Assembly: GCA_965240325.2 (NCBI GenBank)
Contig: OZ251240.1
Span: 1,364,001 to 1,428,000, forward strand
Reading direction: 5' to 3'
Length of the DNA stretch: 64,000 nt
Source of the DNA: Rebecca billardiae RCC1528
Lineage: Eukaryota; Protista; Haptophyta
In this document: one piece after another, positions 1 to 64,000 of the stretch
Position numbering within the stretch: position 1 is the first letter of the stretch
Layout of the letters: every line of letters begins with the position of its first letter
Program-made: the position numbers and the translations under genes
The notes under the pieces: generated by a model
What the model saw: the letters and a program-made list of their open reading frames with translations, nothing else
The model's database searches: none
What the model was told of the DNA's origin: nothing

Positions 1-1910
1 CCTCAGCGCCGGGCGCACCAAGCGCGGCGGCCACGCGTGCGCCGCCTGGTCCGACGTGTCGGCCCTGCTCGCCGAGTTGGGCGCGCGCGCCGGCAAGGGC
101 CCCGCGGAGGTTGCGTATTCCGGGCTGCGCGCCGAGCGGCACTCAGCCTGCCGCCGCGTGTCGCACGGGCCGCCGTGCGCGGCGTGTGTCACGCGCAACG
201 GGCTGGCGGACGCGCGCGAGCACGCCGAGCACAAGCGATACAGCTCCGAGGGCCAGCGGCTGAGCGCGGCGGAGCGCTCGCTGCGCGCAGAGTGCTGCGA
301 CATTGGCGAGCCGCAGCGGCACTGCCCGCCGCCGCCGCCGCCCGCGCCGCCGCCCGCGCCGCCCTCGCCGCCGCCGCCGCCCTCGCCGCCGCCGAGCGCG
401 CCGCCGCCGCCGCGCTCGCCGCCGCCGCCCTCGCCCTCGCCGCCGCCGCCGCCCGCGCCGTCCGCGCCGCCCTTCCCGCCCGCGCCGCCGCCGCCGCTCG
501 CGCCCTCGCCGCACCCGCCGCCCTCGCCGCACCCGCCGCCCTCGCCGCGCCCGCCGCCGCCCTCGCCGCGCCCGCCGCCGCCGCCCGACCCCGCCGAATG
601 CTACTCGATGCACGATGTTTCGGACTACAGAGGGCGCGTGAGCGTTACCGTCAACGGCCACCACTGCCAGCGCTGGACGGCGCAGGCGCCGACCGCGCAC
701 CCGTTCACGCCGGTCAGCCGATACGCGGCGCGCGGCCTCGGCGACCACAACTACTGCCGCCGGCCGGGCGGGCGCATCCGCTGCGCGTACTGCTACACGG
801 TCGAGGTGCGCGCGGCGCGGCGCGCGCCGTGCGCGCTGCGCGTGGCGAGCGCGGCGGCGCGCGCGCACGGCGGGGCCAGTGGCGGCGGCGGCATGCAATG
901 CGGCGCCTGGCGTGCGCAGCCAGCCGCCGCGGCGCGCGCGCGGCCCGGCGTGCGCGCAGCCAGCCAGCCGCCTTTGCGCAGCTCCGGCTGTCGCCCCGCC
1001 TCCCGCCGCGCACGCCTCACGCGAGTGCGCCGCCCCCGCGCGCGCGCGCGCGACCACCGCCCGTCGTCTCGCCGCGCCGCGCCGCGCCCGTCGCCGCGCC
1101 CTCGCCACCGCACACCGCACGCAGGCGACGAAGCGCGGCTGGGAGTGCTGCGACGTCGGCCAGCCGCAGCTGCGCTGCCCGCACCCGAGCCCGAGCCCGC
1201 CGCCGCCCCCGCCGTACATCAGCCCGCCGCCGTTGGCCAACAACCCGCCGCCGTTGTATTGGTCGCCGCCGCCCGGCGGCGCGGCGCGCCGACCGATCCG
1301 GAGGCCGGGCGGCGGCGGCGGCGGCTTCAGGCCCGCCGGCCCGGAGTTCCCCTCGCAGCCCGCGCCCGTCAGCGCGCCGCGGCCGCACCGCCCCGTGCAC
1401 AGCGCCGTCCCCGCGCTGCCGCCGCCGCGCCCGCCGGCCGAATGCTGGGCGCAGCACGACGGCTCCGACTACCGAGGCGCCGTCTCGCAGACGGTGAAGG
1501 GGCTGCCGTGCCTCAACTGGCTCGCGCACAACGCGACCGAGGTGGCCGAGTACCCGGACTCCGGGCTCGGCGACCACAACCACTGCCGCCGGCCGTACGG
1601 CTTCCTGTGCGCGTGGTGCCACACGCTGCCTGACAAGCACGGCCGCACGTGGGAGTGCTGCGACATCGGCCAGCCTGACCCCTACTGGTGCCGCGGCGTG
1701 CGGCTGCGCGCGGAGGGCGACGGCGGCGCCGCCGCGCCGCCGCGCCGCCGCTGGGCGCGGGCGTGCGCGGCCGGCGGCGCGGGCCTCGGCGCGCTGCTCC
1801 TGGCGGCCGGCCTCGCGGCCAGGGGGGTGCGCGGCGGCGGCGGCGGCAGCGCAGCGTGGCGCTGGGCGTGGACGAGGGCCGCGCCGCCCGCGCGACCGCT
1901 GATGCTCTGA
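1..1910 (+). CDS. Kringle-domain, proline-rich surface/secreted protein (5' partial; exons <1-805 and 1125-1910)
   Basis: Kringle motifs 'DYRGRVSVTVNGHHCQRW..LGDHNYCRRP..CAYCYT' and 'DYRGAVSQTVKGLPCLNW..LGDHNHCRRP..WCHT..WECCD', separated by Pro/Ser-rich linkers. A phase-0 intron 806(GTGCG)-1124(CGCAG) joins ORF 56 to ORF 879. Weak hydrophobic C-terminal segment. Confidence 0.85.
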
Positions 1911-1974
1911 ATCTGAGTCCGTGATGTCTTCAAGACGACTCGGGCCCGCCATGGGCGAAGAATCAGCGCGTCAT

Positions 1975-2041
1975 TCTAATATATATAATAAGCTGCTGCT
2001 ATATTTATAATATATATATATGCGCGCGCTATTATATAACG

Positions 2042-2079
<38 letters not shown>
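1975..2079. repeat. (TA)n microsatellite in an AT-rich island
   Basis: Long TATATA run at 2043-2079 plus shorter TA runs upstream. Confidence 0.9.
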
Positions 2080-2081
<2 letters not shown>

Positions 2082-2178
2082 TCAGTAATACGCGACCGCC
2101 CGCCGCTGCCGCGTACCGCAGCCCTCATCCGGATCCGGGCTCCAGCAGGCCTCGCAGGCGGACGGCTGAACGAATTTT

Positions 2179-2281
2179 CCGGCGGCGCAGCCATCGGCGA
2201 CGGCTTCATGGGCGGTGCCAGTTGGCGGGCGTCGATCTCGCCTGCCTGAGCTGTGTGCGTCTCTTATTCTTAGTAAACTGT
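2179..2281. repeat. Dispersed ~100-bp repeat, copy 1
   Basis: CCATCGGCGACGGCTTCATGGGCGGT...CTCTTATTCTTAGTAAACTGT matches 48859-48949 with about 4 substitutions. Confidence 0.9.
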
Positions 2282-4697
2282 CGTACGTACTAGCGCTACT
2301 ACTAAATTATTCTGAATACCGCACAACGAGTCACCGGAGCCGGAGGCTCTGCCGCGCGGGGCTCCGCGCAGTGGCCTAACTCAGATTCGGACCGTACATG
2401 ACCCGCCCGGCAGTGAGTGATGATGACCCCCCGCCCCGCCTAATTGCTGGCGCGTCACGTCCGGTCCGTTCGGGCCCCGAGCGCACTCTCAGGTAGTGAC
2501 ACTACATACAGAGTAGTCACTCCGAGACCGAGTCCGAGCAGCCACTGACTGACACGGCGGCCCACGGGATTGTCAGCCCGGAGCTACGGCGGCAATGTTA
2601 CGGCGCGCGGGCCGCCAACTGGTCCCGACTGTCCAGCCGGCGCCCGCGGCAGGCCGCGGCTCCGTGCGGACCGCGCGTAGTCGGGCTCGGCCCGCGACAA
2701 TCACGACGACTACAATAATTCCCGAGTTCCAGCCCGCCAGTGGCACTCCGCAGGTCGCCGCAGGCCCGGCCGAGGCCCCGGGCGCCACCCGCCGCACCCG
2801 GATCGAAGACATTAGTAGCCGCTGCGGCGTTATCGATAGCCTGGTCCAAACGCACTGGAGCACTTTCGGGGATTTTATCGCCAAATGAATGCGGGCCCCT
2901 AGGCACGCGCTCACACCCGGAAACAGCGTAGCAAATGGGCCCAGCCCGGGCGGAGCAAAAGTCTCGGCCTAAAAATCGCATCCGCGGCCCGTCGTGAGCG
3001 TGCGCGCGCGCGCCGCGGACAACTACGGACACATAGAGAATCGTCAGTCTGAATGTGGGTAATTAATTAGCCGAAATGAGCCCAAACGCACGAACTTACT
3101 TATTGGCGTACGTCGAGGCGAGCATGAACCTTGGTACAGGCCATTAGGATGGGCTCTGGTCTGTGCGCAAGTGGCCGTACTCAACTACTGCAAGATCGAC
3201 TATATTACCCATTTTACCCGCATATTATGGGCAATGTACCCGCATAAATATGCGTTCTGAGTCTGTATAATTAAATGCCACTATGTCGTTACATATTCGC
3301 CATAGGTGGGTAGCTGTCCCAGGCTGCACGATTAGTGCGGCGCCCGGGGTGCAGTGGTCGGACGAGGCTCCGCCTGGCCTTCCGCGCACTCCTGCAGACA
3401 AGAAGAGGGCCGGACTCCCACCCGGCCAGGCGTGCGGCAGTCGGTCAGGTGCTGGACCTGGTCTGGAGACCATCTCCTGCGTGGCGACTGGCCGATATGC
3501 GGCACAACGCGCGCCGCCGTGAGCCACACGGCAGGTTCGCAACGGATCCGGATCGCGTGTCCATGGCGGCGTGCATCGAGTCATTCAAGCTGTCAAGTCG
3601 CGTGCCACGCCCGCCCTTTCACTTGGGGCATCAGCACTGCCTACAACGACGACATGTGCGTCCTTAGACGAGGCATAATCGCGGTTCTAGCTGCTCGTCC
3701 AAGGGTCAGATCGCACGTCTTTGCTCGCCCGACAGCCTCAACGGCGGACTGATGTGATCCGCGGGTGACGATGCGACCGCTTCGAGTGCGCCTACGGCCA
3801 CCACCGGGGTGGGGATCGTTCATGGGCACCCTCCGCGTGCCATGACATGCTCTGGCCGTGCGTGGTGACTTGACCCACCGCGCGTAAACGGGGAAGACAC
3901 CTGAGCACGTGCTTCCGAGCCACCCGAATGGCACAATGTGCCACCCATGGACACCAAACACCTGCCAGAGCGCGAGCCTTGCGTGCTGGAGTAGCCGTAC
4001 GACACCATGGAAGACGTATGAGCGCTCTCAACCATCTTCAAGCGACGACTCCGTCGACTCTGCCTCGCAGACCGCGGTACGATCCTCGACCTTGTGCTCG
4101 CAGCAAAGGCCATGACGGTAAAGCAGCACCCAGGGGATGGGAGTCAGCCGGCAGCCACTACACTGCGACTGTACACACCCAGCCCCGCAAGGCGAGCCAT
4201 CCTGATCGCCCCCAGCCCGTCATACAGCTCCACGAGAAGCACAAATCGACTGCCGCCGCTCTGGACGACCCATGCGCAAACGTGACGGGACTGGCCGGAT
4301 GAAGCGTTGGCAATGCGCAGCGCGCCCAACGCTGGTGGTGGCATCGAGTACATGCTAGGGGTAGGCGGTGCCCCATGCGAGCCGTCGCGTGCCGCGCATA
4401 TTCCCGGAGGTGCCCCTTCTCGAAGGCGCAGCGCAACCCAGCAGCTGAGCGTTCGACGCGCGCCGTCGGGCGAGAAGTCGACCTGGCGACGGACCGCGGG
4501 CGGCGGAAGCAACGCAGACATGTCGCTCAAGATGTGCACGCACACCGCCGGGGCACCCGAACGATGTGTCCAGCACTACACCTGACACGAGGCGGCGCAG
4601 TCGTCCAGTCGAGGCTCTCGAGCCCCTTCCGACCTTCGTCGCGGCGAGCCGTCGGACGCCCGGTGGCGATTTTTTGACGAGCGCGACGAGCGCAACC

Positions 4698-6392
4698 CGG
4701 TTTGGCGCTTTTCGGCCAACTCAACAGAAGGATGTTCTGTTGAGTTGGCCGATCGGCGAGGGGGGGGGGTGGGCTCGACAACAGGGCCCAGGCTCTGTTG
4801 AGTTGAGCTTGGAGGCCAGCTGGACTCGACAGAAGAATGCTCTGTTGAGTCGGTCGGACCTTGGCGGCCTCTCGACAGAGCCCTGGTCTGTTGAGTGATC
4901 GTTGGTGGACACCGGTGATGGCTGAAGGGGGTGCCTTGGGGCGCACCGACGGCGTAAAGGCGCTGCGGGCGCTGCGGTGCGCGCGACGGCGGCGCGCCCG
5001 GTGGCGCTGCTGTTGGAAGCTACTGCGCCCCTCTCCACCTCGCGCGCTTCGCTCGTCGTCGCCGTCTCCGCACCTGCTACCGGCATGCACGCGTGCGCAG
5101 CGCCTCGGACGCCCGTTGACGGCGCGCGCCCCGGCAACCGCCCATCACCGGCGGCGGCGAGTGCTGTTGCGGTTGGATGGAATCGGATGGTCTGCTGATA
5201 GTTGGACCAACCAACCAACGCCCTCGGTGGGCTTGGGCTTTGGTGTACGGCGCGTTCGGTGGAACTTGAGCCTCGGCACACTTCCCAGCGAAGTGGCCCA
5301 CCTCGACGTGGCTGGCACGCTCGTCACGCGCTCCCGAGCGCTCGTTTCGCGGTGCCGCAGGCCTTGGGCAGACCAGTCAGACATGGCGCGACCGCATTAC
5401 CGGGCCATGTGCGCACCACATCCGCGCTACGTGGCCTGCGCTCTGGACGACTGGGAGTCAATGCCCGGACCCACTGCATTCCACTGCCCCGCATGCACCC
5501 CGAGTCACCGTCAGAAGGCGTCGACGAGCGCAGAGCGGGTGCGCGGGAGTTCAACCAACTCGTGTACCTTCTTGCAAGCACCAGTGGCGAGGTCGCACGC
5601 CCAATCGTGACCAGCCGTGGAACTTGAGCCGGTCGGCAGCAAAACCACCGTGTGGCGGCCGAGATGAAGTAGCAGCGTGCAACTGCAAGGAGGAGGCGCG
5701 GTGCGTGTCCGCGGCTGGCGAGAGGCGTCCGGACCGTGATGTTCTCGGCCGCGTCCGCGCGCTTCCCGCCGCCGCAGGCCCCGTGTACGCCCGTCGTCGC
5801 CCTCGCCGCGTGGGGCGTGGGCGCCCACCGAGCTCAAGTTCCATGGCAAGGAAGTACTGTACTGATCTACAGTTTACTATGATACAGTACGTAGTAAGAT
5901 TTAACGTGCACACTTGGTTCAACAGTACGTAGTGATCTTGACAATGTGGCCGTGCACGCGGCAACAGGGCTCAGGCGGCCCAGTTGTCGAGTGCAGGCGT
6001 GTGTGGCTTGCGATGGCAGCCAGCCGTCAGCCGGGGCGCCACGCCCACGGTTCGCTGGTGGGCTGGCCCGATGGCGTCGCAGAGCTCACGCGTACGGGGG
6101 AGGAGGGCATCGACGAGGAGACGACCAAGGGCGAGAAGCAGCCGGGGGCACGCAGCACGGGGCTCGGAGCATGCCGCCAGCACGCGTGCCTCCACACCGT
6201 CGCACGTCACCCTTGCTCGTAGCTGTGCGCTGTGCTGCACTCATCTCACCATCGCCCATGCTACGGGCGCGGCCGGGTGGTGGACATCTACCTGTCGGCG
6301 CAGCACTGGCATCGGTGGTCGCCAGACACTTCTCGACTTGCTCTGCGCGTGACAGCAAGGAGACGGCAGCGCCACAGCTGTGTGAGCAGATG
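4698..6392 (+). repeat. Long inverted repeat, left arm (~1.7 kb)
   Basis: Reverse complement of 13329-15017. Mirrored ORF translations are identical or nearly so (e.g. 5624..5932+ equals 13789..14097-). Confidence 0.97.
4714..4895. promoter_or_regulatory. Cluster of four palindromic sites CTC(A/G)ACAGA-N7-TCTGTTGAG (putative protein-binding sites)
   Basis: Sites at about 4714-4750 (16-bp perfect stem), 4773-4808 (degenerate), 4823-4851 and 4871-4895. Mirrored at 14819-15001. Function is inferred. Confidence 0.55.
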
Positions 6393-6499
6393 AGGTCCTA
6401 CTACTCTACTCGGCGAGGCAGTACTGGCATGGACTGCAATCCTGGTGCATGCGAGCTACTGGCATGTTCCCCTACTCAGACGGCAGGGCCATCAATACA

Positions 6500-9400
6500 G
6501 TACGGTGCTGCTTCGGATACACGCGCCCAGCGCTGCTGGTAATAGTAGTAGCGGCGCTGTTGATGCTGCAGCAGCAAGCAGCAGTACAGTACCACGACGG
6601 GCGGCGGCAGTCGCTCCAGCTATCAGCTCGGTGGTGCTCGCTTGAACGGCCTGGGCAATGGCGCGCCGAAAGTAGCGACCTAGCCCATCGCGTCCACCGC
6701 GATGGGGTCGCTGGCAACTGATGATGCTGCGCCCGCGCCCATCCGGGCCAACACCAGCAGCAGCCACGCTCGGCGAATCTGCACCGCATGCGGCAGCAGC
6801 TGCTGGGATGGTCCCGCTGCGGATGACGGCGTTCGCCGCAGATGACAGCTCGGTGTCGCTCGCTCGAGGGGCCACGGCGACGGACGCGTCGAGCGCGTTG
6901 ACGTCACTCCACGCGACCACGGCACTGCCCAGCGCGCTGGAGCCGCTCCCATCTGGTGCTGCTGTGCCTGCGCCCAGCTGGGGCCCAGCTGCAGCAGCGC
7001 TCGACTCCGCGCCGCATTGGCGGCACAAGCAGGGATGGTGCCACGGCGGGCGGCGGCGGTCAACGCAGCTGGAAGCTCGGCGGTGCACGCCCGAGAGGCG
7101 TGGGCGCTGGGCGCACCGAGCGCCGTGACGCTGCTCGCCTCGCCCATGGCGCTGGAGCCGCTGCCATCCGGTGCTGCTGCGCCCGCGCCCAGCCGTGGCA
7201 GCAGCAGCAGCGCTCGACTCCGCGCCGCGTGCGGCAGCAGCAGCAGGGATGGTGCCACGGCGGGCGGCGGCGGTCGACGGAGCTGGAAGCTCGGCGGTGC
7301 ACGCCCGAGAGGCTTGGGCGCTGGGCGCACCGAGCGCCGTGACGCTGCTCGCCTCGCCCATCGCGCTGGAGCCGCTGCCATCCGACGCTGCTGCGCCCGC
7401 GCCCGGCCAGGGCAGCAGCGGCAGCGCTCAACTCCGCGCCGCGTGCGGCGGCAGCAGCAGGGATGGTGCCACGGCGGGCGGCGGCGGTCGACGCAGCTGG
7501 AAGCTCGGCGGTGCACGCCCGAGGGGCGTGGGCGCTGGGCGCACCGAGCGCCGTGACGCTGCTCGCCTCGCCCATGGCGCTGGAGCCGCTGCCATCCGAC
7601 GCTGCTGCGCCCGCGCCCAGCCGTGGCAGCAGCAGCAGCGCTCGACTCCGCGCCGCGTGCGGCGGCAGCAGCAGGGATGGTGCCACGGCGGGCGGCGGCG
7701 GTCGACGGAGCTGGAAGCTCGGCGGTGCACGCCCGAGGGGCGTGGGCGGTGGGCGCATCGAGCGCCGTGACGCTGCTCGCCTCGCCCATGGCGCTGGAGC
7801 CGCTGCCATCCGGTGCTGCTGCGCCCGCGCCCAGCCGTGGCAGCAGTAGCAGCGCTCGACTCCGCGCCGCGTGCGGCAGCAGCAGCAGGGATGGTGCCAT
7901 GGCGGGCGGCGGCTGTCGACGCAGCTGTCAGCTCGGCGGTGCACGCCCGAGGGGCGTGGGCGCTGGGCGCACCGAGCGCCGTGACGCTGCTCGCCTCGCC
8001 CATCGCGCTGGAGCCGCTGCCATCCGGTGCTGCTGCGCCCGCGCCCAGCCGTGGCAGCAGCAGCAGCGCTCGACTCCGCGCCGCGTGCGGCAGCAGCAGC
8101 AGGGATGGTGCCACGGCGGGCGGCGGCGGTCGACGGAGCTGGAAGCTCGGCGGTGCACGCCCGAGAGGCTTGGGCGCTGGGCGCACCGAGCGCCGTGACG
8201 CTGCTCGCCTCGCCCATCGCGCTGGAGCCGCTGCCATCCGACGCTGCTGCGCCCGCGCCCGGCCAGGGCAGCAGCGGCAGCGCTCAACTCCGCGCCGCGT
8301 GCGGCGGCAGCAGCAGGGATGGTGCCACGGCGGGCGGCGGCGGTCGACGCAGCTGGAAGCTCGGCGGTGCACGCCCGAGGGGCGTGGGCGCTGGGCGCAC
8401 CGAGCGCCGTGACGCTGCTCGCCTCGCCCATGGCGCTGGAGCCGCTGCCATCCGACGCTGCTGCGCCCGCGCCCAGCCGTGGCAGCAGCAGCAGCGCTCG
8501 ACTCCGCGCCGCGTGCGGCGGCAGCAGCAGGGATGGTGCCACGGCGGGCGGCGGCGGTCGACGGAGCTGGAAGCTCGGCGGTGCACGCCCGAGGGGCGTG
8601 GGCGGTGGGCGCACCGAGCGCCGTGACGCTGCTCGCCTCGCCCATGGCGCTGGAGCCGCTGCCATCCGGTGCTGCTGCGCCCGCGCCCAGCCGTGGCAGC
8701 AGCAGCAGCGCTCGACTCCGCGCCGCGTGCGGCGGCAGCAGCAGGGATGGTGCCACGGCGGGCGGCGGCGGTCGTCGTAGCTGGAAGCTCGGCGGTGCAC
8801 GCCCGAGGGGCGTGGGCGGTGGGCGCACCGAGCGCCGTGACGCTGCTCGCCTCGCCCATGGCGCTGGAGCCGCTGCCATCCGACGCTGCTGCGCCCGCGC
8901 CCAGCCAGGGCAGCAGCGGCAGCGCTCAACTCCGCGCCGCGTGCGGCAGCAGCAGCAGGGATGGTGCCATGGCGGGCGGCGGCGGTCGACGGAGCTGGAA
9001 GCTCGGCGGTGCACGCCCGAGGGGCGTGGGCGCTGGAGGCACCGAACGCGGTGACGCTGCTCTCCTCGACCATCGCGCTGGAGCCGCTGCCATCCGGTGC
9101 TACTGCGCCCGCGCCCAGCCGTGGCAGCAGCAGCAGCGCTCGACCCCGCGCCGCGTGCGGCGGCAGCAGCAGGGATGGTGCCACGGCGGGCGGCGGCGGT
9201 CGACGGAGCTGTCAGCTCGGCGGTGCACGCCCGAGGGGCGTGGGCGCTGGAGGCACCGAACGCGGTGACGCTGCTCGCCTCGCCCATGGCACTGGAGCCG
9301 CTGCCATCCGACGCTGCTGTGCCGGCGCCCAGCTTGGGCAGCAGCGGCAGCGCTCGACTCCGCGCCGCGTGCGGCGGCAGCAGCAGGGATGGTGCCATGG

Positions 9401-10085
9401 CGGGCGGCGGCTGTCGACGCAGCTGTCAGCTCGGCGGTGCACGCCCGAGGGGCGTGGGCGCTGGAGGCACCGAACGCGGTGACGCTGCTCGCCTCGCCCA
9501 TCGCGCTGGAGCCGCTGCCATCCGGTGCTGCTGCGCCCGCGCCCAGCCGTGGCAGCAGTAGCAGCGCTCGACTCCGCGCCGCGTGCGGCAGCAGCAGCAG
9601 GGATGGTGCCATGGCGGGCGGCGGCTGTCGACGCAGCTGTCAGCTCGACGGTGCACGCCCGAGGGGCGTGGGCGGTGGGCGCACCGAACGCGGTGCCGCT
9701 GCTCGCCTCGCCCATGGCACCGGAGCCGCTGCCATCCGACGCTGCTGCGCCGGCGCCCAGCTTGGGCAGCAGCGGCAGCGCTCGACTCCGCGCCGCGTGC
9801 GGCGGCAGCAGCAGGGATGGTGCCACGGCGGGCGGCCGCAGCAGCTGAAAGCTTGGCAGTGCCCACCCGAGAGGCGTGGGCGCTGGACGCACCGAGCGTG
9901 GTGTCGCCGCTCGCCTCGTTCCGTAGCGCGCTCGAGCCTCTGCCATTCGATGCCGCTGCGCCCGCGCCACGGCGCCGCTGCACGGCTGCAGCTGGCAGCA
10001 GCTGCGCTCAGGAGGCTTCGCGCCGCATGCGGTGGTAGCAGCAGGGAGGTGCCACAGCCAGGCCGGCGGCGGTGGTCGGGCGGTG
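6500..10085 (+). repeat. 214-bp tandem repeat array (~14 conserved units plus degenerate edge units)
   Basis: Motif GCAGGGATGGTGCC recurs every 214 nt from about 7030 to 9812. The period is not a multiple of 3, so the ORFs cycle through frames. Confidence 0.95.
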
Positions 10086-10899
10086 CTGAGTACTGCTTGG
10101 CACGCCGACGACCGGTCGTTATAAACTACGACTCTACTAGCTGCTGACCAGCTGACCGTGTCGCGCCGGAGTGTAGCACGGTGCCCGGATGAATATGACG
10201 CCTATAAGCTGACGGTCGGCGCGGATCTAGTACCGCGCGCGTCACGTAGTCGCCTCATCATCGTCGTCAGCTTAGTCACTGAGCTTATTACTCTGATGAG
10301 TGATGTCGACTACTGCGCGCTGCTACATCATTGAGTTTATTGAGCCGTATAGTCCCGTAAGACTAAGAACAGCAGTAGTCGTAATAAGCAGATCGACGAC
10401 TGCTAAGCCATCAGCGCAGCAGACTATACTCATACTAAGTACTGCTTCATCGCACTTATTATTATACCCGGACGCGACGACTGATCGAGTGTGACTGTGA
10501 GCCGCCAGCACAACCGTGGCGCCATCAGGCATCACGACTGCGTATATGTATGCTCCGGATATATATATATCTGCGCTGTGACGGTGTGGTCATGTGGTGA
10601 TGTGACTTCGTCGGACGAACGGTGGCCGCGGATCGGGAGACGGCCCGGTCGGACTGCCTGCTGATGCTCAGTTGCGCGCGGACTGCGTCAGTCTGATCGA
10701 CGCGATATATATATATATATATATACGCCACTCCGCCTCCGTCCCGTGTAGGCCGGGATGCGCTGATGTCGTAGCCAGTGATGATGCGCGTGATCGATGC
10801 TGATCGATTGACTCATCGATGCTGACGAAAACTACGCTACTACTGTGCCGCCTACCTGCCGGGCTACGACTCGGGTCTGCGCCGCCGGGCTTGCGTGTA

Positions 10900-13160
10900 T
10901 CAGCGTCACTGCATTGCGCGCGCCTTCCGCCCAGGCCCCTCGCGCGTGCAGCACCGAGCTGATAGCTGCATCCACCGCCGCCCGCCCGCCGTGGCGCCAT
11001 CCCTGATGCTGCAGCCGCACTCAGCGCGCCAGGGCGCAGGCGCAGCAGCATCGGATGGGAGCGTCTCCAGCGCGCCAGGCGAGGCGAGAGGCGTCAGCGC
11101 GCTCAATGCGCCCGCCGCCCAGGGCCCTCACGCGCACACCGCCGAGCTTTCAGCTCTAGAGACCACCGTCGCCCACCGTAGCACGATCCCTGCTGCTGCC
11201 GCCGCACGCGGCGCGGAGTCGAGCGCAGCCGCTGCTGCCCAAGCTGGGCGCGGGCGCAGCAGCGTCGGATGGCAGCGGCTCGAGCGCCATGGGCGAGGCG
11301 AGCAGCGGCACCGCGCTCGGTGCGCCCACCGCCCACGCCCCTCGGGCGTGCACCGCCGAGCTTCCAGCTCCGTCGACCGCCGCCGCCCGCCGTGGCACCA
11401 TCCCTGCTGCTGCTGCCGCACGCGGCGCGGAGTCGAGCGCTGCTGCTGCTGCCACGGCTGGGCGCGGGCGCAGCAGCACCGGATGGTAGCGGCTCCAGCG
11501 CGATGGGCGAGGCGAGCAGCGTCACGGCGCTCGGTGCGTCCAGCGCCCACGCCCCTCGGGCGTGCACCGCCGAGCTTCCAGCTACGACGACCGCCGCCGC
11601 CCGCCGTGGCACCATCCCTGCTGCTGCCGCCGCACGCGGCGCGGAGTCGAGCGCTGCTGCTGCTGCCACGGCTGGGCGCGGGCGCAGCAGCACCGGATGG
11701 TAGCGGCTCCAGCGCGATGGGCGAGGCGAGCAGCGTCACGGCGCTCGGTGCGTCCAGCGCCCACGCCCCTCGGGCGTGCACCGCCGAGCTTCCAGCTACG
11801 ACGACCGCCGCCGCCCGCCGTGGCACCATCCCTGCTGCTGCCGCCGCACGCGGCGCGGAGTCGAGCGCTGCTGCTGCTGCCCAAGCTGGGCGCGGGCGCA
11901 GCAGCACCGGATGGCAGCGGCTCCAGCGCGATGGGCGAGGCGAGCAGCGTCACGGCGCTCGGTGCGTCCAGCGCCTATGCCCCTCGGGCGTGAACCGCCG
12001 AGCTGACAGCTGCGTCGACCGCCGCCGCCCGCCGTGGCACCATCCCTGCTGCTGCCGCCGCACGCGGCGCGGAGTCGAGCGCTGCTGCTGCTGCCACGGC
12101 TGGGCGCGGGCGCAGTAGCACCGGATGGCAGCGGCTCCAGCGCGATGGGCGAGGCGAGCAGCGTCACGGCGCTCGGTGCGTCCAGCGCCCACGCCCCTTG
12201 GGCGTGCACCGCCGAGCTTCCAGCTACGTCGACCGCCGCCGCCCGCCGTGGCACCATCCCTGCTGCTGCCGCCGCACGCGGCGCGGAGTCGAGCGCTGCT
12301 GCTGCTGCCACGGCTGGGCGCGGGCGCAGCAGCGTCGGATGGCAGCGGCTCCAGCGCCATGGGCGAGGCGAGCAGCGCCACGGCGCTCGGTACGCCCACC
12401 GCCCACGCCCCTCGGGCGTGCACCGCCGAGCTGACAGCTCCGTCGACCGCCGCCGCCCGCCGTGGCACCATCCCTGCTGCTGCCGCCGCACGCGGCGCGG
12501 AGTCGAGCGCTGCTGCTGCTGCCCGCGCGGGCGCAGCAGCACCGGATGGCAGCGGCTCCAGCGCGATGGGCGAGGCGAGCAGCGTCACGGCGCTCGATGC
12601 GCCCACCGCCCACGCCCCTCGGGCGTGCACCGCCGAGCTGACAGCTCCGTGGACCGCCGCCGCCCGCCGTGGCACCATCCCTGCTGCTGCTGCCGCACAC
12701 GGCGCGGAGTTGAGCGCAGCTGCTGATGCCCCGGCTGGGCGCGGGCGCAGCAGCACCGGATGGCAGCGGCTCCAGCGCGATGGTCGAGGCGAGCAGCGTC
12801 ACCGCGCTCGGTGCGTCCAGCGCCCACGCCCCTCGGGCGTGCACCGCCGAGCTGACAGCTACGTCGACCGCCGCCGCCCGCCGTGGCACCATCCCTGCCG
12901 CTGCCCGCGGCGGGGAGTTGAGCGCAGCTGCTGCTGCCCAAGCTGGGCGCAGGCACAGCAGCACCAGATGGCGACGCCTCCAGCGCGCTGGGCAGTGCCG
13001 TGGGCGCATCGAACAGCGTCACCGTGCTCGGCGCGTCCGTCGTCCAGGCCCGTCGAACCAGTGACACCAAGCTGTCAGCCGCGGCGACCGCCGTCATCCG
13101 CGCAGGACCATCCCAGCGGCCCAGCTGCTGCCGCCGCGTGCGGCGTAGAGTCGAGCGCCC
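10900..13160 (-). repeat. 214-bp tandem repeat array in inverted orientation (~11 units)
   Basis: GGCACCATCCCTGC recurs at about 11180, 11394, 11608 ... 12885. It is the reverse complement of the left array unit. Confidence 0.95.
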
Positions 13161-13328
13161 CTCATCCTGCCTGCAGCGTGGGGCGCAGGTGTTTGAAGCA
13201 GCACCGGGCGGTTGGTCCTGCGCTCCTGGGCACGGCTATGCACCTGTTGGGCTCATGGATGCGGGGGAATGCCAGCGCCCGCCATGCGTGCTCAGTCTAT
13301 CAGCCTCACTGAGCAGAGCAGCACCTGA

Positions 13329-15017
13329 CATCTGCTCACACAGCTGTGGCGCTGCCGTCTCCTTGCTGTCACGCGCAGAGCAAGTCGAGAAGTGTCTGGC
13401 GACCACCGATGCCAGTGCTGCGCCGACAGGTAGATGTCCACCACCCGGCCGCGCCCGTAGCATGGGCGATGGTGAGATGAGTGCAGCACAGCGCACAGCT
13501 ACGAGCAAGGGTGACGTGCGACGGTGTGGAGGCACGCGTGCTGGCGGCATGCTCCGAGCCCCGTGCTGCGTGCCCCCGGCTGCTTCTCGCCCTTGGTCGT
13601 CTCCTCGTCGATGCCCTCCTCCCCCGTACGCGTGAGCTCTGCGACGCCATCGGGCCAGCCCACCAGCGAACCGTGGGCGTGGCGCCCCGGCTGACGGCTG
13701 GCTGCCATCGCAAGCCACACACGCCTGCACTCGACAACTGGGCCGCCTGAGCCCTGTTGCCGCGTGCACGGCCACATTGTCAAGATCACTACGTACTGTT
13801 GAACCAAGTGTGCACGTTAAATCTTACTACGTACTGTATCATAGTAAACTGTAGATCAGTACAGTACTTCCTTGCCATGGAACTTGAGCTCGGTGGGCGC
13901 CCACGCCCCACGCGGCGAGGGCGACGACGGGCGTACACGGGGCCTGCGGCGGCGGGAAGCGCGCGGACGCGGCCGAGAACATCACGGTCCGGACGCCTCT
14001 CGCCAGCCGCGGACACGCACCGCGCCTCCTCCTTGCAGTTGCACGCTGCTACTTCATCTCGGCCGCCACACGGTGGTTTTGCTGCCGACCGGCTCAAGTT
14101 CCACGGCTGGTCACGATTGGGCGTGCGACCTCGCCACTGGTGCTTGCAAGAAGGTACACGAGTTGGTTGAACTCCCGCGCACCCGCTCTGCGCTCGTCGA
14201 CGCCTTCTGACGGTGACTCGGGGTGCATGCGGGGCAGTGGAATGCAGTGGGTCCGGGCATTGACTCCCAGTCGTCCAGAGCGCAGGCCGCGTAGCGCGGA
14301 TGTGGTGCGCACATGGCCCGGTAATGCGGTCGCGCCATGTCTGACTGGTCTGCCCAAGGCCTGCGGCACCGCGAAACGAGCGCTCGGGAGCGCGTGACGA
14401 GCGTGCCAGCCACGTCGAGGTGGGCCACTTCGCTGGGAAATGTGCCGAGGCTCAAGTTCCACCGAACGCTCCGTACACCAAAGCCCAAGCCCACCAAGGG
14501 CGTTGGTTGGTTGGTCCAACTATCAGCAGACCATCCGATTCCATCCAACCGCAACAGCACTCGCCGCCGCCGGTGATGGGCGGTTGCCGGGGCGCGCGCC
14601 GTCAACGGGCGTCCGAGGCGCTGCGCACGCGTGCATGCCGGTAGCAGGTGCGGAGACGGCGACGACGAGCGAAGCGCGCGAGGTGGAGAGGGGCGCAGTA
14701 GCTTCCAACAGCAGCGCCACCGGGCGCGCCGCCGTCGCGCGCACCGCAGCGCCCGCAGCGCCTTTACGCCGTCGGTGCGCCCCAAGGCACCCCCATCACC
14801 GGTGTCCACCAACGATCAACTCAACAGACCAGGGCTCTGTCGAGAGGCCGCCAACGTCCGACCGACTCAACAGAGCATTCTTCTGTCGAGTCCAGCTGGC
14901 CTCCAAGCTCAACTCAACAGAGCCTGGGCCCTGTTGTCGAGCCCACCCCCCCCCCTCGCCGATCGGCCAACTCAACAGAACATCCTTCTGTTGAGTTGGC
15001 CGAAAAGCGCCAAACCG
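13329..15017 (-). repeat. Long inverted repeat, right arm (~1.7 kb)
   Basis: Reverse complement of 4698-6392 with only a handful of substitutions and small indels. Confidence 0.97.
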
Positions 15018-15295
15018 TATTGACGAGCGACGAGAAAAATCGGGAGAAATGAGGCGCCCAAAATCCGAAAAAAGGCTTTTTCAGTGGCGAAAATCGGGAT
15101 GGACCAGGCTATTATCGAGTATTCGATATATAAGTAGACCGTGAGTGTGATAATGACTCAGCCCGGCGCCGGCGGCCGACGAGTAACTAGGGCGGCGCGG
15201 GACCGGCGGCGGACGACGCCAGAATGTCGACTTCATATGTCGAGAATAAATATATATCGATCTGCTGCTCGGCGACTGCTCGACGTCACTCACCG

Positions 15296-17017
15296 TAGGG
15301 GGGCCAAAGTGGCACTGTAGCGTTACTGACGGCCACGAGCGCGGGTCCTAGCGAGTGTTTAGAGCTGATTTCGGGCTGGATAATCATTTGCCCTCTGGAG
15401 GGGTCTGGGCCGGCCATGGAAAAAAATCAGGTGCACATACCCTGAATATAGGGCGTAACGGCTAGTATATTTACTTATTAGAATGAGCCTGAACTTATTG
15501 GAAACGGCATGTAACGGTCGTCCTATATGTGACATATAGACCATGTCGACCTCACTTTGATAGAGCATCTCAGCGAGATCGTTCTGAGTCCCCAGCAGCA
15601 GCAGGTCCCAACATGCGATATAGGCTGTGTACTGGCAGGCTGTCAAATATGTAGTTTCCTAGAAGCCACCGATCGTTACATACCCACTGTGTATATAGGC
15701 GCCGCCATGCTGATGAATACAGCCTCGTCTGATCTCGAGCTGCGAGATACGTTTTCAGACTGTGTATACGGCCACGCGTACGGCGTATTGCAGACATAGT
15801 AGACCCAAAGCACCGGCCCCACGTCCTTAGCCCGGGAGTGCTCTCGGTCATAGTCAAGGTTTAAAGTGACTCGAGCCAACCGTCACCGCTCCCTGGCCGA
15901 GACCTACGAGGCAGGTCAAATCTGTCGTCGTCGCAGTGCGGCACAGTGCCGAGCATGCGATTCGGCAGCAAACGTCTGCTCCAGGCGGTGGCTGGCGTGT
16001 CTGCACCAAACCAGGCTGGATGGGATTGGTCCATATAGGTACGCACTACCCTGTTCCGCGCTATTTCTGGGCTTAGGGGCGGATATTCGGCCTACAGAGG
16101 CTGATCCGGCGCTGTTCGGCGCTCCTGGCTGGCTGCGCGGAGCCCAACGGCAAGCGCCGGCGTGTGCAAGGTGTCAAGATTGAGACGGTCTCTGACGCTC
16201 CCGCCGGTCTTGGGCGCACCAGGGTGCATGAGGGCCCATCTGCATCTGCTTCTGCAGGCATGAGCGTCACAGGGGCGCGCTTGCAGGCACGGTCGAGTGC
16301 ACGTCGGACCTGTCGAATGAGCCAACCGCTGCCTGCGAGCACGTCCGCGACGTCCTGAGAGGCGAATGGGAGGCGCCCAGACGCCATCAGAGGGCACACG
16401 TGACCCATACCCAACGTACTGACCATCGCAAGTGCCACGGCAGGTGCAAACACGGGCCCTACAAGCGGAACATGACGGTTGCGAGCTCCGCGGAGGTGTT
16501 GCGCGCGAGCTCGCGCCGGTCTGCTGACGGCGATTCCGGCGCAGCAGGGCAGGTTAGGCGAGCTGGGCATCCACATACATACATGGGCACTTGGTGCGAG
16601 CATCGATCTCAACTGTGCGAGTTGATCATGAGCCACACCGTGCGGTAGCGTGACGGGCGCACGCAGCGCGCCAATTCAAGCCGGCCGACGCGCGCCGCGC
16701 ACGGCGCGAGATGGCCAAGAAGCGGGTGGTGAGCCGCTGGTGGCGCAAAGGCACGGGTCAGTAGCGCCCACCAGCGTCACGCGCGCGCGCACCCGAGACC
16801 ATCTCGGCGTCTCAAAGGTCGCGAGCGCGCGGCGGTCCACTGCCTCCGGCCGCTCGCGCTGGAGCGGAACCGAGCTCTGAGCGTCCGAAGGCGTGAAGCT
16901 CGATTTTCGAGCGGGGTCCGAGAAAAAGGCTCCGCGCCACCCTAAAAGGCCGAGGGCGGAGCGAAAATGCGACGCGACTTTGCTTTTCATTTTTAAATGG
17001 GCGGTTTGGCCCCCCTA
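15296..17017. mobile_element. 1.7-kb non-autonomous DNA transposon (13-bp TIR, 7-bp TSD)
   Basis: TIR TAGGGGGGCCAAA at 15296-15308 and TTTGGCCCCCCTA at 17005-17017, flanked by the direct repeat CTCACCG (15289-15295 and 17018-17024). Confidence 0.85.
15542..15870 (+). pseudogene. Possible decayed hAT-like transposase fragment
   Basis: 'IVLSPQQQQV..DIGCVL..CSFLEATDRYIPTV' resembles the hAT 'LxxxxW..VLxP...TxxLE..YPT' helix region. A downstream in-frame '*SRFK' could be a decayed DPRFK. Stop codons are present. The match is by eye only. Confidence 0.3.
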
Positions 17018-17095
17018 CTCACCGTACTGCCGTAGTCATGTACGATCACCGAACGAAGAGTGGTGGCGTGCGCGGCGACAACGCACACATACCGG

Positions 17096-17862
17096 CTAAG
17101 CATGGCTGCTACCCACGCGCCGACGGCGAGCGGCGCGCGTCGTCACGACCAGCGCCCCAGCCGCCGCCGAGAGCACCACCACGAGCGCGAGCACGCCCGC
17201 AGCCATGCCCATGGCCGCCGGGAGTGCCGGTGTGATGAGCTGCTCGGCCGACGACGCGGCGGGGCCGCTCAGCCAGGACGACGACGGCGTGCCGGCCGCG
17301 AGCTCGGGGCCGTCTTGCAGGTCGCCGTCCCACGGCGCGGCGAGGGCGCGGCCGTGCATGCGGGTCTTGACCATGGTCCTTGCGGCGGATGCGACGATCT
17401 GCGTACGACGCGCGAGGGGCCGGCAGCGCGCGGTGGGCGGCAGCAGGGCTCAGCAGTGCGCGCAGAGCCGCGGCGGCGCGGCGCGCCGAAGCAGGCGCTG
17501 GCACGCGCACGGCGCGGTGGACGCTCTCTCGCCCACCCCGCCAGGCGCGGCGCGCGCGCACCGCGTAGAAGCACAAGGCCCTGCACACTTCCAGTGGAGG
17601 CGGCGACGGCGGCGGCGGTGGTGGTGACGGCGGCGGTGACGGCGGCGGCGGCGGTGGTGATGGCGGCGGCGACGGCGGTGGAGAGGGCGGCGGTGGTGGC
17701 GGTGGCGGCGGTGGTGACGGCGGCGGCAACGGCGGTGGAGAGGGCGGCGGCGGCGGCGGCGGTGACGGCGGCGGCGAGGGAGGCGGCGGGGGCGGCGGCG
17801 AGGGTGGCGGCGAGGGTGGCGGTGGCGGCGGCGGCGAGGGCGGCGGCGAGGGCGGCGGTGAG

Positions 17863-17895
<33 letters not shown>

Positions 17896-18164
17896 GAGGG
17901 TGGCGGCGGCGGCGGCGGCGTGGGCGGCGGCGGCGAGGGCGGCGGCGAGGGCGGCGGCGGCGGCGGCGGCAACGGCGGCGGCGGCGACGGCGGCGGCGAC
18001 GGTGGTGGTGGGGGCGGCGATGGCGGGGGCGAGGGCGGCTCCGGCGGTGGCGGCGGTGAGGGTGGCGGTGAGGGCGGGGGTGGGGGCGGGGGATCAGCAA
18101 AAGAAGCCGCTGCCGACGCCAGCAGAATCATCACGAGCGCGACGACACCATGGGCATGCCGCAT
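17096..18164 (-). CDS. Ser-Pro-rich extensin/pherophorin-like membrane glycoprotein (exons 18164-17562 and 17398-17096)
   Basis: Signal peptide MRHAHGVVALVMILLASAAASFA, a long (S-Pn) tract, intron 17561(GTGCGC)-17399(CGCAG) and a C-terminal TM helix 'AAGVLALVVVLSAAAGALVV' followed by RRRR. Confidence 0.8.
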
Positions 18165-18650
18165 GCCGCCGGTGGGGCACGCTGATTCCGACAAAAGATG
18201 GGCACGCACGTGCGCAACCCCAAACGCGCCTGTGAAGGACAAGGCTGATAAGTAATTAAGTATGGATAGATATGACTGGGTATACGTCCAATAGCCATTG
18301 AATGACGATATGTTTTCATAACTTCTCGCGCCGGTGCGCAATACCTGCGGCTTGTCGCCCACGAAGCTTCATCGAGCTTCGCCTGGCTGCGCACCAGCCC
18401 ATTATTGTAGATGGAGCCGATCGGCGATCATCTTTTGTTTGACGCCCATTCGCTCGTCGCTCGATCGTCGTCAGCATGTATTGTTGATGCGATGTATCAT
18501 CGGCCAATTGTCATGAGTACCAGCGGATCATTTGTTTCACGCCTTGCGCTCGATCGTCGTCGGCGGGTATTTTAGGGTAAGCGCTTGCTGTCGTACGGTG
18601 GTATCAGACTTATGATGCGGAGGTTAATGGACTGGTAGAATTGTCTGATC

Positions 18651-19379
18651 GTGCGCGCGATGCGCGCGGCGCGCGGGCTGGCCAACGGCACGCCGGGCAT
18701 CGCCGACAGCCTGTGCTTTCACAGCGGCGTCGTGCCCGACGCGGTGCTCGAGGCGTGGCGCGCGAACACGTACGCAGAGCTCGAGATCGCGCCGCCGCTC
18801 TCCGTGAACGTGCGCGTCGGCGGCGACGTCGACGACGAGGGCAACGTGGAGCCGTGCTCGTGGCACGGCATCGATCTGAACGTCGCGTACGAGGTCGAGC
18901 GCGTCGCGGTGGGCGCCGTCGAGCGCGGCGTGCCGGTCGTGCCGGTGACGTGCAGGGCCAACAAGCGCGAGGTGAAGCTCTACTCGCTGTGCGCGGCGCA
19001 GATGGGCGCGCCCGACAGCTTGCGCGTGCGCACGCACTCGTGCATGCCGGCCTTCGCCATGACGGACTACGGCGCGCAGGGGCGCACGTTCGACCGCATC
19101 ATCATGTCGATTTGCGAGCGGCCGCGCGTCTCCCCCGCCATGTCGATGAGCTCCCTGTACGTGATCGTCTCGCGGCCGCGCACGGGCGATGGCCTGCGCG
19201 TGCTGCAGCACGACGGGCGCGCGTTCGAGCGCCTCAAGACCATGCGCCACGACGAGTACGTGTGCGCGTGGGACGACGCGTACAACGAGCAGGGCGACTG
19301 GGAGGACGAGCGCGCGATCGCGGCGCTCGAGCGCGTGCGCGCACTCCGCCAGCCGGGCGGCGCGAACGCTGGGGCATGA
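18651..19379 (+). pseudogene. PIF1-like (Helitron-type) SF1B helicase, C-terminal half only
   Basis: Motifs 'GLANGT', 'PAFAMTDYGAQGRTFD' (motif V) and 'LYVIVSR' (motif VI). No Walker A/B region upstream. Confidence 0.7.
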
Positions 19380-19613
19380 TGATGATGCCACGACTGTCGA
19401 CACACAAGCGGGCCTCGACTGAGGCGAAATCCCGCCTGCTCGCCATCTAAGAGTTATAATAATCTCAATCGGCGCCCGTCGCCGCGCTGTGTTCGACCAG
19501 CCCCACCGGGACAAGGCCGCTAGGCCCCCGCTGTTTTAATGCGATATATCGCGTCCTTGGCCATCATTAATCAGGAACCCTGGATCCTCGTTGTTTATTA
19601 TTGTTGAGCTATC

Positions 19614-21590
19614 ATATGATTAAACTTTTCTGAGGATAGCGCACCAGCAAAATCCCTTGACCGCCATCCGGATTTTACGGAGGCCGCGTTTGGACGCAGA
19701 AACGCGCGATGGCGAGGCCCGCCCTCGCACCACCGCTCTCGCGAGATCGCGACCGTGCGACCTGCGGCGTTGCGCTCGACGCGCTCTTTCTGCTCGGAGG
19801 CCGCGAGGACTCCCAGGTGCGCCAGCTCGCGAGCGCGCACCTTCCTCCTCGCCGCGCTCGCCGAGCACAAGCCGATCTGCAGCAGATGTGCAAGGAGCCG
19901 CATGTGGCCTTCCTCGCGCGCGCGGCACGGCTGCACACGAAAATCGTTAGAGGGCACTTCTCCGCGCATTCTACATTTTGGGGAAAGAACGCCTGAACTG
20001 CACAGAAAGTGCCCTCTAACGCTTCCGCTCCTCGCCGTTGCGTGCACGCGCAAAGGAGCACTGCAAAGGGTGCGACTGGGAGCATTCCTTCTCCCGGGCG
20101 GCCACCACGGCCTCGGAGGTGGTGAGGAACGCGTCGGCGACCACGGCATGGACCACCTCCGTCGCGCCGGACACTCCGGTCGCCCCTCGCCGGACTCCAT
20201 CCTCGCTGCGCGCTGACCGTTTGCCGAGCGGGCTGCCCCCGCCGCCTGCCCGGCGTGTGCCCGCGTGGTGACACAAGATGGTCGAAGGCGTGGCAGCGCG
20301 GTGGTGCGTGCGATCGGGGGACCCCACCTGAGCTACGACACGGGCGCGCGCGCTCATCCGTGCTCATCACGGTGGTGCACGCGCGCGTCGCGCGCTCGTC
20401 GGCTGTCGCGCGCTGACGGCTGGGCTGCTTTGGGGTGTCGGCGGCGGCCACAGCTCGCTGGTACGGGCGCGATGGTGGCTGCGAGTGGTACGCGGCGTTG
20501 CACCAGGTCCATGTGCGTCACGCACGACGCTCGGCCGGCTCGCCCTCGGACCATTGGCTGAGTTCTACTCGCTGCGCGCGCCGCGCGCGGGAGCCGCTCG
20601 GCAGCTGCTCGAGGCGCAAAGTGCGCCCCGCGCGCTGAACGTGGGCACGACGAGGTGGTGCGGCGAGCGTGCGCGGGTGTGTGTGCGTGATGGGCACCCC
20701 CATTGCGCTACTTGCCATGCACATCTGCCTCTCGCCAAGCCTTCGACACGATTGCTGCAAGCGCTGCTCGGAGGCGCGCTCGCGGGCTCGCGCGCGTTTG
20801 AATCTGGGCTCGGCGGCGATCGCGTGGACGAGGAGCAGCGCGGTGCACGGTGGCGGAGCGCGTGCGGAGCGCAGCCTACACCTCCTACACGCTCAATCCA
20901 GACACATCGCGCATGCTCGCGCGACCTCCTCGGTCCATCACGTGCGCGTGCGCGCGCGAGCAGGTGTGCATTCGCCGGGCGCGTTCACGGCGCGCCGCGT
21001 TGGCGCGCGCGCACCGATACCCGTGCGCAGCTCGACGAGCGAGCGCGGTGTGTTTCGATGCGTATGGGGAGGCTCGAATTTACGCGCGCGCACGCGCCGG
21101 CCCTCGCCGCCCCTTCGCTCGCCCACGCCTCATCTGCGCGCTCGGCGTTTGCACGCAGCTGCTCATCCTTTCCAACACGTGCACAAACGAGCAGATAGCG
21201 CTGGGCGAGGTCGATTGGTGCGTCAGATATTCGGCAACGACCAGCCCCGCTCGTGTGCCGCCGCTCGTGCTACTCTTGACGACCACCTCTGGCTCGGTCG
21301 CGCGCACGAGGCTGCTCGCGGGCCCAATCGTGCCGTGTACCGTCAAGCTGTACCGTGCGCAGCGAGGCGCACTCAGACGTCCGCATGGGCTCGCATGCGA
21401 GGGCCCGGCAGTGCGACGCGTCGATGGAGCATGCTCCGGATACGCTTCGGCGCACTTCCCGACGCGCACGAGCCGCTCGAAGGCGCGGAAGGGCGCCCAA
21501 ACGGGGCAACCGCCATTTTGCGCCACTTCGGCCCGGATGGCGGTCAAGGGAAATTGCTGGTGCGCTATCCTCAGAAAAGTTTAATCATAT
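19614..21590. mobile_element. ~2-kb non-autonomous TIR element (~57-bp TIRs)
   Basis: ATATGATTAAACTTTTCTGAGGATAGCGCACCAGCAA..CCCTTGACCGCCATCCGG at 19614-19670 with its inverted copy ending at 21590 (2 mismatches). The outer ATAT or TA is a plausible TSD. Confidence 0.88.
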
Positions 21591-22919
21591 AGTAGTCTTT
21601 TTAGTTTGTCCGTTAATTGGTGAGCGGCCTTGCGGTCCGCGCGCGGCGCGCAGCGGCGGCCAGCGGCGGCGGCGCCGCCCGGCATCGTCTGGCCGCGCGA
21701 CCACGCCACTTTCTAGCCATGGCAAGCACGCTGGTGGATGCGGCCACCGGCACGCGCGGTGCTACAAGCCCGCGGCGAGCGGCAGTGGCGGCGCCGGCGG
21801 CAGCGCCGAGCGCGACGGGCTCAAGGCAGCGGGCGCGGCGCGACGCCGCCCAACGCGAGCAGGCGGGAGAGGCAGCGTGGCGCGCGGCGCCTCGTCCGTC
21901 GTGCGAGCCGCACCCGCCCTGCCAGCGCCCACCTCCGCCACGCCGGCCCCTCCCGCCGCAGCCTCGCCCGCCGGCTGCGCGCCCAGCTGCCCCAGCGCCG
22001 AGCGCGGCGCCGGGGCGCCGGGCGCGCAGCTTGCCAGCCAGCTCTGCGAGAGTACTCGCCACCGCGCTCGGCGCTCGGCCGTTAGCTGGACTGCAGCACG
22101 TTCTCGAGCGGCACGCCGCCTGCGCGGGCAGCGGCATTGAGCCACGCGTGCGCTGTGCTGTGCCCCGTGCACCCGGCGCACCCGCGGCCCCGCGGCCCGC
22201 GCGCACGGCGCACCGCGGACGCGAGCGTGCGCCGTGCGGACGCGCGCGCACGTGCGACGTGCGCACGAGCGAGGGCATGATGATTTGCGCGCAGCTTGGC
22301 AGTCGGGTCAACCTCACCGCCGACGCGAGCTAGATCTCGCAACTCGCGAGACGAGCATGAAGGCGGCCAAATCGCGCATGAGCACAGGGGTAGGGCCGCC
22401 CGCGCTTGTAGGCGGGAGGACGTCCGCGGGCTTCGCGCGCCTCGCCACAGCCCACAGCAGTACACGTCGCTTTGGGCTCCCCTGGCACTGCGCGCACGCG
22501 AGGGACATGCATGGGGAGGATACCACTACTCCTCCCGCTCCGTCGGGTCCCGTGGGCGGCCAGCCGCTCGCATGCCTACTCGGGATTCCCAGGCAACCGG
22601 ATTCAAGATGCACGTGCGCAGTCACAGTCGCCGCCACTGCCCACGTGCCGCGCCGCGCCGCATCACCACGCAGGGCGGTGTGCGTTCTTCCTGATCTGGC
22701 TGAAATGCTGCGCCACTCATGCTGACGACGATGGATATATAGCAGCGGAAATAAAAGCCTGCGCTAAGACTACGAAATCGAATGCGGCGGCCACCGGCAC
22801 CGGGTAGCCTGTGACACTATATTCCGTGACTCTGATACAGCAGTGACTACTGACCGTATGAGAGTAGGTCAGCATTACGACTGTCGCCACGGCCGCATTG
22901 GCACCAGCCGCCTGCGCTA

Positions 22920-23010
22920 ATATAATAGCAGTCGTAGGTACTACGTAATATATATATATATATATATATAACGATTTTATATATACAATAATAATAATAA
23001 TTAACATAAT
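22920..23010. repeat. (TA)n/(AAT)n microsatellite island
   Basis: TATATA run at about 22948-22970 and AATAATAAT at about 22988-23001. Confidence 0.85.
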
Positions 23011-23995
23011 CCATCTAGCGACGATCGAACTCTAGAGTAGCGCAGTCAATACTGAGACGCCAGACGCGATAACGCCACGCGCAATTCGTCGCCCACGGTA
23101 CGGGCCTGCCGGGGCCTGGGCTCGGTCCGGCGGCCGGGTTGGCGGGTAATATTAAATCCTAAGGGAATTCCGTCATCAGTAAGCTAGTCATCATCAGTGA
23201 ACATCACCGACTGGCTGAATTATTGCCATTATCGGGCTCGCCGCGGTCGCCGCGCGCCGCTGACTTATAACTATATAAGTGACTGCTAGTGAACTAGTGA
23301 CTAACCGTACTCGCCGACACTTGCCGGACCGCGACGTGGGCATTCCGACGACGACGCGAATAATAAGGCGGCGGCCCCCAGGCCCAGCGGCCCCGGCCCC
23401 GCGCCGGCCGGACTACGGAGCCTAACAGTCCGAAACCGAGTTCAATGTCAGACCGCGCGACGAATCACGCGAACTCCGGAACTCGCCACTGCTCGGGCGC
23501 CCCGCTATGGCTCCGGCTTCGGTTGACCCCTGCCAGTCCGGTCATAGAAACGGAGAAACCGGGCGTACCGAAAATGAAAACGACCTTCGCGAGGTCGCAC
23601 GGAGGCGGTCGAAGGCTTGCTGGACTCGGGTTGGCGAGCTGAGCGCGAATCCGCACCGTTTGCCGCGATCGCTTGTTTTTACACGGCGCCAGAGCCCGAT
23701 TTTCACCATTTCTAAGATACTTACTCACTCATTACTTACTGCCACAGTGCCAGGACTCAGCGGAGTGCCAAGCCAGTCGGCGGCGCCGCCTGATGACCTT
23801 ATTCCGGGACGACGCCTCCGCGGGTCAGCGGTCCGATTCGACCGATGCTGCTACTCAGACGACTAGCAGACGACTAGGCAGCAGGCGCAGCCTAGTAGCC
23901 CTTAAGACGCCGGCTACGGCCCGGGCCCGGCCGTGCGACCCGAGGCCGGAACCGCTCTCGCCGGGCCAAGGCCCAAGCGGCTCCGAAGAATCAGC

Positions 23996-24691
23996 TCAGC
24001 TGAGGTGTGCAAATGTGCCATTCCCAGCAGCAAGTTTGCGCTTGGCCATGCGTAGCCCATCTCCCCACACCTTGACCCGACCGTCCGCGCGCCTGGTGGC
24101 CACCGGGTGCAGGTAGTAGTGGGCCTCTGTTGGCGTCGAGTTTGTCGGAGGTGCGTAGTTGATGCGCTTCCAGGCGCCGCCACGCTGCAGCACCATCTCC
24201 TCCCTAAGCTTGGCGTGCATGACGAAGCTAAGCGGGTAGAAGGGGAAGCCCAGCGACGGGTAGATGCGCGCGCGCGTATAATCCTCGTTGAAGACGAACG
24301 TATTCGTGTGTCGCAGCACCGCAAAAAGGCGGAGCACCGCGGCACCTGTGAGCGGTGCGGGTGGAGACGTGTCCTTGAAGTCGCCGCCGGCAAACTGCTG
24401 GGGAACTGCATCGGGCATCACGTGCATGCCCGGGCCGCCCATATCCACGACGAACGAGCGCGTTTGCTCGTTCCACGAACGCGCGTACGACATGTCGAAG
24501 AGGAACGTGGGGTTGAGGCCGCGGAACACGTAGACGCCCATCAAAGGAACCGGGATGTCAGCGCCAGGGCCCTGAAGCGCCCAGCTTGCGATGTCATCGA
24601 GCTGGCCCGGCGCAGAGATGGGGCGGAGGAGGGGCGACAGCAGCCAGCCGCAGAAGAACGAGAAGATCGCCAGCTTCATGCCCCCATCCAT
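23996..24691 (-). CDS. Hypothetical protein with hydrophobic N-terminus, paralog A
   Basis: Intronless ORF with first ATG at 24691, clearly homologous to 25915-26604 (shared 'LDDIxSWALQGP', 'FNEDYTRA', 'EEMVLQRGGAWKRIN.APPTNSTPT.AHYYLHPV'). Confidence 0.8.
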   Translation of the reverse strand: MDGGMKLAIFSFFCGWLLSPLLRPISAPGQLDDIASWALQGPGADIPVPLMGVYVFRGLNPTFLFDMSYARSWNEQTRSFVVDMGGPGMHVMPDAVPQQFAGGDFKDTSPPAPLTGAAVLRLFAVLRHTNTFVFNEDYTRARIYPSLGFPFYPLSFVMHAKLREEMVLQRGGAWKRINYAPPTNSTPTEAHYYLHPVATRRADGRVKVWGDGLRMAKRKLAAGNGTFAHLS

Positions 24692-25914
24692 GGCTTGGAG
24701 CGGAGCGCCGGCGGCCCCCGCGCGATCGCGCGCGCCCGCGAACGCGAACAGGATTGAAAGTCCGGGGATGATGACGATGGCGAACTTCCTCACGAGGGCG
24801 GCGCGAGCGTGCGCAGGTCCTCCTGGTCAACCGCCATGAACTGCCGCGCGTGCCCCGCGATGAGCGCGCCGCCGCCTCCGCCGCGGGGCGCCCCTCCAGT
24901 GCGATCCTGTTGCGCGTCTCGACATCGTACGCGTCGACGCGGAGATACGAGAGCCCGCCGAGCGCGCGCGAGACCCACCACGCGTTGGCCAGGCCAGTCA
25001 GCTGCAGCCACCGCGAGCGCCGCAGCACAACGACCTCGACGCGCGAATGAATCGTAGTCGAGCCGTGGCCCGGCCGCTGCGAGCGGCGCCAGGCCTGCCC
25101 TGTCGGTCTCGTTGTGGAGACAAGTGCTGCGGCGCGGCTTGATCTGCTGCCACCGGTTGCTGCCCGCTGAAGACCAGCGCGCGCCTGCGAAGCGCTACGA
25201 TGATAAACGCCATGTCCTCCAGCGCGGCCGAGCTGTGCTGATGGACTGTGAGTTGCGCCTCGCGTGTACGCACTGAGTCGCGGCACTGCACGACGGCGCC
25301 GTGCCTCTGCAGCATGGATCAACGGCGCCACTTCGCGGACAGCGGCCCCGCGCCGCGGCCCGCCAAGCTGCGGCGGCCGTGCTTGAGTCAGTCTTTGACT
25401 GACGGCACGGGACCGGCCGGGTCGACTGTGTCTGTTAGTGATCCTACTGTATATATATGTGCATATATATATATATATATACTAAATATTATTGAATTTA
25501 TAATTCGGACACAGTGGCCGAACACTCGGAGGCGGGCGAGCCCGAGGCGGCGGATGTCTAGTTACTGATGATGCGCTGACGACGCGCGACCCGGATCATC
25601 CATTGCTACTAGTCATGAGTGGCGCAGTGCCGCGATGCCCCACTTCAAGTTCAACGACTTACGACAGCGGGCCTCGGGCCGTCGACCGCAGTGCCGGCTG
25701 AAGTCAAAGTCCAATTCCAACATAGTAGATCGGCGGTTCCCCTCATCCAACGGCTCACCAGTCACCACTCGATGTCAGCACGGCGCCAGCTCGCATGGAC
25801 GCGGAGCAGAGGTCCGCAGGGCGCGCACTGCTGTCACAGCTTCCGACGGCTGCCGGCCCCCACGCTCAGCGCAGCAGCCCTTGTGTGCAGGCTCAGCAGC
25901 GCGAGGGCGCAATC

Positions 25915-26604
25915 TCAGCGGCACTGCTGGAACACACCTGCGCCCATCGCGAGCTTGCGCTTCGCCATGCGGAGGCCGTCGGCGACGACCGCCGCCTTGC
26001 CGTCGCCCTTTTTCGTCACGACCGGGTGCAGGTAGTAGTGCGCGTCGGTCGGCGTCGAGTTGGTCGGTGGAGCAAAGTTGATGCGCTTCCAGGCGCCGCC
26101 ACGCTGCAGCACCATCTCCTCCTTGAGCAGCCGGTTCATGACGAGGACGAGCGGGTTGTACGACGAGAGCAGTGCCGGCGAGATCGACGCGCGCGTGTAG
26201 TCCTCGTTGAACGTGAACTTGAGCGATGCTCGCAGCATTCGAAAGACGCGCATGAGGGTGCCACCTGTCCAGCTCGGCACGGGCGACGTCGTCTTGAACT
26301 CGCCGGAGAAGTCGCTCTCGCGAGCATCGGTGAGGTACATGAAGCCAGGCCCGCCCATATCGAGCACGAACGACCGATCCTGCGCCTTGAACCCGCGCAG
26401 GTACGACAGGTCCACGAGGAAGGCGGGGTTGAGACCGCGAAACAAGAAGACGCCCATGAGGGGCACGGCGGCGTCGCGTGAGGGCCCCTGCAGCGCCCAG
26501 CTCGAGATATCGTCGAGCGCGCCCGGATTGCCACACGGGCGCAGCAGCGGAGTGCACAGGAAGGCCACGATACCCACGAGCACGAGGCGCGTGTCGAGCA
26601 CCAT
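25915..26604 (-). CDS. Hypothetical protein with hydrophobic N-terminus, paralog B
   Basis: 229-aa ORF with host-like codon usage, a tandem paralog of 23996-24691. Confidence 0.82.
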   Translation of the reverse strand: MVLDTRLVLVGIVAFLCTPLLRPCGNPGALDDISSWALQGPSRDAAVPLMGVFLFRGLNPAFLVDLSYLRGFKAQDRSFVLDMGGPGFMYLTDARESDFSGEFKTTSPVPSWTGGTLMRVFRMLRASLKFTFNEDYTRASISPALLSSYNPLVLVMNRLLKEEMVLQRGGAWKRINFAPPTNSTPTDAHYYLHPVVTKKGDGKAAVVADGLRMAKRKLAMGAGVFQQCR

Positions 26605-26796
26605 GGCGGCGCTGCTGGCGAGGGTCTCGTTCGGCTCGGCGACCCGCGGGGTTGCTCGCCAGCGCGGTTGCGAGGACCTGAAGAACTGCCTACAGTTCAG
26701 ACTGGGATCCGGGCCGGCTTTTACCGGACCGGACGGCCGACGACGGTCGCACGGGGTTGCTCAATAACACTCCAGCTCGTCCTGATCAGATGCTGA

Positions 26797-27187
26797 TCAG
26801 TGATCTTCCTCCTCGTCGCTCCCCATGATGATCTCTGCAGCTGCCGCCGCACCACTGGCAGCGTCAGCGGCGGCCCCATCCGCCACCGGCACTGTCACCG
26901 GCACCGGCGGCGGCGCCGCCACGGGCGGTTCGGGCACGTACGGCGCCGCGAGCGATCCTGTCAGCGGGTCGCCCATGCCGCCGTCGCCGCCGCCGCCGCC
27001 GCCAAAGCTGGGTGCGACGTCATCGCGTGCGATCGCATCGCCCGCCGCGGTCATGCCGAAGAACGCCGACGCTTCGTGCTGCTGCGCGAGCGAACCGGGC
27101 GAGCCCAGCAGTGCGCGGTGGTCCGAGTCGACGGCGGCGGCCATGCCAGCTGGGCGCGCCGGCGTCGCGAAGAGCGCAGGGGCGGGC

Positions 27188-27239
<52 letters not shown>

Positions 27240-29184
27240 GCGCGGCGAGGCCAGAGGCGACTGCGCCGACGCGCGAGGCGACGCTCGACGCCGCCGCCCC
27301 CACCGCGCCGGCGCCAAGCGCCAGCGCGCCGCCCACGCCGCCTCCGCGGCCGGCACCGGCCGCAGCGCCGCCGCCGCCGCCACCCGCCGCCGCCGCGCCC
27401 GTGCCCAGCGACAGCTCGTGCGCGCGCTCGAACGCAGCGTAGCCTCCCGCCTGCGTCGTGGACTCCGCGAGCTCGCGCGTGCGCCGAAGCATGACGAGCA
27501 GGCCCAGGATGCCCGTGCCCAGCGCCGCGATGATCAGCCAGCCCACCAACACCCCCACGTAGTAGGCGGCCGAGCCGCGCACTCGGAACTTTGCATTGCC
27601 CGAGCCGCCATCGCAGTCGCAGGCGCACGTGCCGTTGAGCCCGCCACCGCCCGCGGGGGTGTCGGCGCCGCGCGGTGGGAGCACGCGCACGAGGTAGGGC
27701 GACGCGCCGACGTGCTGCCCGTACATCGTCACGCTGAGCGCGAGCCAGCCCACCTCGCCACCGCGCGCCACCGCCGGCGCATCCCCGCCCGTGCGCCCGT
27801 CGGCGCCGACGAGCGCTCCGGCGTTCAGCGCGCCCTCGGTGCGCACTGCCCAGGTGCCCTCCGCCTCGAGGTGCGTGCGCAGCGTGAGCAGCGGCGCGTC
27901 GGGGTCGTCCAGCTCGGAGAGCCGCTTCAGCGACGCGTGCACCGGCGCGCCGCTCGCCGCGTCACGCCGCAGCGCGCCATACTGGTCGCGCGCGACGACC
28001 GCCGCCTCGCAGCGCGCGTCTGCGGCGATGCCGAGGCTGCCGACGCAGCCGCCGGCCACGGCGGAGTGGCGCGGCGAGGTGTACGGCGCGGGGTCGTACG
28101 CGCGCACGCGGAGGTTGTCGATGGCCCAGCGCGCGCGCGCGTCGCCCGTGCCGCGCGAGCCCGCGGGCCTCACGCCCGTCCAGCGCACCGCCGCCGTCGC
28201 CGCGCCGCGCACGGGCACCTCGAGCGTGACCTCAGACCACGCGTGGAAGCACGAGCGCGCGGCGTCGGCCTGCGCGCCGCCGGCGGGCGTGGAGGCGGCG
28301 TTCGGGCTCGGGCCGACGCGAGCGAGCGGCGCCCACGCCTGGGCGGGCGCCGCCGCGTCCGCCGCCCACTCGACCACCGCCGCGCCCGCGCCGGGGCCGC
28401 ACTCGCCGCCCATGCCGCCCGCCGCCGCGTCGTCGCCGAACCGCAGCGCAAACTGAATCAGCGACACGCTCGGGAGGTCGAGCGTCGCCGTGGTCGCGCT
28501 GGAGTGGAGCGTGCGGAAGGCGAGGGCGCGGCCGGAGGCGTCCGCTGACGCGCACACGCCCGACACGCTCGCGTCCTCGCTCCGCGCCCACTTCTCACGG
28601 CGCAGCTCCTTCTCGTCGAACACGTCGGACCACACGGCCGGCGCGCCGCCGTCCGCGGGCGCGCCGTCGCGCGCGGTGGAGTAGCGGACGACGACGTCGA
28701 CGTCCGCGGCGGTGACGCGCTCGCCCATCTCGATCACGACGTACGCCGCGCCCGAGTCCGCCGTCACCGACGTCTTCCCCGTGGGGCGCTCGCCGCCGCG
28801 CGGCAGCCGCAGCAAGCGCCTCGACGAGTCGCCGCCCATCAGCCGAGGGTCGCCCTCGTACACGGAGAGCGAGCAGCCGCCGCCACCGGTGCAGTTGACG
28901 GTGGCGCGCTCGAGCTGGAGCACGATGCTCGCCTCTGGACGCAGCGGCGTGATCGCCCACGCGCGGCGCAGCGCGTGTGTGAGCTTGGTGCGGAACCGAA
29001 GCGTGCCCGTCGGCGCGAGCAGCTCGTCTGAGCCCTCGCCGCAGAGCGGCGGCGCATCGAGCACCGAGCGGGCCGCACCGACGCGAGGCGCGTCGAGGAG
29101 CAGCAGCAGCAGCAGGGTCAGCGCCGGCAGGAGCACGGCACGGCGGTGGGCGAAGCCCACGGAGCACCCGCGCATAGCAGGCAT
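26797..29184 (-). CDS. Type I membrane protein with CUB-like, reelin-like and filamin/Ig-like domains
   Basis: 795-aa ORF: signal peptide, CUB-like 'TGTLRF..WAITP..IVLQLE..C..CSLSVYEG', reelin-like 'WSDVFD..KW..VSGVC..ALAF..LDL..IQFALRFG..WAIDNLRV', filamin-like 'VARDQYG..LSVTMYGQHVGASPYLVRV' and a TM helix 'YYVGVLVGWLIIAALGTGILGLLVML'. Confidence 0.75.
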
Positions 29185-30036
29185 AGAGGCAGATGGCGAC
29201 GCAAGCTCGCCCCCTTCGCAAGCGGCGAGGCCACCGCGCGCCGAACAAAAGCAGTCCTAAAAGACCCCAGTCCGGCCTGAAAAGATTCATCCGGAGAACC
29301 GGGAAAGCCGCGAAAAGCGCAAAACTCAATAAAAGGCCATCAACAAACCGACGTCGTACAGAATTGATGAGCGCAACAGCGATGACAACTCGATCTGCCG
29401 ATAGACCCTTCGGCCGTCCGCCCGGCCGTCGTCGCGGCCGCCCTTGTGCAAGTTCAAAGGGCTGTTTGCGCAACACTGTACGACCGTGCTCCCGACGGCG
29501 GCTGCATTCTATGCACACGGTTTGTATTGACGGCCACCCGGCCGCGCGTAGCAGCGCGGTTGGTCACCGTCAGGTTGCAGCGGCGGATCCGCAATGGTCC
29601 GACAACGTCCGACCACGGAGCGGGCCGCGCGTTCGTTACTAGTTACTGACGCACACATTCCGCAGTATTTGTGGTTGTACCGGCTATGCGCCGAACCGGA
29701 CGAACCATGTCATGGGGCCTATCTTGCGCCCGATTGCGAGGGTATTGGCAAGTGCGTTGCGACCGAGCGGACCGACCGGTGGGTAATCTCGTTGCTGGTC
29801 ACGGGGGCGGCCACGCCGGTCCCGCAGTTACACCAATATCACCTGAGCGCTGACTGTTGACGCGTGGCCTACTCATCGAGGTTGTAGTTGGGCAGCGCGG
29901 GCTACGCGCGCCGCAACTGGCGGATGAGCCGGCGTCGGAAACTCCGGCCTCAGGTGGACGAATCATCGATCATCAAGCAAAACATCAGCGCAGGACTTGA
30001 AAAGGAAAGAAGCAGGGCTGGAATCTGCTAAAAACC

Positions 30037-30110
30037 CGAGCACGACCAGGTTCGAACTGGCGACCTTCTCATCCGAGGTGAGACGCGGTAATCCACTCCG
30101 CTACGTGCCC
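30037..30110 (-). tRNA. tRNA-Arg (anticodon UCG)
   Basis: GGGCACG acceptor stem, D arm GCGG-AGTGGATTA-CCGC, anticodon arm TCTCA-CCTCGGA-TGAGA, T arm GCCAG-TTCGAAC-CTGGT, A20 and G73. A T5 Pol III terminator follows at 30030-30034. Confidence 0.88.
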
Positions 30111-30434
30111 ATCCAGCAGCAGAATCGGGTCAGGAGCAGGGTACATGACCTCAATGTTTGCATTACAATGTTATCCCTGCTCGATTGTTGGTCCGGTCGT
30201 CTTTCACGCGCGCTATTCCGTAAATTGAAAAGAAAAGCACGCGTGACGATCGTCATCATCATCCTTTTTTTCCGCCGCCGACAAATTTTAATTTTGCTGT
30301 CGACGTCCGCCGACCGCCGTGGCCTCCCGCGGTCTCGACGATGACTGAGTCGGTCTGAGTCTGATAGTCGATTGCACTCCGAGACCGCTGGCGCTGGTGA
30401 GCATCGGACCGATCGCTGGCAGCATGAACATGAT

Positions 30435-32237
30435 TCAGCAGGCGACCACGGCGAGCACCTTGAACTTGCAGCCACGCCCCACCGACCCAGGCCCGGCTGG
30501 CGCGGTGCAGTTGCACCGCTCGCACGGCAGCGTGATGCTGAGCGTCGCGCGCGAGTACGGCGGGATGCCGAAGCCGATCACCCCGGAGAAGGCGGGCGTC
30601 CACGTTCGGTCCATCGCGAAGTTCTGCATGCGCTCGTCGTCCGCCTTGATGGCGAGCACGGCCGTCTGGGACACGCGCACGCCGTCCGAGCGCAGCGCGC
30701 GCAGCCGCGCGTGGTGCCTGCGCCAGAGCTGCACGCGCGGCAGCGGGCGCGGCGCGCCGTCCGCGCCCAGTGGCATCCGCACGCTCTTCATCCGCAGCTC
30801 GACCGTCCCCAGCGCCTCGTCGTACCCGCGCAAGTAGGTGAGCGTGACGCGCGGCGCGGCGCCAAACGCGAGGTCAAACTCGAGGCTCGAGCCGGGGGGG
30901 CCGGTGGTGATCCAGCCGGGCTTGCCCACGCGGTCGGCGTACAGGGTCCAGTTGCCCGAGCGCACCCTCGGCCCCTTCGCCGCCCCGTGCCCCGACCCCG
31001 CCGCGCCGCCGCCCGACCCCGCCGCCGCGCCGCGCGGCAGGTGCACCCTGGACGCGTCCGCGTGGAACTGCGCGGTCGGCCGCTCGCACACCTCGGCGCG
31101 CGAGAGGAGAGACGCGGGCGAGACTGGCGGGCGGAGGCGGGGCGGGGCGGCGTCGGCGGCGCGCGGCGGCTCGCCGCACACCGCGCGGCCCAGCTCGATC
31201 ACCGTGAACAGCAGCGCGTCGGCGATCATCTGGTGCGTCGTCCAGGCCGGGTGCGGCGCGCACTCGGACGCGCCGCGCAGCGCGCGCGCGCTCGACGGCT
31301 GCGCGCCGGCGGCGCGTTCGCTCTCAGCGGCGGCGGCGGGCGCAGGGAGGCCGCAGTGCGCGCCCCACGCGCGCGCCCACTCGCGCACCACGCGCGAGTA
31401 CCGCACGTGCGCCACGCCGTACGCCGCCGCCACCTCGTACGCCGGAGGCACGGCGTTCGGCTGCGCCGCCCAGCGGCCCGGGTACGTCTCGACCAGCAGC
31501 AGCGCGATGCGCGGGTGCGAGCGCAGCACGTACCGGAGGAGCGCCTCCGTGGCGGCGCGCAGCCTGGGCACGTCGCGCGTCTCCTTGAACTCCCACGCGT
31601 CGTTGACCGAGTAGTCCACGAGCAGCAGCGTCGGCACGCCCGCCTCCGCCTCGTCGCCGAACTGGCCGATCTGCGCGGGCAGCGACGGCAGCACGCCCTC
31701 GGTGGTCGTGCCGCCCGACGCGAGGCTTACAAAGTCGACGCGCGCGCCGGCGCGCGCGCCCGGGGCGCGGTAGTACCGCGCGAGCGCGTCGAGGAAGCGC
31801 TTCGAGTACGTGCACCCCGGGCTCCATCGCGGCAGCCCGGGCTGGTCGCACCCGCCGCCCGCGAGCATCGAGCCGCCGAGCACGAGCAGCCGCGCGTCAA
31901 ACGCGCCGGCCTCGGCCGGCGGCCGGTCGGCGCGCGCGCTGGCGGACGCCATCGCGCCGACGAAGCTCGCCCACGCGGCGCGCTGCGCCGCGCTCATCGC
32001 CGCGAGCGCCGCGGCCGAGCTGTCCGCGGTGAGCGCGTGGCCGTCGCGGATCGCTCCCAGGTCGAGCGCATCCTTCAACCGGATCGACCTCGGCAGCTTG
32101 CGGGTGCGGAACGGGACGACGGGCTTGCTGTGCGCCTGGGTGCACACGGCGCCGCTCGCCGGAGCGGGGCTCCGCGTCGCCGGAAGGGGAAGCAGTGCCG
32201 CGAGCAGGCAGAGCGATGCCTGCACGCTGATGAGCAT
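30435..32237 (-). CDS. Secreted SGNH/GDSL-like hydrolase
   Basis: Signal peptide MLISVQASLCLLAALLPLPA and SGNH blocks 'LLVLGGSM', 'SLASGGTT', 'LVDYSVNDA' and 'HPAWTTHQMIAD'. Confidence 0.75.
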   Translation of the reverse strand: MLISVQASLCLLAALLPLPATRSPAPASGAVCTQAHSKPVVPFRTRKLPRSIRLKDALDLGAIRDGHALTADSSAAALAAMSAAQRAAWASFVGAMASASARADRPPAEAGAFDARLLVLGGSMLAGGGCDQPGLPRWSPGCTYSKRFLDALARYYRAPGARAGARVDFVSLASGGTTTEGVLPSLPAQIGQFGDEAEAGVPTLLLVDYSVNDAWEFKETRDVPRLRAATEALLRYVLRSHPRIALLLVETYPGRWAAQPNAVPPAYEVAAAYGVAHVRYSRVVREWARAWGAHCGLPAPAAAAESERAAGAQPSSARALRGASECAPHPAWTTHQMIADALLFTVIELGRAVCGEPPRAADAAPPRLRPPVSPASLLSRAEVCERPTAQFHADASRVHLPRGAAAGSGGGAAGSGHGAAKGPRVRSGNWTLYADRVGKPGWITTGPPGSSLEFDLAFGAAPRVTLTYLRGYDEALGTVELRMKSVRMPLGADGAPRPLPRVQLWRRHHARLRALRSDGVRVSQTAVLAIKADDERMQNFAMDRTWTPAFSGVIGFGIPPYSRATLSITLPCERCNCTAPAGPGSVGRGCKFKVLAVVAC

Positions 32238-32949
32238 CGACCTATCCGCCGTGGACGACACCGCCGCGCCGTCACGCCATCGTTTCCCCGTCCAAGCTGC
32301 CCGGCCCGCTGCTGGCCCGGGCAGGGGCTCACAGTCACACACGGTCAGTCGTCAGTTCATCAGTCAGTGATAATTATGACGAGGCAGTCAGGCAGGCGGT
32401 GAGTCGCGGTGACTGTCAGTGACCACTGACTGTCATCAACTATTGAAGCGATAGCTGTCTCTGTTACCGGGTAGTCCGCCAGCCAGTCACATGAGGACTC
32501 ACATGCACTTCGGACTGACTGAGTATGTACCGATCGGACGTCAACTGGTCACCACAACTGAGTCCGTCTGTCGACTCGCCACTCACGGTATCTCGCAGCT
32601 GAGTCGCAGCCTGCCGGGCCCGGATGCGACCGGGAAGTGACGCGGCGGCAGTCGCGGGCGGCCCGCGCCGGACCGGTCGGCGGGGCGAGTCGGCCGCCGC
32701 GTCACCGTACCGTGCGTCACCGTGGCACGCGTGCGGCGCTGCATACGCCCGCCGAGCCCGAGGCTGAGGCCCCGGAACGGCGCGAAGAGCGTCGGACTGC
32801 GCGCAGCGGTCGGGTACCCGCACTCCGGGTGACACGCCGCCGGACGTGGGCGAGCGCCGAGCCGCCAGCGCAGCTCCCCCCGTGCGCCTCCAGGCACAGT
32901 GGGCGCGCGATCGGCACCCACGTTTGTCCCCTTCGCCCGCCGCGTCCCC

Positions 32950-33762
32950 TCACGCGCCGCCCGTGACCATCTGCCTGAACTCGAGCTTCGAGACGTACTT
33001 GGCGCCCTTGGGCAGCCGCGGCGGCGCGTCGACGCCGAGCGCCTTGAGCGCCTCGGCGCACTGCGCGACGGTCATGCCGCGCTTGGCGGCGTCGTACATG
33101 TCGTACAGCGTGTCCACCTCCTCCCGATCGAAGAAGAGCGTGGGCGACGTCAGGTCCGTCGCGTTGCGCAGCCCCTGCAGCTTGGAGACGAGGAAGGCGC
33201 GCGGGTCGTCCGGCTTGGCAAAGATGAGCGCCTGCGCGAGCTGCTCGAAGAGTGGCTGGAGCTGGTGCTTGTCGAGGTACTGCCGCGCCTGCATCTGCGG
33301 GTCCAGCTTCGTCCGCTCGCGCCGCACGTTCGACTCCGCCATCGGGTCCTTGCGCTCCTTGCCGCCCTTGAAGCGCGCCTGGATCTTGGACGCCGCCATC
33401 TCGTCGCGCTGCTTCTTGGTCTTTTGCTTGCGCCGCTCGCGCGCGCCGCGGTTCACCGCCTGCAGCTGCGTTGCTGCTGACTGCTCCTGCTCCTGCTGCC
33501 GCCGCTTCCGCTCCGCCTTGCGCTGCGCCGCCGTCTTGCGCGCGCCCTTGCCGCGCTGCGCCGCCTGCATCCGCACCGCCGCCGCCTGCTGCTCCTCGAG
33601 CTCCTCCGCGCTAAGCGGCGGCGGCGCGGGCTGCGCGGCGGGCGGCGGCGGCGGTGGCGCCGCAGGCTCGGGCGGCGCGGCATCCGCGGCGCCCGGCGCC
33701 TCCGCCTCCTCCTGCGCCTCCGGCTCCTCCGCCTCGGGTGGCTCCTGCTCCGCGTCAGCCAT
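32950..33762 (-). CDS. IQ-motif protein with EFCAB10-like (RIIa/Dpy-30-like dimerisation plus EF-hand) C-terminus
   Basis: Three IQ-like motifs (MQAAQRG, LQAVNRG, IQARFKG), 'YLDKHQLQPLFEQLAQALIFAKPDDPRAFL' D/D domain and an EF-hand-like 'EEVDTLYDMYD..ALKALG'. Confidence 0.78.
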   Translation of the reverse strand: MADAEQEPPEAEEPEAQEEAEAPGAADAAPPEPAAPPPPPPAAQPAPPPLSAEELEEQQAAAVRMQAAQRGKGARKTAAQRKAERKRRQQEQEQSAATQLQAVNRGARERRKQKTKKQRDEMAASKIQARFKGGKERKDPMAESNVRRERTKLDPQMQARQYLDKHQLQPLFEQLAQALIFAKPDDPRAFLVSKLQGLRNATDLTSPTLFFDREEVDTLYDMYDAAKRGMTVAQCAEALKALGVDAPPRLPKGAKYVSKLEFRQMVTGGA

Positions 33763-33981
33763 GGCGCTCGGTGTAACGCCAACCGCTGCAGCGGAAGGCG
33801 CTCGCATGCGGCAGCCCTCCAATCCGGGCGGGCGGGCGGGATAGCGCCCCCGGACCGGGTCAAATTGAATGGCCGAGCCGGCCGTTTGGCCGAGGTCCTG
33901 AAGCCGCGCTGCGCCTCGGCTTCAAACGCGACCGAGCGGCAGGCCGCTCTGCTGCCGCTGCTGCCCTCTCGGCCAACCCAG

Positions 33982-36900
33982 ATGGCCCTCGGCAAAGGCG
34001 AGCCGGCGGTGGGCGCGAAGATGTCGCTGCCCACGCCGAGCAAGCGCTCGGCCAACTTCGTCACCCGCGTGTGTGACGATCCCACCGCGCTCGTGGACCT
34101 GATGGCGCGGGTGCGCGCGCGAGACCGAGCGCGCGCACAATGAGCGCGCGCCGCGCCGCGCCGCGCCGCGCGCGCCTGAGACATGCCCCTCGGCCGGTCG
34201 CGCGCGCATGGCGGTGCGCGCCCAGACGGGTGCGGACGACCTGGCCGAGCAGCTCCAGGCCCTCGCCTCCAAGGAGCTCGCGCGCCTCTGGGCCACGCTC
34301 AGCGAGCACGTCGACGCGCTGATCGGGCGTGACGAGCATCGCGCGGACGAGGCCGCGGACGGCGCGATGGGCGGCGCGGCGCACACGGGCGCGATCGGCT
34401 TCTTCGAGGCGGTGGTCGAGCTCGCGCGCCAGACGCTCGCGTGCGAGGCGGTCACGCCGCCTGAGCAGATGCACGCCGCCGCGTTTGCGCTGCACGGTGC
34501 GCGCGCGAGCGAGCGAGGGCGTGAGAATGCGCGCGCGCGCGCGCGCGAGGCCATGCCGCGCGCCGCTCGGCGCGCGCTGAGCAGCGCGGCCGTGGTGTGC
34601 GCGCGCGGGCGCGCGCCTCTCGCGCAGACATCATCTTCGAGCTCGAGTCCGAGTCCGCCGCCGAGCTGCAGGACGCCATCGTGCGGCTGTGCGAGGGATG
34701 GTGGCACGCGGGCGCCGCGGGGCGCGAGTCCCTCGTGCCGCAGGCGGTCACGTACGTGCTGGTGCGCGCGCTCGGCGCGGACGCGGGCTCGGCGGACGTG
34801 AAGCGCGCGGCGGCGTTCCGCGGCGCGCTCGCCGCGCTCGACTTCGCCGACCCGTCCATCGGCTCGCTCAAGAAGCTGCTGCTGCACGCGCTGATCAGCC
34901 CGCGCTTCCTGCGGCACGCGGACGGGCGGCGCTGCCTCGTGTCGCTCTGGACGCTCGACCCGGGGTTCGTCGCCGAGCTGCACGCGGCGGTGAAGAACCA
35001 GCTGCCGGTGTGCCGCGCGTCGCTGCGCGCCGCGTACGCCGACGTGTACGCGCGCGCGTGGCGCGCGGCCAGCGGCGACTTTGCGTCCGCCATCGAGGCG
35101 GAGTGCCTGCAAGACCTGATGCACGCGGCCGCGCACGCGCGCACGAGCGCGATGGCGGCCGCGGTGCGCGCGGCGCTGGCGGAGGTGCACGCGCTGAAGG
35201 GGACGAGCCGCGCGGCGGACGAGATGCTCGTGCGGCTGTACGAGCCCATCCTCTGGCGCTCGCTCAAGGTGCCCAACCCGCTCGTCCGGCGCAACGCCGC
35301 CGCGCTCCTCTTTGACGTGTTCCCGCTCGCGCCGCCCGCCGCGCACGGCGCGCGCGCGCTCGACGAGGCGGCGCAGCGCTCGTGGGGTGCGGTGCGCGCG
35401 CTGCTCAAGGACGAGGCGCCGGCGGTGCGCGCGCTCGCGGCGCACGGCGCGGCGCGCTGCCTCGCGCTCTACGCCGAGCTCGCCCCGCCGGGCACGCCCA
35501 AGGCCGTCGCGCACGGCCTCGGCGCCGAGCTCGCGCACGACGCCGCGTCGGCGGCCGTGCGCGTCGCCGCGCTCGACGCGCTCGGCTTCCTCGTCGCGCA
35601 GGCGGCGCCGCCCAGGGCGAAGAAGGGCGGCGCGCAGAAGGGCGGCGCAACGGGTGCGAGGAAGGGCGCGGCGCCGCCGCCCGGCTCGGCCGCCGCCGCC
35701 GGCGCCGACGAGGACGGCGCCGCGGGCGTGTCGGGCGCGGTACAGCTTGCGCTCCGCGCCGCGCTGCCGCACGTCGCGCCGCTCGCGCATGACAGCTGCG
35801 AGCGCGTGCGCGCCGCGCTGCTGCGGCTGCTCGCGCGGCTGCGCGCGCTGCGCACGCCCGCGTGGCACGCGCTCGTGAGCGCGGACGCGCTCGCGCGCCG
35901 GCTGCCGCTCGAGCGCCCGCCGCTGCGCCGCCAGCTCGTCGCCCTGCTCGCTCCCTTGTATCTGCCCACGGCCGGCGGCGGCGGCGGCGGCGGGGCGGGC
36001 GGCGGCGGCGCGGCCGCGCGGCCGCTGGCTCGGCTGCGCGAGCTGTGCGCGGCGCAGCCGCTGTGTGCGCGCGCGCTGCTGCAGAGCGAGGCCACGCACA
36101 CCGCGCACGGCGGCGACGTGCTCGCGCGCGCGCTCGGCGCGCTGCTCGACGACGCGCTCGGCGCGGCGGCGCGCGCGGGCGGTGGCGCGGCGGATGAGGG
36201 CGCGCGCGCGCTCGGCGCCGCGCTCGGCGCCGCGAGCGCGCTGCTCGAGGGCGAGGCGGCCGCCGCCGTCGCGCGCGGCGGCGGCGCTCGCGGCGCGGCG
36301 GCGGCGCGGCCCCTCGCGACGCTCGCCGCCGCGCGCATCGACGCGCGCGCGGGCGAGCGCCTCTGGGCGGCCGCGGCGCCGAGCGCGGACGCGCGCGGCG
36401 CGTTGCGCGCCATCGCCGCGCGGCTGCCGGAGGGATCGGTGCCGGCGGTGAGCGCGGAGTGCGCGGCGGTGCTGCCGGCGGTGATGTCGCCGCACGCGCC
36501 GTCGCCGCACGCGCGCATGGACGCGGCGGCGCGCGCGGACGCGCACCCGCCCGTGACCGCTCCGCTCGGCGCCGCCGACGCCGACGCCGACGGCGCGGGT
36601 GCCGCCGCCGCGCAGTCGGGCGTGCTCGCGTGCGTGTGCGCGTGGCAGCGCGCCGGCCCTCTGCTCGGCTCGGTGCTCGCGGCGCTGCGGATGACGGCCG
36701 CCGTGGCGGCGGCGCAGGAGGAGGGCGGCGGCGATCTCGGTGGCGCCGCGGCCTCCGATGAGAACGGCGGCGGCGCGGCGCGCGCGGGCGGGAAGCGCGC
36801 GCGGCAGCAGCAGCAGCAGCAGCGCGCGCAACCGCCCGCGCCGCCCGCCGCGAGCGCGGCCGAGCACGCCGCCGCGGCCGAGCGCGCCGCGTCGCTGCTG

Positions 36901-38410
36901 CTGCAGCTGCTCGCGAGCGCGCCGCTGCGCGCGCAGCTGCTCTCCGCGCCCGAGCAGCGCGCGGCGCTCGGCGCGATCGGCGCCGAGCTCGAGCGCTGGC
37001 TGCCCGCCCTGCGCGCGCGGCTGGGCGCGCCCGCGCCGCTCGGCGGCGCGGCCGCGAGCGCGCGCGCGCACGCGGTGGCGCAGCTGAGCGCGCAGGGCGC
37101 GCTGCGGCTGGTGCGCGCGCTGGGCAAGCTCGCGACGCACCTGGCGCTGCCGCACGGCGACGACGACGACGACGACGCGGAAGGGCGCGCGCGCGCGCTG
37201 CGGCTGCTCCGATCGCTCGGCGCGTGGGGCTGCGAGCTCGCGCGCGACGCGTCAGCGCGCGGCTTTGGCGCGCCGGCCTCGGCAGCCGGCGCCGTGCCGG
37301 CGGCGAGCCGCGCGCTGCGCGCCGTGCAGGCGGCCGCGCCGCCGCCGGCGGACACGCCGCCGCGCGCGCGCCCGAGGCGCGCCGAGCCGGCGGAGGCGGA
37401 GGGCGCGGCGCGCGCGGACGCGGTGGGCTGGGCCTGCGCCGCGCTCGTCGCGTGCGTCGACGCGCACGCCGACGCGGCGGCGGTCGGGCTGTGCGCGGCG
37501 CCGGAGGGCGGCGCGGAGGCCGGCGCACTCGCGCGCGCCGCCGCCGAGTGCGCGTGCGCCGCACTCGGCGCGTGCAGCGCGCGCGCCGCGGCGGGCGGCT
37601 CGTCGGCGCACGTGTGCGCGCAGCGGCGCGCGCTCGCGCTCGCGTGGCAGCTGCTGGATGGCGGCGCGGCGGAGGAGGGCGGCGTGGGTGAGGGCTCGGA
37701 GGCGGACGCGGAGGGCGCGCCCGCGGCCGCGCAGCTCTCCGCGCAGATCGTGCGCGCCGCCGCCGCCGCCGCGCCGCGCGCCGCCGCGGCGATCGACGCG
37801 GCGCTGCGCGCGGACGGCGCGGACGCGGACGCCCTCGACGCGCGCACCAACCTGCAGCTGAGCGCGGCCGAGCTGCGCGCGGGCACGTCCGCGCTGCTCG
37901 CGCTGTGCGCGCACGCGCCGCACGCGCGCGTCGGCGCGCTCGTCTGCGCGCTCATCGGCGCGGCGCTCGACGCGCGCGCCGCGCTCGGCGCGGCGCCGGG
38001 CGGCGCGCGCGGCGCAGACGACGCCGACGCCGACGTCGACGCCGACGCGGAGGGCGCGCGCGGCGTCGCGCTCGTGCCGACGCTCGGGCTCCCGCCGCTG
38101 CCCACGGCCGCGCTCGAGGTGCGCGCGCGCGCGCCGAGCGCGCCGCCACGCCTGCCGCGCGCGCGCTGAGTGCGCCGCCCGCGCGCCCCCTTCGGCGGTT
38201 GCCTGTCCCACGCAGGCGCTCGCGCGCGCGAGCAGCGGTGGCAGCGGCAGTGGCGCGAGCGCCGAGCTCGGTCGCGCCGTCGCCGCCGAGCTCGAGGCGC
38301 TGCGCGTTGCCGAGCCGAGCGCCGACGCACCGGACGCGGCGTGGCTGTGCCGGCTGGGCCGCGCGCTCGGCTGCTCCGAGCCGCAGCTGCTGCGCGCGCG
38401 CGCGTGCTGA
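33982..38410 (+). CDS. NCAPG2: Condensin II non-SMC subunit G2 (exons 33982-34110, 34226-34496, 34628-38118, 38216-38410)
   Basis: Conserved 'LCEGWW', 'DF.DPSIGSLKKLLL', 'AYADVYARAW', 'IEAECLQDLM' and 'LYEPILWRSL..PNPLVRRNAAALLFDVFPL'. Three GT-AG introns restore one frame. The start could also be 34021. Confidence 0.9.
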
Positions 38411-38873
38411 GCGCGGCGCTGCGCCGGTGCCGTGCGCACGGCACAAGAGGTGTGCCGACCAGGTTTGCGCCGAGCGCCGCGCCGGGCCCGGGGGCGAACG
38501 GGGCGTGTGCGCGCGCCCTGCCGTTGGGCGGGCTGCTGCTGACACCGCCGCGCCCCGTGCTGCCGTGTGCGCGCCCCCGCGCCCTCCGTCCTGCCTCAGC
38601 GGGCCAGCCGTCCGCAGGCTTCCAGTTCCAGTCCCGAGTGGTCCAGTCCGCCGCGGGGGCGGCTCTGAGTGCTCCGTGACGGCATCAGTCATCATCACGT
38701 TCAGTCTCCGCGACTCGCGAGTGGCCTCACGGGCTGACTCAGCCCCGTGGCGGACGGCACTCGGGCGCCCGCACTGCAGCAGTCGTGAACCACGCCTCGG
38801 GCCGGAGCCGAGATGATGCCAGATTATTGCACGGACTGGCGCGCATATCATCATCAGCAGCAGTGTAACAGTA

Positions 38874-38901
38874 GCAGAGAGAGAGAGAGAGAGATACTGA
38901 A

Positions 38902-38951
<50 letters not shown>

Positions 38952-39052
38952 ATAATAATAATATACTGAATACATCAGCTATCATCAGCATTTTATTATT
39001 AATATTATAATCATAATATATATATATTATTTTATATATTATTAATAAAATA
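38874..39052. repeat. (GA)n plus (TA)n microsatellite / AT-rich island
   Basis: GAGAGA run followed by a long TA run between two convergent genes. Confidence 0.9.
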
Positions 39053-39155
39053 ATGACGACGACGACGGCCGCCGACGCAGTCAGGGCGCATGATGCATTG
39101 ATGCGCGCTCTTGTTCCGGTGACCACGGACCGTGTGAGCTCGATCGTCACGCCAG

Positions 39156-42063
39156 TCACTGCCGGCGTGGTCGACTCGAGTCCCTCGCGCCACTGCCAGC
39201 GGTGCTGCGACGCCGCTTGCCGGACGTTCCCACCTGCTCCCCGCCCTGACGGCCGTCGTGTCTCGACGAGGATGCAGGCTTCGAGCTGCAGCTGTCGCAG
39301 GCCACGCGAATCGCTTTATAAGAGGCGGGTCGGTCACGAACCTCGGGGCAGCAGTGCTTGTGCATTCGCCTGCGCTCCGGAGCGGCGGGGTGGGCGCGTC
39401 GCGTCCGGAAGAGGTGGCGCGAGAGTGCTGTCAGCCAGCCCATCGCGCGGCGGCGCAGCGCCCGGCCCGCCCGCCACGCGGGCCGCGAACGCCGCGCGCC
39501 GCGTGCTGCGGCGTCTTCAGCCCGCGTGCGCCGGCCGCACCTCTGGCACTTGCAGCAGCGCAGCTCGAGGCCGTACATCTCCTCGCCGCAGCGCGCGCAC
39601 GACTCGAGCACGTCCGGCAGCTGGTCCAGCGGAGGGAGTGTGCCGCCGAAGAAGGAGAGAGGTGGGAGGACCGGCGACACGCCGCCGCCCACGCCGCCCA
39701 CGGGCGCCCCCCAGGGAGGCTGCGCGCCGGGCACGCGGTCTTTCAGCCCCACGTGCACACCCTCGGCGCGTGCGCGCGCGCCCGTCTCGTCCGCGCCCGT
39801 GGTGGCGGCGTGCTGATGCTGGTGCGGCCGCGCGGCTGCCGCGCCCGCGTCGTGCGAGGCACTGTTGGCAGGCGCGGGGCCATCCATCCACGCCGGCCGA
39901 GCGAGCGCGGCCGCCTCGTCGTGGCCGTCGTTTGCCTGCGCTGCTGGCGGCGCCATCGCTCCAGGCGGCATGTGCAGCGGCGGCTCCTGCGCAGCCCGTC
40001 CGCCCGCGTCGCGGATGGGGCTGCGCGCGGCGTGCCGCGGCCAGTCGCCGGCGCCGTGCGCGGCTGGGTTGATGGCGTGGACGGCAGCGGCGAACGGCAC
40101 GATGGGCAGTGTGGCGGGCCGCACGCCGGCTGGCGGCGCCGGCGCGCCCGCCTGAGGGCGGCGCGGCGGCAGGCCAGGCCCGCCGGACATCGAGTCGGCC
40201 GCCGGCGTGTGCGGCGGCGCGGCCGGCCTGACGCGGCTTTGCGAGAGCACAGTCTCCGCGGGGTCGTCGTGAGGCGAGGCCGGTGCGCCGAGGAGAGGCT
40301 CGCTTGGATCGGCGTGGGGCGTGCGCGGCGCGAGTTGGTGGAGGGCCTCGTCGTCCGCGGAGCGTGCCGGGGCGTTGCGCTGCGCCGCAGACCCACCGTA
40401 GCCCGCGCGCGGGGCCGGCGGCGTGGCCATCGGCGCCGCTGCTGCATGCGGCGCCGGCGCGCCGAGGCCACTTCCCGCGGGGCTTGTGCTGAGGACGCGC
40501 TGCTCCATCGAGTGGACCAGGTCGAGGACGTCGCTCAGGTCGCTCTCCACACCGGCCTTGGCCGTGATCGCCGCCTGCAGCCGCACTTCGAGTGCCGACG
40601 CCTCGTCAGCCGACGCTGCCGCGCGCCGCTCTGCCTCGACGGCCGCGTCGCGCGAGCTCTGGCCGCGCGCGCTCGCCTCGCTGGCTGCGCGGAGCGTCTC
40701 CGCTCGCGCCGCCGCCAGCTGGCGCAGGAGCTCCGAACGAGTGCGCTCCCAGGCCTGGTGGCGAGCCTGCGCGCGCGGCGGCGGAGCAGCAGCGTTGTGT
40801 GGAGGCGGCGCGGACGGCAGAGGGGCGGTGAGTGAGCCTGAGAGCGCGCGGCGCGCGTCTGCGCACCGCACGTGCGGCACTCGTCAACGGCGCAAGTTCA
40901 GGGCTTCAGGCGAGTCCGCCGACGGGCGCTGTCCGGCCTGCACAGTCCAGACGGGTGCCCGCGATCAGCCCCACGCGCGCTCGCCGTGCGCGCAGACAGG
41001 CAGAAGTAGACCGACACACAGCCAGCCGGCCAGCCAGCCCGCCGCCAACACTCACAGCCCAGCAGCTGCGTGGCGGCCGCGCGCGGCCAGGCAAGCAGCC
41101 AGCAGCCAGCATCGGCCGGCGCGGCGGCGCCCGTCGCAGGCCCGGCGGCGCGCGGGGGCTTGCGCGCGGGGCGCGGCGGGAGGCGCGCACCTGCCACGCG
41201 ACGATGTCCTGCTCCAGCGTGCGCACCTCTTGCGCGAGGGCTGCCTCGCTCGCGGCGCGCACGTCGTCGGCCGCGGTGAGGGCGCGCGCGTGCTCGTGCA
41301 GCCGCGCGCACTGCGCGCTCAGCGCGCTCGCGCGCTCGTGCGCGCAGCGCTCGCGCTCGAGCGCGCCGGCGTACGCCTCGTCGAGCGCGCCGCGCTCGCG
41401 CTGGGCGAGGCCCGCCTGACCGAGCGCGTCCCGCTGCGCCTCGCGCGCGTGCGCCGCCTGGTCGCGGAAGAAGAGCGCGCTCACGAGCGCGGCGCGCCGC
41501 ACGGCGTGCGCGGCGCGCGCCTCCTCCAGCGCCTCGGCCTCGCGCGCGGCCGCGGCGCGCGCGGCCTCGACGCGGGCGTCGGAGGCGGCCTCGGCTCGGG
41601 AGAGCGCCTCGAGCAGCCCGCGCTGCCTCGCGCGCACATCGGCGATCGCCTCGCTCGCCGTGGCCGCCGTCGGCCCCGCCTTGGCAGCGAAGTCCTCGAG
41701 CAGCTGCACGCGCTCCGACATCTCGCGCAGCTGCGTCTGCCGCTCGGCGTGGGCGGTGCCCGCGCGCTCGAGGGCGTCGACGCGCGTGCGCAGCGCGTCG
41801 CGCTGCTGCTCGAGGCCCTGCGCCCGCGCGCTCGCCGCCGCGAGCTGCGCGCGCGCGTCGGTGAGCGCGTGCTCGGCCGCGTCGCGCTTGGCCTCGAGCG
41901 CGCCGAGCTCGCCGCTCGCGGTGCGCGCGCGCGAACGCTCCGCGTCGAGCTGGCGGCGCGCGTCGTCGAGATCGCGCTCGAGCTGCGCGCGTGCCGCCTG
42001 GTGCTCCCGCAGCGCGCGCGCGACCTCGTCGAGCGGGGATTCGGCCATCGCGGCGCCGGTCAT
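39156..42063 (-). CDS. Coiled-coil protein with C-terminal PHD-like zinc finger (exons 42063-41191, 40766-39541, 39369-39156)
   Basis: A/E/R heptad-rich N-half. Removing intron 39540-39370 gives CARC-x10-CCKC-x4-H-x2-C...CDSC (C4HC3 pattern). Donors are GTGCG and acceptors GCAG. Confidence 0.72.
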
Positions 42064-42287
42064 CGCGCCCGCCCTGTCGCCCCCGCGGTCGCTCGCAAGT
42101 CGGTGGGAGTCGAAGCGAACTCGCTTGGTTCGCGGCGGCGGCCCCCCTTCCGGCCCGGTGGGCCAACCAAGGGTACCAACGGTCTTTTCGCCACGCACCG
42201 GACCATCAGGAAGTCCGGCGCCCGTCGTCGCCTACTGACGCCTCGCGTGGACCAGAACGCATCACTGCATCAGGCGCAGCACGCACG

Positions 42288-44178
42288 ATGTCGCCGCCTC
42301 ACGAGGAGGAGGCGGAGCCGCTCACGGGCCACGGCGGCACGGGCGCGTCGAGCGCTCGGGAGCGCGCGGCGTCGACGCTCGCGCAGGACCGGCTGGCGAT
42401 GGTCCTCCTCTTCGTGCTGTACACGCTGCAGGGCATCCCGATGGGCCTGTCCGCGAGCATCCCGTTCCTGCTGCAGTCGCGCGTCACGTACAAGGAGCAG
42501 GCGGTCTTCTCGCTCGTGTCGGTGCCCTTCTCGCTGAAGCTGCTGTGGGCGCCGATCGTCGACGGCTTCTACTCCGCGCGCTTCGGCCGGCGCAAGTCGT
42601 GGCTCGTGCCCATCCAGCTGCTCTGCGGCGCGACGATGGTGCTGGGCTCGTCGCGGCTCGAAGGGCTGATGGGCGACGCGCCCGGCAGCACGCCGGACGT
42701 GGGCTCGCTCGCGCGGTACTTTGGCTTCCTCTTCTTCCTGATGGCGACGCAGGACATCGCCGTCGACGGCTGGGCGCTCACCATGCTCTCGCCCGGCCGC
42801 GTCGCGTGGGCGGGCACGATCAACACGGTCGGTCAGACGCTCGGCTACTTCACCTCGTACGTCGGCTTCCTCGCGCTCAACGACGAGGCCACGTGCAACG
42901 CGTACCTGCGCGGTGCGCCGGCGAGCGGCGGGCTGGTGAGCCTCTCGGCGTTCGTGGCGTTCTGGGGCTGGGTCTTCATCGGCGCCACGCTCCTCGTGCT
43001 CGCGTGCAAGGCGGAGGGCGCGGACGCGGAGGTGCCCTCGGGCGTGCTCGCCATGTACAGGTGAGGCGCAGCGCACCGCACCGCACCGCACTGCGCACCG
43101 CACCGCACCGCACTGCGCACCGCACCGCACCGCACTGCGCACCGCACCGCAGCAGCGCACCGCGCACTGCGCACCGCACCGCAGCTCCGCCGTGACGCCG
43201 GCGCGGCCCCGCCGCGCGCGGCGCGGCTCGCGGCGCGGGTGCGCGCAGGGAGGCGCTCGAGTGCGCGCGGCTGCCGCCGGTGCGCACGTACGCGCTCGTG
43301 CTGCTCACCGTCAAGCTGGGCAGCGCGGCCGCGGACGCGGGCACGTCGCTCAAGCTGACCGAGTACGGCATGCCCAAGGAGGAGCTCGCCTTCCTCTCGC
43401 CCTTCCTCGCGAGCGCGGGCATCATCGTGCCGATGCTGATCGCCAAGCTCACCACGGGCCCGCGCCCGCTGAGCGTGTACCTGGTAGGCGTGCCCGCGCG
43501 GCTGCTGCTCAACGTGCTCTACTGGTACGCGGTGCCGCTCGCCGCGCGCGCGTACGGCCCCGAGCCGAGCGTGAGCAAGCCCGCGTTCTACGCGGTGATC
43601 GTGAGCAGCGCGCTCGTCAACGTGTTCGCGGTGAACATGATGTTCGTCTCGCAGATGGCCTTTGCCAACCGCGTCGCCGACCCGTCGATCGGCGGCACGT
43701 ACATCACGCTCATCAACACCGTCGCAAACCTCGGTGCGCGCGCGCGTGCGGTGCGCGCGCGCGTGCGGTGCGCGCGCGCGCCGAGCCGAGCCGCAAGCGC
43801 GCCGCGCGCCGCCGAGCCGCGCCTTCTGCGCTGAGACGCGGAGTCGCGCGCGCGCGCGGCGCAGGCGGCACATGGACTTCGAGCGTGGCGCTGTACGTGC
43901 TCGACTCGCTCACCACGCGGCAGTGCACGCACGCGCGCACGGGGCGGCCCATCGGCTCCGGCCGCTCGGGGCAGCCGCTGTGCGAGACCAAGCTGGACGC
44001 CGAGTGCACGCGGCTCAAGGGCGCGTGCGAGATGGTCTCGGACGGGTACCGCACCGAGCTGCTGGCGTGCACCGCCCTCGGCATCGCGTGGCTGCTCCTC
44101 TTCAGGCCGGTGGTGCTGCGGCTGCAGGCGACGCCCATCAACGCGTGGCGGCTGCGCTCGCACTGGAAGAACGGGTGA
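42288..44178 (+). CDS. SLC33A1: Acetyl-CoA transporter 1 (AT-1, MFS) homolog (exons 42288-43060, 43249-43733, 43865-44178)
   Basis: 'LYTLQGIPMGL', 'PFSLKLLWAPIVD', 'FGRRKSWLVP', 'ATQDIAVDGWALTML' and 'DPSIGGTYITLINTVANLGGTW'. Two GT-AG introns. Confidence 0.92.
43072..43182. repeat. (CGCAC)n pentanucleotide microsatellite in intron 1 of the acetyl-CoA transporter gene
   Basis: Repeated CGCAC units interrupted by TG. Confidence 0.9.
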
Positions 44179-44750
44179 GCCGAGCCGTGCACCCACGCGC
44201 CCACGACGCGGCGGCAGGCCTCGCGCGCGCGGGGCCGCAGGCGGGCCGACGGGGGGCGCGCGCCGAGACGCTCGCACGCGAGGCCCCGCCGCGCGCGGGC
44301 GCGCGGTGTGACGATGCACGGGCGCGGGCGTGGCCCCCCGGCCCTTCCGTCGACCGCCCGCCGCGCTCGGCCGTCAGATCCGCGCCGCCGGCGCGCGCGG
44401 ACACGCCGCCGTGCGTGCCGTCGGCGCTGCTTCCGGCCGCCTGGTCCGCGTGGGCGCACTCGCGCGGCGAGGGCATGGCCGCCGACGACGACGACGCCGA
44501 GCGCCACGCAGAGGAGGGGCGCGCAGCTCGGCCAACGGCGTGCCGCAGGTTAGCTCCGTTCTCGGACGCCGCCCCTCCGAGCTCGGGCGGTCTTGATTGA
44601 CTTCGATCCGCGGCGCGACAATATGCTGCCGATCCGTCCGGCCCGTCAATGATTATCCGGGACATACATCACGGGGAGTCGAGGACTACTCGTATAGTAG
44701 TACGTATTGTACGTACTACCGCCCTTGGTACTACGTACGTCTACGACTCT

Positions 44751-47700
44751 CACAGTGGCACCGGAAGGGACGATGTTGCGGATAAGCCTTTTCGTCGCCC
44801 CGGCGCTCCCCCAGTGGGAAAAATGATTTTCCGTGGTTTTCACGATGGCCGCCGTCCAACCTGGCCTCGGCCGGCGGACGCCTCTCGAACGGACTTCGCT
44901 GGCTCGCGCGAAGTCGCCGTCGACGGTGTGGTGCGAGTCGCGCGACGGCCCGCGCGCGATGAGGAGTGCGCCGCGCGCCGTGCGCGCTTACCACAAGCCC
45001 TGCCCCTCCACCCCGCCCAAATCGCCCGCGCAGAGTGCCACCTCTCTCGACTCGCTCAGGTCACATGCCCGCCTCGGGCACGGACGGGCGTGCTCAAACA
45101 CGGTGCACGACTTTGGGCAGGCGGGGCTCGTGAACCTAATAAGTCATTGTCTGGCGAGACGCTGCACGATGGGCGGGGTGCCCCTGGTCTATACGGATAT
45201 GCCATGGACGTACAGGGTTTCGGACCTCCTCATCATGTGAGCTGGCCACGATGCCCGGCGGCACGTCCTCGGTCGTGCCCGCTGGCAGCTGCTCCCGCGA
45301 CCCGCGCGCACAGCTGCGTGTGATTCATCGCGCGGACACCTGCGCGATCGCGTGTCTGGCGCATGCCTACACCAGTGGGTCTCTCTGCAGGGCCGTTGCG
45401 TTCCGGTACGGTCACCCGCTGGCGCAGCAGGGCCGCTTTTCAGGTGTCGATGGCTCCGATCGGCACGGCGCGAGCGACTCTCCACGACTTTGGGCAGCCC
45501 TTGCCGACGAAGCCAATACGAGTGTACCTGACCGCGCGCGCGCTGATGATAGCGGGTGTGATGCTGCACGGCGTCGCAGCGGGCTGCCACGCCTGGAGCA
45601 TCCTGCGGCACGTTCCAACCGGATGCGCGCGCTGCGGCATGCGCTCACGTGTGCGCGAGCACGCCCACCACACCTGCCTGCGCGACGCGCGCGCAGGCGA
45701 TACCGATGCTTCCAGTGGGCAAGGGGGCGATCGTGTGGACGCGGCAAGATGTCTGTGCCTACGAGCCTCTCGTGGCGCCCACGACACATCCGTTTGGCAG
45801 ACCGTCGAGCAGCAGTGTGATCGCAGCAGGTGCTTTGCGTTTGCTCGGTGACGACGCAGTACGACCGCCAATCTGAGCTCAAGCACTGCTGTGGTCGACG
45901 AGCTGCGCGGCGAAGCGTGCGCGCGAGCCACGCGTGTGCTTGCATTGGCCTGTAACTCAACGACTTCGAGCAGGTGGCTTGGAACGCGCTTTCTGTATCC
46001 GCTGCGGCCACGCGCAGGTCGGCGCATCGCTTCGGGGCGCGAGGAGCTGTGATCTCGACAAACAAGCGAGCTGCCTGCCCACTGCACGCCCGCGCTCGCG
46101 CCAACGGCTGCTGCCGCTCACCAGCCCGGCCAGTTGGCAGTTCGGGCGGTAAGACCAGCCACTTGCCGCGCGTGGCCCATCATTGGCCGCCGCCCGTCTC
46201 ATCAGCACCGCGCGGCCGCCTCCGGTGCCGCGCCCCGGGGCCGGCCCGGATACGTCAGCACCGCGGACTGCAGCACCGCCGGCTCGTCCGATGACATCGC
46301 CGGGCGATGACTCACCGCTCGACGCCGACTGACAGTCACTCTACTGCTGGCGCCAGTCATCTCCGATCAGCAGTCGTCGTCCGTCCGCTATATCTCATCA
46401 TCAGTACCCGGCCGCCGCGCGGCCGATTCACTACTCATATCGTCTGCGCGGCGTCACTACTGCTGCGCTGCTCGGATGATTCCGATCTCGCCGCATCTCG
46501 CGGACCGTCCGAGATGACATCTGACGCGCGCCGCGCGCGCGCGGGGGGTGCGCGGCCCGATATGCGCGGATCGCCGGCGGCCGGCGGCGGGGCCGGCGGC
46601 GGGGCCGCCGCTCGGCCGCGCCGCGCTCCCGCGCCGTATATCGTCAGAGTCGTACGACGCGACATATGAGCCCCCAGCACGGCGCGCCGGCCTCGACGAC
46701 CGTATGTGATGGGCTGCTCATTGTCTGTTCCACGTCCAGCTGCGCGACTCGTATGATGCGCGCCGGTCGCGGCCCACCCGAACGGCCGCGATGACGCTCC
46801 GGGCCGTCCAAGCCGTCAGACTCCGAGAGTATAGTCGGTGGCACGGCATCCGCCTGCCGGCGCGCGCGGTATACCCAAATCAGTCTGCCCGGTGCGACTG
46901 CTGCTCCCTCTGCGGCAGTCGCCTGGATCGATCATCGGGGCCACCGCGCGCCGCCGCCCACGCTGCGCGGCGTGCAGCTGCACTCGCCGCCGCGCGCCGG
47001 GCTCAGCGCCACGCGTCAGCGTTCGCCGCCGATGCCCACGCTGCGTGACGCGCACCTCGCACGGCTGTGGCGGCGCGGGCCGAGCCGCGCACGCGCACGC
47101 TCGCAGCCACCGCCCACGCTCTGCGGCGTGCAGCACTCGGCGCCGCCGCGCGCCGGGCTCGGCGCCGCGCGTCAGCATTCGCCGCCCAAAGGCCTTGCAC
47201 ACGCGCCCAACCGATGCCGATGGTTGAAGCCGTCCCTAAAGCACCCTCGCCAGCGTCCCATCCCGGCCACGAGCTAGCGTGCCACCGAGCAGCGTCGCAG
47301 CCGCGCGGCGCGCGGCTCAGCTGCCCGCCCGGCCCGGGCGCTGCTGCGAGCTCGCACGCCCATCGCCGCGGGCTCGAGCGGAGCCCTCCGGCAGCGAGGC
47401 CTTGCATACACGCCCAGACGATGCCGATGCTTGCAATCACTCCTCCGACGCACTCGCCGGCGGCCGATCGCGGCCGTCAGCCAGCGTGCCACCGGCACGC
47501 TTGATGAGTGGGTCACGGCCGTCGACAAGCACCGGTGCCCACTGCTCAGCATGCCGACATCCGTAGACCCAGATGCACTCCAGAAGAGCGACGCTCGGGG
47601 CGTCACGATAAGCATAGATACCACTGGGACTGATCCCCACCCATCTAGCTCCATCCTGCGCTTGCTAAGCCCTCGGAAGTGGTTGCACGCGCCTCGCGTG

Positions 47701-47932
47701 CAACATGTCGACCGCGAGTCGCAATCGCGCCTTGCGCACGGCGCCCAAGGACGGCTAAGACGGCGACGAGGTGGGTCTGGGCGGGCTTCCTCCGCCTGCC
47801 GGGACCCGTGCGCCTTGCCCCCGCGCACGAGCGCCGGCCGGCGACCGCTCACGTGGCCGTCAGAATTTTTCCGCGGCGGTCGCCGTGCGTGCACGGGTTA
47901 TCCGCAATCGCCATCGTTCCGGTGCCACTGTG
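44751..47932. mobile_element. 3.2-kb non-autonomous CAC-terminated (CMC/EnSpm-like) DNA transposon
   Basis: TIR CACAGTGGCACCGGAA at 44751-44766 and its reverse complement at 47917-47932, extended by a shared TTGCGGATAA. Flanked by a 2-bp CT duplication. No intact transposase. Confidence 0.78.
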
Positions 47933-48842
47933 CTATACGACTATACGGTTAGTCGCGTATATCATCAGGGTTGATACAGCAGGCAATCGCGGGCACTACT
48001 AGGAGCTGTCACGTTAAGAAATTTAGCTGGGGGGCTTATATTGCTATCTGCGCTGCATGCGGATCTGGACTAGAAACTGAGCCAGACTAACTATACTACT
48101 ACTAGCGATTGGCTACTGGTTCGCTGCTATACGCATAGTCACACTACTAATATATATATAAGATCGAAACCGCGGGACTACGTCGTCCCGGCTGACGAGT
48201 GGTCCGCCGAGGGCGAGGCGCAGTCGGCCCGTCGGGGACGCGGTGCGCGGCCCGACTACGAGTACAGGCCAAGTCCCGACTTCTCCTAATGACCACGTGT
48301 TGACTCCTACCAAGCCCGAGTGCACCGCAGCATCCGTGCAACATCATGCCATCAGCAGATTTGCTCCAAAAAGGCCCAACTACATTTTCTTCGGCCTCAT
48401 CGCCGGCCGGGCCTAAAGACTCAGCGGCCAGCGGGGGGCTCTGCCCCCCCTGCGCCCCCCGCGCCTGCGCGGCGGGCGGACCTAGCTAAGAAACTGAGAC
48501 TCCGTAGGCGCTCGGGCTACCGAACGGCTAAGAAACCGAGACTGCTAGCCGTGAGATCTCTGACATACTTCTTATTGCCCGCGATTGCCTGTATATCATC
48601 ACAGCATGCAATCAGCACAAATAAGTTATTGCTATAATATTTTACGAGTTTACGACCAGTGTCTTGTGACATGACAGTCATCATAGCTAGGCACAGTAGT
48701 GTCATACAGCACTAGTACGACGACTATCTGTTCATTCATCAGCGCCTCAGGCATATTACACGGCCAATAAGCGCATCACATTGTCGTTGCTCGCTGCAGT
48801 GGCATCTTCAAGCAGAGGCCCGGACTTGGCAGCGCGCGTCTA

Positions 48843-48949
48843 CCGGCGGCGCTACCTACCATCGGCGACGGCTTCATGGGCGGTGACTGTTGGCGGGCGT
48901 CAATCTCGCCTGCCTGAGCTGTATGCGTCTCTTATTCTTAGTAAACTGT
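48843..48949. repeat. Dispersed ~100-bp repeat, copy 2
   Basis: Same orientation and near-identical to 2179-2281. Confidence 0.9.
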
Positions 48950-48980
48950 ACGCGACTCAAGATCGTAGTACTGATCCAGC

Positions 48981-50146
48981 ATGGTGGCGCTCCGGCTGAC
49001 GGAGTGCGGCGCGCGCTCGTCGCGCTCGGCGGTGGCGCTCGTCGCGCTCGGCGTGCTCGCCGCGCTCGGCGTGCCCGCGTGCGCGCGCTGCCGCCGGCTC
49101 TCGCTGCGCGCCGCCGCGCCCGCGCGCGCGCGGCCGCGCATGCGCGAGGGCGCGGCGGCGGCCGACGGTTCGGCGCGCGTGCGCGCGCTGCTGCGCGCGC
49201 GCGGCTCGACGGCGCGCCTCGTGCCCGCGGGCGAGCCGGCGGGCGCGCAGCCGATCAAGACGCTCCTCTTCGCCGCGCCGGGCGCGCCCGCCGCCGCGCC
49301 GCCCCTCGCCTTCGCCATCGTGCTCGACGGGAGCCGCGTGGACGAGGGCGCGCTCGCGGCCGCGCTCGGCGTCGCGCGCGTGGCGCTCGCCGAGCGCGGC
49401 GCGGCGGAGCGCGCGAGCGGCTGCGCGATGGGCTCGCTCCCGCCGTGCGCCACGCTCCTCGCGCCGCGCGCGCCCACCGTCGTCGACGCGCGCGTCGCGG
49501 CGTGCGAGCGTCCGCTGATCGGCGGGTGCGGCGCGCCCGAGCACCGGCTTTGGCTGCCGGCGCCGTCGGAGTTGCTCCGCCTTGCGGGCGGCGAGGGCGC
49601 GCGCGTGCTGGTCGCGCCGATCGCGCTGCGCGGCGCCGAGGCGCCCCCGCCCCCGCCGCCCCCGCCGCCACCCGCCACCGCCGCCGCCGCGCCGCTGCCC
49701 GCCCTCGACCTGAGCGCGGGCGCGCGCGTGCAGCTGGCAGGGACGGTGGTCTCGCGCCGCCCGCTCGCGCGCACGCTGTGCTTCGTCACGCTGGTGCCGG
49801 GCGCGGAGGTGCTGCCGGCCGGCGCGGCGCCGGGCGGCGCGCTCGGCGCAGCCGCCGCCGCGCAGCAGCACCACCAGCCCGACGTGCGCGCCGCGCGCCG
49901 GCTGTGGCGCCCCGTGTGCGCTGAGCTGTGCCGCGGCCGCCGCCCGCCGCCTCCGCCGGTCGAGGTCCAGCTCGTGCTGGGGCGCCGGCTGCAGGCGGCG
50001 CTGGGGGCGCAGCGGGCGGAGGGGGACGACGGCGCGGAGGCGCTCGCCGAGCTGATCCGCCGCGTGCGCGTCGGCTCGCGCGTGCTCGCCACCGGCATCC
50101 CCGCCGTGCGCGAGCCCGAGCCCGCAGAGCCGCCCGGCGCCGCGGC

Positions 50147-50190
<44 letters not shown>

Positions 50191-50378
50191 GGCTTTGGGG
50201 CGCGCTGCGCGCGGCGCTGCGCAGGCTGCGCCGGCCGCGCTCGCTGCGCGCGCGGCTCGAGCGCGTGCGGCAGGTGGACGTGCGCTGTGTCGCGCTCGAG
50301 CTGCTGCCGCCGCTGCCGCCACCGCGTGCGCACCCAGCCGCGGCCGCGCCCGCCGCGCCCGCCGCCGCCGCGCCGAGC

Positions 50379-50415
<37 letters not shown>

Positions 50416-52445
50416 TCCGCGCGCCGAGCGCAGACGGCGAGCGCGTGCTGCGGCTGCCGCCCGCGGCCGCGCCCGTGCTGGTGGACGACGCGCGCTCGGC
50501 GCGCCTGCTCGCGGCACAGCTCCACGCGCTGCTCGAGCGCTCGGGCGCGCTCCCCACCCAGACTGGTGCCGCCGCCGCTGCCGCGCCCGCGGGAGATTGC
50601 ATCTCCGTGGAGGGAGCGGGAGATGCCATCTCCGTGGAGGGAGATGCCATCTCCGTGGAGGGGGGTGGCATCTCCCTCGCCACCGCGCCGCCCGCGCTGC
50701 TCGCCGGGATCGACGTCGAGTGGGAGCCCGAGCGCGCGGCGGCGCCGGGGCAGCCGCGGCCGCGCCACCCAGCATCGACGCTGCAGCTGGCGCTGTGCAC
50801 GCCCGCGCACGCGGAGGCGGCGGTGCGCGCGGCCGACGAGAGCGGCCGCTCCGACGCACCGCCGGACCGGCCGGCGCTGTGCGACTGGCCGGCGGGCTCG
50901 CGCGTGGCGGTCATCGACCTGCTGGCGCTGTGGCCGCAGCCGCAGCCGCAGCCGCAGCCGCAGCAGCAGCGGCCGCGCGACGAGGGTTCAGAGCGCGGCG
51001 CGGCCGCCGCCGCCGCCGCCGACGCCGATCACGGCGCCGCCGACGGCGGCGCTGCGGCGGCCGAGCTCGCAGCCGCGGCGTCCGCGCTGGACGAGGCGCT
51101 GCGCGCCGTGCTGACCTCCGCGCGCGTGCTCAAGCTCGGCATCGGCGGCGCCTCCGACCTCGCGCGGCTGCGCCGCTCCTACCCGCGCGCGGCCGCGTTT
51201 GGCGCGTGCGCGCCTCTGCTGGACGTGGCGGAGCTCGCGGCCGCCGCGTGGCCGGGCTCGGGCGCGGCGCGCGCGCGCGGGCTGAGCGCGCTGTGCGCGC
51301 GCGCGCTCGGCGCGCCGCTGGACAAGTCGCTGCAGTGCGCGCACTGGGGCGCGCGCCCGCTCACGCCGCCGATGCTCGAGTACGCCGCGCTCGACGCGCT
51401 GGCCCTGTGCGCGCTGTACGGCGCGCTGCGTCCGCGCCTGCGCGCGCGGCTGGGCGGCGGCGCGGGCGGGGCGGACGCGGCCGCGGCCGCGCTCGAGCGC
51501 GCGTGGCCCGCGCCCGACGCGCCGTCGCTGCCGCCCGCCGTCGCGCGGCGGCGCGCCGACGCCGCGCGGTGGCGCACGGCCCGCGCCGAGCGCGCCCACG
51601 CCGACGGCGCGCCGGCGGCCTCCGCGCCGCCCCTCGCCATCTCCGCGCGCGAGCTGCGCGTGACGGCGTCGCTGCGGCCGCTGCTGCGCACGTGGCTAGG
51701 GCACGCGCCGCCGCGCGCGCGCGAGCAGCACCCGAAGGACGGCGCGCTGCTGCTCGCCGCCTTCCCGCGCGGCGTGTCGCGCGGCGAGGCCGAGGCCGCC
51801 GCCGCCGCCGCGCGCAAGGCGTGGGCGCCGCCGCCCGAGCTCGCGCTCGGCGGCTACGACCGTCGCGGCGGCGTCGTGCGCGTGGCGGACGGCGCGGCCA
51901 TCTTCGTCACGTTTGGCGGAGGCGGCGGCCGGGGCGGCGGCGGCGGCGCGCGGCGCAGGTACCCCAACGAGCTGCGCTGGGTGCGCGCCACCCCCGCCAC
52001 GGAGAGCGACGGCGGCGGCGGCGACGGTGGCGGGGCCGCGCGCGTGCTCGAGCTCAGCTGGTGGCTCCCCGCCGGCGTCGGGCCGGACGACCCTCTGCGC
52101 GCCGCGCTGCTCGGCAGCGGCGCGGCGGGCGCGGCGGAGGGTGCGCGGCGCGAGGCCGGCCCGCCGCCGACCGTGCTGCTCTTCGCGCGCGCCAGCCAGC
52201 GCGGCGGCTTCGTCCTCTGCGGGCGCGTGGCGTTCGAGCGGCCCGCCGGGCTGCCAGGCGCGTGGGACGCGAGCGCGCTCGCCGCCGCCGCGCCGGGCGG
52301 CGTCATCTGGCGGCTGCTCGACAGCGAGGCCCTCGCGCGGTGCGAGGCGGCCGAGGCGCGCAACCTGCTGCGCGTCGCGCTCGGCGAGGCGGCGGCGGAG
52401 CACAATCCGCCAGGCCAGAGCGCCGCACCGCGTGACTCGGCGTGA
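48981..52445 (+). CDS. Multidomain protein: YbaK/ProX-like deacylase + OB-fold + DEDDy 3'-5' exonuclease + DUF3427-like domain
   Basis: 1154-aa ORF. YbaK 'IKTLLF' and 'GCAMGSLPP'; OB-like 'RVQLAGTVVSRRPLARTLCFVTL'; Exo I 'GIDVEW', Exo II 'GGASDL', 'LDKSLQCAHW..RPL', Exo III 'YAALDA'; C-terminal 'AIFVTF..YPNE..LSWWL..VLLFAR..FVLCGRV'. Confidence 0.8.
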
Positions 52446-52693
52446 GCCACGCTGCCCGGCGCGGCATGCCCAAGGTCTGATCGAAGCAGCCTGTCGGCTT
52501 GAGGCACGACGACGACAGCGCAGCATTATTGGCGTCGTCAGCTGACAGCTGATGAGGCCGCGGGCGGCAGCCAGCAGCATCATCCGTGACGTCATCACGT
52601 CGTGTACGTAGTATAGCTATAGTATCGCGTTGCGTTGTCGTCGTCGTCATCATCATGCGCTGCGCATATGACCCGTTGCCGCAAGCGTGCCAT

Positions 52694-55600
52694 CGAGCCG
52701 TCAGTATCCGCACCGCCACGTCTCGCGCACTTCGAAGCCCACCGCGCCCATCCCACCAGCGCACGGGCGCACCAGCGCACGGGCGCACCGGCGCGCCGGG
52801 TGGGCGCACGCCACCAGCCTCAGCTCGGATATGGGCATCGAGGCGCGCCAAGCGCTCGTGTGGCGGAACTTGACGGTACTGGCGGCAGCCATATCGAGCG
52901 CGCTCGAGCCGTGCCCGTGCGAGCCGACGGTATCCGCACCGCCACGTCTCGCGCACTTCGAAGCCCACCGCGCCCATCCCACCAGCGCACGGGCGCACGG
53001 GCGCACGGGCGCACCGGCGCGCCGGGTGGGCGGCGCGCCACCAGCCTCAGCTCGGATATGGGCATCGAGGCGCGCCAAGCGCTCGTCTGGCGGCATTGTG
53101 ACGGTGCTGGCAGCAGCCGTACTCGAGCGCGCTCGAGCCGTGCCCGTGCGAGCCGACGGTATCCGCACCGCCACGTCTCGCGCACTTCGAAGCCGACCGC
53201 GCCCATCCCACCAGCGCACGGGCGCACGGGCGCACGGGCGCACCGGCGCGCCGGGTGGGCGGCGCGCCACCAGCCTCAGCTCGGATATGGGGATCGAGGC
53301 GCGCCAAGCGCTCGTCTGGCGGCATTGTGACGGTGCTGGCAGCAGCCGTACTCGAGCGCGCTCGAGCCGTGCCCGTGCGAGCCGTCGGTATCCGCACCGC
53401 CACGTCTCGCGCACTTCGAAGCCCACCGCGCCCATCCCACCAACGCACGGGCGCACGGGCGCACGGGCGCACCGGCGCGCCGGGTGGGCGGCGCGCCACC
53501 AGCCTCAGCTCGGATATGGGCATCGAGGCGCGCCAAGCGCTCGAGTGGAGGCATTGTGACGTTGCTGGCAGCAGCCGTACTCGAGCGCGCTCGAGCCGTG
53601 CCCGTGCGAGCCGACGGTATCCGCACCGCCACGTCTCGCGCACTTCGAAGCCGACCGCGCCCATCCCACCAGCGCACGGGCGCACGGGCGCACGGGCGCA
53701 CCGGCGCGCCGGGTGGGCGGCGCGCCACCAGCCTCAGCTCGGATATGGGGATCGAGGCGCGCCAAGCGCTCGTCTGGCGGCATTGTGACGGTGCTGGCAG
53801 CAGCCGTACTCGAGCGCGCTCGAGCCGTGCCCGTGCGAGCCGTCGGTATCCGCACCGCCACGTCTCGCGCACTTCGAAGCCCACCGCGCCCATCCCACCA
53901 ACGCACGGGCGCACGGGCGCACGGGCGCACCGGCGCGCCGGGTGGGCGGCGCGCCACCAGCCTCAGCTCGGATATGGGCATCGAGGCGCGCCAAGCGCTC
54001 GAGTGGCGGCATTGTGACGGTGCTGGCAGCAGCCGTACTCGAGCGCGCTCGAGCCGTGCCCGTGCGAGCCGACGGTATCCGCACCGCCACGTCTCGCGCA
54101 CTTCGAAGCCCACCGCGCCCATCCCACCAGCGCACGGGCGCACGGGCGCACGGGCGCACCGGCGCGCCGGGTGGGCGGCGCGCCACCAGCCTCAGCTCGG
54201 ATATGGGCATCGAGGCGCGCCAAGCGCTCGTCTGGCGGCATTGTGACGGTGCTGGCAGCAGCCGTACTCGAGCGCGCTCGAGCCGTGCCCGTGCGAGCCG
54301 TCGGTATCCGCACCGCCACGTCTCGCGCACTTCGAAGCCCACCGCGCCCATCCCACCAGCGCACGGGCGCACGGGCGCACGGGCGCACCGGCGCGCCGGG
54401 TGGGCGGCGCGCCACCAGCCTCAGCTCGGATATGGGGATCGAGGCGCGCCAAGCGCTCGTGTGGCGGAGCTTGACGGTGCTGGCAGCAGCCGTACTCGAG
54501 CGCGCTCGAGCCGTGCCGTGCGAGCCGTCGGTATCCGCACCGCCACGTCTCGCGCACTTCGAAGCCCACCGCGCCCATCCCACCAACGCACGGGCGCACG
54601 GGCGCACGGGCGCACCGGCGCGCCGGGTGGGCGGCGCGCCACCAGCCTCAGCTCGGATATGGGGATCGAGGCGCGCCAAGCGCTCGTGTGGCGGAACTTG
54701 AAACTTGACGATGCTGGCAGCAGCCGTACTCGAGCGCGCTCGGGCCGTGTCCGTGCGAGCCGACGGTATCCGCACCGCCACGTCTCGCGCACTTCGAAGC
54801 CCACCGCGCCCATCCCACCAGCGCACGGGCGCACGGGCGCACCGGCGCACCGGCGCGCCGGGTGGGCGGCGCGCCACCAGCCTCAGCTCGGATATGGGCA
54901 TCGAGGCGCGCCAAGCGCTCGTGTGGCGGAACTTGACGGTGCTGGCGGCAGCCGTACTCGAGCGCGCTCGGGCCGTGTCCGTGCGAGCCGACGGTATCCG
55001 CACCGCCACGTCTCGCGCACTTCGAAGCCCACCGCGCCCATCCCACCAGCGCACGGGCGCACGGGCGCACCGGCGCACCGGCGCGCCGGGTGGGCGGCGC
55101 GCCACTAGCCTCAGCTCGGATATGGGCATCGAGGCGCGCCAAGCGCTCGAGTGGCGGCATTGTGACGGTGCTGGCGGCAGCCGTGTCGAGCGCGCTCGAG
55201 CCGTGCCCGTGCGAGCCGACGGTATCCGCACCGCCACGTCTCGCGCACTTCGAAGCCCACCGCGCCCATCCCACCAGCGCACGGGCGCACGGGCGCACGG
55301 GCGCACCGGCGCGCCGGGTGGGCGGCGCGCCACCAGCCTTAGCTCGGATATGGGCATCGAGGCGCGCCAAGCGCTCGAGTGGCGGCATTGTGACGGTGCT
55401 GGCAGCAGCCGTACTCGAGCGCGCTCGAGCCGTGCCCGTGCGAGCCGACGGTATCCGCACCGCCACGTCTCGCGCACTTCGAAGCCCACCGCGCCCATCC
55501 CACCAGCGCACGGGCGCACGGGCGCACGGGCGCACCGGCGCGCCGGGTGGGCGGCGCGCCACCAGCCTCAGCTCGGATATGGGGATCGAGGCGCGCCAAG

Positions 55601-58191
55601 CGCTCATGTGGCGGAACTTGATGGTGCTGGCGGCAGACGTACTCGAGCGCGCGCGGGCCGTGTCCGTGCGAGCTGACGGTATCCGCACCGCCACGTCTCG
55701 CGCACTTCGAAGCCCACCGCGCCCATCCCACCAGCGCACGGGCGCACGGGCGCACCGGCGCACCGGCGCGCCGGGTGGGCGGCGCGCCACCAGCCTCAGC
55801 TCGGATATGGGCATCGAGGCGCGCCAAGCGCTCGAGTGGCGGCATTGTGACGGTGCTGGCGGCAGCCGTGTCGAGCGCGCTCGAGCCGTGCCCGTGCGAG
55901 CCGTCGGTATCCGCATCGCCACGTCTCGCGCACTTCGAAGCCCACCGCGCCCATCCCACCAGCGCACGGGCGCACGGGCGCACGGGCGCACCGGCGCGCA
56001 GGGTGGGCGGCGCGCCACCAGCCTCAGCTCGGATATGGGCATCGAGGCGCGCCAAGCGCTCGAGTGGCGGCATTGTGACGGTGCTGGCAGCAGCCGTACT
56101 CGAGCGCGCTCGAGCCGTGCCCGTGCGAGCCGACGGTATCCGCACCGCCACGTCTCGCGCACTTCGAAGCCCACCGCGCCCATCCCACCAGCGCACGGGC
56201 GCACCAGCGTACGGGCGCACCGGCGCGCCGGTTGGGCGGCGCGCCACCAGCCTCAGCTCGGACATGGGAATCGAGGCGCGCCAAGCGCTCGTGTGGCGGA
56301 ACTTGACGATGCTGGCAGCAGCGGTACTCGAGCGCGCTCGAGCCGTGCCCGTGCGAGCCGGCGGTATCCGCACCGCCACGTCCCGCGCACTTCGAAGCCC
56401 ACCGCGCCCATCCCACCAGCGCACGGGCGCACGGGCGCACGGGCGCACCGGCGCGCCGGGTGGGCGGCGCGCCACCAGCCTCAGCTCGGATATGGGCATC
56501 GAGGCGCGCCAAGCGCTCGAGTGGCGGCATTGTGACGGTGCTGGCAGCAGCCGTACTCGAGCGCGCTCGAGCCGTGCCCGTGCGAGCCGACGGTATCCGC
56601 ACCGCCACGTCTCGCGCACTTCGAAGCCCACCGCGCCCATCCCACCAGCGCACGGGCGCACGGGCGCACGGGCGCACCGGCGCGCCGGGTGGGCGGCGCG
56701 CCACCAGCCTCAGCTCGGATATGGGGATCGAGGCGCGCCAAGCGCTCGTGTGGCGGAACTTGACGGTGCTAGTGGCGGCCATACTCGAGCGCGCTCAAGC
56801 CGTGCCCGTGCGAGCCGTCGGTATCCGCACCGCCACGTCTCGCGCACTTCGAAGCCCACCGCGCCCATCCCACCAGCGCACGGGCGCACCAGCGTACGGG
56901 CGCACCGGCGCGCCGGTTGGGCGGCGCGCCACCAGCCTCAGCTCGGATATGGGCATCGAGGCGCGCCAAGCGCTCGTGTGGCGGAACTTGACGGTGCTAG
57001 TGGCGGCCATACTCGAGCGCGCTCAAGCCGTGCCCTTGCGAGCCGTCGGTATCCGCACCGCCACGTCTCGCGCACTTCGAAGCCCACCGCGCCCATCCCA
57101 CCAGCGCACGGGCGCACGGGCGCACGGGCGCACCGGCGCGCCGGGTGGGCGGCGCGCCACCAGCCTCAGCTCGGATATGGGCATCGAGGCGCGCCAAGCG
57201 CTCGTGTAGCGGAGCTTGACGGTGCTGGCAGCAGCCGTACTCGAGCGCGCTCGAGCCGTGCCCGTGCGAGCCGTCGGTATCCGCACCGCCACGTCTCGCG
57301 CACTTCGAAGCCCACCGCGCCCATCCCACCAGCGCACGGGCGCACGGGCGCACGGGCGCACCGGCGCGCCGGGTGGGCGGCGCGCCACCAGCCTCAGCTC
57401 GGATATGGGAATCGAGGCGCGTCAAGCGCTCGTGTGGCGGAACTTGACGGTGCTGGCAGCAGCCGTACTCGAGCGCGCTCGAGCCGTGCCCGTGCGAGCC
57501 GACGGTATCCGCACCGCCACGTCTCGCGCACTTCGAAGCCCACCGCGCCCATCCCACTGGCAGCGCACGGGCGCACCAGCGCACGGGCGCACGGGCGCAC
57601 GGGCGCACCGGCGCGCCGGGTGGGCGGCGCGCCACCAGCCTCAGCTCGGATATGGGCATCGAGGCGCGCCAAGCGCTCGAGTGGCGGCATTGTGACGGTG
57701 CTGGCAGCAGCCGTACTCGAGCGCGCTCGAGCAGTGCCCGTGCGAGCCGACGGTATCCGCACCGCCACGTCTCGCGCACTTCGAAGCCCACCGCGCCCAT
57801 CCCACCAGCGCACGGGCGCACGGGCGCACGGGCGCACCGGCGCGCCGGGTGGGCGGCGCGCCACCAGCCTCAGCTCGAATATGGGGATCGAGGCGCGCCA
57901 AGCGCTCGAGTGGCGGAACTTGACGGTGCTGGCAGCAGCCGTACTCGAGCGCGCTCGGGCCGTGCCCGTGCGAGCCGTCGGTATCCGCACCGCCACGTCT
58001 CGCGCACTTCGAAGCCCACCGCGCCCATCCCACCAGCGCACGGGCGCACGGGCGCACGGGCGCACCGGCGCGCCGGGTGGGCGGCGCGCCACCAGCCTCA
58101 GCTCGGATATGGGCATCGAGGCGCGCCAAGCGCTCGGTTGGCGGCATTGTGACGGTGCTGGCAGCAGCCGTACTCGAGCGCGCTCGAGCCG
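52694..58191 (+). repeat. 229-bp tandem satellite array (~24 units)
   Basis: CTCAGCTCGGATATGGG recurs about every 229 nt (range about 227-247) from about 52820 to 58100. The unit contains (GCGCACGG)3-4 and the palindrome CTCGAGCGCGCTCGAG. Confidence 0.97.
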
Positions 58192-59026
58192 CCGTGAAAA
58201 CGGCGTCCGCGGGGCCAAATCCGGCCTGAGCCGCGACAATCATCGAGCACGCGGAGTTCTGATCCGCCACGCGTTGGCACGCTTGGCACCACGATGTGCA
58301 AGCGCTTGGTCTCAACCGAGCACCGCCACACGGAACTTCCTCGCCCGCCACTTCGATTAGCATCATCTTTGCTCGATCTTTGTCAGCTCGTCGGAAGCGA
58401 AGATGGGCGCTCACTGACACGCTCACGCCCCCGAAGCAGAGGGAGAGCGAGACGCGCACGCGTGTCCGAGAGAGCAGAGGGCAAGAGCAGCAGCAGGGCG
58501 AGTGTCGATCAGCGCCCCTCCGGCGCTTTCGTCCGAGCAGCTGCTGTAGTTCGTACCGTTCGTAGGGAGCTACTCCGTACTCAGGCTCCGCCAGCATCAC
58601 GAGGGGGTGCATGACCGGGCTGTATATGCGCGATAGCTTGCCTGGAGCGAACGCATGGATCATCAGACTGCCTCGAGCGGTTTATAGGGCATCGGTAGTC
58701 TGATGGGTCCGCCGCTACGACCTCGGTCCCGTGGCTCATCATCAGCACGCAGATCGTACATGTCGTATCGGAGCTCCGGCGGGGCCCGGTGCACTGTATG
58801 TTCGTGGCGTCGCGCCAGCAGCACGCTCGTCGAAAGCGATGCAAGGGGGCGGGTGGGTCAGATATATACGGCATCGCCTGGTGGCACCTAAAATTGGCGA
58901 TGGGCGGTCGGGCCGTGCCTGCGCTGCTGCGCGGGGCCTCGAGCGCCAGTGCTGGCGAGGCGTGGCGTGCTGTGCGAGCCCGCGGCTGCGCTCGACTGCA
59001 GCACAGCACGGGGCCAGCCAGGTGCC

Positions 59027-62000
59027 CTACCAGCGCTGCTGGGGCTGCCACTGGGGCTGCTGTGGAGGCTGCCAGCCCTGAGAGCTGTTGGTGCCGTCGT
59101 GCTGCTTGCCGTGCGGCATGCCGCCGTGCGGCATGCCGCCGACACCGCCGTACCCAAAGCCGTACCCACCGCCAGCAAAGCCGGCCGATGGGTCGTAGTG
59201 GCAGCCGGCGTAGCCCTGGGAAGCATAGTCGCCCCCATAGACGCCCGCGCCGGCGACCCCTGCTGCGTACGGCCCAGCGTGGTCGAATTGCGCGCCGGCG
59301 TGCTGCGCCAGCCCGAAGTTGGCCGCGGCGCCGTACGCGCCGCCGCCACCGTGGCCGTCGGCCTCCGCCGCGTACGCGCCGTCGGCAGCAGCTGGCCCGT
59401 AGTTGTGCCCCACGGCGGCGTAGGGCGCTTCGCCAGAGGCCTGCTGCGGCGCCACCCCACCCGCCCAGTACGCGCCGGGCACGAAGGGCGCTCCGTCGGC
59501 ATGGAGCGTGTGCTGCGAGTGCGGCGCGGCCGGCGCGAACGACTGCACGGGCGGCAGCGGCTGCAGCGGCGCGAGCGGCGGCGCCGCGGTGTTTGCCGCG
59601 CCGCCGCCAAAGATGCCCGGGGCGCACGAGTGGGCGTACGTCGCGTCGGACGTGACGGCGGGCGGGGCGCCGCTCGACTCGGGCGGCGTCGAGAAGAGCG
59701 GCTGCCGCTCGGCGGCTGCGCGCGATCCGTCCTGCGCGCCACCGGAGCGCCCGGCGGGCGTGCCGATGGGCGCCGCCGCCACGGCGGCGCCTGCCGCGCC
59801 GGCGACGGGCGCGGCCGCGGTCGACGCCATCACGCATGCACGCCACGCGTCCTCGATGGCGGCGTCGTCGTCCGCGCCGTGGGGAGCGCCGCGCCCGACC
59901 GCTGCGCTGCGCCCTTCACGCGCCTTCGCCGCCGGCCCCGTCTTTGGCGCGGCGGCGTGCCCCGACGAGGCCGCCGCCGCCGCCGCCGGCGGCGGCGGCG
60001 CGAGCGCCACGCCGGAGGCCGCCGCCGCGGCCGCGGAGGCAGGCCGTCCGATCGGCCGCTGCGGCGCGCGCGCCGCGGCCGCGTGGGAGGGCGGCGGGGC
60101 GTGCGCAGGCTGGGCGGCGGGCGCGGGCGGCGGCGCTGCGTGCGCCGCGCGGCTGCCGGCGAGCTTGTCGAGCGCCGGCGCGCCGTGCGGCTGCGGCGCC
60201 CCGCCGGCGGGCGGCGCTCGCGGCTGCGTCCACGCCTCCTGCGGGCGGGGCGGCGCGGGCGGCGCCGGGGGCGCCCAGCCGGCGGCGGCGGCGGGCTGGG
60301 CCGGCGGCGGCGGTGGCGGGTGCGGCGCAGCGCGAGGCTGCTGGGCGGGCGCGGGCTGCGTGGGCTGTCGCGCCCCGCCCTGCGGCTGCCGCGCTGCGCC
60401 TTGCGCGTGCGGCGGTTGCCGCTGCTGCTGCGGCTGCGGCTGCGGCAACGGTGGCGGCGGCGGCGGCGGCGCGTCACGCTGCGGCGGCGGCTGCTGCTGC
60501 TGCTGCTGCTGCTGCGGCTTGAGCTTGGGCTTGCCCTTCTTGCCCACCGGAGCGAACGAGGGCGCGCCGCCGCCGCCGCCGTCGCCGCCAAGCAGCGCGG
60601 GCTCGGCGGGTGCGCGCTGCGCCAGCGCCTGCTGCTCCGCCAGCGCCGCCGCCTCCGCCACGCGGATGGCGGCCGCCTCGGCCGCGCGCGCCTCCGCCTC
60701 CTCCGCCTCGCGCACGACTGCGAGCACGCGCGCCCACTCCTCGTCGCCGTCGGGCGCGCCCATCGCCGCCGCGATGGCGAGGTCGTCGGACGAGACGTCG
60801 GGGGCGCCGGGCGCGCCGGGCGCGCTCGGCGGCGGCGGCGGCGGCGGCGCGCGGCCGGCGGCGCCGCCACCGCCCGCGCGTGCGCCGTGCTGCTGCTGCT
60901 GCTGCTGCCGCTGCTGCTGCCGCTGCTGCTGCTGCGCGCCCCTGCTCGCTTGTGGCGTGCCGGAGAGCACGATCACCTCCTCGTCCTCGTCGCCCGCGTC
61001 GCCCTCGCGCTCCTCTGATCCGCCGCGCGCGGCCGGCTCGGGCGGCGGCGGCGGCGGCGGCGCGGCGCGCTGCTGCTGCTGCTGCTGCCTCGAGCTCGCG
61101 GCGGCGGTGGCGGCGGCGTTGGCGGCGGCGGCGGCCTTTGCGGCGGCGGCCTCGCGCTGCGCCTTTGCGCGCTTCTTCTCCTCCTTCTCCGACTTCTTGG
61201 CGTGCTTCGCCGCCTCGCGCGCGGCGCGCTGCGCCTCCGCCGCCTCCTCCTGCGCCGCGCGCAGCCGCTCCTCGTCCGCCAGCCTGCGCGCAAACTCGGC
61301 GTCCCGCCGCTCCGTCTCGGCGCGCGCCTCCGCCTGCGCGGCGGCGGCGGCGCGCGCCTCGGCCAGCGCGGCCGCGTCTCGCGCGCGCTCGGCCTCGATC
61401 TCGTCGAGCCGCCTGCGCTGGCGCTCCTGCATCTCGCGCTTCCGCGCCTTCTCCTCCGCCTTGCGCTGCGCCGCCGCCGCGCGCTCCTCCGCCGCCTTCG
61501 CCTCGCGCGCCGCGCGCGCCTCCTCCTGCCGGCCGCGCTTGGCGGCCGCCTCCTCCTCCTTGCGCGCGCGCTGCACCGCGGCGTGCGACTCGTCGAGCGC
61601 GGCGAGCACCTGCTGCGGCGGGTCGACGCCGAGCTGCAGCGCGCGCTCAAAGTCCGCGATCGCCTGCGCCGCCACCGCCGCCGCAGCCGCCGCCGCCGCG
61701 CGCGCGCCGCGCGGGGGCGCCGTCGGGCGCATGCTCAGCGGCGCTCGGCGCGGCGCGGCGCGCGGCGCGCTCGGGCGCGCGCCGCCGCCGCGCCGCGTGC
61801 AACCGCGCGCGCACCTCCGGATGTCTGTTGAGCGCGGCGAGCGCCTGGCCGCGGCGCTGGTACGGCTTGCCCCACTGGTCGCCCGTGTCGATCGCGAGCT
61901 GCGCGTCGCTCAGCGCCTTCTCCATCACGCCGTGCTTGAGGTGCGCCGCCGAGCGGTTCGAGTAGAGCACCGCCATGTCATGCGCGCCCGCGCCCTCCGC

Positions 62001-62885
62001 GCCAGACTTGTCGATCGCCTGCGGGGAGGGCACGCCGCGCGCGCGGAGAAGACGAGTTGCGTGAGCGCGCGGGTCGGCGCGCGTGCGCACGGCGCGCCGC
62101 GCACCGCGCGCGCCCACCGTGGTGTAGCAGCGGATGGCGGCGGCGAAGCGCCCCTCCTGGAAGGCCTTGTTGCCCGCGTCCTTGTTGGCGGCCGCCGACA
62201 GCTCCTGCCGAGAGGGGGGCGGGCGCTCCTGCCGGGGGCGGCCGTACCGGTTGTACCGCGAGCGCTCGCCCTCGCCGTCCTCGTCGCTGAAGTCGTCGTC
62301 ATCGTCGTCGTCCTCGTCGTCGAAGCGCGAGCGCCCGCCGCCGAAGCCGCCGCCAAAGCCGCGCGGCGGCGGCGGCGGCGGCGGCGGGCCTCGGCCGCCG
62401 CGCCTGCCGCCGCCGCCGCCGCCGTGCTGGCGGCGCGGGCCACCCGGCATCGGGCCAAAGTGCATGCCGCCACCACCGCCCAGGTCGCCGAAGAAGATGC
62501 TCATCAGCGGATCGGCGAACGGGTCGTCGCCGCCGCGCCGTCGGCCGCCGCCGCCGCCGCCGCCGCGCCGGCCGCGCGGGCCGTGCTGGTGGTGCGCAAA
62601 CATGCGCGACGCGAACGCGTTCGCGAAGAATTGCGAGAGGAAGTCGGCGATGTCCTCGTCGTCCATCGCGTCGTACTCGTCCTCGCTGTCGTCCTTGCCC
62701 GACATGAGCCGCTCCATCGCCATCGTCACCTCCTGCATCTTCTCGGTCGTGTCCACGCCCGGGTTGCGGTCCGGGTGGTGGATCATCGCCTTCTGCTTGA
62801 AGGCCTTGCGGATCGTCGTCTCGTCGGCGCCCTCCTCCACCTCGAGGATCTCGCGCGCTTGCGCGAGGCTGACCTTCGACGCCAT
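59027..62885 (-). CDS. DnaJ (J-domain) plus TPR co-chaperone-like protein with long low-complexity tail (exons 62885-62118, 62018-61815, 61663-59027)
   Basis: J domain 'AREILEV..IRKAFKQKAMIHHPDRN', a G/F-rich region, and TPRs 'KDAGNKAFQEGRFAAAIRCYT', 'LYSNRSAAHL' and 'KPYQRRGQAL..AIADFERAL'. Two GT-AG introns. Confidence 0.88.
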
Positions 62886-63195
62886 GCCTCCGCGCGGCGC
62901 AGTCGGTCCACTCCCCCGATGCACTGTGGCGCGCGCGCGCGCCCCTCCCAGCGATCCCGCGCTGCTCCCGCAGCAGTCCTGGAAGCGTGGGGCTGCGCCG
63001 GTCCGGGCGGGCTCTTGCGGGCCGGACGGACGGGCCGGAGATCTCTCCGCTCCGGATGAAAGCGCTTGGCCAAAGGAATCAAGCTTTGGCTTGGCACTGG
63101 CGCTTCGCTTCGCTGCATCCTCAGCCGCATCGGCTCGGCCCTCGCCCCTCGCTCGCTCGCACGGCCGCCGGGCGCGGGCAACTCGGGCATCGCGA

Positions 63196-64000
63196 ATGAG
63201 CCACCCGTTCGACAACCATCTGGCCCACTGGGAGCTGGACAAGTACCTCAACCAGATAACGGCCGGAATGGTGGACGCTCTGGGGGACCAACCGCCGCCG
63301 CTCCAAGCTGATGAGGCTCCTCCTCGCGGAGGCGCGGCGCAAGCCGACGCGCCCGTGCCGCCCGTGCCGGCCCCGCCGACGTGGGGGGACACGCAGCTGC
63401 GTACGTGGTTGGTCGGTATCCTCTGGCCGGAGGTGATCGATCGGATGGTCGAGCAACGGCCAGAGGTGCTCCTCGCCGCTGAGTACGCATACCAGCGGGA
63501 GATCTGTCAGCGGCTGCAGCAGCAGCGGCAGCAGCTGGAATTGCTGCGGCAGCAGGCGCAGCAGGAGGAGCGGGTCCAGCAGCTGGCGCAGGAGGTCCGG
63601 CGGCTCCAGCAGAGTTGGCAATCCATGGTCCAGCTCGTCCGCACCGACCGGGTCGTGTACGCCTTGCAGGCGCTTGATCCCGCACAGGCGCAGCCGCCTG
63701 CGCCTGTGGAGGTGAACCCGCCCGCGGTGCATCCGCCGGCAGCTCCGGGGCCGGTCGGCGACTGCGCCGGTGTCCCGGCAGCTCTCGAGCCCGCTGTGAG
63801 CACGGGCGGCGCAGCTGGCCCCAGCAGTGCCGGTGGCGGTGCGGTGATCGCAGCGGTGCCGAGCGTCGCCGCCGCGGCGCCAAGCGGCCTCGCCGCGGCG
63901 TCGCAGGCCATCCCGCCTTCTCGGGCCGTCGATCATTCGTCCGGAGAGGGCCAATTCCGCACAAAAGTCCTCAAGGTGTTCAGGAAGGCGGCAAAGGAGT
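63196..64000 (+). CDS. Hypothetical protein with Gln-rich coiled coil (3' partial)
   Basis: Open frame from ATG 63196 (MSHPFDNHLAHWELDKYLNQ...REICQRLQQQRQQLELL...) to the window end. It is absent from the ORF track because it has no stop. Divergent from the DnaJ gene. Confidence 0.65.
   Translation, partial: MSHPFDNHLAHWELDKYLNQITAGMVDALGDQPPPLQADEAPPRGGAAQADAPVPPVPAPPTWGDTQLRTWLVGILWPEVIDRMVEQRPEVLLAAEYAYQREICQRLQQQRQQLELLRQQAQQEERVQQLAQEVRRLQQSWQSMVQLVRTDRVVYALQALDPAQAQPPAPVEVNPPAVHPPAAPGPVGDCAGVPAALEPAVSTGGAAGPSSAGGGAVIAAVPSVAAAAPSGLAAASQAIPPSRAVDHSSGEGQFRTKVLKVFRKAAKE

Follow-up and report, generated by a model that had tools for sequence, protein, structure and literature searches.

Two young, non-coding transposon families with TAG ends and 7-bp target duplications in the haptophyte Rebecca billardiae

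A nest of transposons at the locus

The window is a stretch of 64,000 nucleotides from Rebecca billardiae RCC1528. It carries two TAG-ended DNA transposons, A and B, and a third element, C, nested within A (Table 1). A sequence-only reading of the window had placed the ends, inverted repeats and target duplications of A and B, and all were confirmed by direct reading. That reading had also taken A for a single 12.3-kb element (2837-15111). A was instead found to be 1,938 bp long (2837-4692 plus 15023-15111, where 15023-15029 is the right copy of the C duplication), and the nested 10,330-bp C rules out 2837-15111 as one autonomous element. What looked like a 12-kb element is one element inside another, the two being unrelated, which serves as a warning for annotation.

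Table 1. Features of the nested transposons, in window positions
Feature	Position	Strand	Basis
Left target duplication of A, TTATCGA	2830-2836	n/a	direct reading; identical to 15112-15118
A, left 1,856 bp	2837-4692	+	96-100% match to about 40 scored genomic copies over positions 1-1856
12-bp end repeat of A, TAGCCTGGTCCA	2837-2848	part of A left 1,856 bp	TTATCGA followed by TAGCCTGGTCCA, read at 2830-2848
Left duplication of C, ACGAGCG	4686-4692	n/a	stretch also part of A
Nested element C, 10,330 bp	4693-15022	n/a	own ends and own 7-bp duplication; other genomic copies
Right duplication of C, ACGAGCG	15023-15029	n/a	direct reading
A, right 82 bp	15030-15111	+	ends in TGGACCAGGCTA (15100-15111); about 74 matching right ends genome-wide
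Right target duplication of A, TTATCGA	15112-15118	n/a	TGGACCAGGCTA followed by TTATCGA, read at 15100-15118
Left target duplication of B, CTCACCG	15289-15295	n/a	CTCACCG followed by TAGGGGGGCCAAA, read at 15289-15308
B, 1,722 bp, non-coding	15296-17017	+	13-bp end repeats TAGGGGGGCCAAA at 15296-15308 and 17005-17017
Right target duplication of B, CTCACCG	17018-17024	n/a	TTTGGCCCCCCTA followed by CTCACCG, read at 17005-17024

The ends of C are CAACCCGGTTTGGCGC and, as reverse complement, CAATACGGTTTGGCGC, in the pattern CAA...TTG. Each end leads into an inverted arm about 1.7 kb long (4693-6392 and 13329-15022), and between the arms a 214-bp satellite forms two opposed arrays (about 6589-10047 and 10880-13174). 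Pfam domains were not found in C. Further copies were located on contigs C1, C10, C11, C15, C23 and C35.

Both A (1.94 kb) and B (1.72 kb) are cut-and-paste DNA transposons without coding content; they are young, recently active and present in high copy number. The sequence-only reading had proposed a search of the genome for their end repeats, and both proved to recur. The 72-Mb genome contains 143 occurrences of the 12-mer TAGCCTGGTCCA, far beyond chance (2 for the reversed control), and every one is an end of one of about 75 family A copies of 1,936-1,950 bp, as paired by coordinates. The median pairwise identity of family A is 97.1%. Family B has at least 40 copies at 98-99% identity, with a pairwise median of 99.2%. 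Neither a coding signal nor a Pfam domain was found in A or in B. Some copies of both have inserted into TAGG termini of further TAG elements and duplicated these termini (L043 and L072).

No internal coding region was found in any A copy, the 143 exact end 12-mers belonging to 1.94-kb, nested or fragment copies. The long or unpaired cases that were fetched as possible autonomous A elements turned out to be nested or to be short fragments. The adjoining open frames are genes of the host, among them those for an ion channel, a mannosyltransferase, RCC1 and an enoyl-CoA hydratase. The 7.7-kb A copy L087 was likewise rejected; it has no Pfam domain and holds a nested B and an unrelated 4.1-kb element with 39-bp inverted repeats. 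Gene-less and uniformly short A copies with long relatives elsewhere are what is expected of deletion-derivative, non-autonomous DNA transposons. Here the long relatives were found only in two sister families, D and E.

Duplication length and target preference

The 7-bp duplication proposed from the two window elements was upheld across the genome. Of 39 other A copies, 32 lie between perfect 7-bp duplications, and of 37 B copies, 26 do (23 found by script and three with mutated ends read by eye). When A and B were pooled, 58 of 76 surveyed copies had an exact 7-bp duplication and none had one of 8 bp. The length has also been confirmed by paralogous empty sites, which the sequence-only reading had named as a check. 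The site into which B inserted in L087 (duplication ATTTATA) is present in unfilled form, CCCATTTATACCCGC, in nine A copies, and the empty site of the nested C is seen in 26 uninterrupted A copies. A true duplication of 8 bp with one eroded end, or a set of chance pairings, was considered and is almost certainly wrong. Nothing was found in its support, although a few copies have 6-bp duplications (L009, L070) and others have flanks that do not match. An 8-bp reading fits neither A nor B in the window, and the copy survey and the empty sites, which fix the length at 7, both speak against it. The canonical 8-bp hAT duplication is absent from the surveyed copies of both families.

The targets of family A follow the pattern nTnnnAn. 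Among 70 positions scored, 43 carry the favoured base (T at position 2, A at position 6), compared with a background of 0.20 (p = 8e-14); G2 or C6 never occurs. The targets of family B show a weak preference for T2 and A6 and a depletion of G2 and C6. The preference of Hermes and other hAT elements is nTnnnnAn (PMC10368747), and the family A pattern is this one minus one base. The flanks of 59 insertions are mutually unrelated. Dada-type elements, which make 6-7-bp duplications and specifically target multicopy small-RNA genes, were rejected on these unrelated flanks and on the finding that no tRNA or Rfam family adjoins the window copies of A or B.

A group of TAG-ended families and a candidate enzyme

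At least four families, A, B, D and E, have TAG ends of almost the same motif and form one group (TAGCCTGGTCCAAA in A, TAGGGGGGCCAAA in B, TAGGGGGTCCAAGCC in D and TAGGGGGTCCAGGCC in E). Family D has 88 ends; about 25 pairs of these span 1.8 kb and a single pair spans 6,241 bp (G000:C7:4090693-4096933). Among the 42 ends of family E, about 17 pairs span 1.78 kb and a single pair spans 6,303 bp (G000:C26:600448-606750). No coding remnants were found in D. The 15-mer of the D end, scanned against metagenome contigs, returned chance single matches only, without similarity to A, B or D. In the long copy of E, a Pfam Chromo match (C26:601325-601438; 26.5 bits, above the cut-off) lies within an open frame of 715 residues.

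The sequence-only reading had treated A and B as one family and had noted shared subterminal words. The words are there, but the ends of A and B align no better than shuffled sequences (z = -0.3 on the left, 2.2 on the right) and no BLAST similarity joins the two elements. A and B are distinct non-autonomous families within the larger group. Could they be altogether unrelated and moved by different enzymes, with a shared TAG start and 7-bp duplication by coincidence? The alignments would suit this, as would the unequal strength of the two target preferences and the fact that 7-bp duplications are common in this genome. We nevertheless regard it as improbable, in view of features that the families share. 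In their end repeats, B and D agree at all but one of 12 bases. A and D are homologous and collinear at their left ends, and a GAACTTAC-TATTG block is conserved between these two families. CGATTTT-type subterminal sites are found in all families, and a short block, AATGAGCC...GAACTTA..TTGG, is repeated at comparable offsets. GATTTT/AAAATC sites occur near ends only, and in A they are confined to 140 bp from the ends.

How might elements without genes have spread? We propose that a transposase acting in trans mobilises A and B; it would recognise inverted ends of 12-15 bp that start with TAG and probably also read the CGATTTT-type subterminal sites. This enzyme would join the element to a target cut with a 7-base stagger, the repair of which would leave the 7-bp duplication. 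The single long copies of D and E are its likely sources, and it is most likely a divergent hAT-type DDE transposase with a chromodomain tail. The hAT assignment draws on the ends and the target pattern, and the proposed chromodomain tail on the Pfam match in the E long copy. Taken as a whole, non-autonomous A and B mobilised by a putative hAT-type chromodomain enzyme of D and E make up an account that we hold to be reasonably probable.

A real 7-bp transposon group could also be served by an enzyme that is not of the hAT type (P/Galileo-like, Mutator-like, Kyakuja/KDZ or undescribed), its hAT-like ends having arisen by convergence. Profile searches speak for this reading. hAT transposases combine a DDE RNase-H core that holds a helical insertion with a dimerisation domain at the C terminus and, often, a BED finger. 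Genome-wide, the Pfam hAT-dimer domain (Dimer_Tnp_hAT, PF05699) matched only at C17:765118 and C5:3188260, both outside the D and E long copies, with only one convincing match in 72 Mb (C17:765118-765351), and zf-BED (PF02892) gave no matches. In addition, the nested C has different ends and yet a 7-bp duplication, and Kyakuja makes 7-bp duplications as well. The target pattern nTnnnAn and the TAGGG ends nevertheless point to hAT, and the end structures of the other superfamilies differ from those seen here. Kyakuja ends are 5'-CA..TG-3' without inverted repeats, whereas A and B have TAG..CTA ends with perfect inverted repeats of 12-13 bp. Galileo has inverted repeats of hundreds of bases and different termini, P elements have 31-bp repeats starting CATG, and Mutator elements combine long repeats with duplications of 8-11 bp; the short, TAG-started repeats of A and B have neither the 31-bp nor the very long form of the P superfamily. 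A non-hAT enzyme is on balance unlikely.

Comparison with known systems

Duplication length is routinely used to assign DNA transposons to superfamilies, and hAT elements are further known by the end motif YARNG. The ends of B, D and E (TAGGG, with 12-15-bp repeats) fit this motif and the short inverted repeats (about 10-25 bp) of hAT elements. The A end is TAGCC, not TAGNG, and fits four of the five YARNG positions. The earlier suggestion of hAT-like ends stands for the TAG...CTA termini and short repeats, with the target pattern of A mirroring that of hAT. If the enzyme proves to be of the hAT type, a large and clean 7-bp set with hAT-type ends and target rule, from an alga remote from the rust fungi for which the 7-bp hAT7 families were named, would suggest that the stagger is evolvable within hAT-like enzymes. 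A and B offer abundant, nearly identical substrates with which to probe the activity of the long-copy chromodomain transposases, and could show whether these candidates pick their targets by chromatin state.

Galileo and 1360 of the P superfamily and Kyakuja of KDZ share the 7-bp duplication with A and B. Transposases of the P superfamily are marked by a THAP domain for DNA binding and an insertion that binds GTP. The shape of C, with long arms and a 7-bp duplication, is closer to Galileo than is that of A or B. Hermes, hobo and Ac have short inverted ends starting YAG and subterminal short repeats, as here, and favour targets with T in second and A in penultimate place (PMC10368747). They differ in making 8-bp duplications (nTnnnnAn) rather than 7-bp ones (nTnnnAn), and their BED and hAT-dimer domains were not detected in the D and E long copies by Pfam search.

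The sequence-only reading had suggested that hAT-like ends with a 7-bp stagger may mark an undescribed lineage, but hAT7 families with 7-bp duplications were named in Pucciniales in December 2025 (Biology (Basel) 2025, 14:1741; PMC12730594). The published range of hAT duplications includes 5, 6 and 7 bp (hAT5, hAT6 and hAT7). A and B are an unusual variant within a wider hAT-like group, not a new kind. It is conceivable, though we put it forward tentatively, that the TAG families are an independent, deeply divergent hAT-like (or new) lineage of haptophyte-type algae, in which a chromodomain transposase shortened the stagger from 8 to 7 and kept the T...A rule. If so, 7-bp duplication would have arisen a second time, separately, among hAT-like elements. 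Like the A/B group, hAT7 elements are cut-and-paste transposons with 7-bp rather than 8-bp duplications; on transposase phylogeny they stand beside the Ac/Tam3-type hATs of fungi and plants, and a TET/JBP gene is present in many of their families (PMC12730594). The window elements are non-coding. The host here is a GC-rich haptophyte-type alga rather than a rust fungus, and the candidate enzyme source has a chromodomain without a Pfam hAT-dimer or BED match.

Ends, duplications and structure of the window elements

Elements A and B are two TAG...CTA-ended transposons in the window (G000:C23:1364001-1428000) of a genome of 72 Mb (41 contigs, G+C roughly 60-85%). A sequence-only reading had assigned both to one family with hAT-like ends that makes 7-bp target-site duplications. 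These ends and duplications were confirmed by direct reading of the window copies and were then generalised genome-wide. When the element boundaries were moved, no 8-bp repeat was obtained for either window copy. The interpretation as a whole was partly supported: the elements are TAG-ended, 7-bp-duplicating and likely hAT-like, but A is not a single 12.3-kb element (2837-15111). In a genome search with its left 2.1 kb and right 313 bp as queries, the standard A copy was ~1,938 bp long, with positions 1-1856 continuing straight into the final 82-90 bp. The window copy is such a standard A split by a nested element, C.

The termini of C (CAACCCGGTTTGGCGC; reverse complement CAATACGGTTTGGCGC) are of the CAA...TTG type. 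C carries ~1.7-kb inverted arms in a foldback-type layout and, in opposite orientation to each other, two 214-bp satellite arrays. Palindromic CAACTCAACAG/CTGTTGAGTTG sites were observed within the arms, and a Pfam search found no domain in C. The empty site of the C insertion is present in 26 uninterrupted A copies, and further C copies are found on six contigs. A 7-base stagger is also used by C, whose end type differs from that of A and B.

Coordinates of the transposon features (bare positions count within the window; C7 and C26 are contigs; A and B junctions were read directly)
Feature	Position	Length	Sequence or copies
Element A, left junction	2830-2848		TTATCGA, then TAGCCTGGTCCA
Element A, right junction	15100-15118		TGGACCAGGCTA, then TTATCGA
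Element B, left junction	15289-15308		CTCACCG, then TAGGGGGGCCAAA
Element B, right junction	17005-17024		TTTGGCCCCCCTA, then CTCACCG
Nested element C	4693-15022	10,330 bp	interrupts window copy of A
Duplication of C	4686-4692 and 15023-15029	7 bp	ACGAGCG
Family D		~1.80 kb (~25 short pairs); other long pairs 2.3, 4.0, 5.0 kb	end repeat TAGGGGGTCCAAGCC; 88 ends
Family D, longest pair	C7:4090693-4096933	6,241 bp	
Family E (variant family)		~1.78 kb (~17 short pairs); other long pair 4.8 kb	end repeat TAGGGGGTCCAG; 42 ends
Family E, longest pair	C26:600448-606750	6,303 bp	

Duplication length and target choice across the genome

There are 143 exact occurrences of the 12-mer TAGCCTGGTCCA in the genome, versus 2 for the reversed control, and all 143 are left or right ends of ~75 A copies. 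Duplications were surveyed in the flanks of 39 copies of each of the two families. Family A showed a perfect 7-bp duplication in 32/39, 6 bp in one and unrelated flanks in six. For family B, the count was restricted to the 37 copies with both ends readable. A script identified 23 perfect 7-bp duplications and one of 6 bp, and three more perfect duplications (L059, L084 and L085) were recovered once the mutated end was read by eye. An 8-bp duplication was seen in none of these 39 A or 37 B copies. Furthermore, at locus L087 a B copy has inserted into an A copy and is flanked by ATTTATA; its unfilled site, CCCATTTATACCCGC, is present exactly in nine other A copies. Paralogous empty sites are independent proof of the duplication length. 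Could the seven bases be an eroded eight? The genome-wide tabulation (26/37 for B with the copies read by eye) and the empty sites show that they are not.

In four B copies (L049, L051, L055 and L060), one copy of the 7-bp duplication has two extra bases (TG or GG) exactly one base off the transposon end, and the end-adjacent base is always C. The extra bases may represent a scar of repair that is linked to how the DNA is cut. In alignments, some A or B copies (L068, L026, L054, L072 and L029) also carry insertions of their own, 6-7 bases long and in one case 14. These are near-tandem repeats of adjoining bases; L068, for instance, has CATGTGG followed by CATGTCG. Such insertions resemble footprints left when 7-bp-duplicating elements excise; replication slippage is a possible source as well.

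Target choice was analysed at 59 reconstructed pre-insertion sites. The duplicated bases are A+T-rich (G+C 0.45; flanking sequence 0.62). Family A has T at position 2 or A at position 6 in 43/70 cases (background 0.20; p = 8e-14), and neither G2 nor C6 was found in any case; family B showed the G2/C6 depletion only. The symmetrised consensus is near CTAnTAG, which looks like two abutting element ends. A and B tend to insert where CTA or TAG is present, also in the TAGG termini of other TAG-ended elements. L043 (an A copy) and L072 (a B copy), for instance, each lie in the four terminal bases of another such element and have duplicated this TAGG; the consensus may explain these insertions. Hermes and other hAT elements use 8-bp targets with an nTnnnnAn preference (PMC10368747). 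The pattern found here is the same rule minus one central base.

Related families and coding content

BLAST detected no similarity between A and B, and their ends aligned no better than shuffles. The subterminal words proposed earlier as shared are present at similar offsets in both, but alone they provide marginal evidence. The link between A and B runs through a third family, D, which was discovered because the L072 B copy sits in a D terminus. The end repeat of D has one mismatch to that of B in the first 12 bases. The left 420 bp of D is a collinear homologue of the left end of A (z = 12.5 vs shuffles), including a GAACTTAC-TATTG block. Many short copies and one long copy are the usual pattern of non-autonomous elements with an autonomous source, and the copy structure of D and E matches this picture.

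No coding signal was found in A or B, where G+C is flat over codon positions, and their open frames had no Pfam match. No tRNA or Rfam family was found in the region of the window copies. Copies of A and B are young, with median pairwise identities of 97.1% and 99.2%, respectively; the window A copy matches the one at C7:1412735 with 99.95% identity. Six GATTTT/AAAATC hexamers were counted in A, all of them ≤140 bp from an end and none in the 1.7-kb interior. The hexamer was also found close to both B ends and to the right end of D. Transposase-binding repeats are expected to have this layout.

Two further structures were observed at A copies. At L087:3385-7521 (G000:C31), an A copy contains, next to a B copy, an element of 4.1 kb whose inverted repeats (TGACCAGGTCGTTCCCCCTGCACTGGGAATCCGCGGTTT) are 39 bp long; neither a Pfam domain nor a clear duplication was seen for this element. 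A miniature derivative of A, ~88 bp long, is present at L094:9813-9900 (G000:C24) next to a 1.8-kb D copy (L094:7905-9703); in it, 66 bp of the right end are joined to a degenerate left end repeat.

Candidate enzyme and superfamily placement

The long D and E copies were tested at coordinate level by comparing Pfam match positions with element spans. A Chromo match (26.5 bits, above cut-off) in a 715-residue open frame lies inside the long E copy (C26:601325-601438), on the strand reading towards the near end. In the genome-wide Pfam search, zf-BED had no match and Dimer_Tnp_hAT matched only C17:765118-765351 (31.5 bits) and C5:3188260 (17.7 bits), with no match in the long D or E copies. The C17 locus, the sole convincing hAT-dimerisation match in 72 Mb, has one in-frame TAG and is not near any listed A, D or E end. 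Seven weak, near-identical chromodomain matches (six of 20.6 bits, one of 19.0 bits) were observed in 146-residue open frames at G000:C14:240067, C19:957272, C20:609, C25:627176, C29:821959, C36:129212 and C11:235460. These loci look like a repeated element with a chromodomain-like module.

The hAT assignment is based on end structure, target rule and published precedent, not on the protein. A and B belong, as non-autonomous members, to a group of TAG-ended elements with 7-bp duplications, and we consider it fairly probable that this group is a divergent hAT-like lineage. For Galileo and 1360 (P superfamily), 7-bp duplications are likewise known, but long inverted repeats set these elements apart. 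Dada was excluded because the flanks of the 59 sites are mutually unrelated and no small-RNA gene is targeted. Kyakuja makes 7-bp duplications, and its CA..TG ends without inverted repeats do not fit A and B (PMC12730594). hAT families usually make 8-bp duplications, with hAT5 and hAT6 as known exceptions (PMC12730594). The name hAT7 (7 bp) was given in December 2025 to Pucciniales families near Ac/Tam3 by phylogeny (PMC12730594). The earlier suggestion of an undescribed lineage is narrowed: a divergent hAT-like lineage is likely, and a 7-bp hAT precedent exists. hAT7 has the 7-bp duplication in common with A and B.

Follow-up and report, generated by a model that had tools for sequence, protein, structure and literature searches.

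The window analyzed here, a 64,000-nucleotide stretch of Rebecca billardiae RCC1528 DNA, contains a 10-kb structure in which near-identical inverted arms enclose two opposed tandem arrays. The locus raises the question of whether such a structure is a mobile element, an artifact of assembly, an invertible segment or chiefly a source of hairpin RNA. Our analysis indicates that positions 4693-15022 are very probably one representative of a DNA transposon of the foldback type, young, non-autonomous and moving by cut-and-paste, inserted in another non-autonomous transposon; the foldback element is a member of a kind already well known from fruit flies.

Self-BLAST of the window, which contains no N, aligned positions 4698-6392 with 15017-13329 at 99.23% identity over 1696 columns, confirming the inverted 1.7-kb arms placed at 4698-6392 and 13329-15017 by the original prediction. 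The structure that it described stood, while its outer limits did not, as homology between copies extends beyond them by five bases at either end and defines a discrete mobile element of 10,330 bp (4693-15022) with ends CAACCCGGTTTGGCGC... on the left and ...GCGCCAAACCGTATTG on the right. The flanking-domain arms thus bounded are a left arm of 1.7 kb at 4693-6392 (plus strand), with a 99.2% inverted match to 13329-15022, and a right arm at 13329-15022 (minus strand), which ends in ...GCGCCAAACCGTATTG. Within them, the 1470 nt of 4923-6392 and 13329-14798 were reported as ~100% complementary, yet contain four substitutions. The inverted symmetry runs on through the arrays, giving functional arms of ~5.4 kb and ~4.1 kb on either side of an 828-bp middle (10074-10901) within the 10.3-kb element; most of its length is taken up by long inverted arms that contain tandem repeats. 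The symmetry is broken by two short segments, one at 6393-6566 (plus strand), without a counterpart in the right arm, and the other at ~13118-13328 (minus strand; its start also placed at 13159), without a counterpart in the left arm; the inverted identity itself stops at 6392/13329.

The foldback element interrupts a host transposon of 1.95 kb, A, whose span, insertion included, is 2837-15111. Host A, a non-autonomous element with the ends TAGCCTGGTCCA... and ...TGGACCAGGCTA, has a 7-bp duplication of its own, TTATCGA (2830-2836 and 15112-15118). Its sequence was read on both sides of the insertion: 1856 bp at 2837-4692 and 89 bp at 15023-15111 (both plus strand). The foldback element is in turn flanked by the 7-bp target-site duplication ACGAGCG, with its left copy at 4686-4692 and its right copy at 15023-15029. 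A genome search for the corresponding empty site, in which a single ACGAGCG joins the two parts of A and three mismatches were permitted, returned 43 exact counterparts and 57 with two or fewer mismatches among the matches listed, against none for the control pattern. The structure had been described as lying asymmetrically and wholly inside element A; this position is correct, though the foldback, rather than being a part of A, is an independent transposon nested in it, and this independent insertion explains its asymmetric placement.

Inverted arm pairs of the same kind are present on contigs 1, 10, 11, 15 (twice), 23 (twice) and 35. These eight copies on six contigs represent seven independent insertions and one segmental duplicate, and are up to 99.7% identical to one another, with two of them collinear across ~10.3 kb at 99.7%. 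Wherever both ends of a long copy are intact, they are flanked by a 7-bp duplication particular to that copy (ACGAGCG, GGGGTCC, TCAGACC, ACTGGCC and GTCATTG), so that multiple copies share the same ends and carry target-site duplications. These copies bear directly on the suggestion that the inverted arms are a foldback chimera of long-read assembly. Chimeric reads typically yield just such near-identical inverted arms with tandem arrays; however, the eight copies have the same internal order within different flanks, left- and right-arm-specific variants recur in every one of them, and the window copy has the exact empty-site counterpart described above. The probability of a chimera is accordingly close to nil: copies at other loci with target duplications of their own exclude it, and with it the scenario that the original prediction had named as its refutation.

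The ends of the element define a wider family. The end motif CARNNNGGTTTGGCGCT has 30 exact matches in the genome, against none for a control, and is common to three subfamilies; allowing one mismatch added 17 elements of the third subfamily, at loci bearing the 214-bp repeat. The two subfamilies beyond the long copies share this motif and contribute at least 29 more elements, for a total of ~37. One of them, the short subfamily, was read directly and has in common with the long copies both the 214-bp repeat and the inner arm module (5945-6419, plus strand; present in the contig 25 and contig 35 copies of the short subfamily), and its duplications are also 7 bp long (ATGAGGC and GCGAGCG). Matching coordinates lead us to infer that the third subfamily shares the 214-bp repeat as well. 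The arms are therefore modular, with a 17-bp end motif common to the three subfamilies and an outer module specific to each. A search for an autonomous partner with the terminal 268 bp recovered only the eight long copies, apart from one 35-bp match on contig 19. A search for metagenome relatives with the exact 29-nt end pattern gave no matches. Nested insertions are present in the arms of copies, and the contig 35 copy carries an insertion of 3.5 kb.

Closer reading of the arms reveals features that distinguish left from right. The left tip (4693-4905, plus strand) opens with the 17-bp end motif CAACCCGGTTTGGCGCT, followed by four palindromic CTCRACAG-N7-9-CTGTTGAG sites. The first of these forms a perfect 18-5-18 hairpin (4712-4752) with a ΔG of -24.9 kcal/mol (z = -7.75), and none of 200 shuffled sequences folded equally well; judged from its sequence, the tip is a candidate transposase-binding region. 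At the right tip, TA replaces CC at bases 4-5 of the left tip, and three more arm-specific differences lie within 235 bp of the right end. Further in, an arm segment of ~0.59 kb with short imperfect inverted ends (5255-5846, plus strand; mirrored at 13875-14466) has at least 20 dispersed relatives, repeats of ~0.55 kb with 87-89% similarity to it.

Tandem Repeats Finder recovered both of the opposed 214-bp arrays that had been described, one at 6927-9968 (14.2 copies, 93% matches) and one on the opposite strand at 11032-12993 (9.2 copies, 92% matches). By our reading, repeat units start at 6567, and the left array extends over 6567-10073 (plus strand) with two degenerate units, 14 good units (6986-9973) and one partial unit, including a recent duplication of four units (856 bp) in which 7197-8052 matches 8053-8908 at 98.2%. 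The right array (10901-13158, minus strand) holds ~9 good units. Unit numbers vary among copies, from 10 to 17 in the left array and from 6 to 11 in the right. The AT-richer spacer of ~0.8 kb predicted between the arrays is also borne out, as the GC of ~0.77 seen in the arrays drops to 0.56-0.61 across 10001-11000; it corresponds to a non-coding middle domain (10074-10900, plus strand; GC 0.55) that contains short ORFs only. The middle domains of the long and short subfamilies are only ~63% similar over ~200 bp, and so make no case for a conserved function.

The orientation of this middle domain allows us to assess the proposal that the ~7-kb core is inverted appreciably often by recombination of one arm with the other, making the locus a switch or a driver of inversions. 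Intramolecular recombination should be favored by 1.7-kb arms at 99.2% identity and by the kilobases of inverted repeats that accompany them, and Galileo copies are known to cause inversions by ectopic recombination (PMC2775673). We scored core orientation by a k-mer test of diagnostic arm sites and found, against this proposal, that the middle has the same orientation in all eight copies (seven independent insertions) relative to the CC left and TA right tips, and that it is likewise constant with respect to the three other arm-specific sites; were flipping at equilibrium, the chance of seven out of seven agreeing would be ~0.016. The predicted flipping of the core is thus not seen in the assembled copies, and we regard an invertible segment as highly unlikely. 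Rare flipping may nonetheless occur, given the youth of the copies and the fact that orientations in the minority are invisible in a consensus assembly.

No copy of the transposon appears to encode a protein. Ten arm ORFs gave no Pfam family above noise, six ORFs from the 3.5-kb insertion in the contig 35 copy had no credible Pfam match, and neither an Rfam family nor a tRNA was found in the element. The arrays do contain long ORFs, but these were rejected as artifacts of high GC, 214 not being a multiple of three. A different role can be proposed at the level of RNA, namely that the main significance of the element would lie in very long hairpin RNA feeding small-RNA silencing of the family, which would be a consequence of the transposon and not an alternative to it. 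Long double-stranded RNA from inverted-repeat transposons is known in plants and animals, and read-through transcription of the ~5-kb and ~4-kb arms would produce it here. Neither a promoter nor a conserved RNA feature was found in the element, however, and its middle domain is not conserved between subfamilies, so that this would be an unlikely main role for what we take to be a mobile element. The original prediction also proposed that the structure may form cruciforms.

As to how such a transposon would move, we envisage a transposase supplied in trans, for which the conserved ends would be the recognition sites, probably along with the four subterminal palindromes, and which would make 7-bp staggered cuts in the target. 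The arms may have grown through inverted duplication or module exchange, and the arrays would expand and contract through unequal exchange or replication slippage. No transposase was found in or beside any copy examined; family members of 12-13 kb, the longest, lie on contig 16 (635161-648467) and contig 32 (883775-895980) and might be autonomous. A P-superfamily (Galileo-like) enzyme is our tentative leading candidate: P-superfamily duplications are 7 or 8 bp, all seven duplications read here are 7 bp, and this length fits neither the 8-bp rule of hAT elements nor the 8-10-bp rule of Mutator elements. The seven targets (n = 7) are GC-rich and show no Galileo-like palindromic GTANTAC consensus. 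The GTANTAC target is a family-specific feature and does not define the superfamily. The hAT superfamily was rejected on the length of the duplications and on its only PF05699 (hAT dimerization) match in the genome, an 89-aa frame with an internal stop. The element could instead be a Mutator-type foldback, like Drosophila FB-NOF, Tetris or nematode Tm1: Mutator is the superfamily in which the majority of foldback elements so far described have been placed (PMC4079207), and reading frames with the MULE domain (PF10551) exist in the genome, with five matches, two of them above cut-off. None of these lies in or beside the family members located by the end motif, however, and all seven duplications are exactly 7 bp rather than 8-10 bp, making a Mutator-type origin unlikely.

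A P-type transposase combines a THAP domain with a split RNase H fold that holds a GTP-binding insertion. In the genome as a whole, contig 21 carries one intact P-like open frame of 1322 codons (placed at 1533082-1534365, minus strand) with a PF21787 match of 32 bits, above cut-off. The same frame contains, downstream and in the expected order, the sole genome-wide candidate for PF21789, at 18 bits and an E-value of 0.29, below cut-off. Genome searches with PF12017 and PF21788 (GTP-binding insertion domain) gave no matches, although these blanks are weak, control genomes having also given none. The family end motif is absent from the vicinity of the contig 21 frame, which we consider a candidate transposase with no physical or sequence link to the foldback family found. 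Host family A comprises at least 57 copies with similar TAGCCTGGT ends and likewise makes 7-bp duplications. It is conceivable, if rather doubtful, that this single P/THAP9-like frame mobilizes all of the foldback elements (at least 37, in three subfamilies) and host family A together. Were this so, a haptophyte-type alga would harbor a Galileo-style system in which one transposase gene, itself without recognizable ends of its own, serves many giant hairpin elements, and the system would make it possible to test directly if end specificity comes from subterminal palindromes and repeat arrays.

For annotation, these results mean that the 10-kb inverted structure is to be treated as repeat DNA, being neither a gene nor a regulatory switch nor a product of misassembly; its exact ends, target-duplication rule and searchable end motif define ~37 elements in this genome. 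Inversions and replication problems could arise preferentially at inverted repeat pairs of this kilobase size, so the family also matters for the genome stability of its host organism. Our literature search found no paper on foldback elements in algae, and the family extends the Galileo/Tetris layout beyond animals with a clear and very young case, which displays both modular exchange of arms and fast turnover of arrays.

The proposed likeness to FB and Galileo holds at the level of structure, in the long arms with internal tandem repeats, the non-coding middle, the 7-bp duplications and the existence of a multi-copy mobile family. Drosophila Foldback (FB/FB-NOF) resembles the window family in that its inverted arms are long and repetitive inside, its middle is variable and most of its copies are non-coding. 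FB elements make 9-bp duplications and their NOF partner is classed with MULE; neither the 9-bp duplication nor the MULE partner is present in the window family as seen. The layout matches those of Drosophila Galileo and Tetris. In Tetris of Drosophila virilis, the flanking domain is followed inward by repeats of ~220 bp, an inner domain and finally a middle that is non-coding (PMC4079207), a near-identical arrangement to the outer flanking domain, array, inner segment and non-coding middle found here, and Tetris too has few complete copies, no known autonomous partner and a shorter element with shared TIR ends (PMC4079207). Tetris differs in its 8-10-bp duplications and is provisionally placed in Mutator, whereas the duplications of the window family are always 7 bp. 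In comparison with Galileo, the window family resides in a GC-rich protist or alga instead of an insect, has yielded no transposase-bearing copy, inserts at GC-rich targets without the GTANTAC consensus, and has ends (CARCCNGGTTTGGCG) without demonstrated similarity to those of Galileo; its arrays are also longer (9-17 units). The two nevertheless have much in common. Galileo makes 7-bp, rarely 8-bp, duplications, and a transposase-less copy from D. willistoni is 9 kb long with TIRs of 4.2 and 4.7 kb (PMC4168063); its transposase binds in the repeats and at sites some tens of bp inside the end (PMC3688188). Both families combine 7-bp duplications with very long TIRs and internal tandem repeats of ~210 bp that are unequal in number between the arms, and both consist mostly of non-coding copies and show modular or chimeric arms when subfamilies are compared (PMC4168063, PMC3573991).

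The element at window positions 4693-15022 is a non-autonomous foldback DNA transposon of 10,330 bp, nested in another transposon. Self-comparison of the window, which contains no N, aligned the inverted arms (4698-6392 against 15017-13329) at 99.23% identity over 1696 columns, including a 1470-nt stretch reported at about 100% complementarity. Tandem Repeats Finder identified 14.2 copies of a 214-bp repeat at 6927-9968 and 9.2 copies on the opposite strand at 11032-12993, and the GC content drops from about 0.77 in these arrays to 0.56-0.61 between them. The near-identical arms, opposed arrays and AT-richer spacer of the original prediction are therefore all present. Unit-by-unit mapping resolved the left array into two degenerate units (6567-6903), 14 good units (6986-9973) and a partial unit, and the right array, on the opposite strand, into about nine good units with degenerate ends (12938-11028). 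A four-unit block of the left array (7197-8052) is repeated at 8053-8908 with 98.2% identity; this pair is a recent internal duplication. The inverted identity of the outer arms ends at 6392/13329, and two short segments lack a mirrored counterpart: 6393-6566 and about 13118-13328. The outer module of the long form, as we call the window-type foldback, includes a segment of about 0.59 kb that is present in mirror image in both arms (5255-5846 and 13875-14466). The inverted ends of this segment (GGAACTTGAGC...) are short and imperfect, and no clear target duplication was seen around it. Its 87-89% similarity to at least 20 dispersed repeats of ~0.55 kb on many contigs suggests the probable capture of a small element ahead of the inverted arm duplication. 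The window also holds a second, unrelated tandem array (52686-58191; about 24 units of about 229 bp, about 95% identity), which is in direct orientation only and gave no cross-match with the 214-bp repeat in the self-comparison. Microsatellite-like CCG/GGC-rich tracts with 9-12-bp periods, at 326-585 and 17599-18055, exceed 0.8 in GC content and align with one another as inverted repeats.

Scanning of the genome (72 Mb, 41 contigs) located inverted arm pairs on contigs 1, 10, 11, 15 (twice), 23 (twice, the window being one) and 35, with two shorter pairs on contigs 25 and 35. Comparison of the copies, which rests on nine loci read, revealed that homology between them starts at 4693 and stops at 15022. 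Over about 10.3 kb, the copies on contigs 10 and 1 align collinearly with the window sequence at 99.7% identity. These limits establish the foldback itself, with ends CAACCCGGTTTGGCGC... / ...GCGCCAAACCGTATTG, as the mobile unit, rather than the host transposon around it (element A). Wherever a long-form copy retains both ends, a 7-bp direct repeat of its own lies on either side: ACGAGCG for the window copy (4686-4692 and 15023-15029), GGGGTCC on contig 10, TCAGACC for the second contig 23 copy, ACTGGCC for the long copy on contig 35 and GTCATTG on contig 15. The left end of the contig 1 copy is damaged, and the contig 11 copy was read at its right end only, its left tip lying beyond a later 6.4-kb insertion in the arm. 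The two contig 15 copies (1773864-1787908 and 1800683-1811314) are about 27 kb apart, with identical flanks, the same 7-bp duplication and the same later 1.2-kb insertion in the right arm. Their common flanks indicate one insertion followed by segmental duplication of the region, after which one of the copies gained two more insertions of 2.3 kb and 0.9 kb.

Element A (2837-15111), which measures about 1.95 kb once the foldback is subtracted, has ends TAGCCTGGTCCA... / ...TGGACCAGGCTA and a 7-bp duplication, TTATCGA. A genome-wide search with 38 nt made up of both window flanks joined by a single ACGAGCG gave 57 sites among the matches listed, of which 43 are exact; the same pattern reversed, as a control, gave none. 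These empty sites are direct evidence that the foldback inserted precisely into a member of an abundant family with at least 57 members, and that insertion accounts for its lopsided position in A, with 1856 bp of the host on one side and 89 bp on the other. The original prediction had placed the foldback inside element A; it is a mobile unit of its own nested there, with its own ends (4693/15022) and 7-bp duplication. An assembly chimera, which the original prediction had named as its refuting case, is ruled out by the empty sites together with the copies at other loci and the duplications individual to each. The first nine bases of element A resemble the foldback ends (YAGCCNGGT), and on this sequence similarity host and guest may use related transposases. 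The observation on element A takes in 15112-17024 as well as 2837-15111, and a perfect (TA)18 tract lies just upstream of the element at 2043-2079.

The arms carry markers against which the orientation of the core can be read. Alignment of the left arm with the right shows 15 differing columns, none more than 740 bp from the ends, and these group into eight sites. Four sites recur, wherever readable, in the left and right arms of every copy, apart from a single site in the right arm of the contig 11 copy; they are the CC/TA tip, 4860, 4896 and an indel of 7 bp at 4920-4926. The remaining four occur in the window copy alone. Relative to the arm markers, the middle domain between the arrays has the same orientation in every copy. 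Agreement in seven of seven independent insertions has P of about 0.016 if the orientations are equally likely. The flipping of the ~7-kb core that had been proposed is therefore unsupported as a frequent event; rare flips, or minority orientations hidden by the consensus assembly, may occur. A structure of this kind could plausibly, on physical grounds, extrude a cruciform or give hairpin RNA.

The arms of the family are modular: behind a conserved tip comes an outer module specific to the subfamily, and further in, the subfamilies have the inner module and the repeats in common. A short subfamily, comprising the contig 25 element and the second contig 35 element (5.7 and 5.6 kb, arms of about 611-623 bp), has ends CAGCCAGGTTTGGCGCT... 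/ ...AGCGCCA[A/G]ACCTTACTG and target duplications ATGAGGC and GCGAGCG, both of 7 bp. What it has in common with the long form is limited to 5945-6419, the mirrored counterpart of that stretch and the repeat arrays, and comparison of the two found no conservation of the middle domain. The first 17 end bases are conserved between long and short forms, as is an asymmetry at bases 4-5 (CC left, TA right), and the terminal 268 bp of the long form are limited in the genome to its eight copies. Genome-wide, the pattern CARNNNGGTTTGGCGCT had 30 exact matches against 0 for the control, and 84 against 29 with one mismatch. Paired, these motifs delimit additional short-type elements, 6.7-13.3 kb in size, on contigs 15, 16, 19, 22, 32 and 36, the longest of them known from coordinates alone. 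The end-motif matches also include 17 loci of a third subfamily (CAGCCAGGTTTGGCGTT), known from coordinates alone, which are the loci with opposed 214-bp units in the spacer-edge search; across the three subfamilies they give a family total of at least 37 elements. The one-mismatch search also returned six identical CAATATGGGTTGGCGCT matches, among them 2579364 on contig 7 and 571344 on contig 23, which may mark the ends of a further related subfamily.

Four palindromes, CTCRACAG-N7-9-CTGTTGAG, occupy the last 210 bp of each arm; the motif is restricted to the arm tips and does not recur in the 214-bp unit. In the long form, site 1 forms a perfect 18-5-18 hairpin that lies 20-60 bp in from the end (dG -24.9 kcal/mol, z -7.75; 0/200 shuffles fold as well), and sites 2-4 are weaker. 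The short subfamily has an 18-6-18 hairpin about 120 bp from the end, exactly at the junction of its outer module with the shared inner module. In P and Galileo a THAP-binding site lies 50-70 bp from the end, with further sites in the TIR repeats (PMC3688188), and by analogy the tip palindromes are candidate transposase-binding sites.

The foldback structure is real, well defined and recently mobile. Unique parts of the best-preserved copies diverge by about 0.3%, while unit numbers vary between copies from 10 to 17 in the left array and from 6 to 11 in the right, so that array turnover is much faster than point mutation. The long contig 35 copy later received a 3.5-kb insertion in its middle, with no recognisable domain, and the second contig 23 copy has a 158-bp internal duplication.

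Consistent with a non-autonomous element, the arm ORFs matched no Pfam family above noise, the middle domain has short ORFs only, and the foldback contains no Rfam family and no tRNA. The 7-bp duplication rule speaks against both hAT, with its 8 bp, and Mutator, with 8-10 bp, and is consistent with the P superfamily, where duplications are 7-8 bp (PMC4168063). Genome-wide, the MULE domain PF10551 gave five matches, none in or beside a family member, and the hAT dimerisation domain PF05699 one broken fragment. PF12017 and the GTP-binding insertion domain PF21788 gave no matches, which carries little weight as the control genomes also gave none. The sole P-element-type transposase signal in the genome is a 1322-codon frame without interruptions, known from its coordinates on contig 21 (1533082-1534365, minus strand). 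It holds the one match to the P-type RNase H N-terminal domain PF21787 (32.1 bits, above cut-off) and, about 270 codons downstream in the expected order, the genome's only candidate for the C-terminal domain PF21789 (18.1 bits, below cut-off). Exact and one-mismatch genome-wide searches placed no foldback end motif near this frame, which could encode an active transposase or represent a domesticated gene. On the duplication rule, assignment of the foldback transposase to the P superfamily is possible, and we make it only tentatively.

The literature we searched contained no description of foldback transposons from algae or haptophytes. The closest parallels are in Drosophila, as had been predicted. 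The architecture matches the published scheme of Tetris from D. virilis, which consists of a flanking domain, ~220-bp repeats, an inner domain and a non-coding middle, and for which no autonomous partner was found (PMC4079207). The layout equally matches transposase-less copies of Galileo, which have 7-bp duplications, chimeric arms and tandem repeats of about 210 bp unequal in number between the two TIRs, one 9-kb copy having TIRs of 4.2 and 4.7 kb (PMC3573991, PMC4168063). The analogy stands for layout and, with Galileo, for duplication length. Points of difference are another host, GC-rich targets, unrelated ends and the lack of a linked transposase. The foldback belongs to an already known kind of element.

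What the first reader, a model, noticed from the sequence alone, without database searches (positions are those of the whole stretch)
48981..52445. Single-polypeptide YbaK + OB-fold + DEDDy exonuclease + DUF3427-like protein: candidate tRNA quality-control enzyme
Seen: one 1154-aa ORF with a hydrophobic, signal-like N-terminus, a YbaK/ProX-like domain keeping the conserved Lys and GxxxP loop, an OB-like strand set, a DnaQ/WRN/Mut-7-type exonuclease with all DEDDy residues, and a C-terminal motif series resembling DUF3427. Known: YbaK-family proteins deacylate mischarged tRNA, OB folds bind anticodons in class IIb synthetases, and RNase D-type DEDDy enzymes trim RNA 3' ends. Inference: the protein may bind, deacylate and then trim or degrade tRNAs, possibly in an organelle. 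I do not recognise this architecture from characterised proteins.
Basis: partly seen in the sequence, partly recalled or inferred. Interest (0 to 1): 0.75.

Follow-up and report, generated by a model that had tools for sequence, protein, structure and literature searches.

The report
Algal deacylase–exonuclease–base-reader fusion protein
This very GC-rich alga has a real, intronless gene that joins four nucleic-acid modules in one protein: a tRNA-deacylase-type domain, a synthetase-like RNA-binding barrel, an end-trimming exonuclease and a modified-base reader. The same fusion is kept in haptophyte, pelagophyte and green algae, and I found no paper that describes it.

Summary
ORF 48981-52445 (+, 1154 aa) fills an 83% GC block with codon periodicity from end to end (GC3 0.95), which the flanks lack.

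All four domain calls are supported:
- **YbaK/tRNA_edit:** passes Pfam's threshold; K93 aligns with the catalytic Lys46 of YbaK.
- **OB fold:** confident model; Foldseek ranks LysRS anticodon-binding domains first. An invariant Arg/Phe/Gln set sits where class IIb synthetases read anticodon base U35.
- **DEDDy exonuclease:** passes Pfam's threshold; nearest solved relative is Mut-7/Nibbler; all five catalytic residues are invariant.
- **C-terminal domain:** SRA/DUF3427 fold by model and language-model features, but it fails the PF11907 sequence profile.

At least 26 proteins from haptophytes, pelagophytes and chlorophytes share the architecture and key residues. In Pavlovales sp. CCMP2436 one spliced transcript contig covers all four domains. 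No RNA runs were listed for this genome.

Function is inferred. I favour (about 45%) an enzyme that binds tRNA, removes the aminoacyl group and trims the 3' end, gated by a modified base. The main rival (about 25%) is a modified-DNA-directed exonuclease, because every characterised SRA/DUF3427 domain reads 5mC/5hmC in DNA.

It is a new, unstudied architecture built from known domains. The scan's notes list a possibly related YbaK+DEDDy fusion elsewhere in this genome; I did not check it.

The parts
48981..52445 (+). Single-exon coding sequence, 1154 codons plus stop
   Evidence: ORF list and translation. GC3 is 0.95 with periodicity throughout and sharp GC borders. It is the only GC3-passing ORF here on either strand.
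48981..49160 (+). N-terminal leader (residues 1-60): a hydrophobic signal-like segment at residues 17-32, followed by an Arg/Ala-rich, acid-poor stretch
   Evidence: Kyte-Doolittle maximum 2.68 at residue 17; 13 R+K against 3 D+E in the first 70 residues. A similar leader is present in P0001, P0002 and P0018. It is also present in Diacronema lutheri when the ORF is read from an upstream in-frame ATG. The targeting role is inferred; no predictor was available.
49245..49556 (+). YbaK/ProX-type aminoacyl-tRNA editing domain (Pfam match at residues 89-192; the domain spans about 70-200)
   Evidence: PF04073 scores 34.5-37.6 bits against a cut-off of 25.5. K93 aligns with Lys46 of H. influenzae YbaK, and G147/G151/P155 align with the YbaK loop. 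These residues are kept in 24-26 of 26 family members. Compact homologue P0007 matches the trans-editing proteins APE2540 (3e-16) and TTHA1699 (2e-14).
49704..50312 (+). OB-fold nucleic-acid-binding domain (residues 242-444) with two low-complexity loop insertions
   Evidence: AF2 model: mean pLDDT 74, with 70 residues at 90 or above, and the canonical b1-b2-b3-helix-b4-b5 order. The best Foldseek rows (E 3e-3 and up, probability 1.0; none reaches the tool's 0.001 line) are LysRS anticodon-binding domains or OBodies. All 50 VIA rows are OB folds: SSB, PriB, PolC, AsnRS, LysRS, MCM at Z 6.4-7.8. hhalign places R260/F268 on E. coli AspRS R28/F35 (E 0.015). R260, F268 and Q330 are kept in 24-26 of 26 members. 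The window protein has no Pfam hit here; homologue P0014 scores 24 bits for PF01336 against a cut-off of 27.
50448..51446 (+). DEDDy 3'-5' exonuclease domain (residues about 490-822), split by linker insertions
   Evidence: PF01612 scores 52.4 bits against a cut-off of 23.6. D578, E580, D726, Y801 and D805 are kept in 24-25 of 26 members. The nearest solved sequences, found with homologue P0007, are Mut-7 homologue/Nibbler 7jw2 (9e-12), then NrnC, RNase D, Rrp6, EXD2 and WRN.
50589..50675 (+). In-frame 21/27-bp tandem repeat (about 3 copies) in the linker before the exonuclease core
   Evidence: TRF rows and the sequence itself. It accounts for the only dip in GC3.
50793..50900 (+). Insertion of about 33-36 residues inside the exonuclease domain, absent from all aligned homologues
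   Evidence: Alignments A1 and A3 and the pairwise alignments. GC3 stays at 0.97 here, so it reads as coding.
51636..52394 (+). C-terminal module (residues 886-1138): a helical lead-in plus an SRA/DUF3427-fold beta core (about residues 955-1120)
   Evidence: AF2 model: mean pLDDT 56.6, core 70-78. VIA against 48,161 chains: top hit is the SauUSI target-recognition domain 811-953 (Z 6.6, rmsd 3.3, 100 aligned); ranks 2-13 are all SRA or modification-dependent readers. ESM Atlas by shape: DUF3427 clusters, TM by target 0.79. By features: DUF3427/SRA/AspBHI_N at 0.90 for the window and 0.94 (188 shared features) for homologue P0007. Y994, N996, W1027, R1070, G1081 and R1082 are kept in 22-24 of 26 members.

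Best explanation
The gene encodes a four-module enzyme that acts on tRNA, probably aminoacyl-tRNA. The class IIb-synthetase-like OB fold holds the anticodon loop of tRNAs with U at position 35. The YbaK-type domain takes the aminoacylated CCA end and hydrolyses the ester bond. The DEDDy exonuclease then trims the freed 3' end. The C-terminal SRA/DUF3427-fold domain reads a modified (flipped-out) base and so selects or gates substrates. Long low-complexity linkers would let the modules reach both ends of a tRNA. In haptophytes, the N-terminal signal-like leader followed by a basic stretch suggests delivery to the plastid or a membrane. Shown here: the gene is real and single-exon; all four folds are present; the catalytic and binding residues are conserved across three algal phyla. 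Inferred: the substrate, the order of steps and the location.
For: Both catalytic domains pass Pfam's curated cut-offs. K93 aligns with the mutagenesis-critical Lys46 of H. influenzae YbaK (PMC3532385). The domain's closest solved relatives are free-standing trans-editing proteins, and every characterised member of this superfamily deacylates aminoacyl-tRNA (established knowledge). Foldseek ranks LysRS anticodon-binding domains first for the OB fold. hhalign puts R260/F268 on AspRS R28/F35, E 0.015 against 0.1 for SSB. R260, F268 and Q330 lie on strands 1, 2 and 3 and are invariant in the family. This matches R136/F144/Q155 of human LysRS, which stack on and bond to U35/U36 (PMC11643047). The nearest solved relatives of the exonuclease are RNA 3'-end trimmers: Mut-7/Nibbler, NrnC, RNase D and Rrp6. 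The four-domain order recurs in 26 aligned proteins from haptophytes, pelagophytes and chlorophytes. It is expressed as one spliced mRNA in Pavlovales sp. CCMP2436.
Against: There is no biochemical or expression evidence for this gene. All characterised SRA/DUF3427 domains bind modified DNA, not RNA (PMC7913695, PMC6765204). VIA scores SSB, PriB, PolC and MCM OB folds as high as the synthetase ones. The OB region has no significant sequence match to PF01336 or to any solved chain. The hhalign match covers only 28 columns, and Q330 was placed by pattern and strand position, not by alignment. Relatives of the exonuclease also include DNA enzymes (WRN, EXD2, some NrnC). The C-terminal model is of low confidence (pLDDT 56.6).
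Confidence: 0.45

Rival explanations
1. It is a modification-directed DNA exonuclease. The SRA/DUF3427-fold domain docks on 5mC/5hmC (or another modified base) in DNA, the OB fold holds single-stranded DNA, and the WRN/EXD2-like DEDDy domain resects 3' ends. The role would be organelle-DNA turnover, repair, or restriction of methylated foreign (for example giant-virus) DNA. The YbaK-like domain would be a ligand-binding or regulatory module, not a tRNA deacylase.
For: The best structural matches of the C-terminus are all modified-DNA readers: SauUSI TRD, SUVH5/6/9, UHRF1, ScoMcrA, MspJI, AspBHI, LpnPI, TagI. DUF3427 proteins bind 5mC/5hmC DNA and restrict phage T4gt (PMC6765204), and the SauUSI TRD is an SRA fold that flips 5mC (PMC7913695). 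SSB, PriB, PolC and MCM OB folds tie for the top VIA scores. The Monoraphidium homologue carries a true SSB domain in its C-terminal part. PF01612 includes the DNA exonucleases WRN and EXD2.
Against: It does not explain why the YbaK catalytic Lys and the GxxxP loop are kept in 24-26 of 26 members across three phyla. It does not explain the class IIb-type Arg/Phe/Gln set. The closest sequence relatives of the exonuclease are RNA enzymes. No DNA role is known for any YbaK-family domain (established knowledge).
Confidence: 0.25
2. It is a small-RNA or other non-tRNA RNA 3'-end trimmer of the Mut-7/Nibbler kind. The YbaK, OB and SRA-like domains would serve only as RNA-end or modified-base binding modules.
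For: The best solved sequence match of the exonuclease is the Mut-7 homologue (Nibbler), 9e-12 over nearly the whole domain. Mut-7 family enzymes carry an accessory C-terminal domain that governs activity and localisation (PMC11347159, abstract as listed).
Against: No MUT7-C/PIN-like domain was found by Pfam. The conserved deacylase residues and the anticodon-type OB residues have no role in this scheme. The signal-like leader does not fit a cytoplasmic silencing factor.
Confidence: 0.1
3. It is an artefact of a GC-rich genome: two or more neighbouring genes, or a gene plus in-frame non-coding DNA, read as one ORF.
For: Stops are rare at 83% GC, and other frames over the same stretch hold ORFs of 835 and 658 aa. 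About a third of the protein is low-complexity Ala/Pro/Gly linker. No RNA data are available for this genome.
Against: GC3 periodicity is unbroken along the ORF. The same domain order occurs in 26 proteins from three phyla. The Diacronema lutheri orthologue is also a single 2898-nt exon. A spliced transcript contig from Pavlovales sp. CCMP2436 carries the whole fusion.
Confidence: 0.03

Closest known systems
Free-standing YbaK/ProX trans-editing deacylases (H. influenzae and E. coli YbaK; APE2540; TTHA1699)
   Same: It matches Pfam PF04073 above threshold. It keeps the catalytic Lys (K93 = YbaK K46) and the Gly-x3-Pro loop. The best solved sequence matches are these proteins.
   Different: Those are single-domain proteins of about 150-160 aa. 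Here the domain is the N-terminal module of a 1154-aa fusion. It fails the NCBIfam YbaK equivalog models (13.7 bits against a cut-off of 243), so it is not an orthologue of YbaK proper. Its substrate is unknown.
Mut-7/Nibbler, RNase D, Rrp6, NrnC, EXD2 and WRN DEDDy exonucleases (PF01612)
   Same: It has the same fold family and all five DEDDy residues. Mut-7 homologue 7jw2 is the best solved match.
   Different: Pfam detected no HRDC domains (RNase D/Rrp6), no MUT7-C domain and no helicase. The RNase D equivalog scores 34 bits against a cut-off of 299. The window copy also has a unique insertion of about 35 residues.
N-terminal anticodon-binding OB fold of class IIb aminoacyl-tRNA synthetases (LysRS, AspRS, AsnRS)
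   Same: It has an OB fold. LysRS domains top the Foldseek list. The Arg, Phe and Gln sit on strands 1, 2 and 3 with the same Arg-to-Phe spacing as human LysRS R136/F144 (PMC11643047).
   Different: No synthetase catalytic core follows. There are long loop insertions. The sequence match is below the Pfam cut-off, and structurally it is no closer to these than to SSB, PriB or MCM OB folds.
DUF3427 / SRA-fold modified-cytosine readers (SauUSI target-recognition domain, McaZI group, SUVH5/6, UHRF1, ScoMcrA, MspJI, AspBHI)
   Same: It shows the same predicted fold by three routes: VIA against PDB, ESM Atlas by shape, and language-model features for two family members.
   Different: Neither the window protein, the four closest homologues nor any of 84 relatives reaches PF11907 or another SRA Pfam model. 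There is no sequence match to any solved chain. It is fused to an exonuclease and a deacylase, not to HNH, PLD or PD-(D/E)XK endonucleases. It is eukaryotic, and its ligand is unknown.

Membership tests
YbaK/ProX aminoacyl-tRNA editing domain (Pfam PF04073, INS superfamily) | Profile match above Pfam's gathering score | tested here: met
   34.5 bits for the whole protein and 37.6 bits for the N-terminal 240 aa, against a cut-off of 25.5. Homologues score 43-89 bits.
YbaK/ProX aminoacyl-tRNA editing domain (Pfam PF04073, INS superfamily) | Catalytic lysine (H. influenzae YbaK K46) and the conserved Gly-x3-Pro loop | tested here: met
   K93 aligns with K46 of 1dbu, and G151...P155 aligns with the YbaK loop. 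K is kept in 24 of 26, G151 in 26 of 26 and P155 in 24 of 26 family members. The role of K46 is cited from PMC3532385.
YbaK/ProX aminoacyl-tRNA editing domain (Pfam PF04073, INS superfamily) | Hydrolysis of an aminoacyl-tRNA ester bond | not testable with these tools
   This needs a deacylation assay.
YbaK proper (Cys-tRNAPro deacylase, NCBIfam equivalogs PRK10670 / TIGR00011) | Equivalog-level profile score | tested here: not met
   13.7 bits against a cut-off of 243, and 11.8 bits against a cut-off of 153.
DEDDy 3'-5' exonuclease (Pfam PF01612; RNase D/WRN/Mut-7 type) | Profile match above the gathering score | tested here: met
   52.4 bits against a cut-off of 23.6.
DEDDy 3'-5' exonuclease (Pfam PF01612; RNase D/WRN/Mut-7 type) | ExoI D-x-E, ExoII D, ExoIII Y-x3-D | tested here: met
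   D578/E580, D726 and Y801/D805 are invariant in A1 and kept in 24-25 of 26 members. The ExoII and ExoIII motifs align with Nibbler in homologue P0007.
RNase D (TIGR01388) / Mut-7 (with MUT7-C) | Full-length equivalog score; HRDC or MUT7-C accessory domains | tested here: not met
   The rnd equivalog scores 34 bits against a cut-off of 299. Pfam detected neither HRDC nor Mut7-C.
OB-fold nucleic-acid-binding domain, tRNA_anti-codon type (Pfam PF01336) | Five-stranded OB barrel with a helix between strands 3 and 4 | tested here: met
   Model pLDDT 74 with the expected order of elements. Every listed row in both fold searches is an OB fold.
OB-fold nucleic-acid-binding domain, tRNA_anti-codon type (Pfam PF01336) | Profile match above the gathering score | tested here: not met
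   The window protein has no hit. The best in the family is P0014 at 24 bits against a cut-off of 27.
Class IIb synthetase anticodon-binding domain | Arg/Phe/Gln residues that read anticodon base U35 | tested here: inconclusive
   hhalign aligns R260 and F268 with AspRS R28 and F35, but over only 28 columns at E 0.015. Q330 was placed by strand position only. All three are invariant. The role of the triad is cited from PMC11643047.
DUF3427 (Pfam PF11907) / SRA clan | Profile match to PF11907 or another SRA-clan model | tested here: not met
   There is no hit for the window protein or its four closest homologues, and none among 84 relatives at E 0.01. One of 47 C-terminal segments reaches PF18491 SRA, at E 0.083.
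DUF3427 (Pfam PF11907) / SRA clan | SRA-type fold | tested here: met
   SauUSI TRD Z 6.6, with the next twelve rows all SRA or modification readers. Atlas by shape gives TM 0.79 by target to a DUF3427 cluster. Feature scores are 0.90 and 0.94. Caveats: the model pLDDT is 56.6 and the Z scores are middling.
DUF3427 (Pfam PF11907) / SRA clan | Pocket that accepts a flipped 5-methylcytosine; binding of modified DNA | not tested
   I could not map the SauUSI pocket residues (Y831, F841, I842, D858, W868; PMC7913695) onto this low-confidence model. Binding needs an assay.

The most novel reading that the evidence does not exclude
The SRA/DUF3427-fold domain reads a modified base in RNA, for example a methylated cytosine near the anticodon of U35-containing tRNAs. 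That reading would gate deacylation and 3'-end trimming. This would make the family a one-protein, modification-sensing tRNA surveillance or inactivation enzyme of algal plastids, and the first SRA-fold reader of an RNA modification.
Probability: 0.12. Interest if true: 0.85.

Novelty: new variant of a known kind. Interest (0 to 1): 0.62.

Why it matters
Trans-editing deacylases are known as small free-standing proteins or as synthetase inserts, and 3' exonucleases that act on tRNA are separate enzymes. A conserved fusion of a deacylase, an anticodon-type OB fold, an exonuclease and a modified-base reader would physically couple removal of the amino acid to removal of the tRNA's 3' end. It would be a ready-made candidate for tRNA quality control or stress-triggered tRNA inactivation in ecologically important algae, including bloom-formers such as Prymnesium and Aureococcus.

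If the DNA reading is right instead, it would be a eukaryotic, restriction-like reader-plus-exonuclease for modified DNA. Either way, the C-terminal domain extends the bacterial DUF3427/SRA sensor family into eukaryotes in a new context. The family is compact enough in some species (about 730-850 aa) for direct biochemistry.

Tried and rejected
- **RNA evidence for this genome.** The look-up of sequencing runs listed no run.
- **Word search with the full-length alignment A1.** It returned only P0004, because low-complexity words filled the candidate list. Repeating it with the compact homologue P0003 worked.
- **Sequence-profile searches of solved structures.** The OB profile (A4) and the C-terminal profiles (A5, A7) gave nothing meaningful.
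- **Pfam on the C-terminus.** Neither the window protein nor the 84 and 47 relatives gave a significant DUF3427 or SRA hit. I therefore do not file the domain under PF11907.
- **Foldseek against PDB for the C-terminal model.** It gave only weak rows (best E 0.08), although those were the right kind.
- **Poly(A) check on contig L003.** Inconclusive.
- **Intron at residues 521-560.** Rejected: the GC3 dip is a 21-bp in-frame repeat.
- **Unspliced intron at residues 605-640.** Rejected: GC3 there is 0.97.
- **Green alga as the source.** Rejected as the most likely origin. The nearest named relatives are pavlovophyte haptophytes, Diacronema lutheri and Pavlovales sp. CCMP2436. The species was not determined.
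- **Gene neighbours.** They are unrelated (an acetyl-CoA transporter-like exon upstream, a minisatellite downstream). The Proteasome / WD40 / gene / Ankyrin order seen in Diacronema and in the contigs of P0001 and P0002 was not seen among the ORFs I scanned in this window.
Full report
**1. The observation**

The window holds an ATG-initiated ORF at 48981-52445 (+) of 1154 codons. An in-frame TGA lies three codons upstream of the ATG.

Length alone proves little. The stretch is 82-88% GC, and other frames over it hold ORFs of 835 and 658 aa. Three things show it is coding in this frame from end to end:
- The ORF coincides exactly with the high-GC block, whose flanks drop to 44-67% GC.
- GC at codon positions 1/2/3 is 0.87/0.67/0.95, and the periodicity holds in every 40-codon window. 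The flanks read 0.54/0.57/0.60 and 0.73/0.70/0.70.
- In a six-frame scan, only this ORF passes a GC3 filter over the stretch.

The single dip, at residues 521-560, is an in-frame 21-bp repeat in a linker. An insertion at about residues 605-640 is unique to this copy but keeps GC3 at 0.97. Other genes in the window (a condensin II subunit, an acetyl-CoA transporter-like exon and others) show that this is a eukaryotic nuclear genome with long exons.

**2. The domains**

*YbaK.* Pfam places tRNA_edit at residues 89-192, scoring 34.5 bits against a cut-off of 25.5. K93 aligns with Lys46 of H. influenzae YbaK, and G147/G151/P155 align with the YbaK loop. Mutagenesis showed Lys46 to be critical (cited in PMC3532385). 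For the compact homologue P0007, the nearest solved sequences are the free-standing trans-editing proteins APE2540 (3e-16) and TTHA1699 (2e-14), ahead of YbaK itself. The NCBIfam YbaK equivalogs are not met. It is therefore a member of the superfamily, not an orthologue of YbaK.

*OB fold.* Pfam finds nothing in residues 201-540. A model built on a 12-sequence alignment has mean pLDDT 74, with 70 residues at 90 or above and the canonical strand-strand-strand-helix-strand-strand order.
- The best Foldseek rows are LysRS anticodon-binding domains and OBodies (probability 1.0, E from 3e-3; none reaches the tool's 0.001 line).
- VIA-align against 48,161 chains lists only OB folds at Z 6.4-7.8. SSB, PriB, PolC, MCM, AsnRS and LysRS are tied.
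- The fold is therefore confirmed, but the structure scores alone do not decide between a tRNA and an ssDNA ligand.

A profile-profile comparison with the E. coli AspRS/LysRS/AsnRS OB domains aligns 28 columns (E 0.015). It puts R260 on AspRS R28 and F268 on F35. The same test against E. coli SSB gives 15 columns at E 0.1. R260, F268 and Q330 lie on strands 1, 2 and 3 and are kept in 26, 24 and 25 of 26 family members. In human LysRS, R136, F144 and Q155 stack on and bond to U35/U36 (PMC11643047). The Arg-to-Phe spacing of 8 is the same here. I take this as suggestive, not proven.

*Exonuclease.* PF01612 scores 52.4 bits against a cut-off of 23.6. D578/E580, D726 and Y801/D805 are invariant. 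The nearest solved sequences, found with P0007, are the Mut-7 homologue (Nibbler) 7jw2 at 9e-12, then NrnC, RNase D, Rrp6, Pol I, EXD2 and WRN. Pfam detected no HRDC or MUT7-C domain.

*C-terminus.* There is no Pfam hit. The model on four sequences is weak overall (pLDDT 56.6) but has a beta core at 70-78. Four results point the same way:
- VIA-align's best chain of 48,161 is the SauUSI target-recognition domain, residues 811-953 (Z 6.6, rmsd 3.3, 100 aligned). The next twelve rows are SUVH5, ScoMcrA, UHRF1, MspJI, SUVH9, KRYPTONITE, TagI, AspBHI, LpnPI and SUVH6.
- The ESM Atlas search by shape returns DUF3427 clusters (TM by target 0.79), plus a chlorophyte exonuclease cluster that is this same family.
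- The language-model feature search gives DUF3427/SRA/AspBHI_N at 0.90 for the window.
- For the independent homologue P0007 it gives 0.94 with 188 shared features.

The SauUSI domain is the Pfam DUF3427 domain and has an SRA fold that flips out 5-methylcytosine (PMC6765204, PMC7913695). Against this, no member of the family reaches PF11907 by sequence, and profiles find no solved chain. The domain is DUF3427/SRA-like in fold, but it is an unannotated, divergent eukaryotic branch.

**3. The family**

Word searches and an exhaustive profile search with the C-terminal domain found 88 representatives at E 1e-3 or better among 1.84 billion proteins. Of 84 scanned, 28 carry PF01612 and 18 carry PF04073; most of the rest are fragments.

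| Lineage | Named members |
|---|---|
| Haptophytes | Diacronema lutheri, Pavlovales sp. CCMP2436, Prymnesium parvum |
| Pelagophytes | Aureococcus anophagefferens (two), Pelagophyceae sp. CCMP2097, Chrysophaeum taylorii |
| Chlorophytes | Chlorella sp. A99 (found by the C-terminal profile); Monoraphidium minutum and Pleodorina starrii (YbaK-exonuclease homologues in which the C-terminal domain was not seen) |

All named members are photosynthetic algae. The sources name them only 'hypothetical', '3'-5' exonuclease domain-containing', '3'-5'-exoribonuclease' or 'YbaK/EbsC'. Pfam confirms YbaK plus exonuclease in most members scanned from all three groups. A 26-sequence alignment shows that the key residues of all four modules are near-invariant.

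The Diacronema gene is also a single exon of 2898 nt. In Pavlovales sp. CCMP2436 the gene has introns. A 2906-nt contig from a sample that also holds MMETSP-labelled transcripts matches the genome at 100% identity in separate blocks, which marks it as a spliced mRNA. It carries one 941-aa ORF that aligns with residues 72-1134 of the window protein in a single stretch, E 1e-89.

**4. The leader**

Residues 17-32 are strongly hydrophobic and are followed by an Arg/Ala-rich, acid-poor stretch. P0001, P0002 and P0018 have the same layout. Diacronema shows it too when read from an in-frame ATG 48 codons upstream of the annotated start.

In algae with secondary plastids, this signal-peptide-plus-transit-like layout is the usual plastid-import leader (established knowledge). 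An EXD2-like membrane anchor is the alternative. No predictor was available, so location remains inferred. Chlorophyte members vary at the N-terminus.

**5. Mechanism**

I favour a tRNA-directed enzyme (0.45). The OB fold would hold the anticodon loop, YbaK would remove the amino acid, DEDDy would trim the 3' end, and the SRA-like domain would read a modified base.
- *For:* the conserved deacylase site; the class IIb-type residues; RNA-type exonuclease relatives; and the fact that most cellular tRNA is charged, so a tRNA 3' exonuclease would need a deacylase.
- *Against:* every characterised SRA/DUF3427 domain reads DNA, and the OB evidence is modest.

The main rival (0.25) is a modified-DNA-directed exonuclease for organelle DNA turnover, repair or restriction of methylated foreign DNA. 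It explains the C-terminus well but leaves the conserved YbaK site unexplained. A Mut-7/Nibbler-like small-RNA trimmer (0.10) and an annotation artefact (0.03) are less likely. The remainder is unassigned.

**6. Novelty**

Five paper searches were run, on DUF3427, on YbaK with exonuclease, SRA, RNase D or Mut-7, on the class IIb anticodon-binding domain and on SauUSI. None found a description of this fusion. None combined YbaK with OB fold, anticodon or DUF3427. The domains are known; the four-domain combination, and a eukaryotic DUF3427/SRA-like domain attached to a deacylase and an exonuclease, are not. I rate it a new variant of known kinds, conserved and testable, with its function open.

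Notes of this scan list a DUF1853 + DEDDy + YbaK fusion and a DUF3427-like fusion elsewhere in the same genome. I did not check them. If they are real, the YbaK-exonuclease pairing recurs.

Noticed in passing
window 52694-58191: A 5.5-kb minisatellite of 24 copies of a 228-229-bp unit (95-96% matches) starts 249 bp after the gene's stop codon. Each unit contains an 8-bp (GCGCACGG-like) micro-repeat.
   Followed up: partly
window 50589-50675: An in-frame 21/27-bp tandem repeat inside the coding sequence adds about three copies of a 7-residue unit to a linker. It is the only place in the ORF where GC3 falls to 0.75.
   Followed up: yes
window 50793-50900: An insertion of about 35 residues sits between the ExoI motif and the next conserved strand of the exonuclease domain. 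It is absent from all 25 aligned homologues, and its GC3 of 0.97 suggests it is translated.
   Followed up: partly
P0014 (Monoraphidium minutum), residues 837-931: This chlorophyte homologue has a bona fide SSB domain (PF00436, 55 bits) in its C-terminal part where the others have the SRA-like domain. It also has the family's best PF01336 score in the OB position. This could be a gene-model fusion or a real domain swap.
   Followed up: no
L004 3854-4000 (Diacronema lutheri JAGTXO010000015.1): The annotated start of the orthologue KAG8463546.1 probably lies too far downstream. An in-frame ATG 48 codons upstream adds a hydrophobic, signal-like leader like the one in the window protein.
   Followed up: partly
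L012 6001-6633 (Pavlovales sp. CCMP2436 MU631307.1): The genome annotation calls only a 210-aa protein (KAJ1641436.1), which is the last exon of the orthologue. The transcript contig L011 shows a 941-aa product spliced from at least six blocks.
   Followed up: yes
L001, L002, L004-L006: The gene order Proteasome subunit / WD40 (Sof1-like) / small ORF / this gene / ankyrin-repeat gene is shared by Diacronema lutheri and the two unnamed contigs that carry P0001 and P0002. It was not seen among the ORFs I scanned in the window.
   Followed up: partly
window 34525-38166 (+) and 43196-43831 (+): There is a long single-exon ORF with a condensin II non-SMC subunit domain (153 bits), and an exon of an acetyl-CoA transporter-like gene. 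Both have GC3 of about 0.95.
   Followed up: no
window 30036-30111 (-): ARAGORN calls one tRNA-Arg (TCG) gene. It lies next to, or inside the 5' edge of, a GDSL-lipase-like ORF on the same strand.
   Followed up: no
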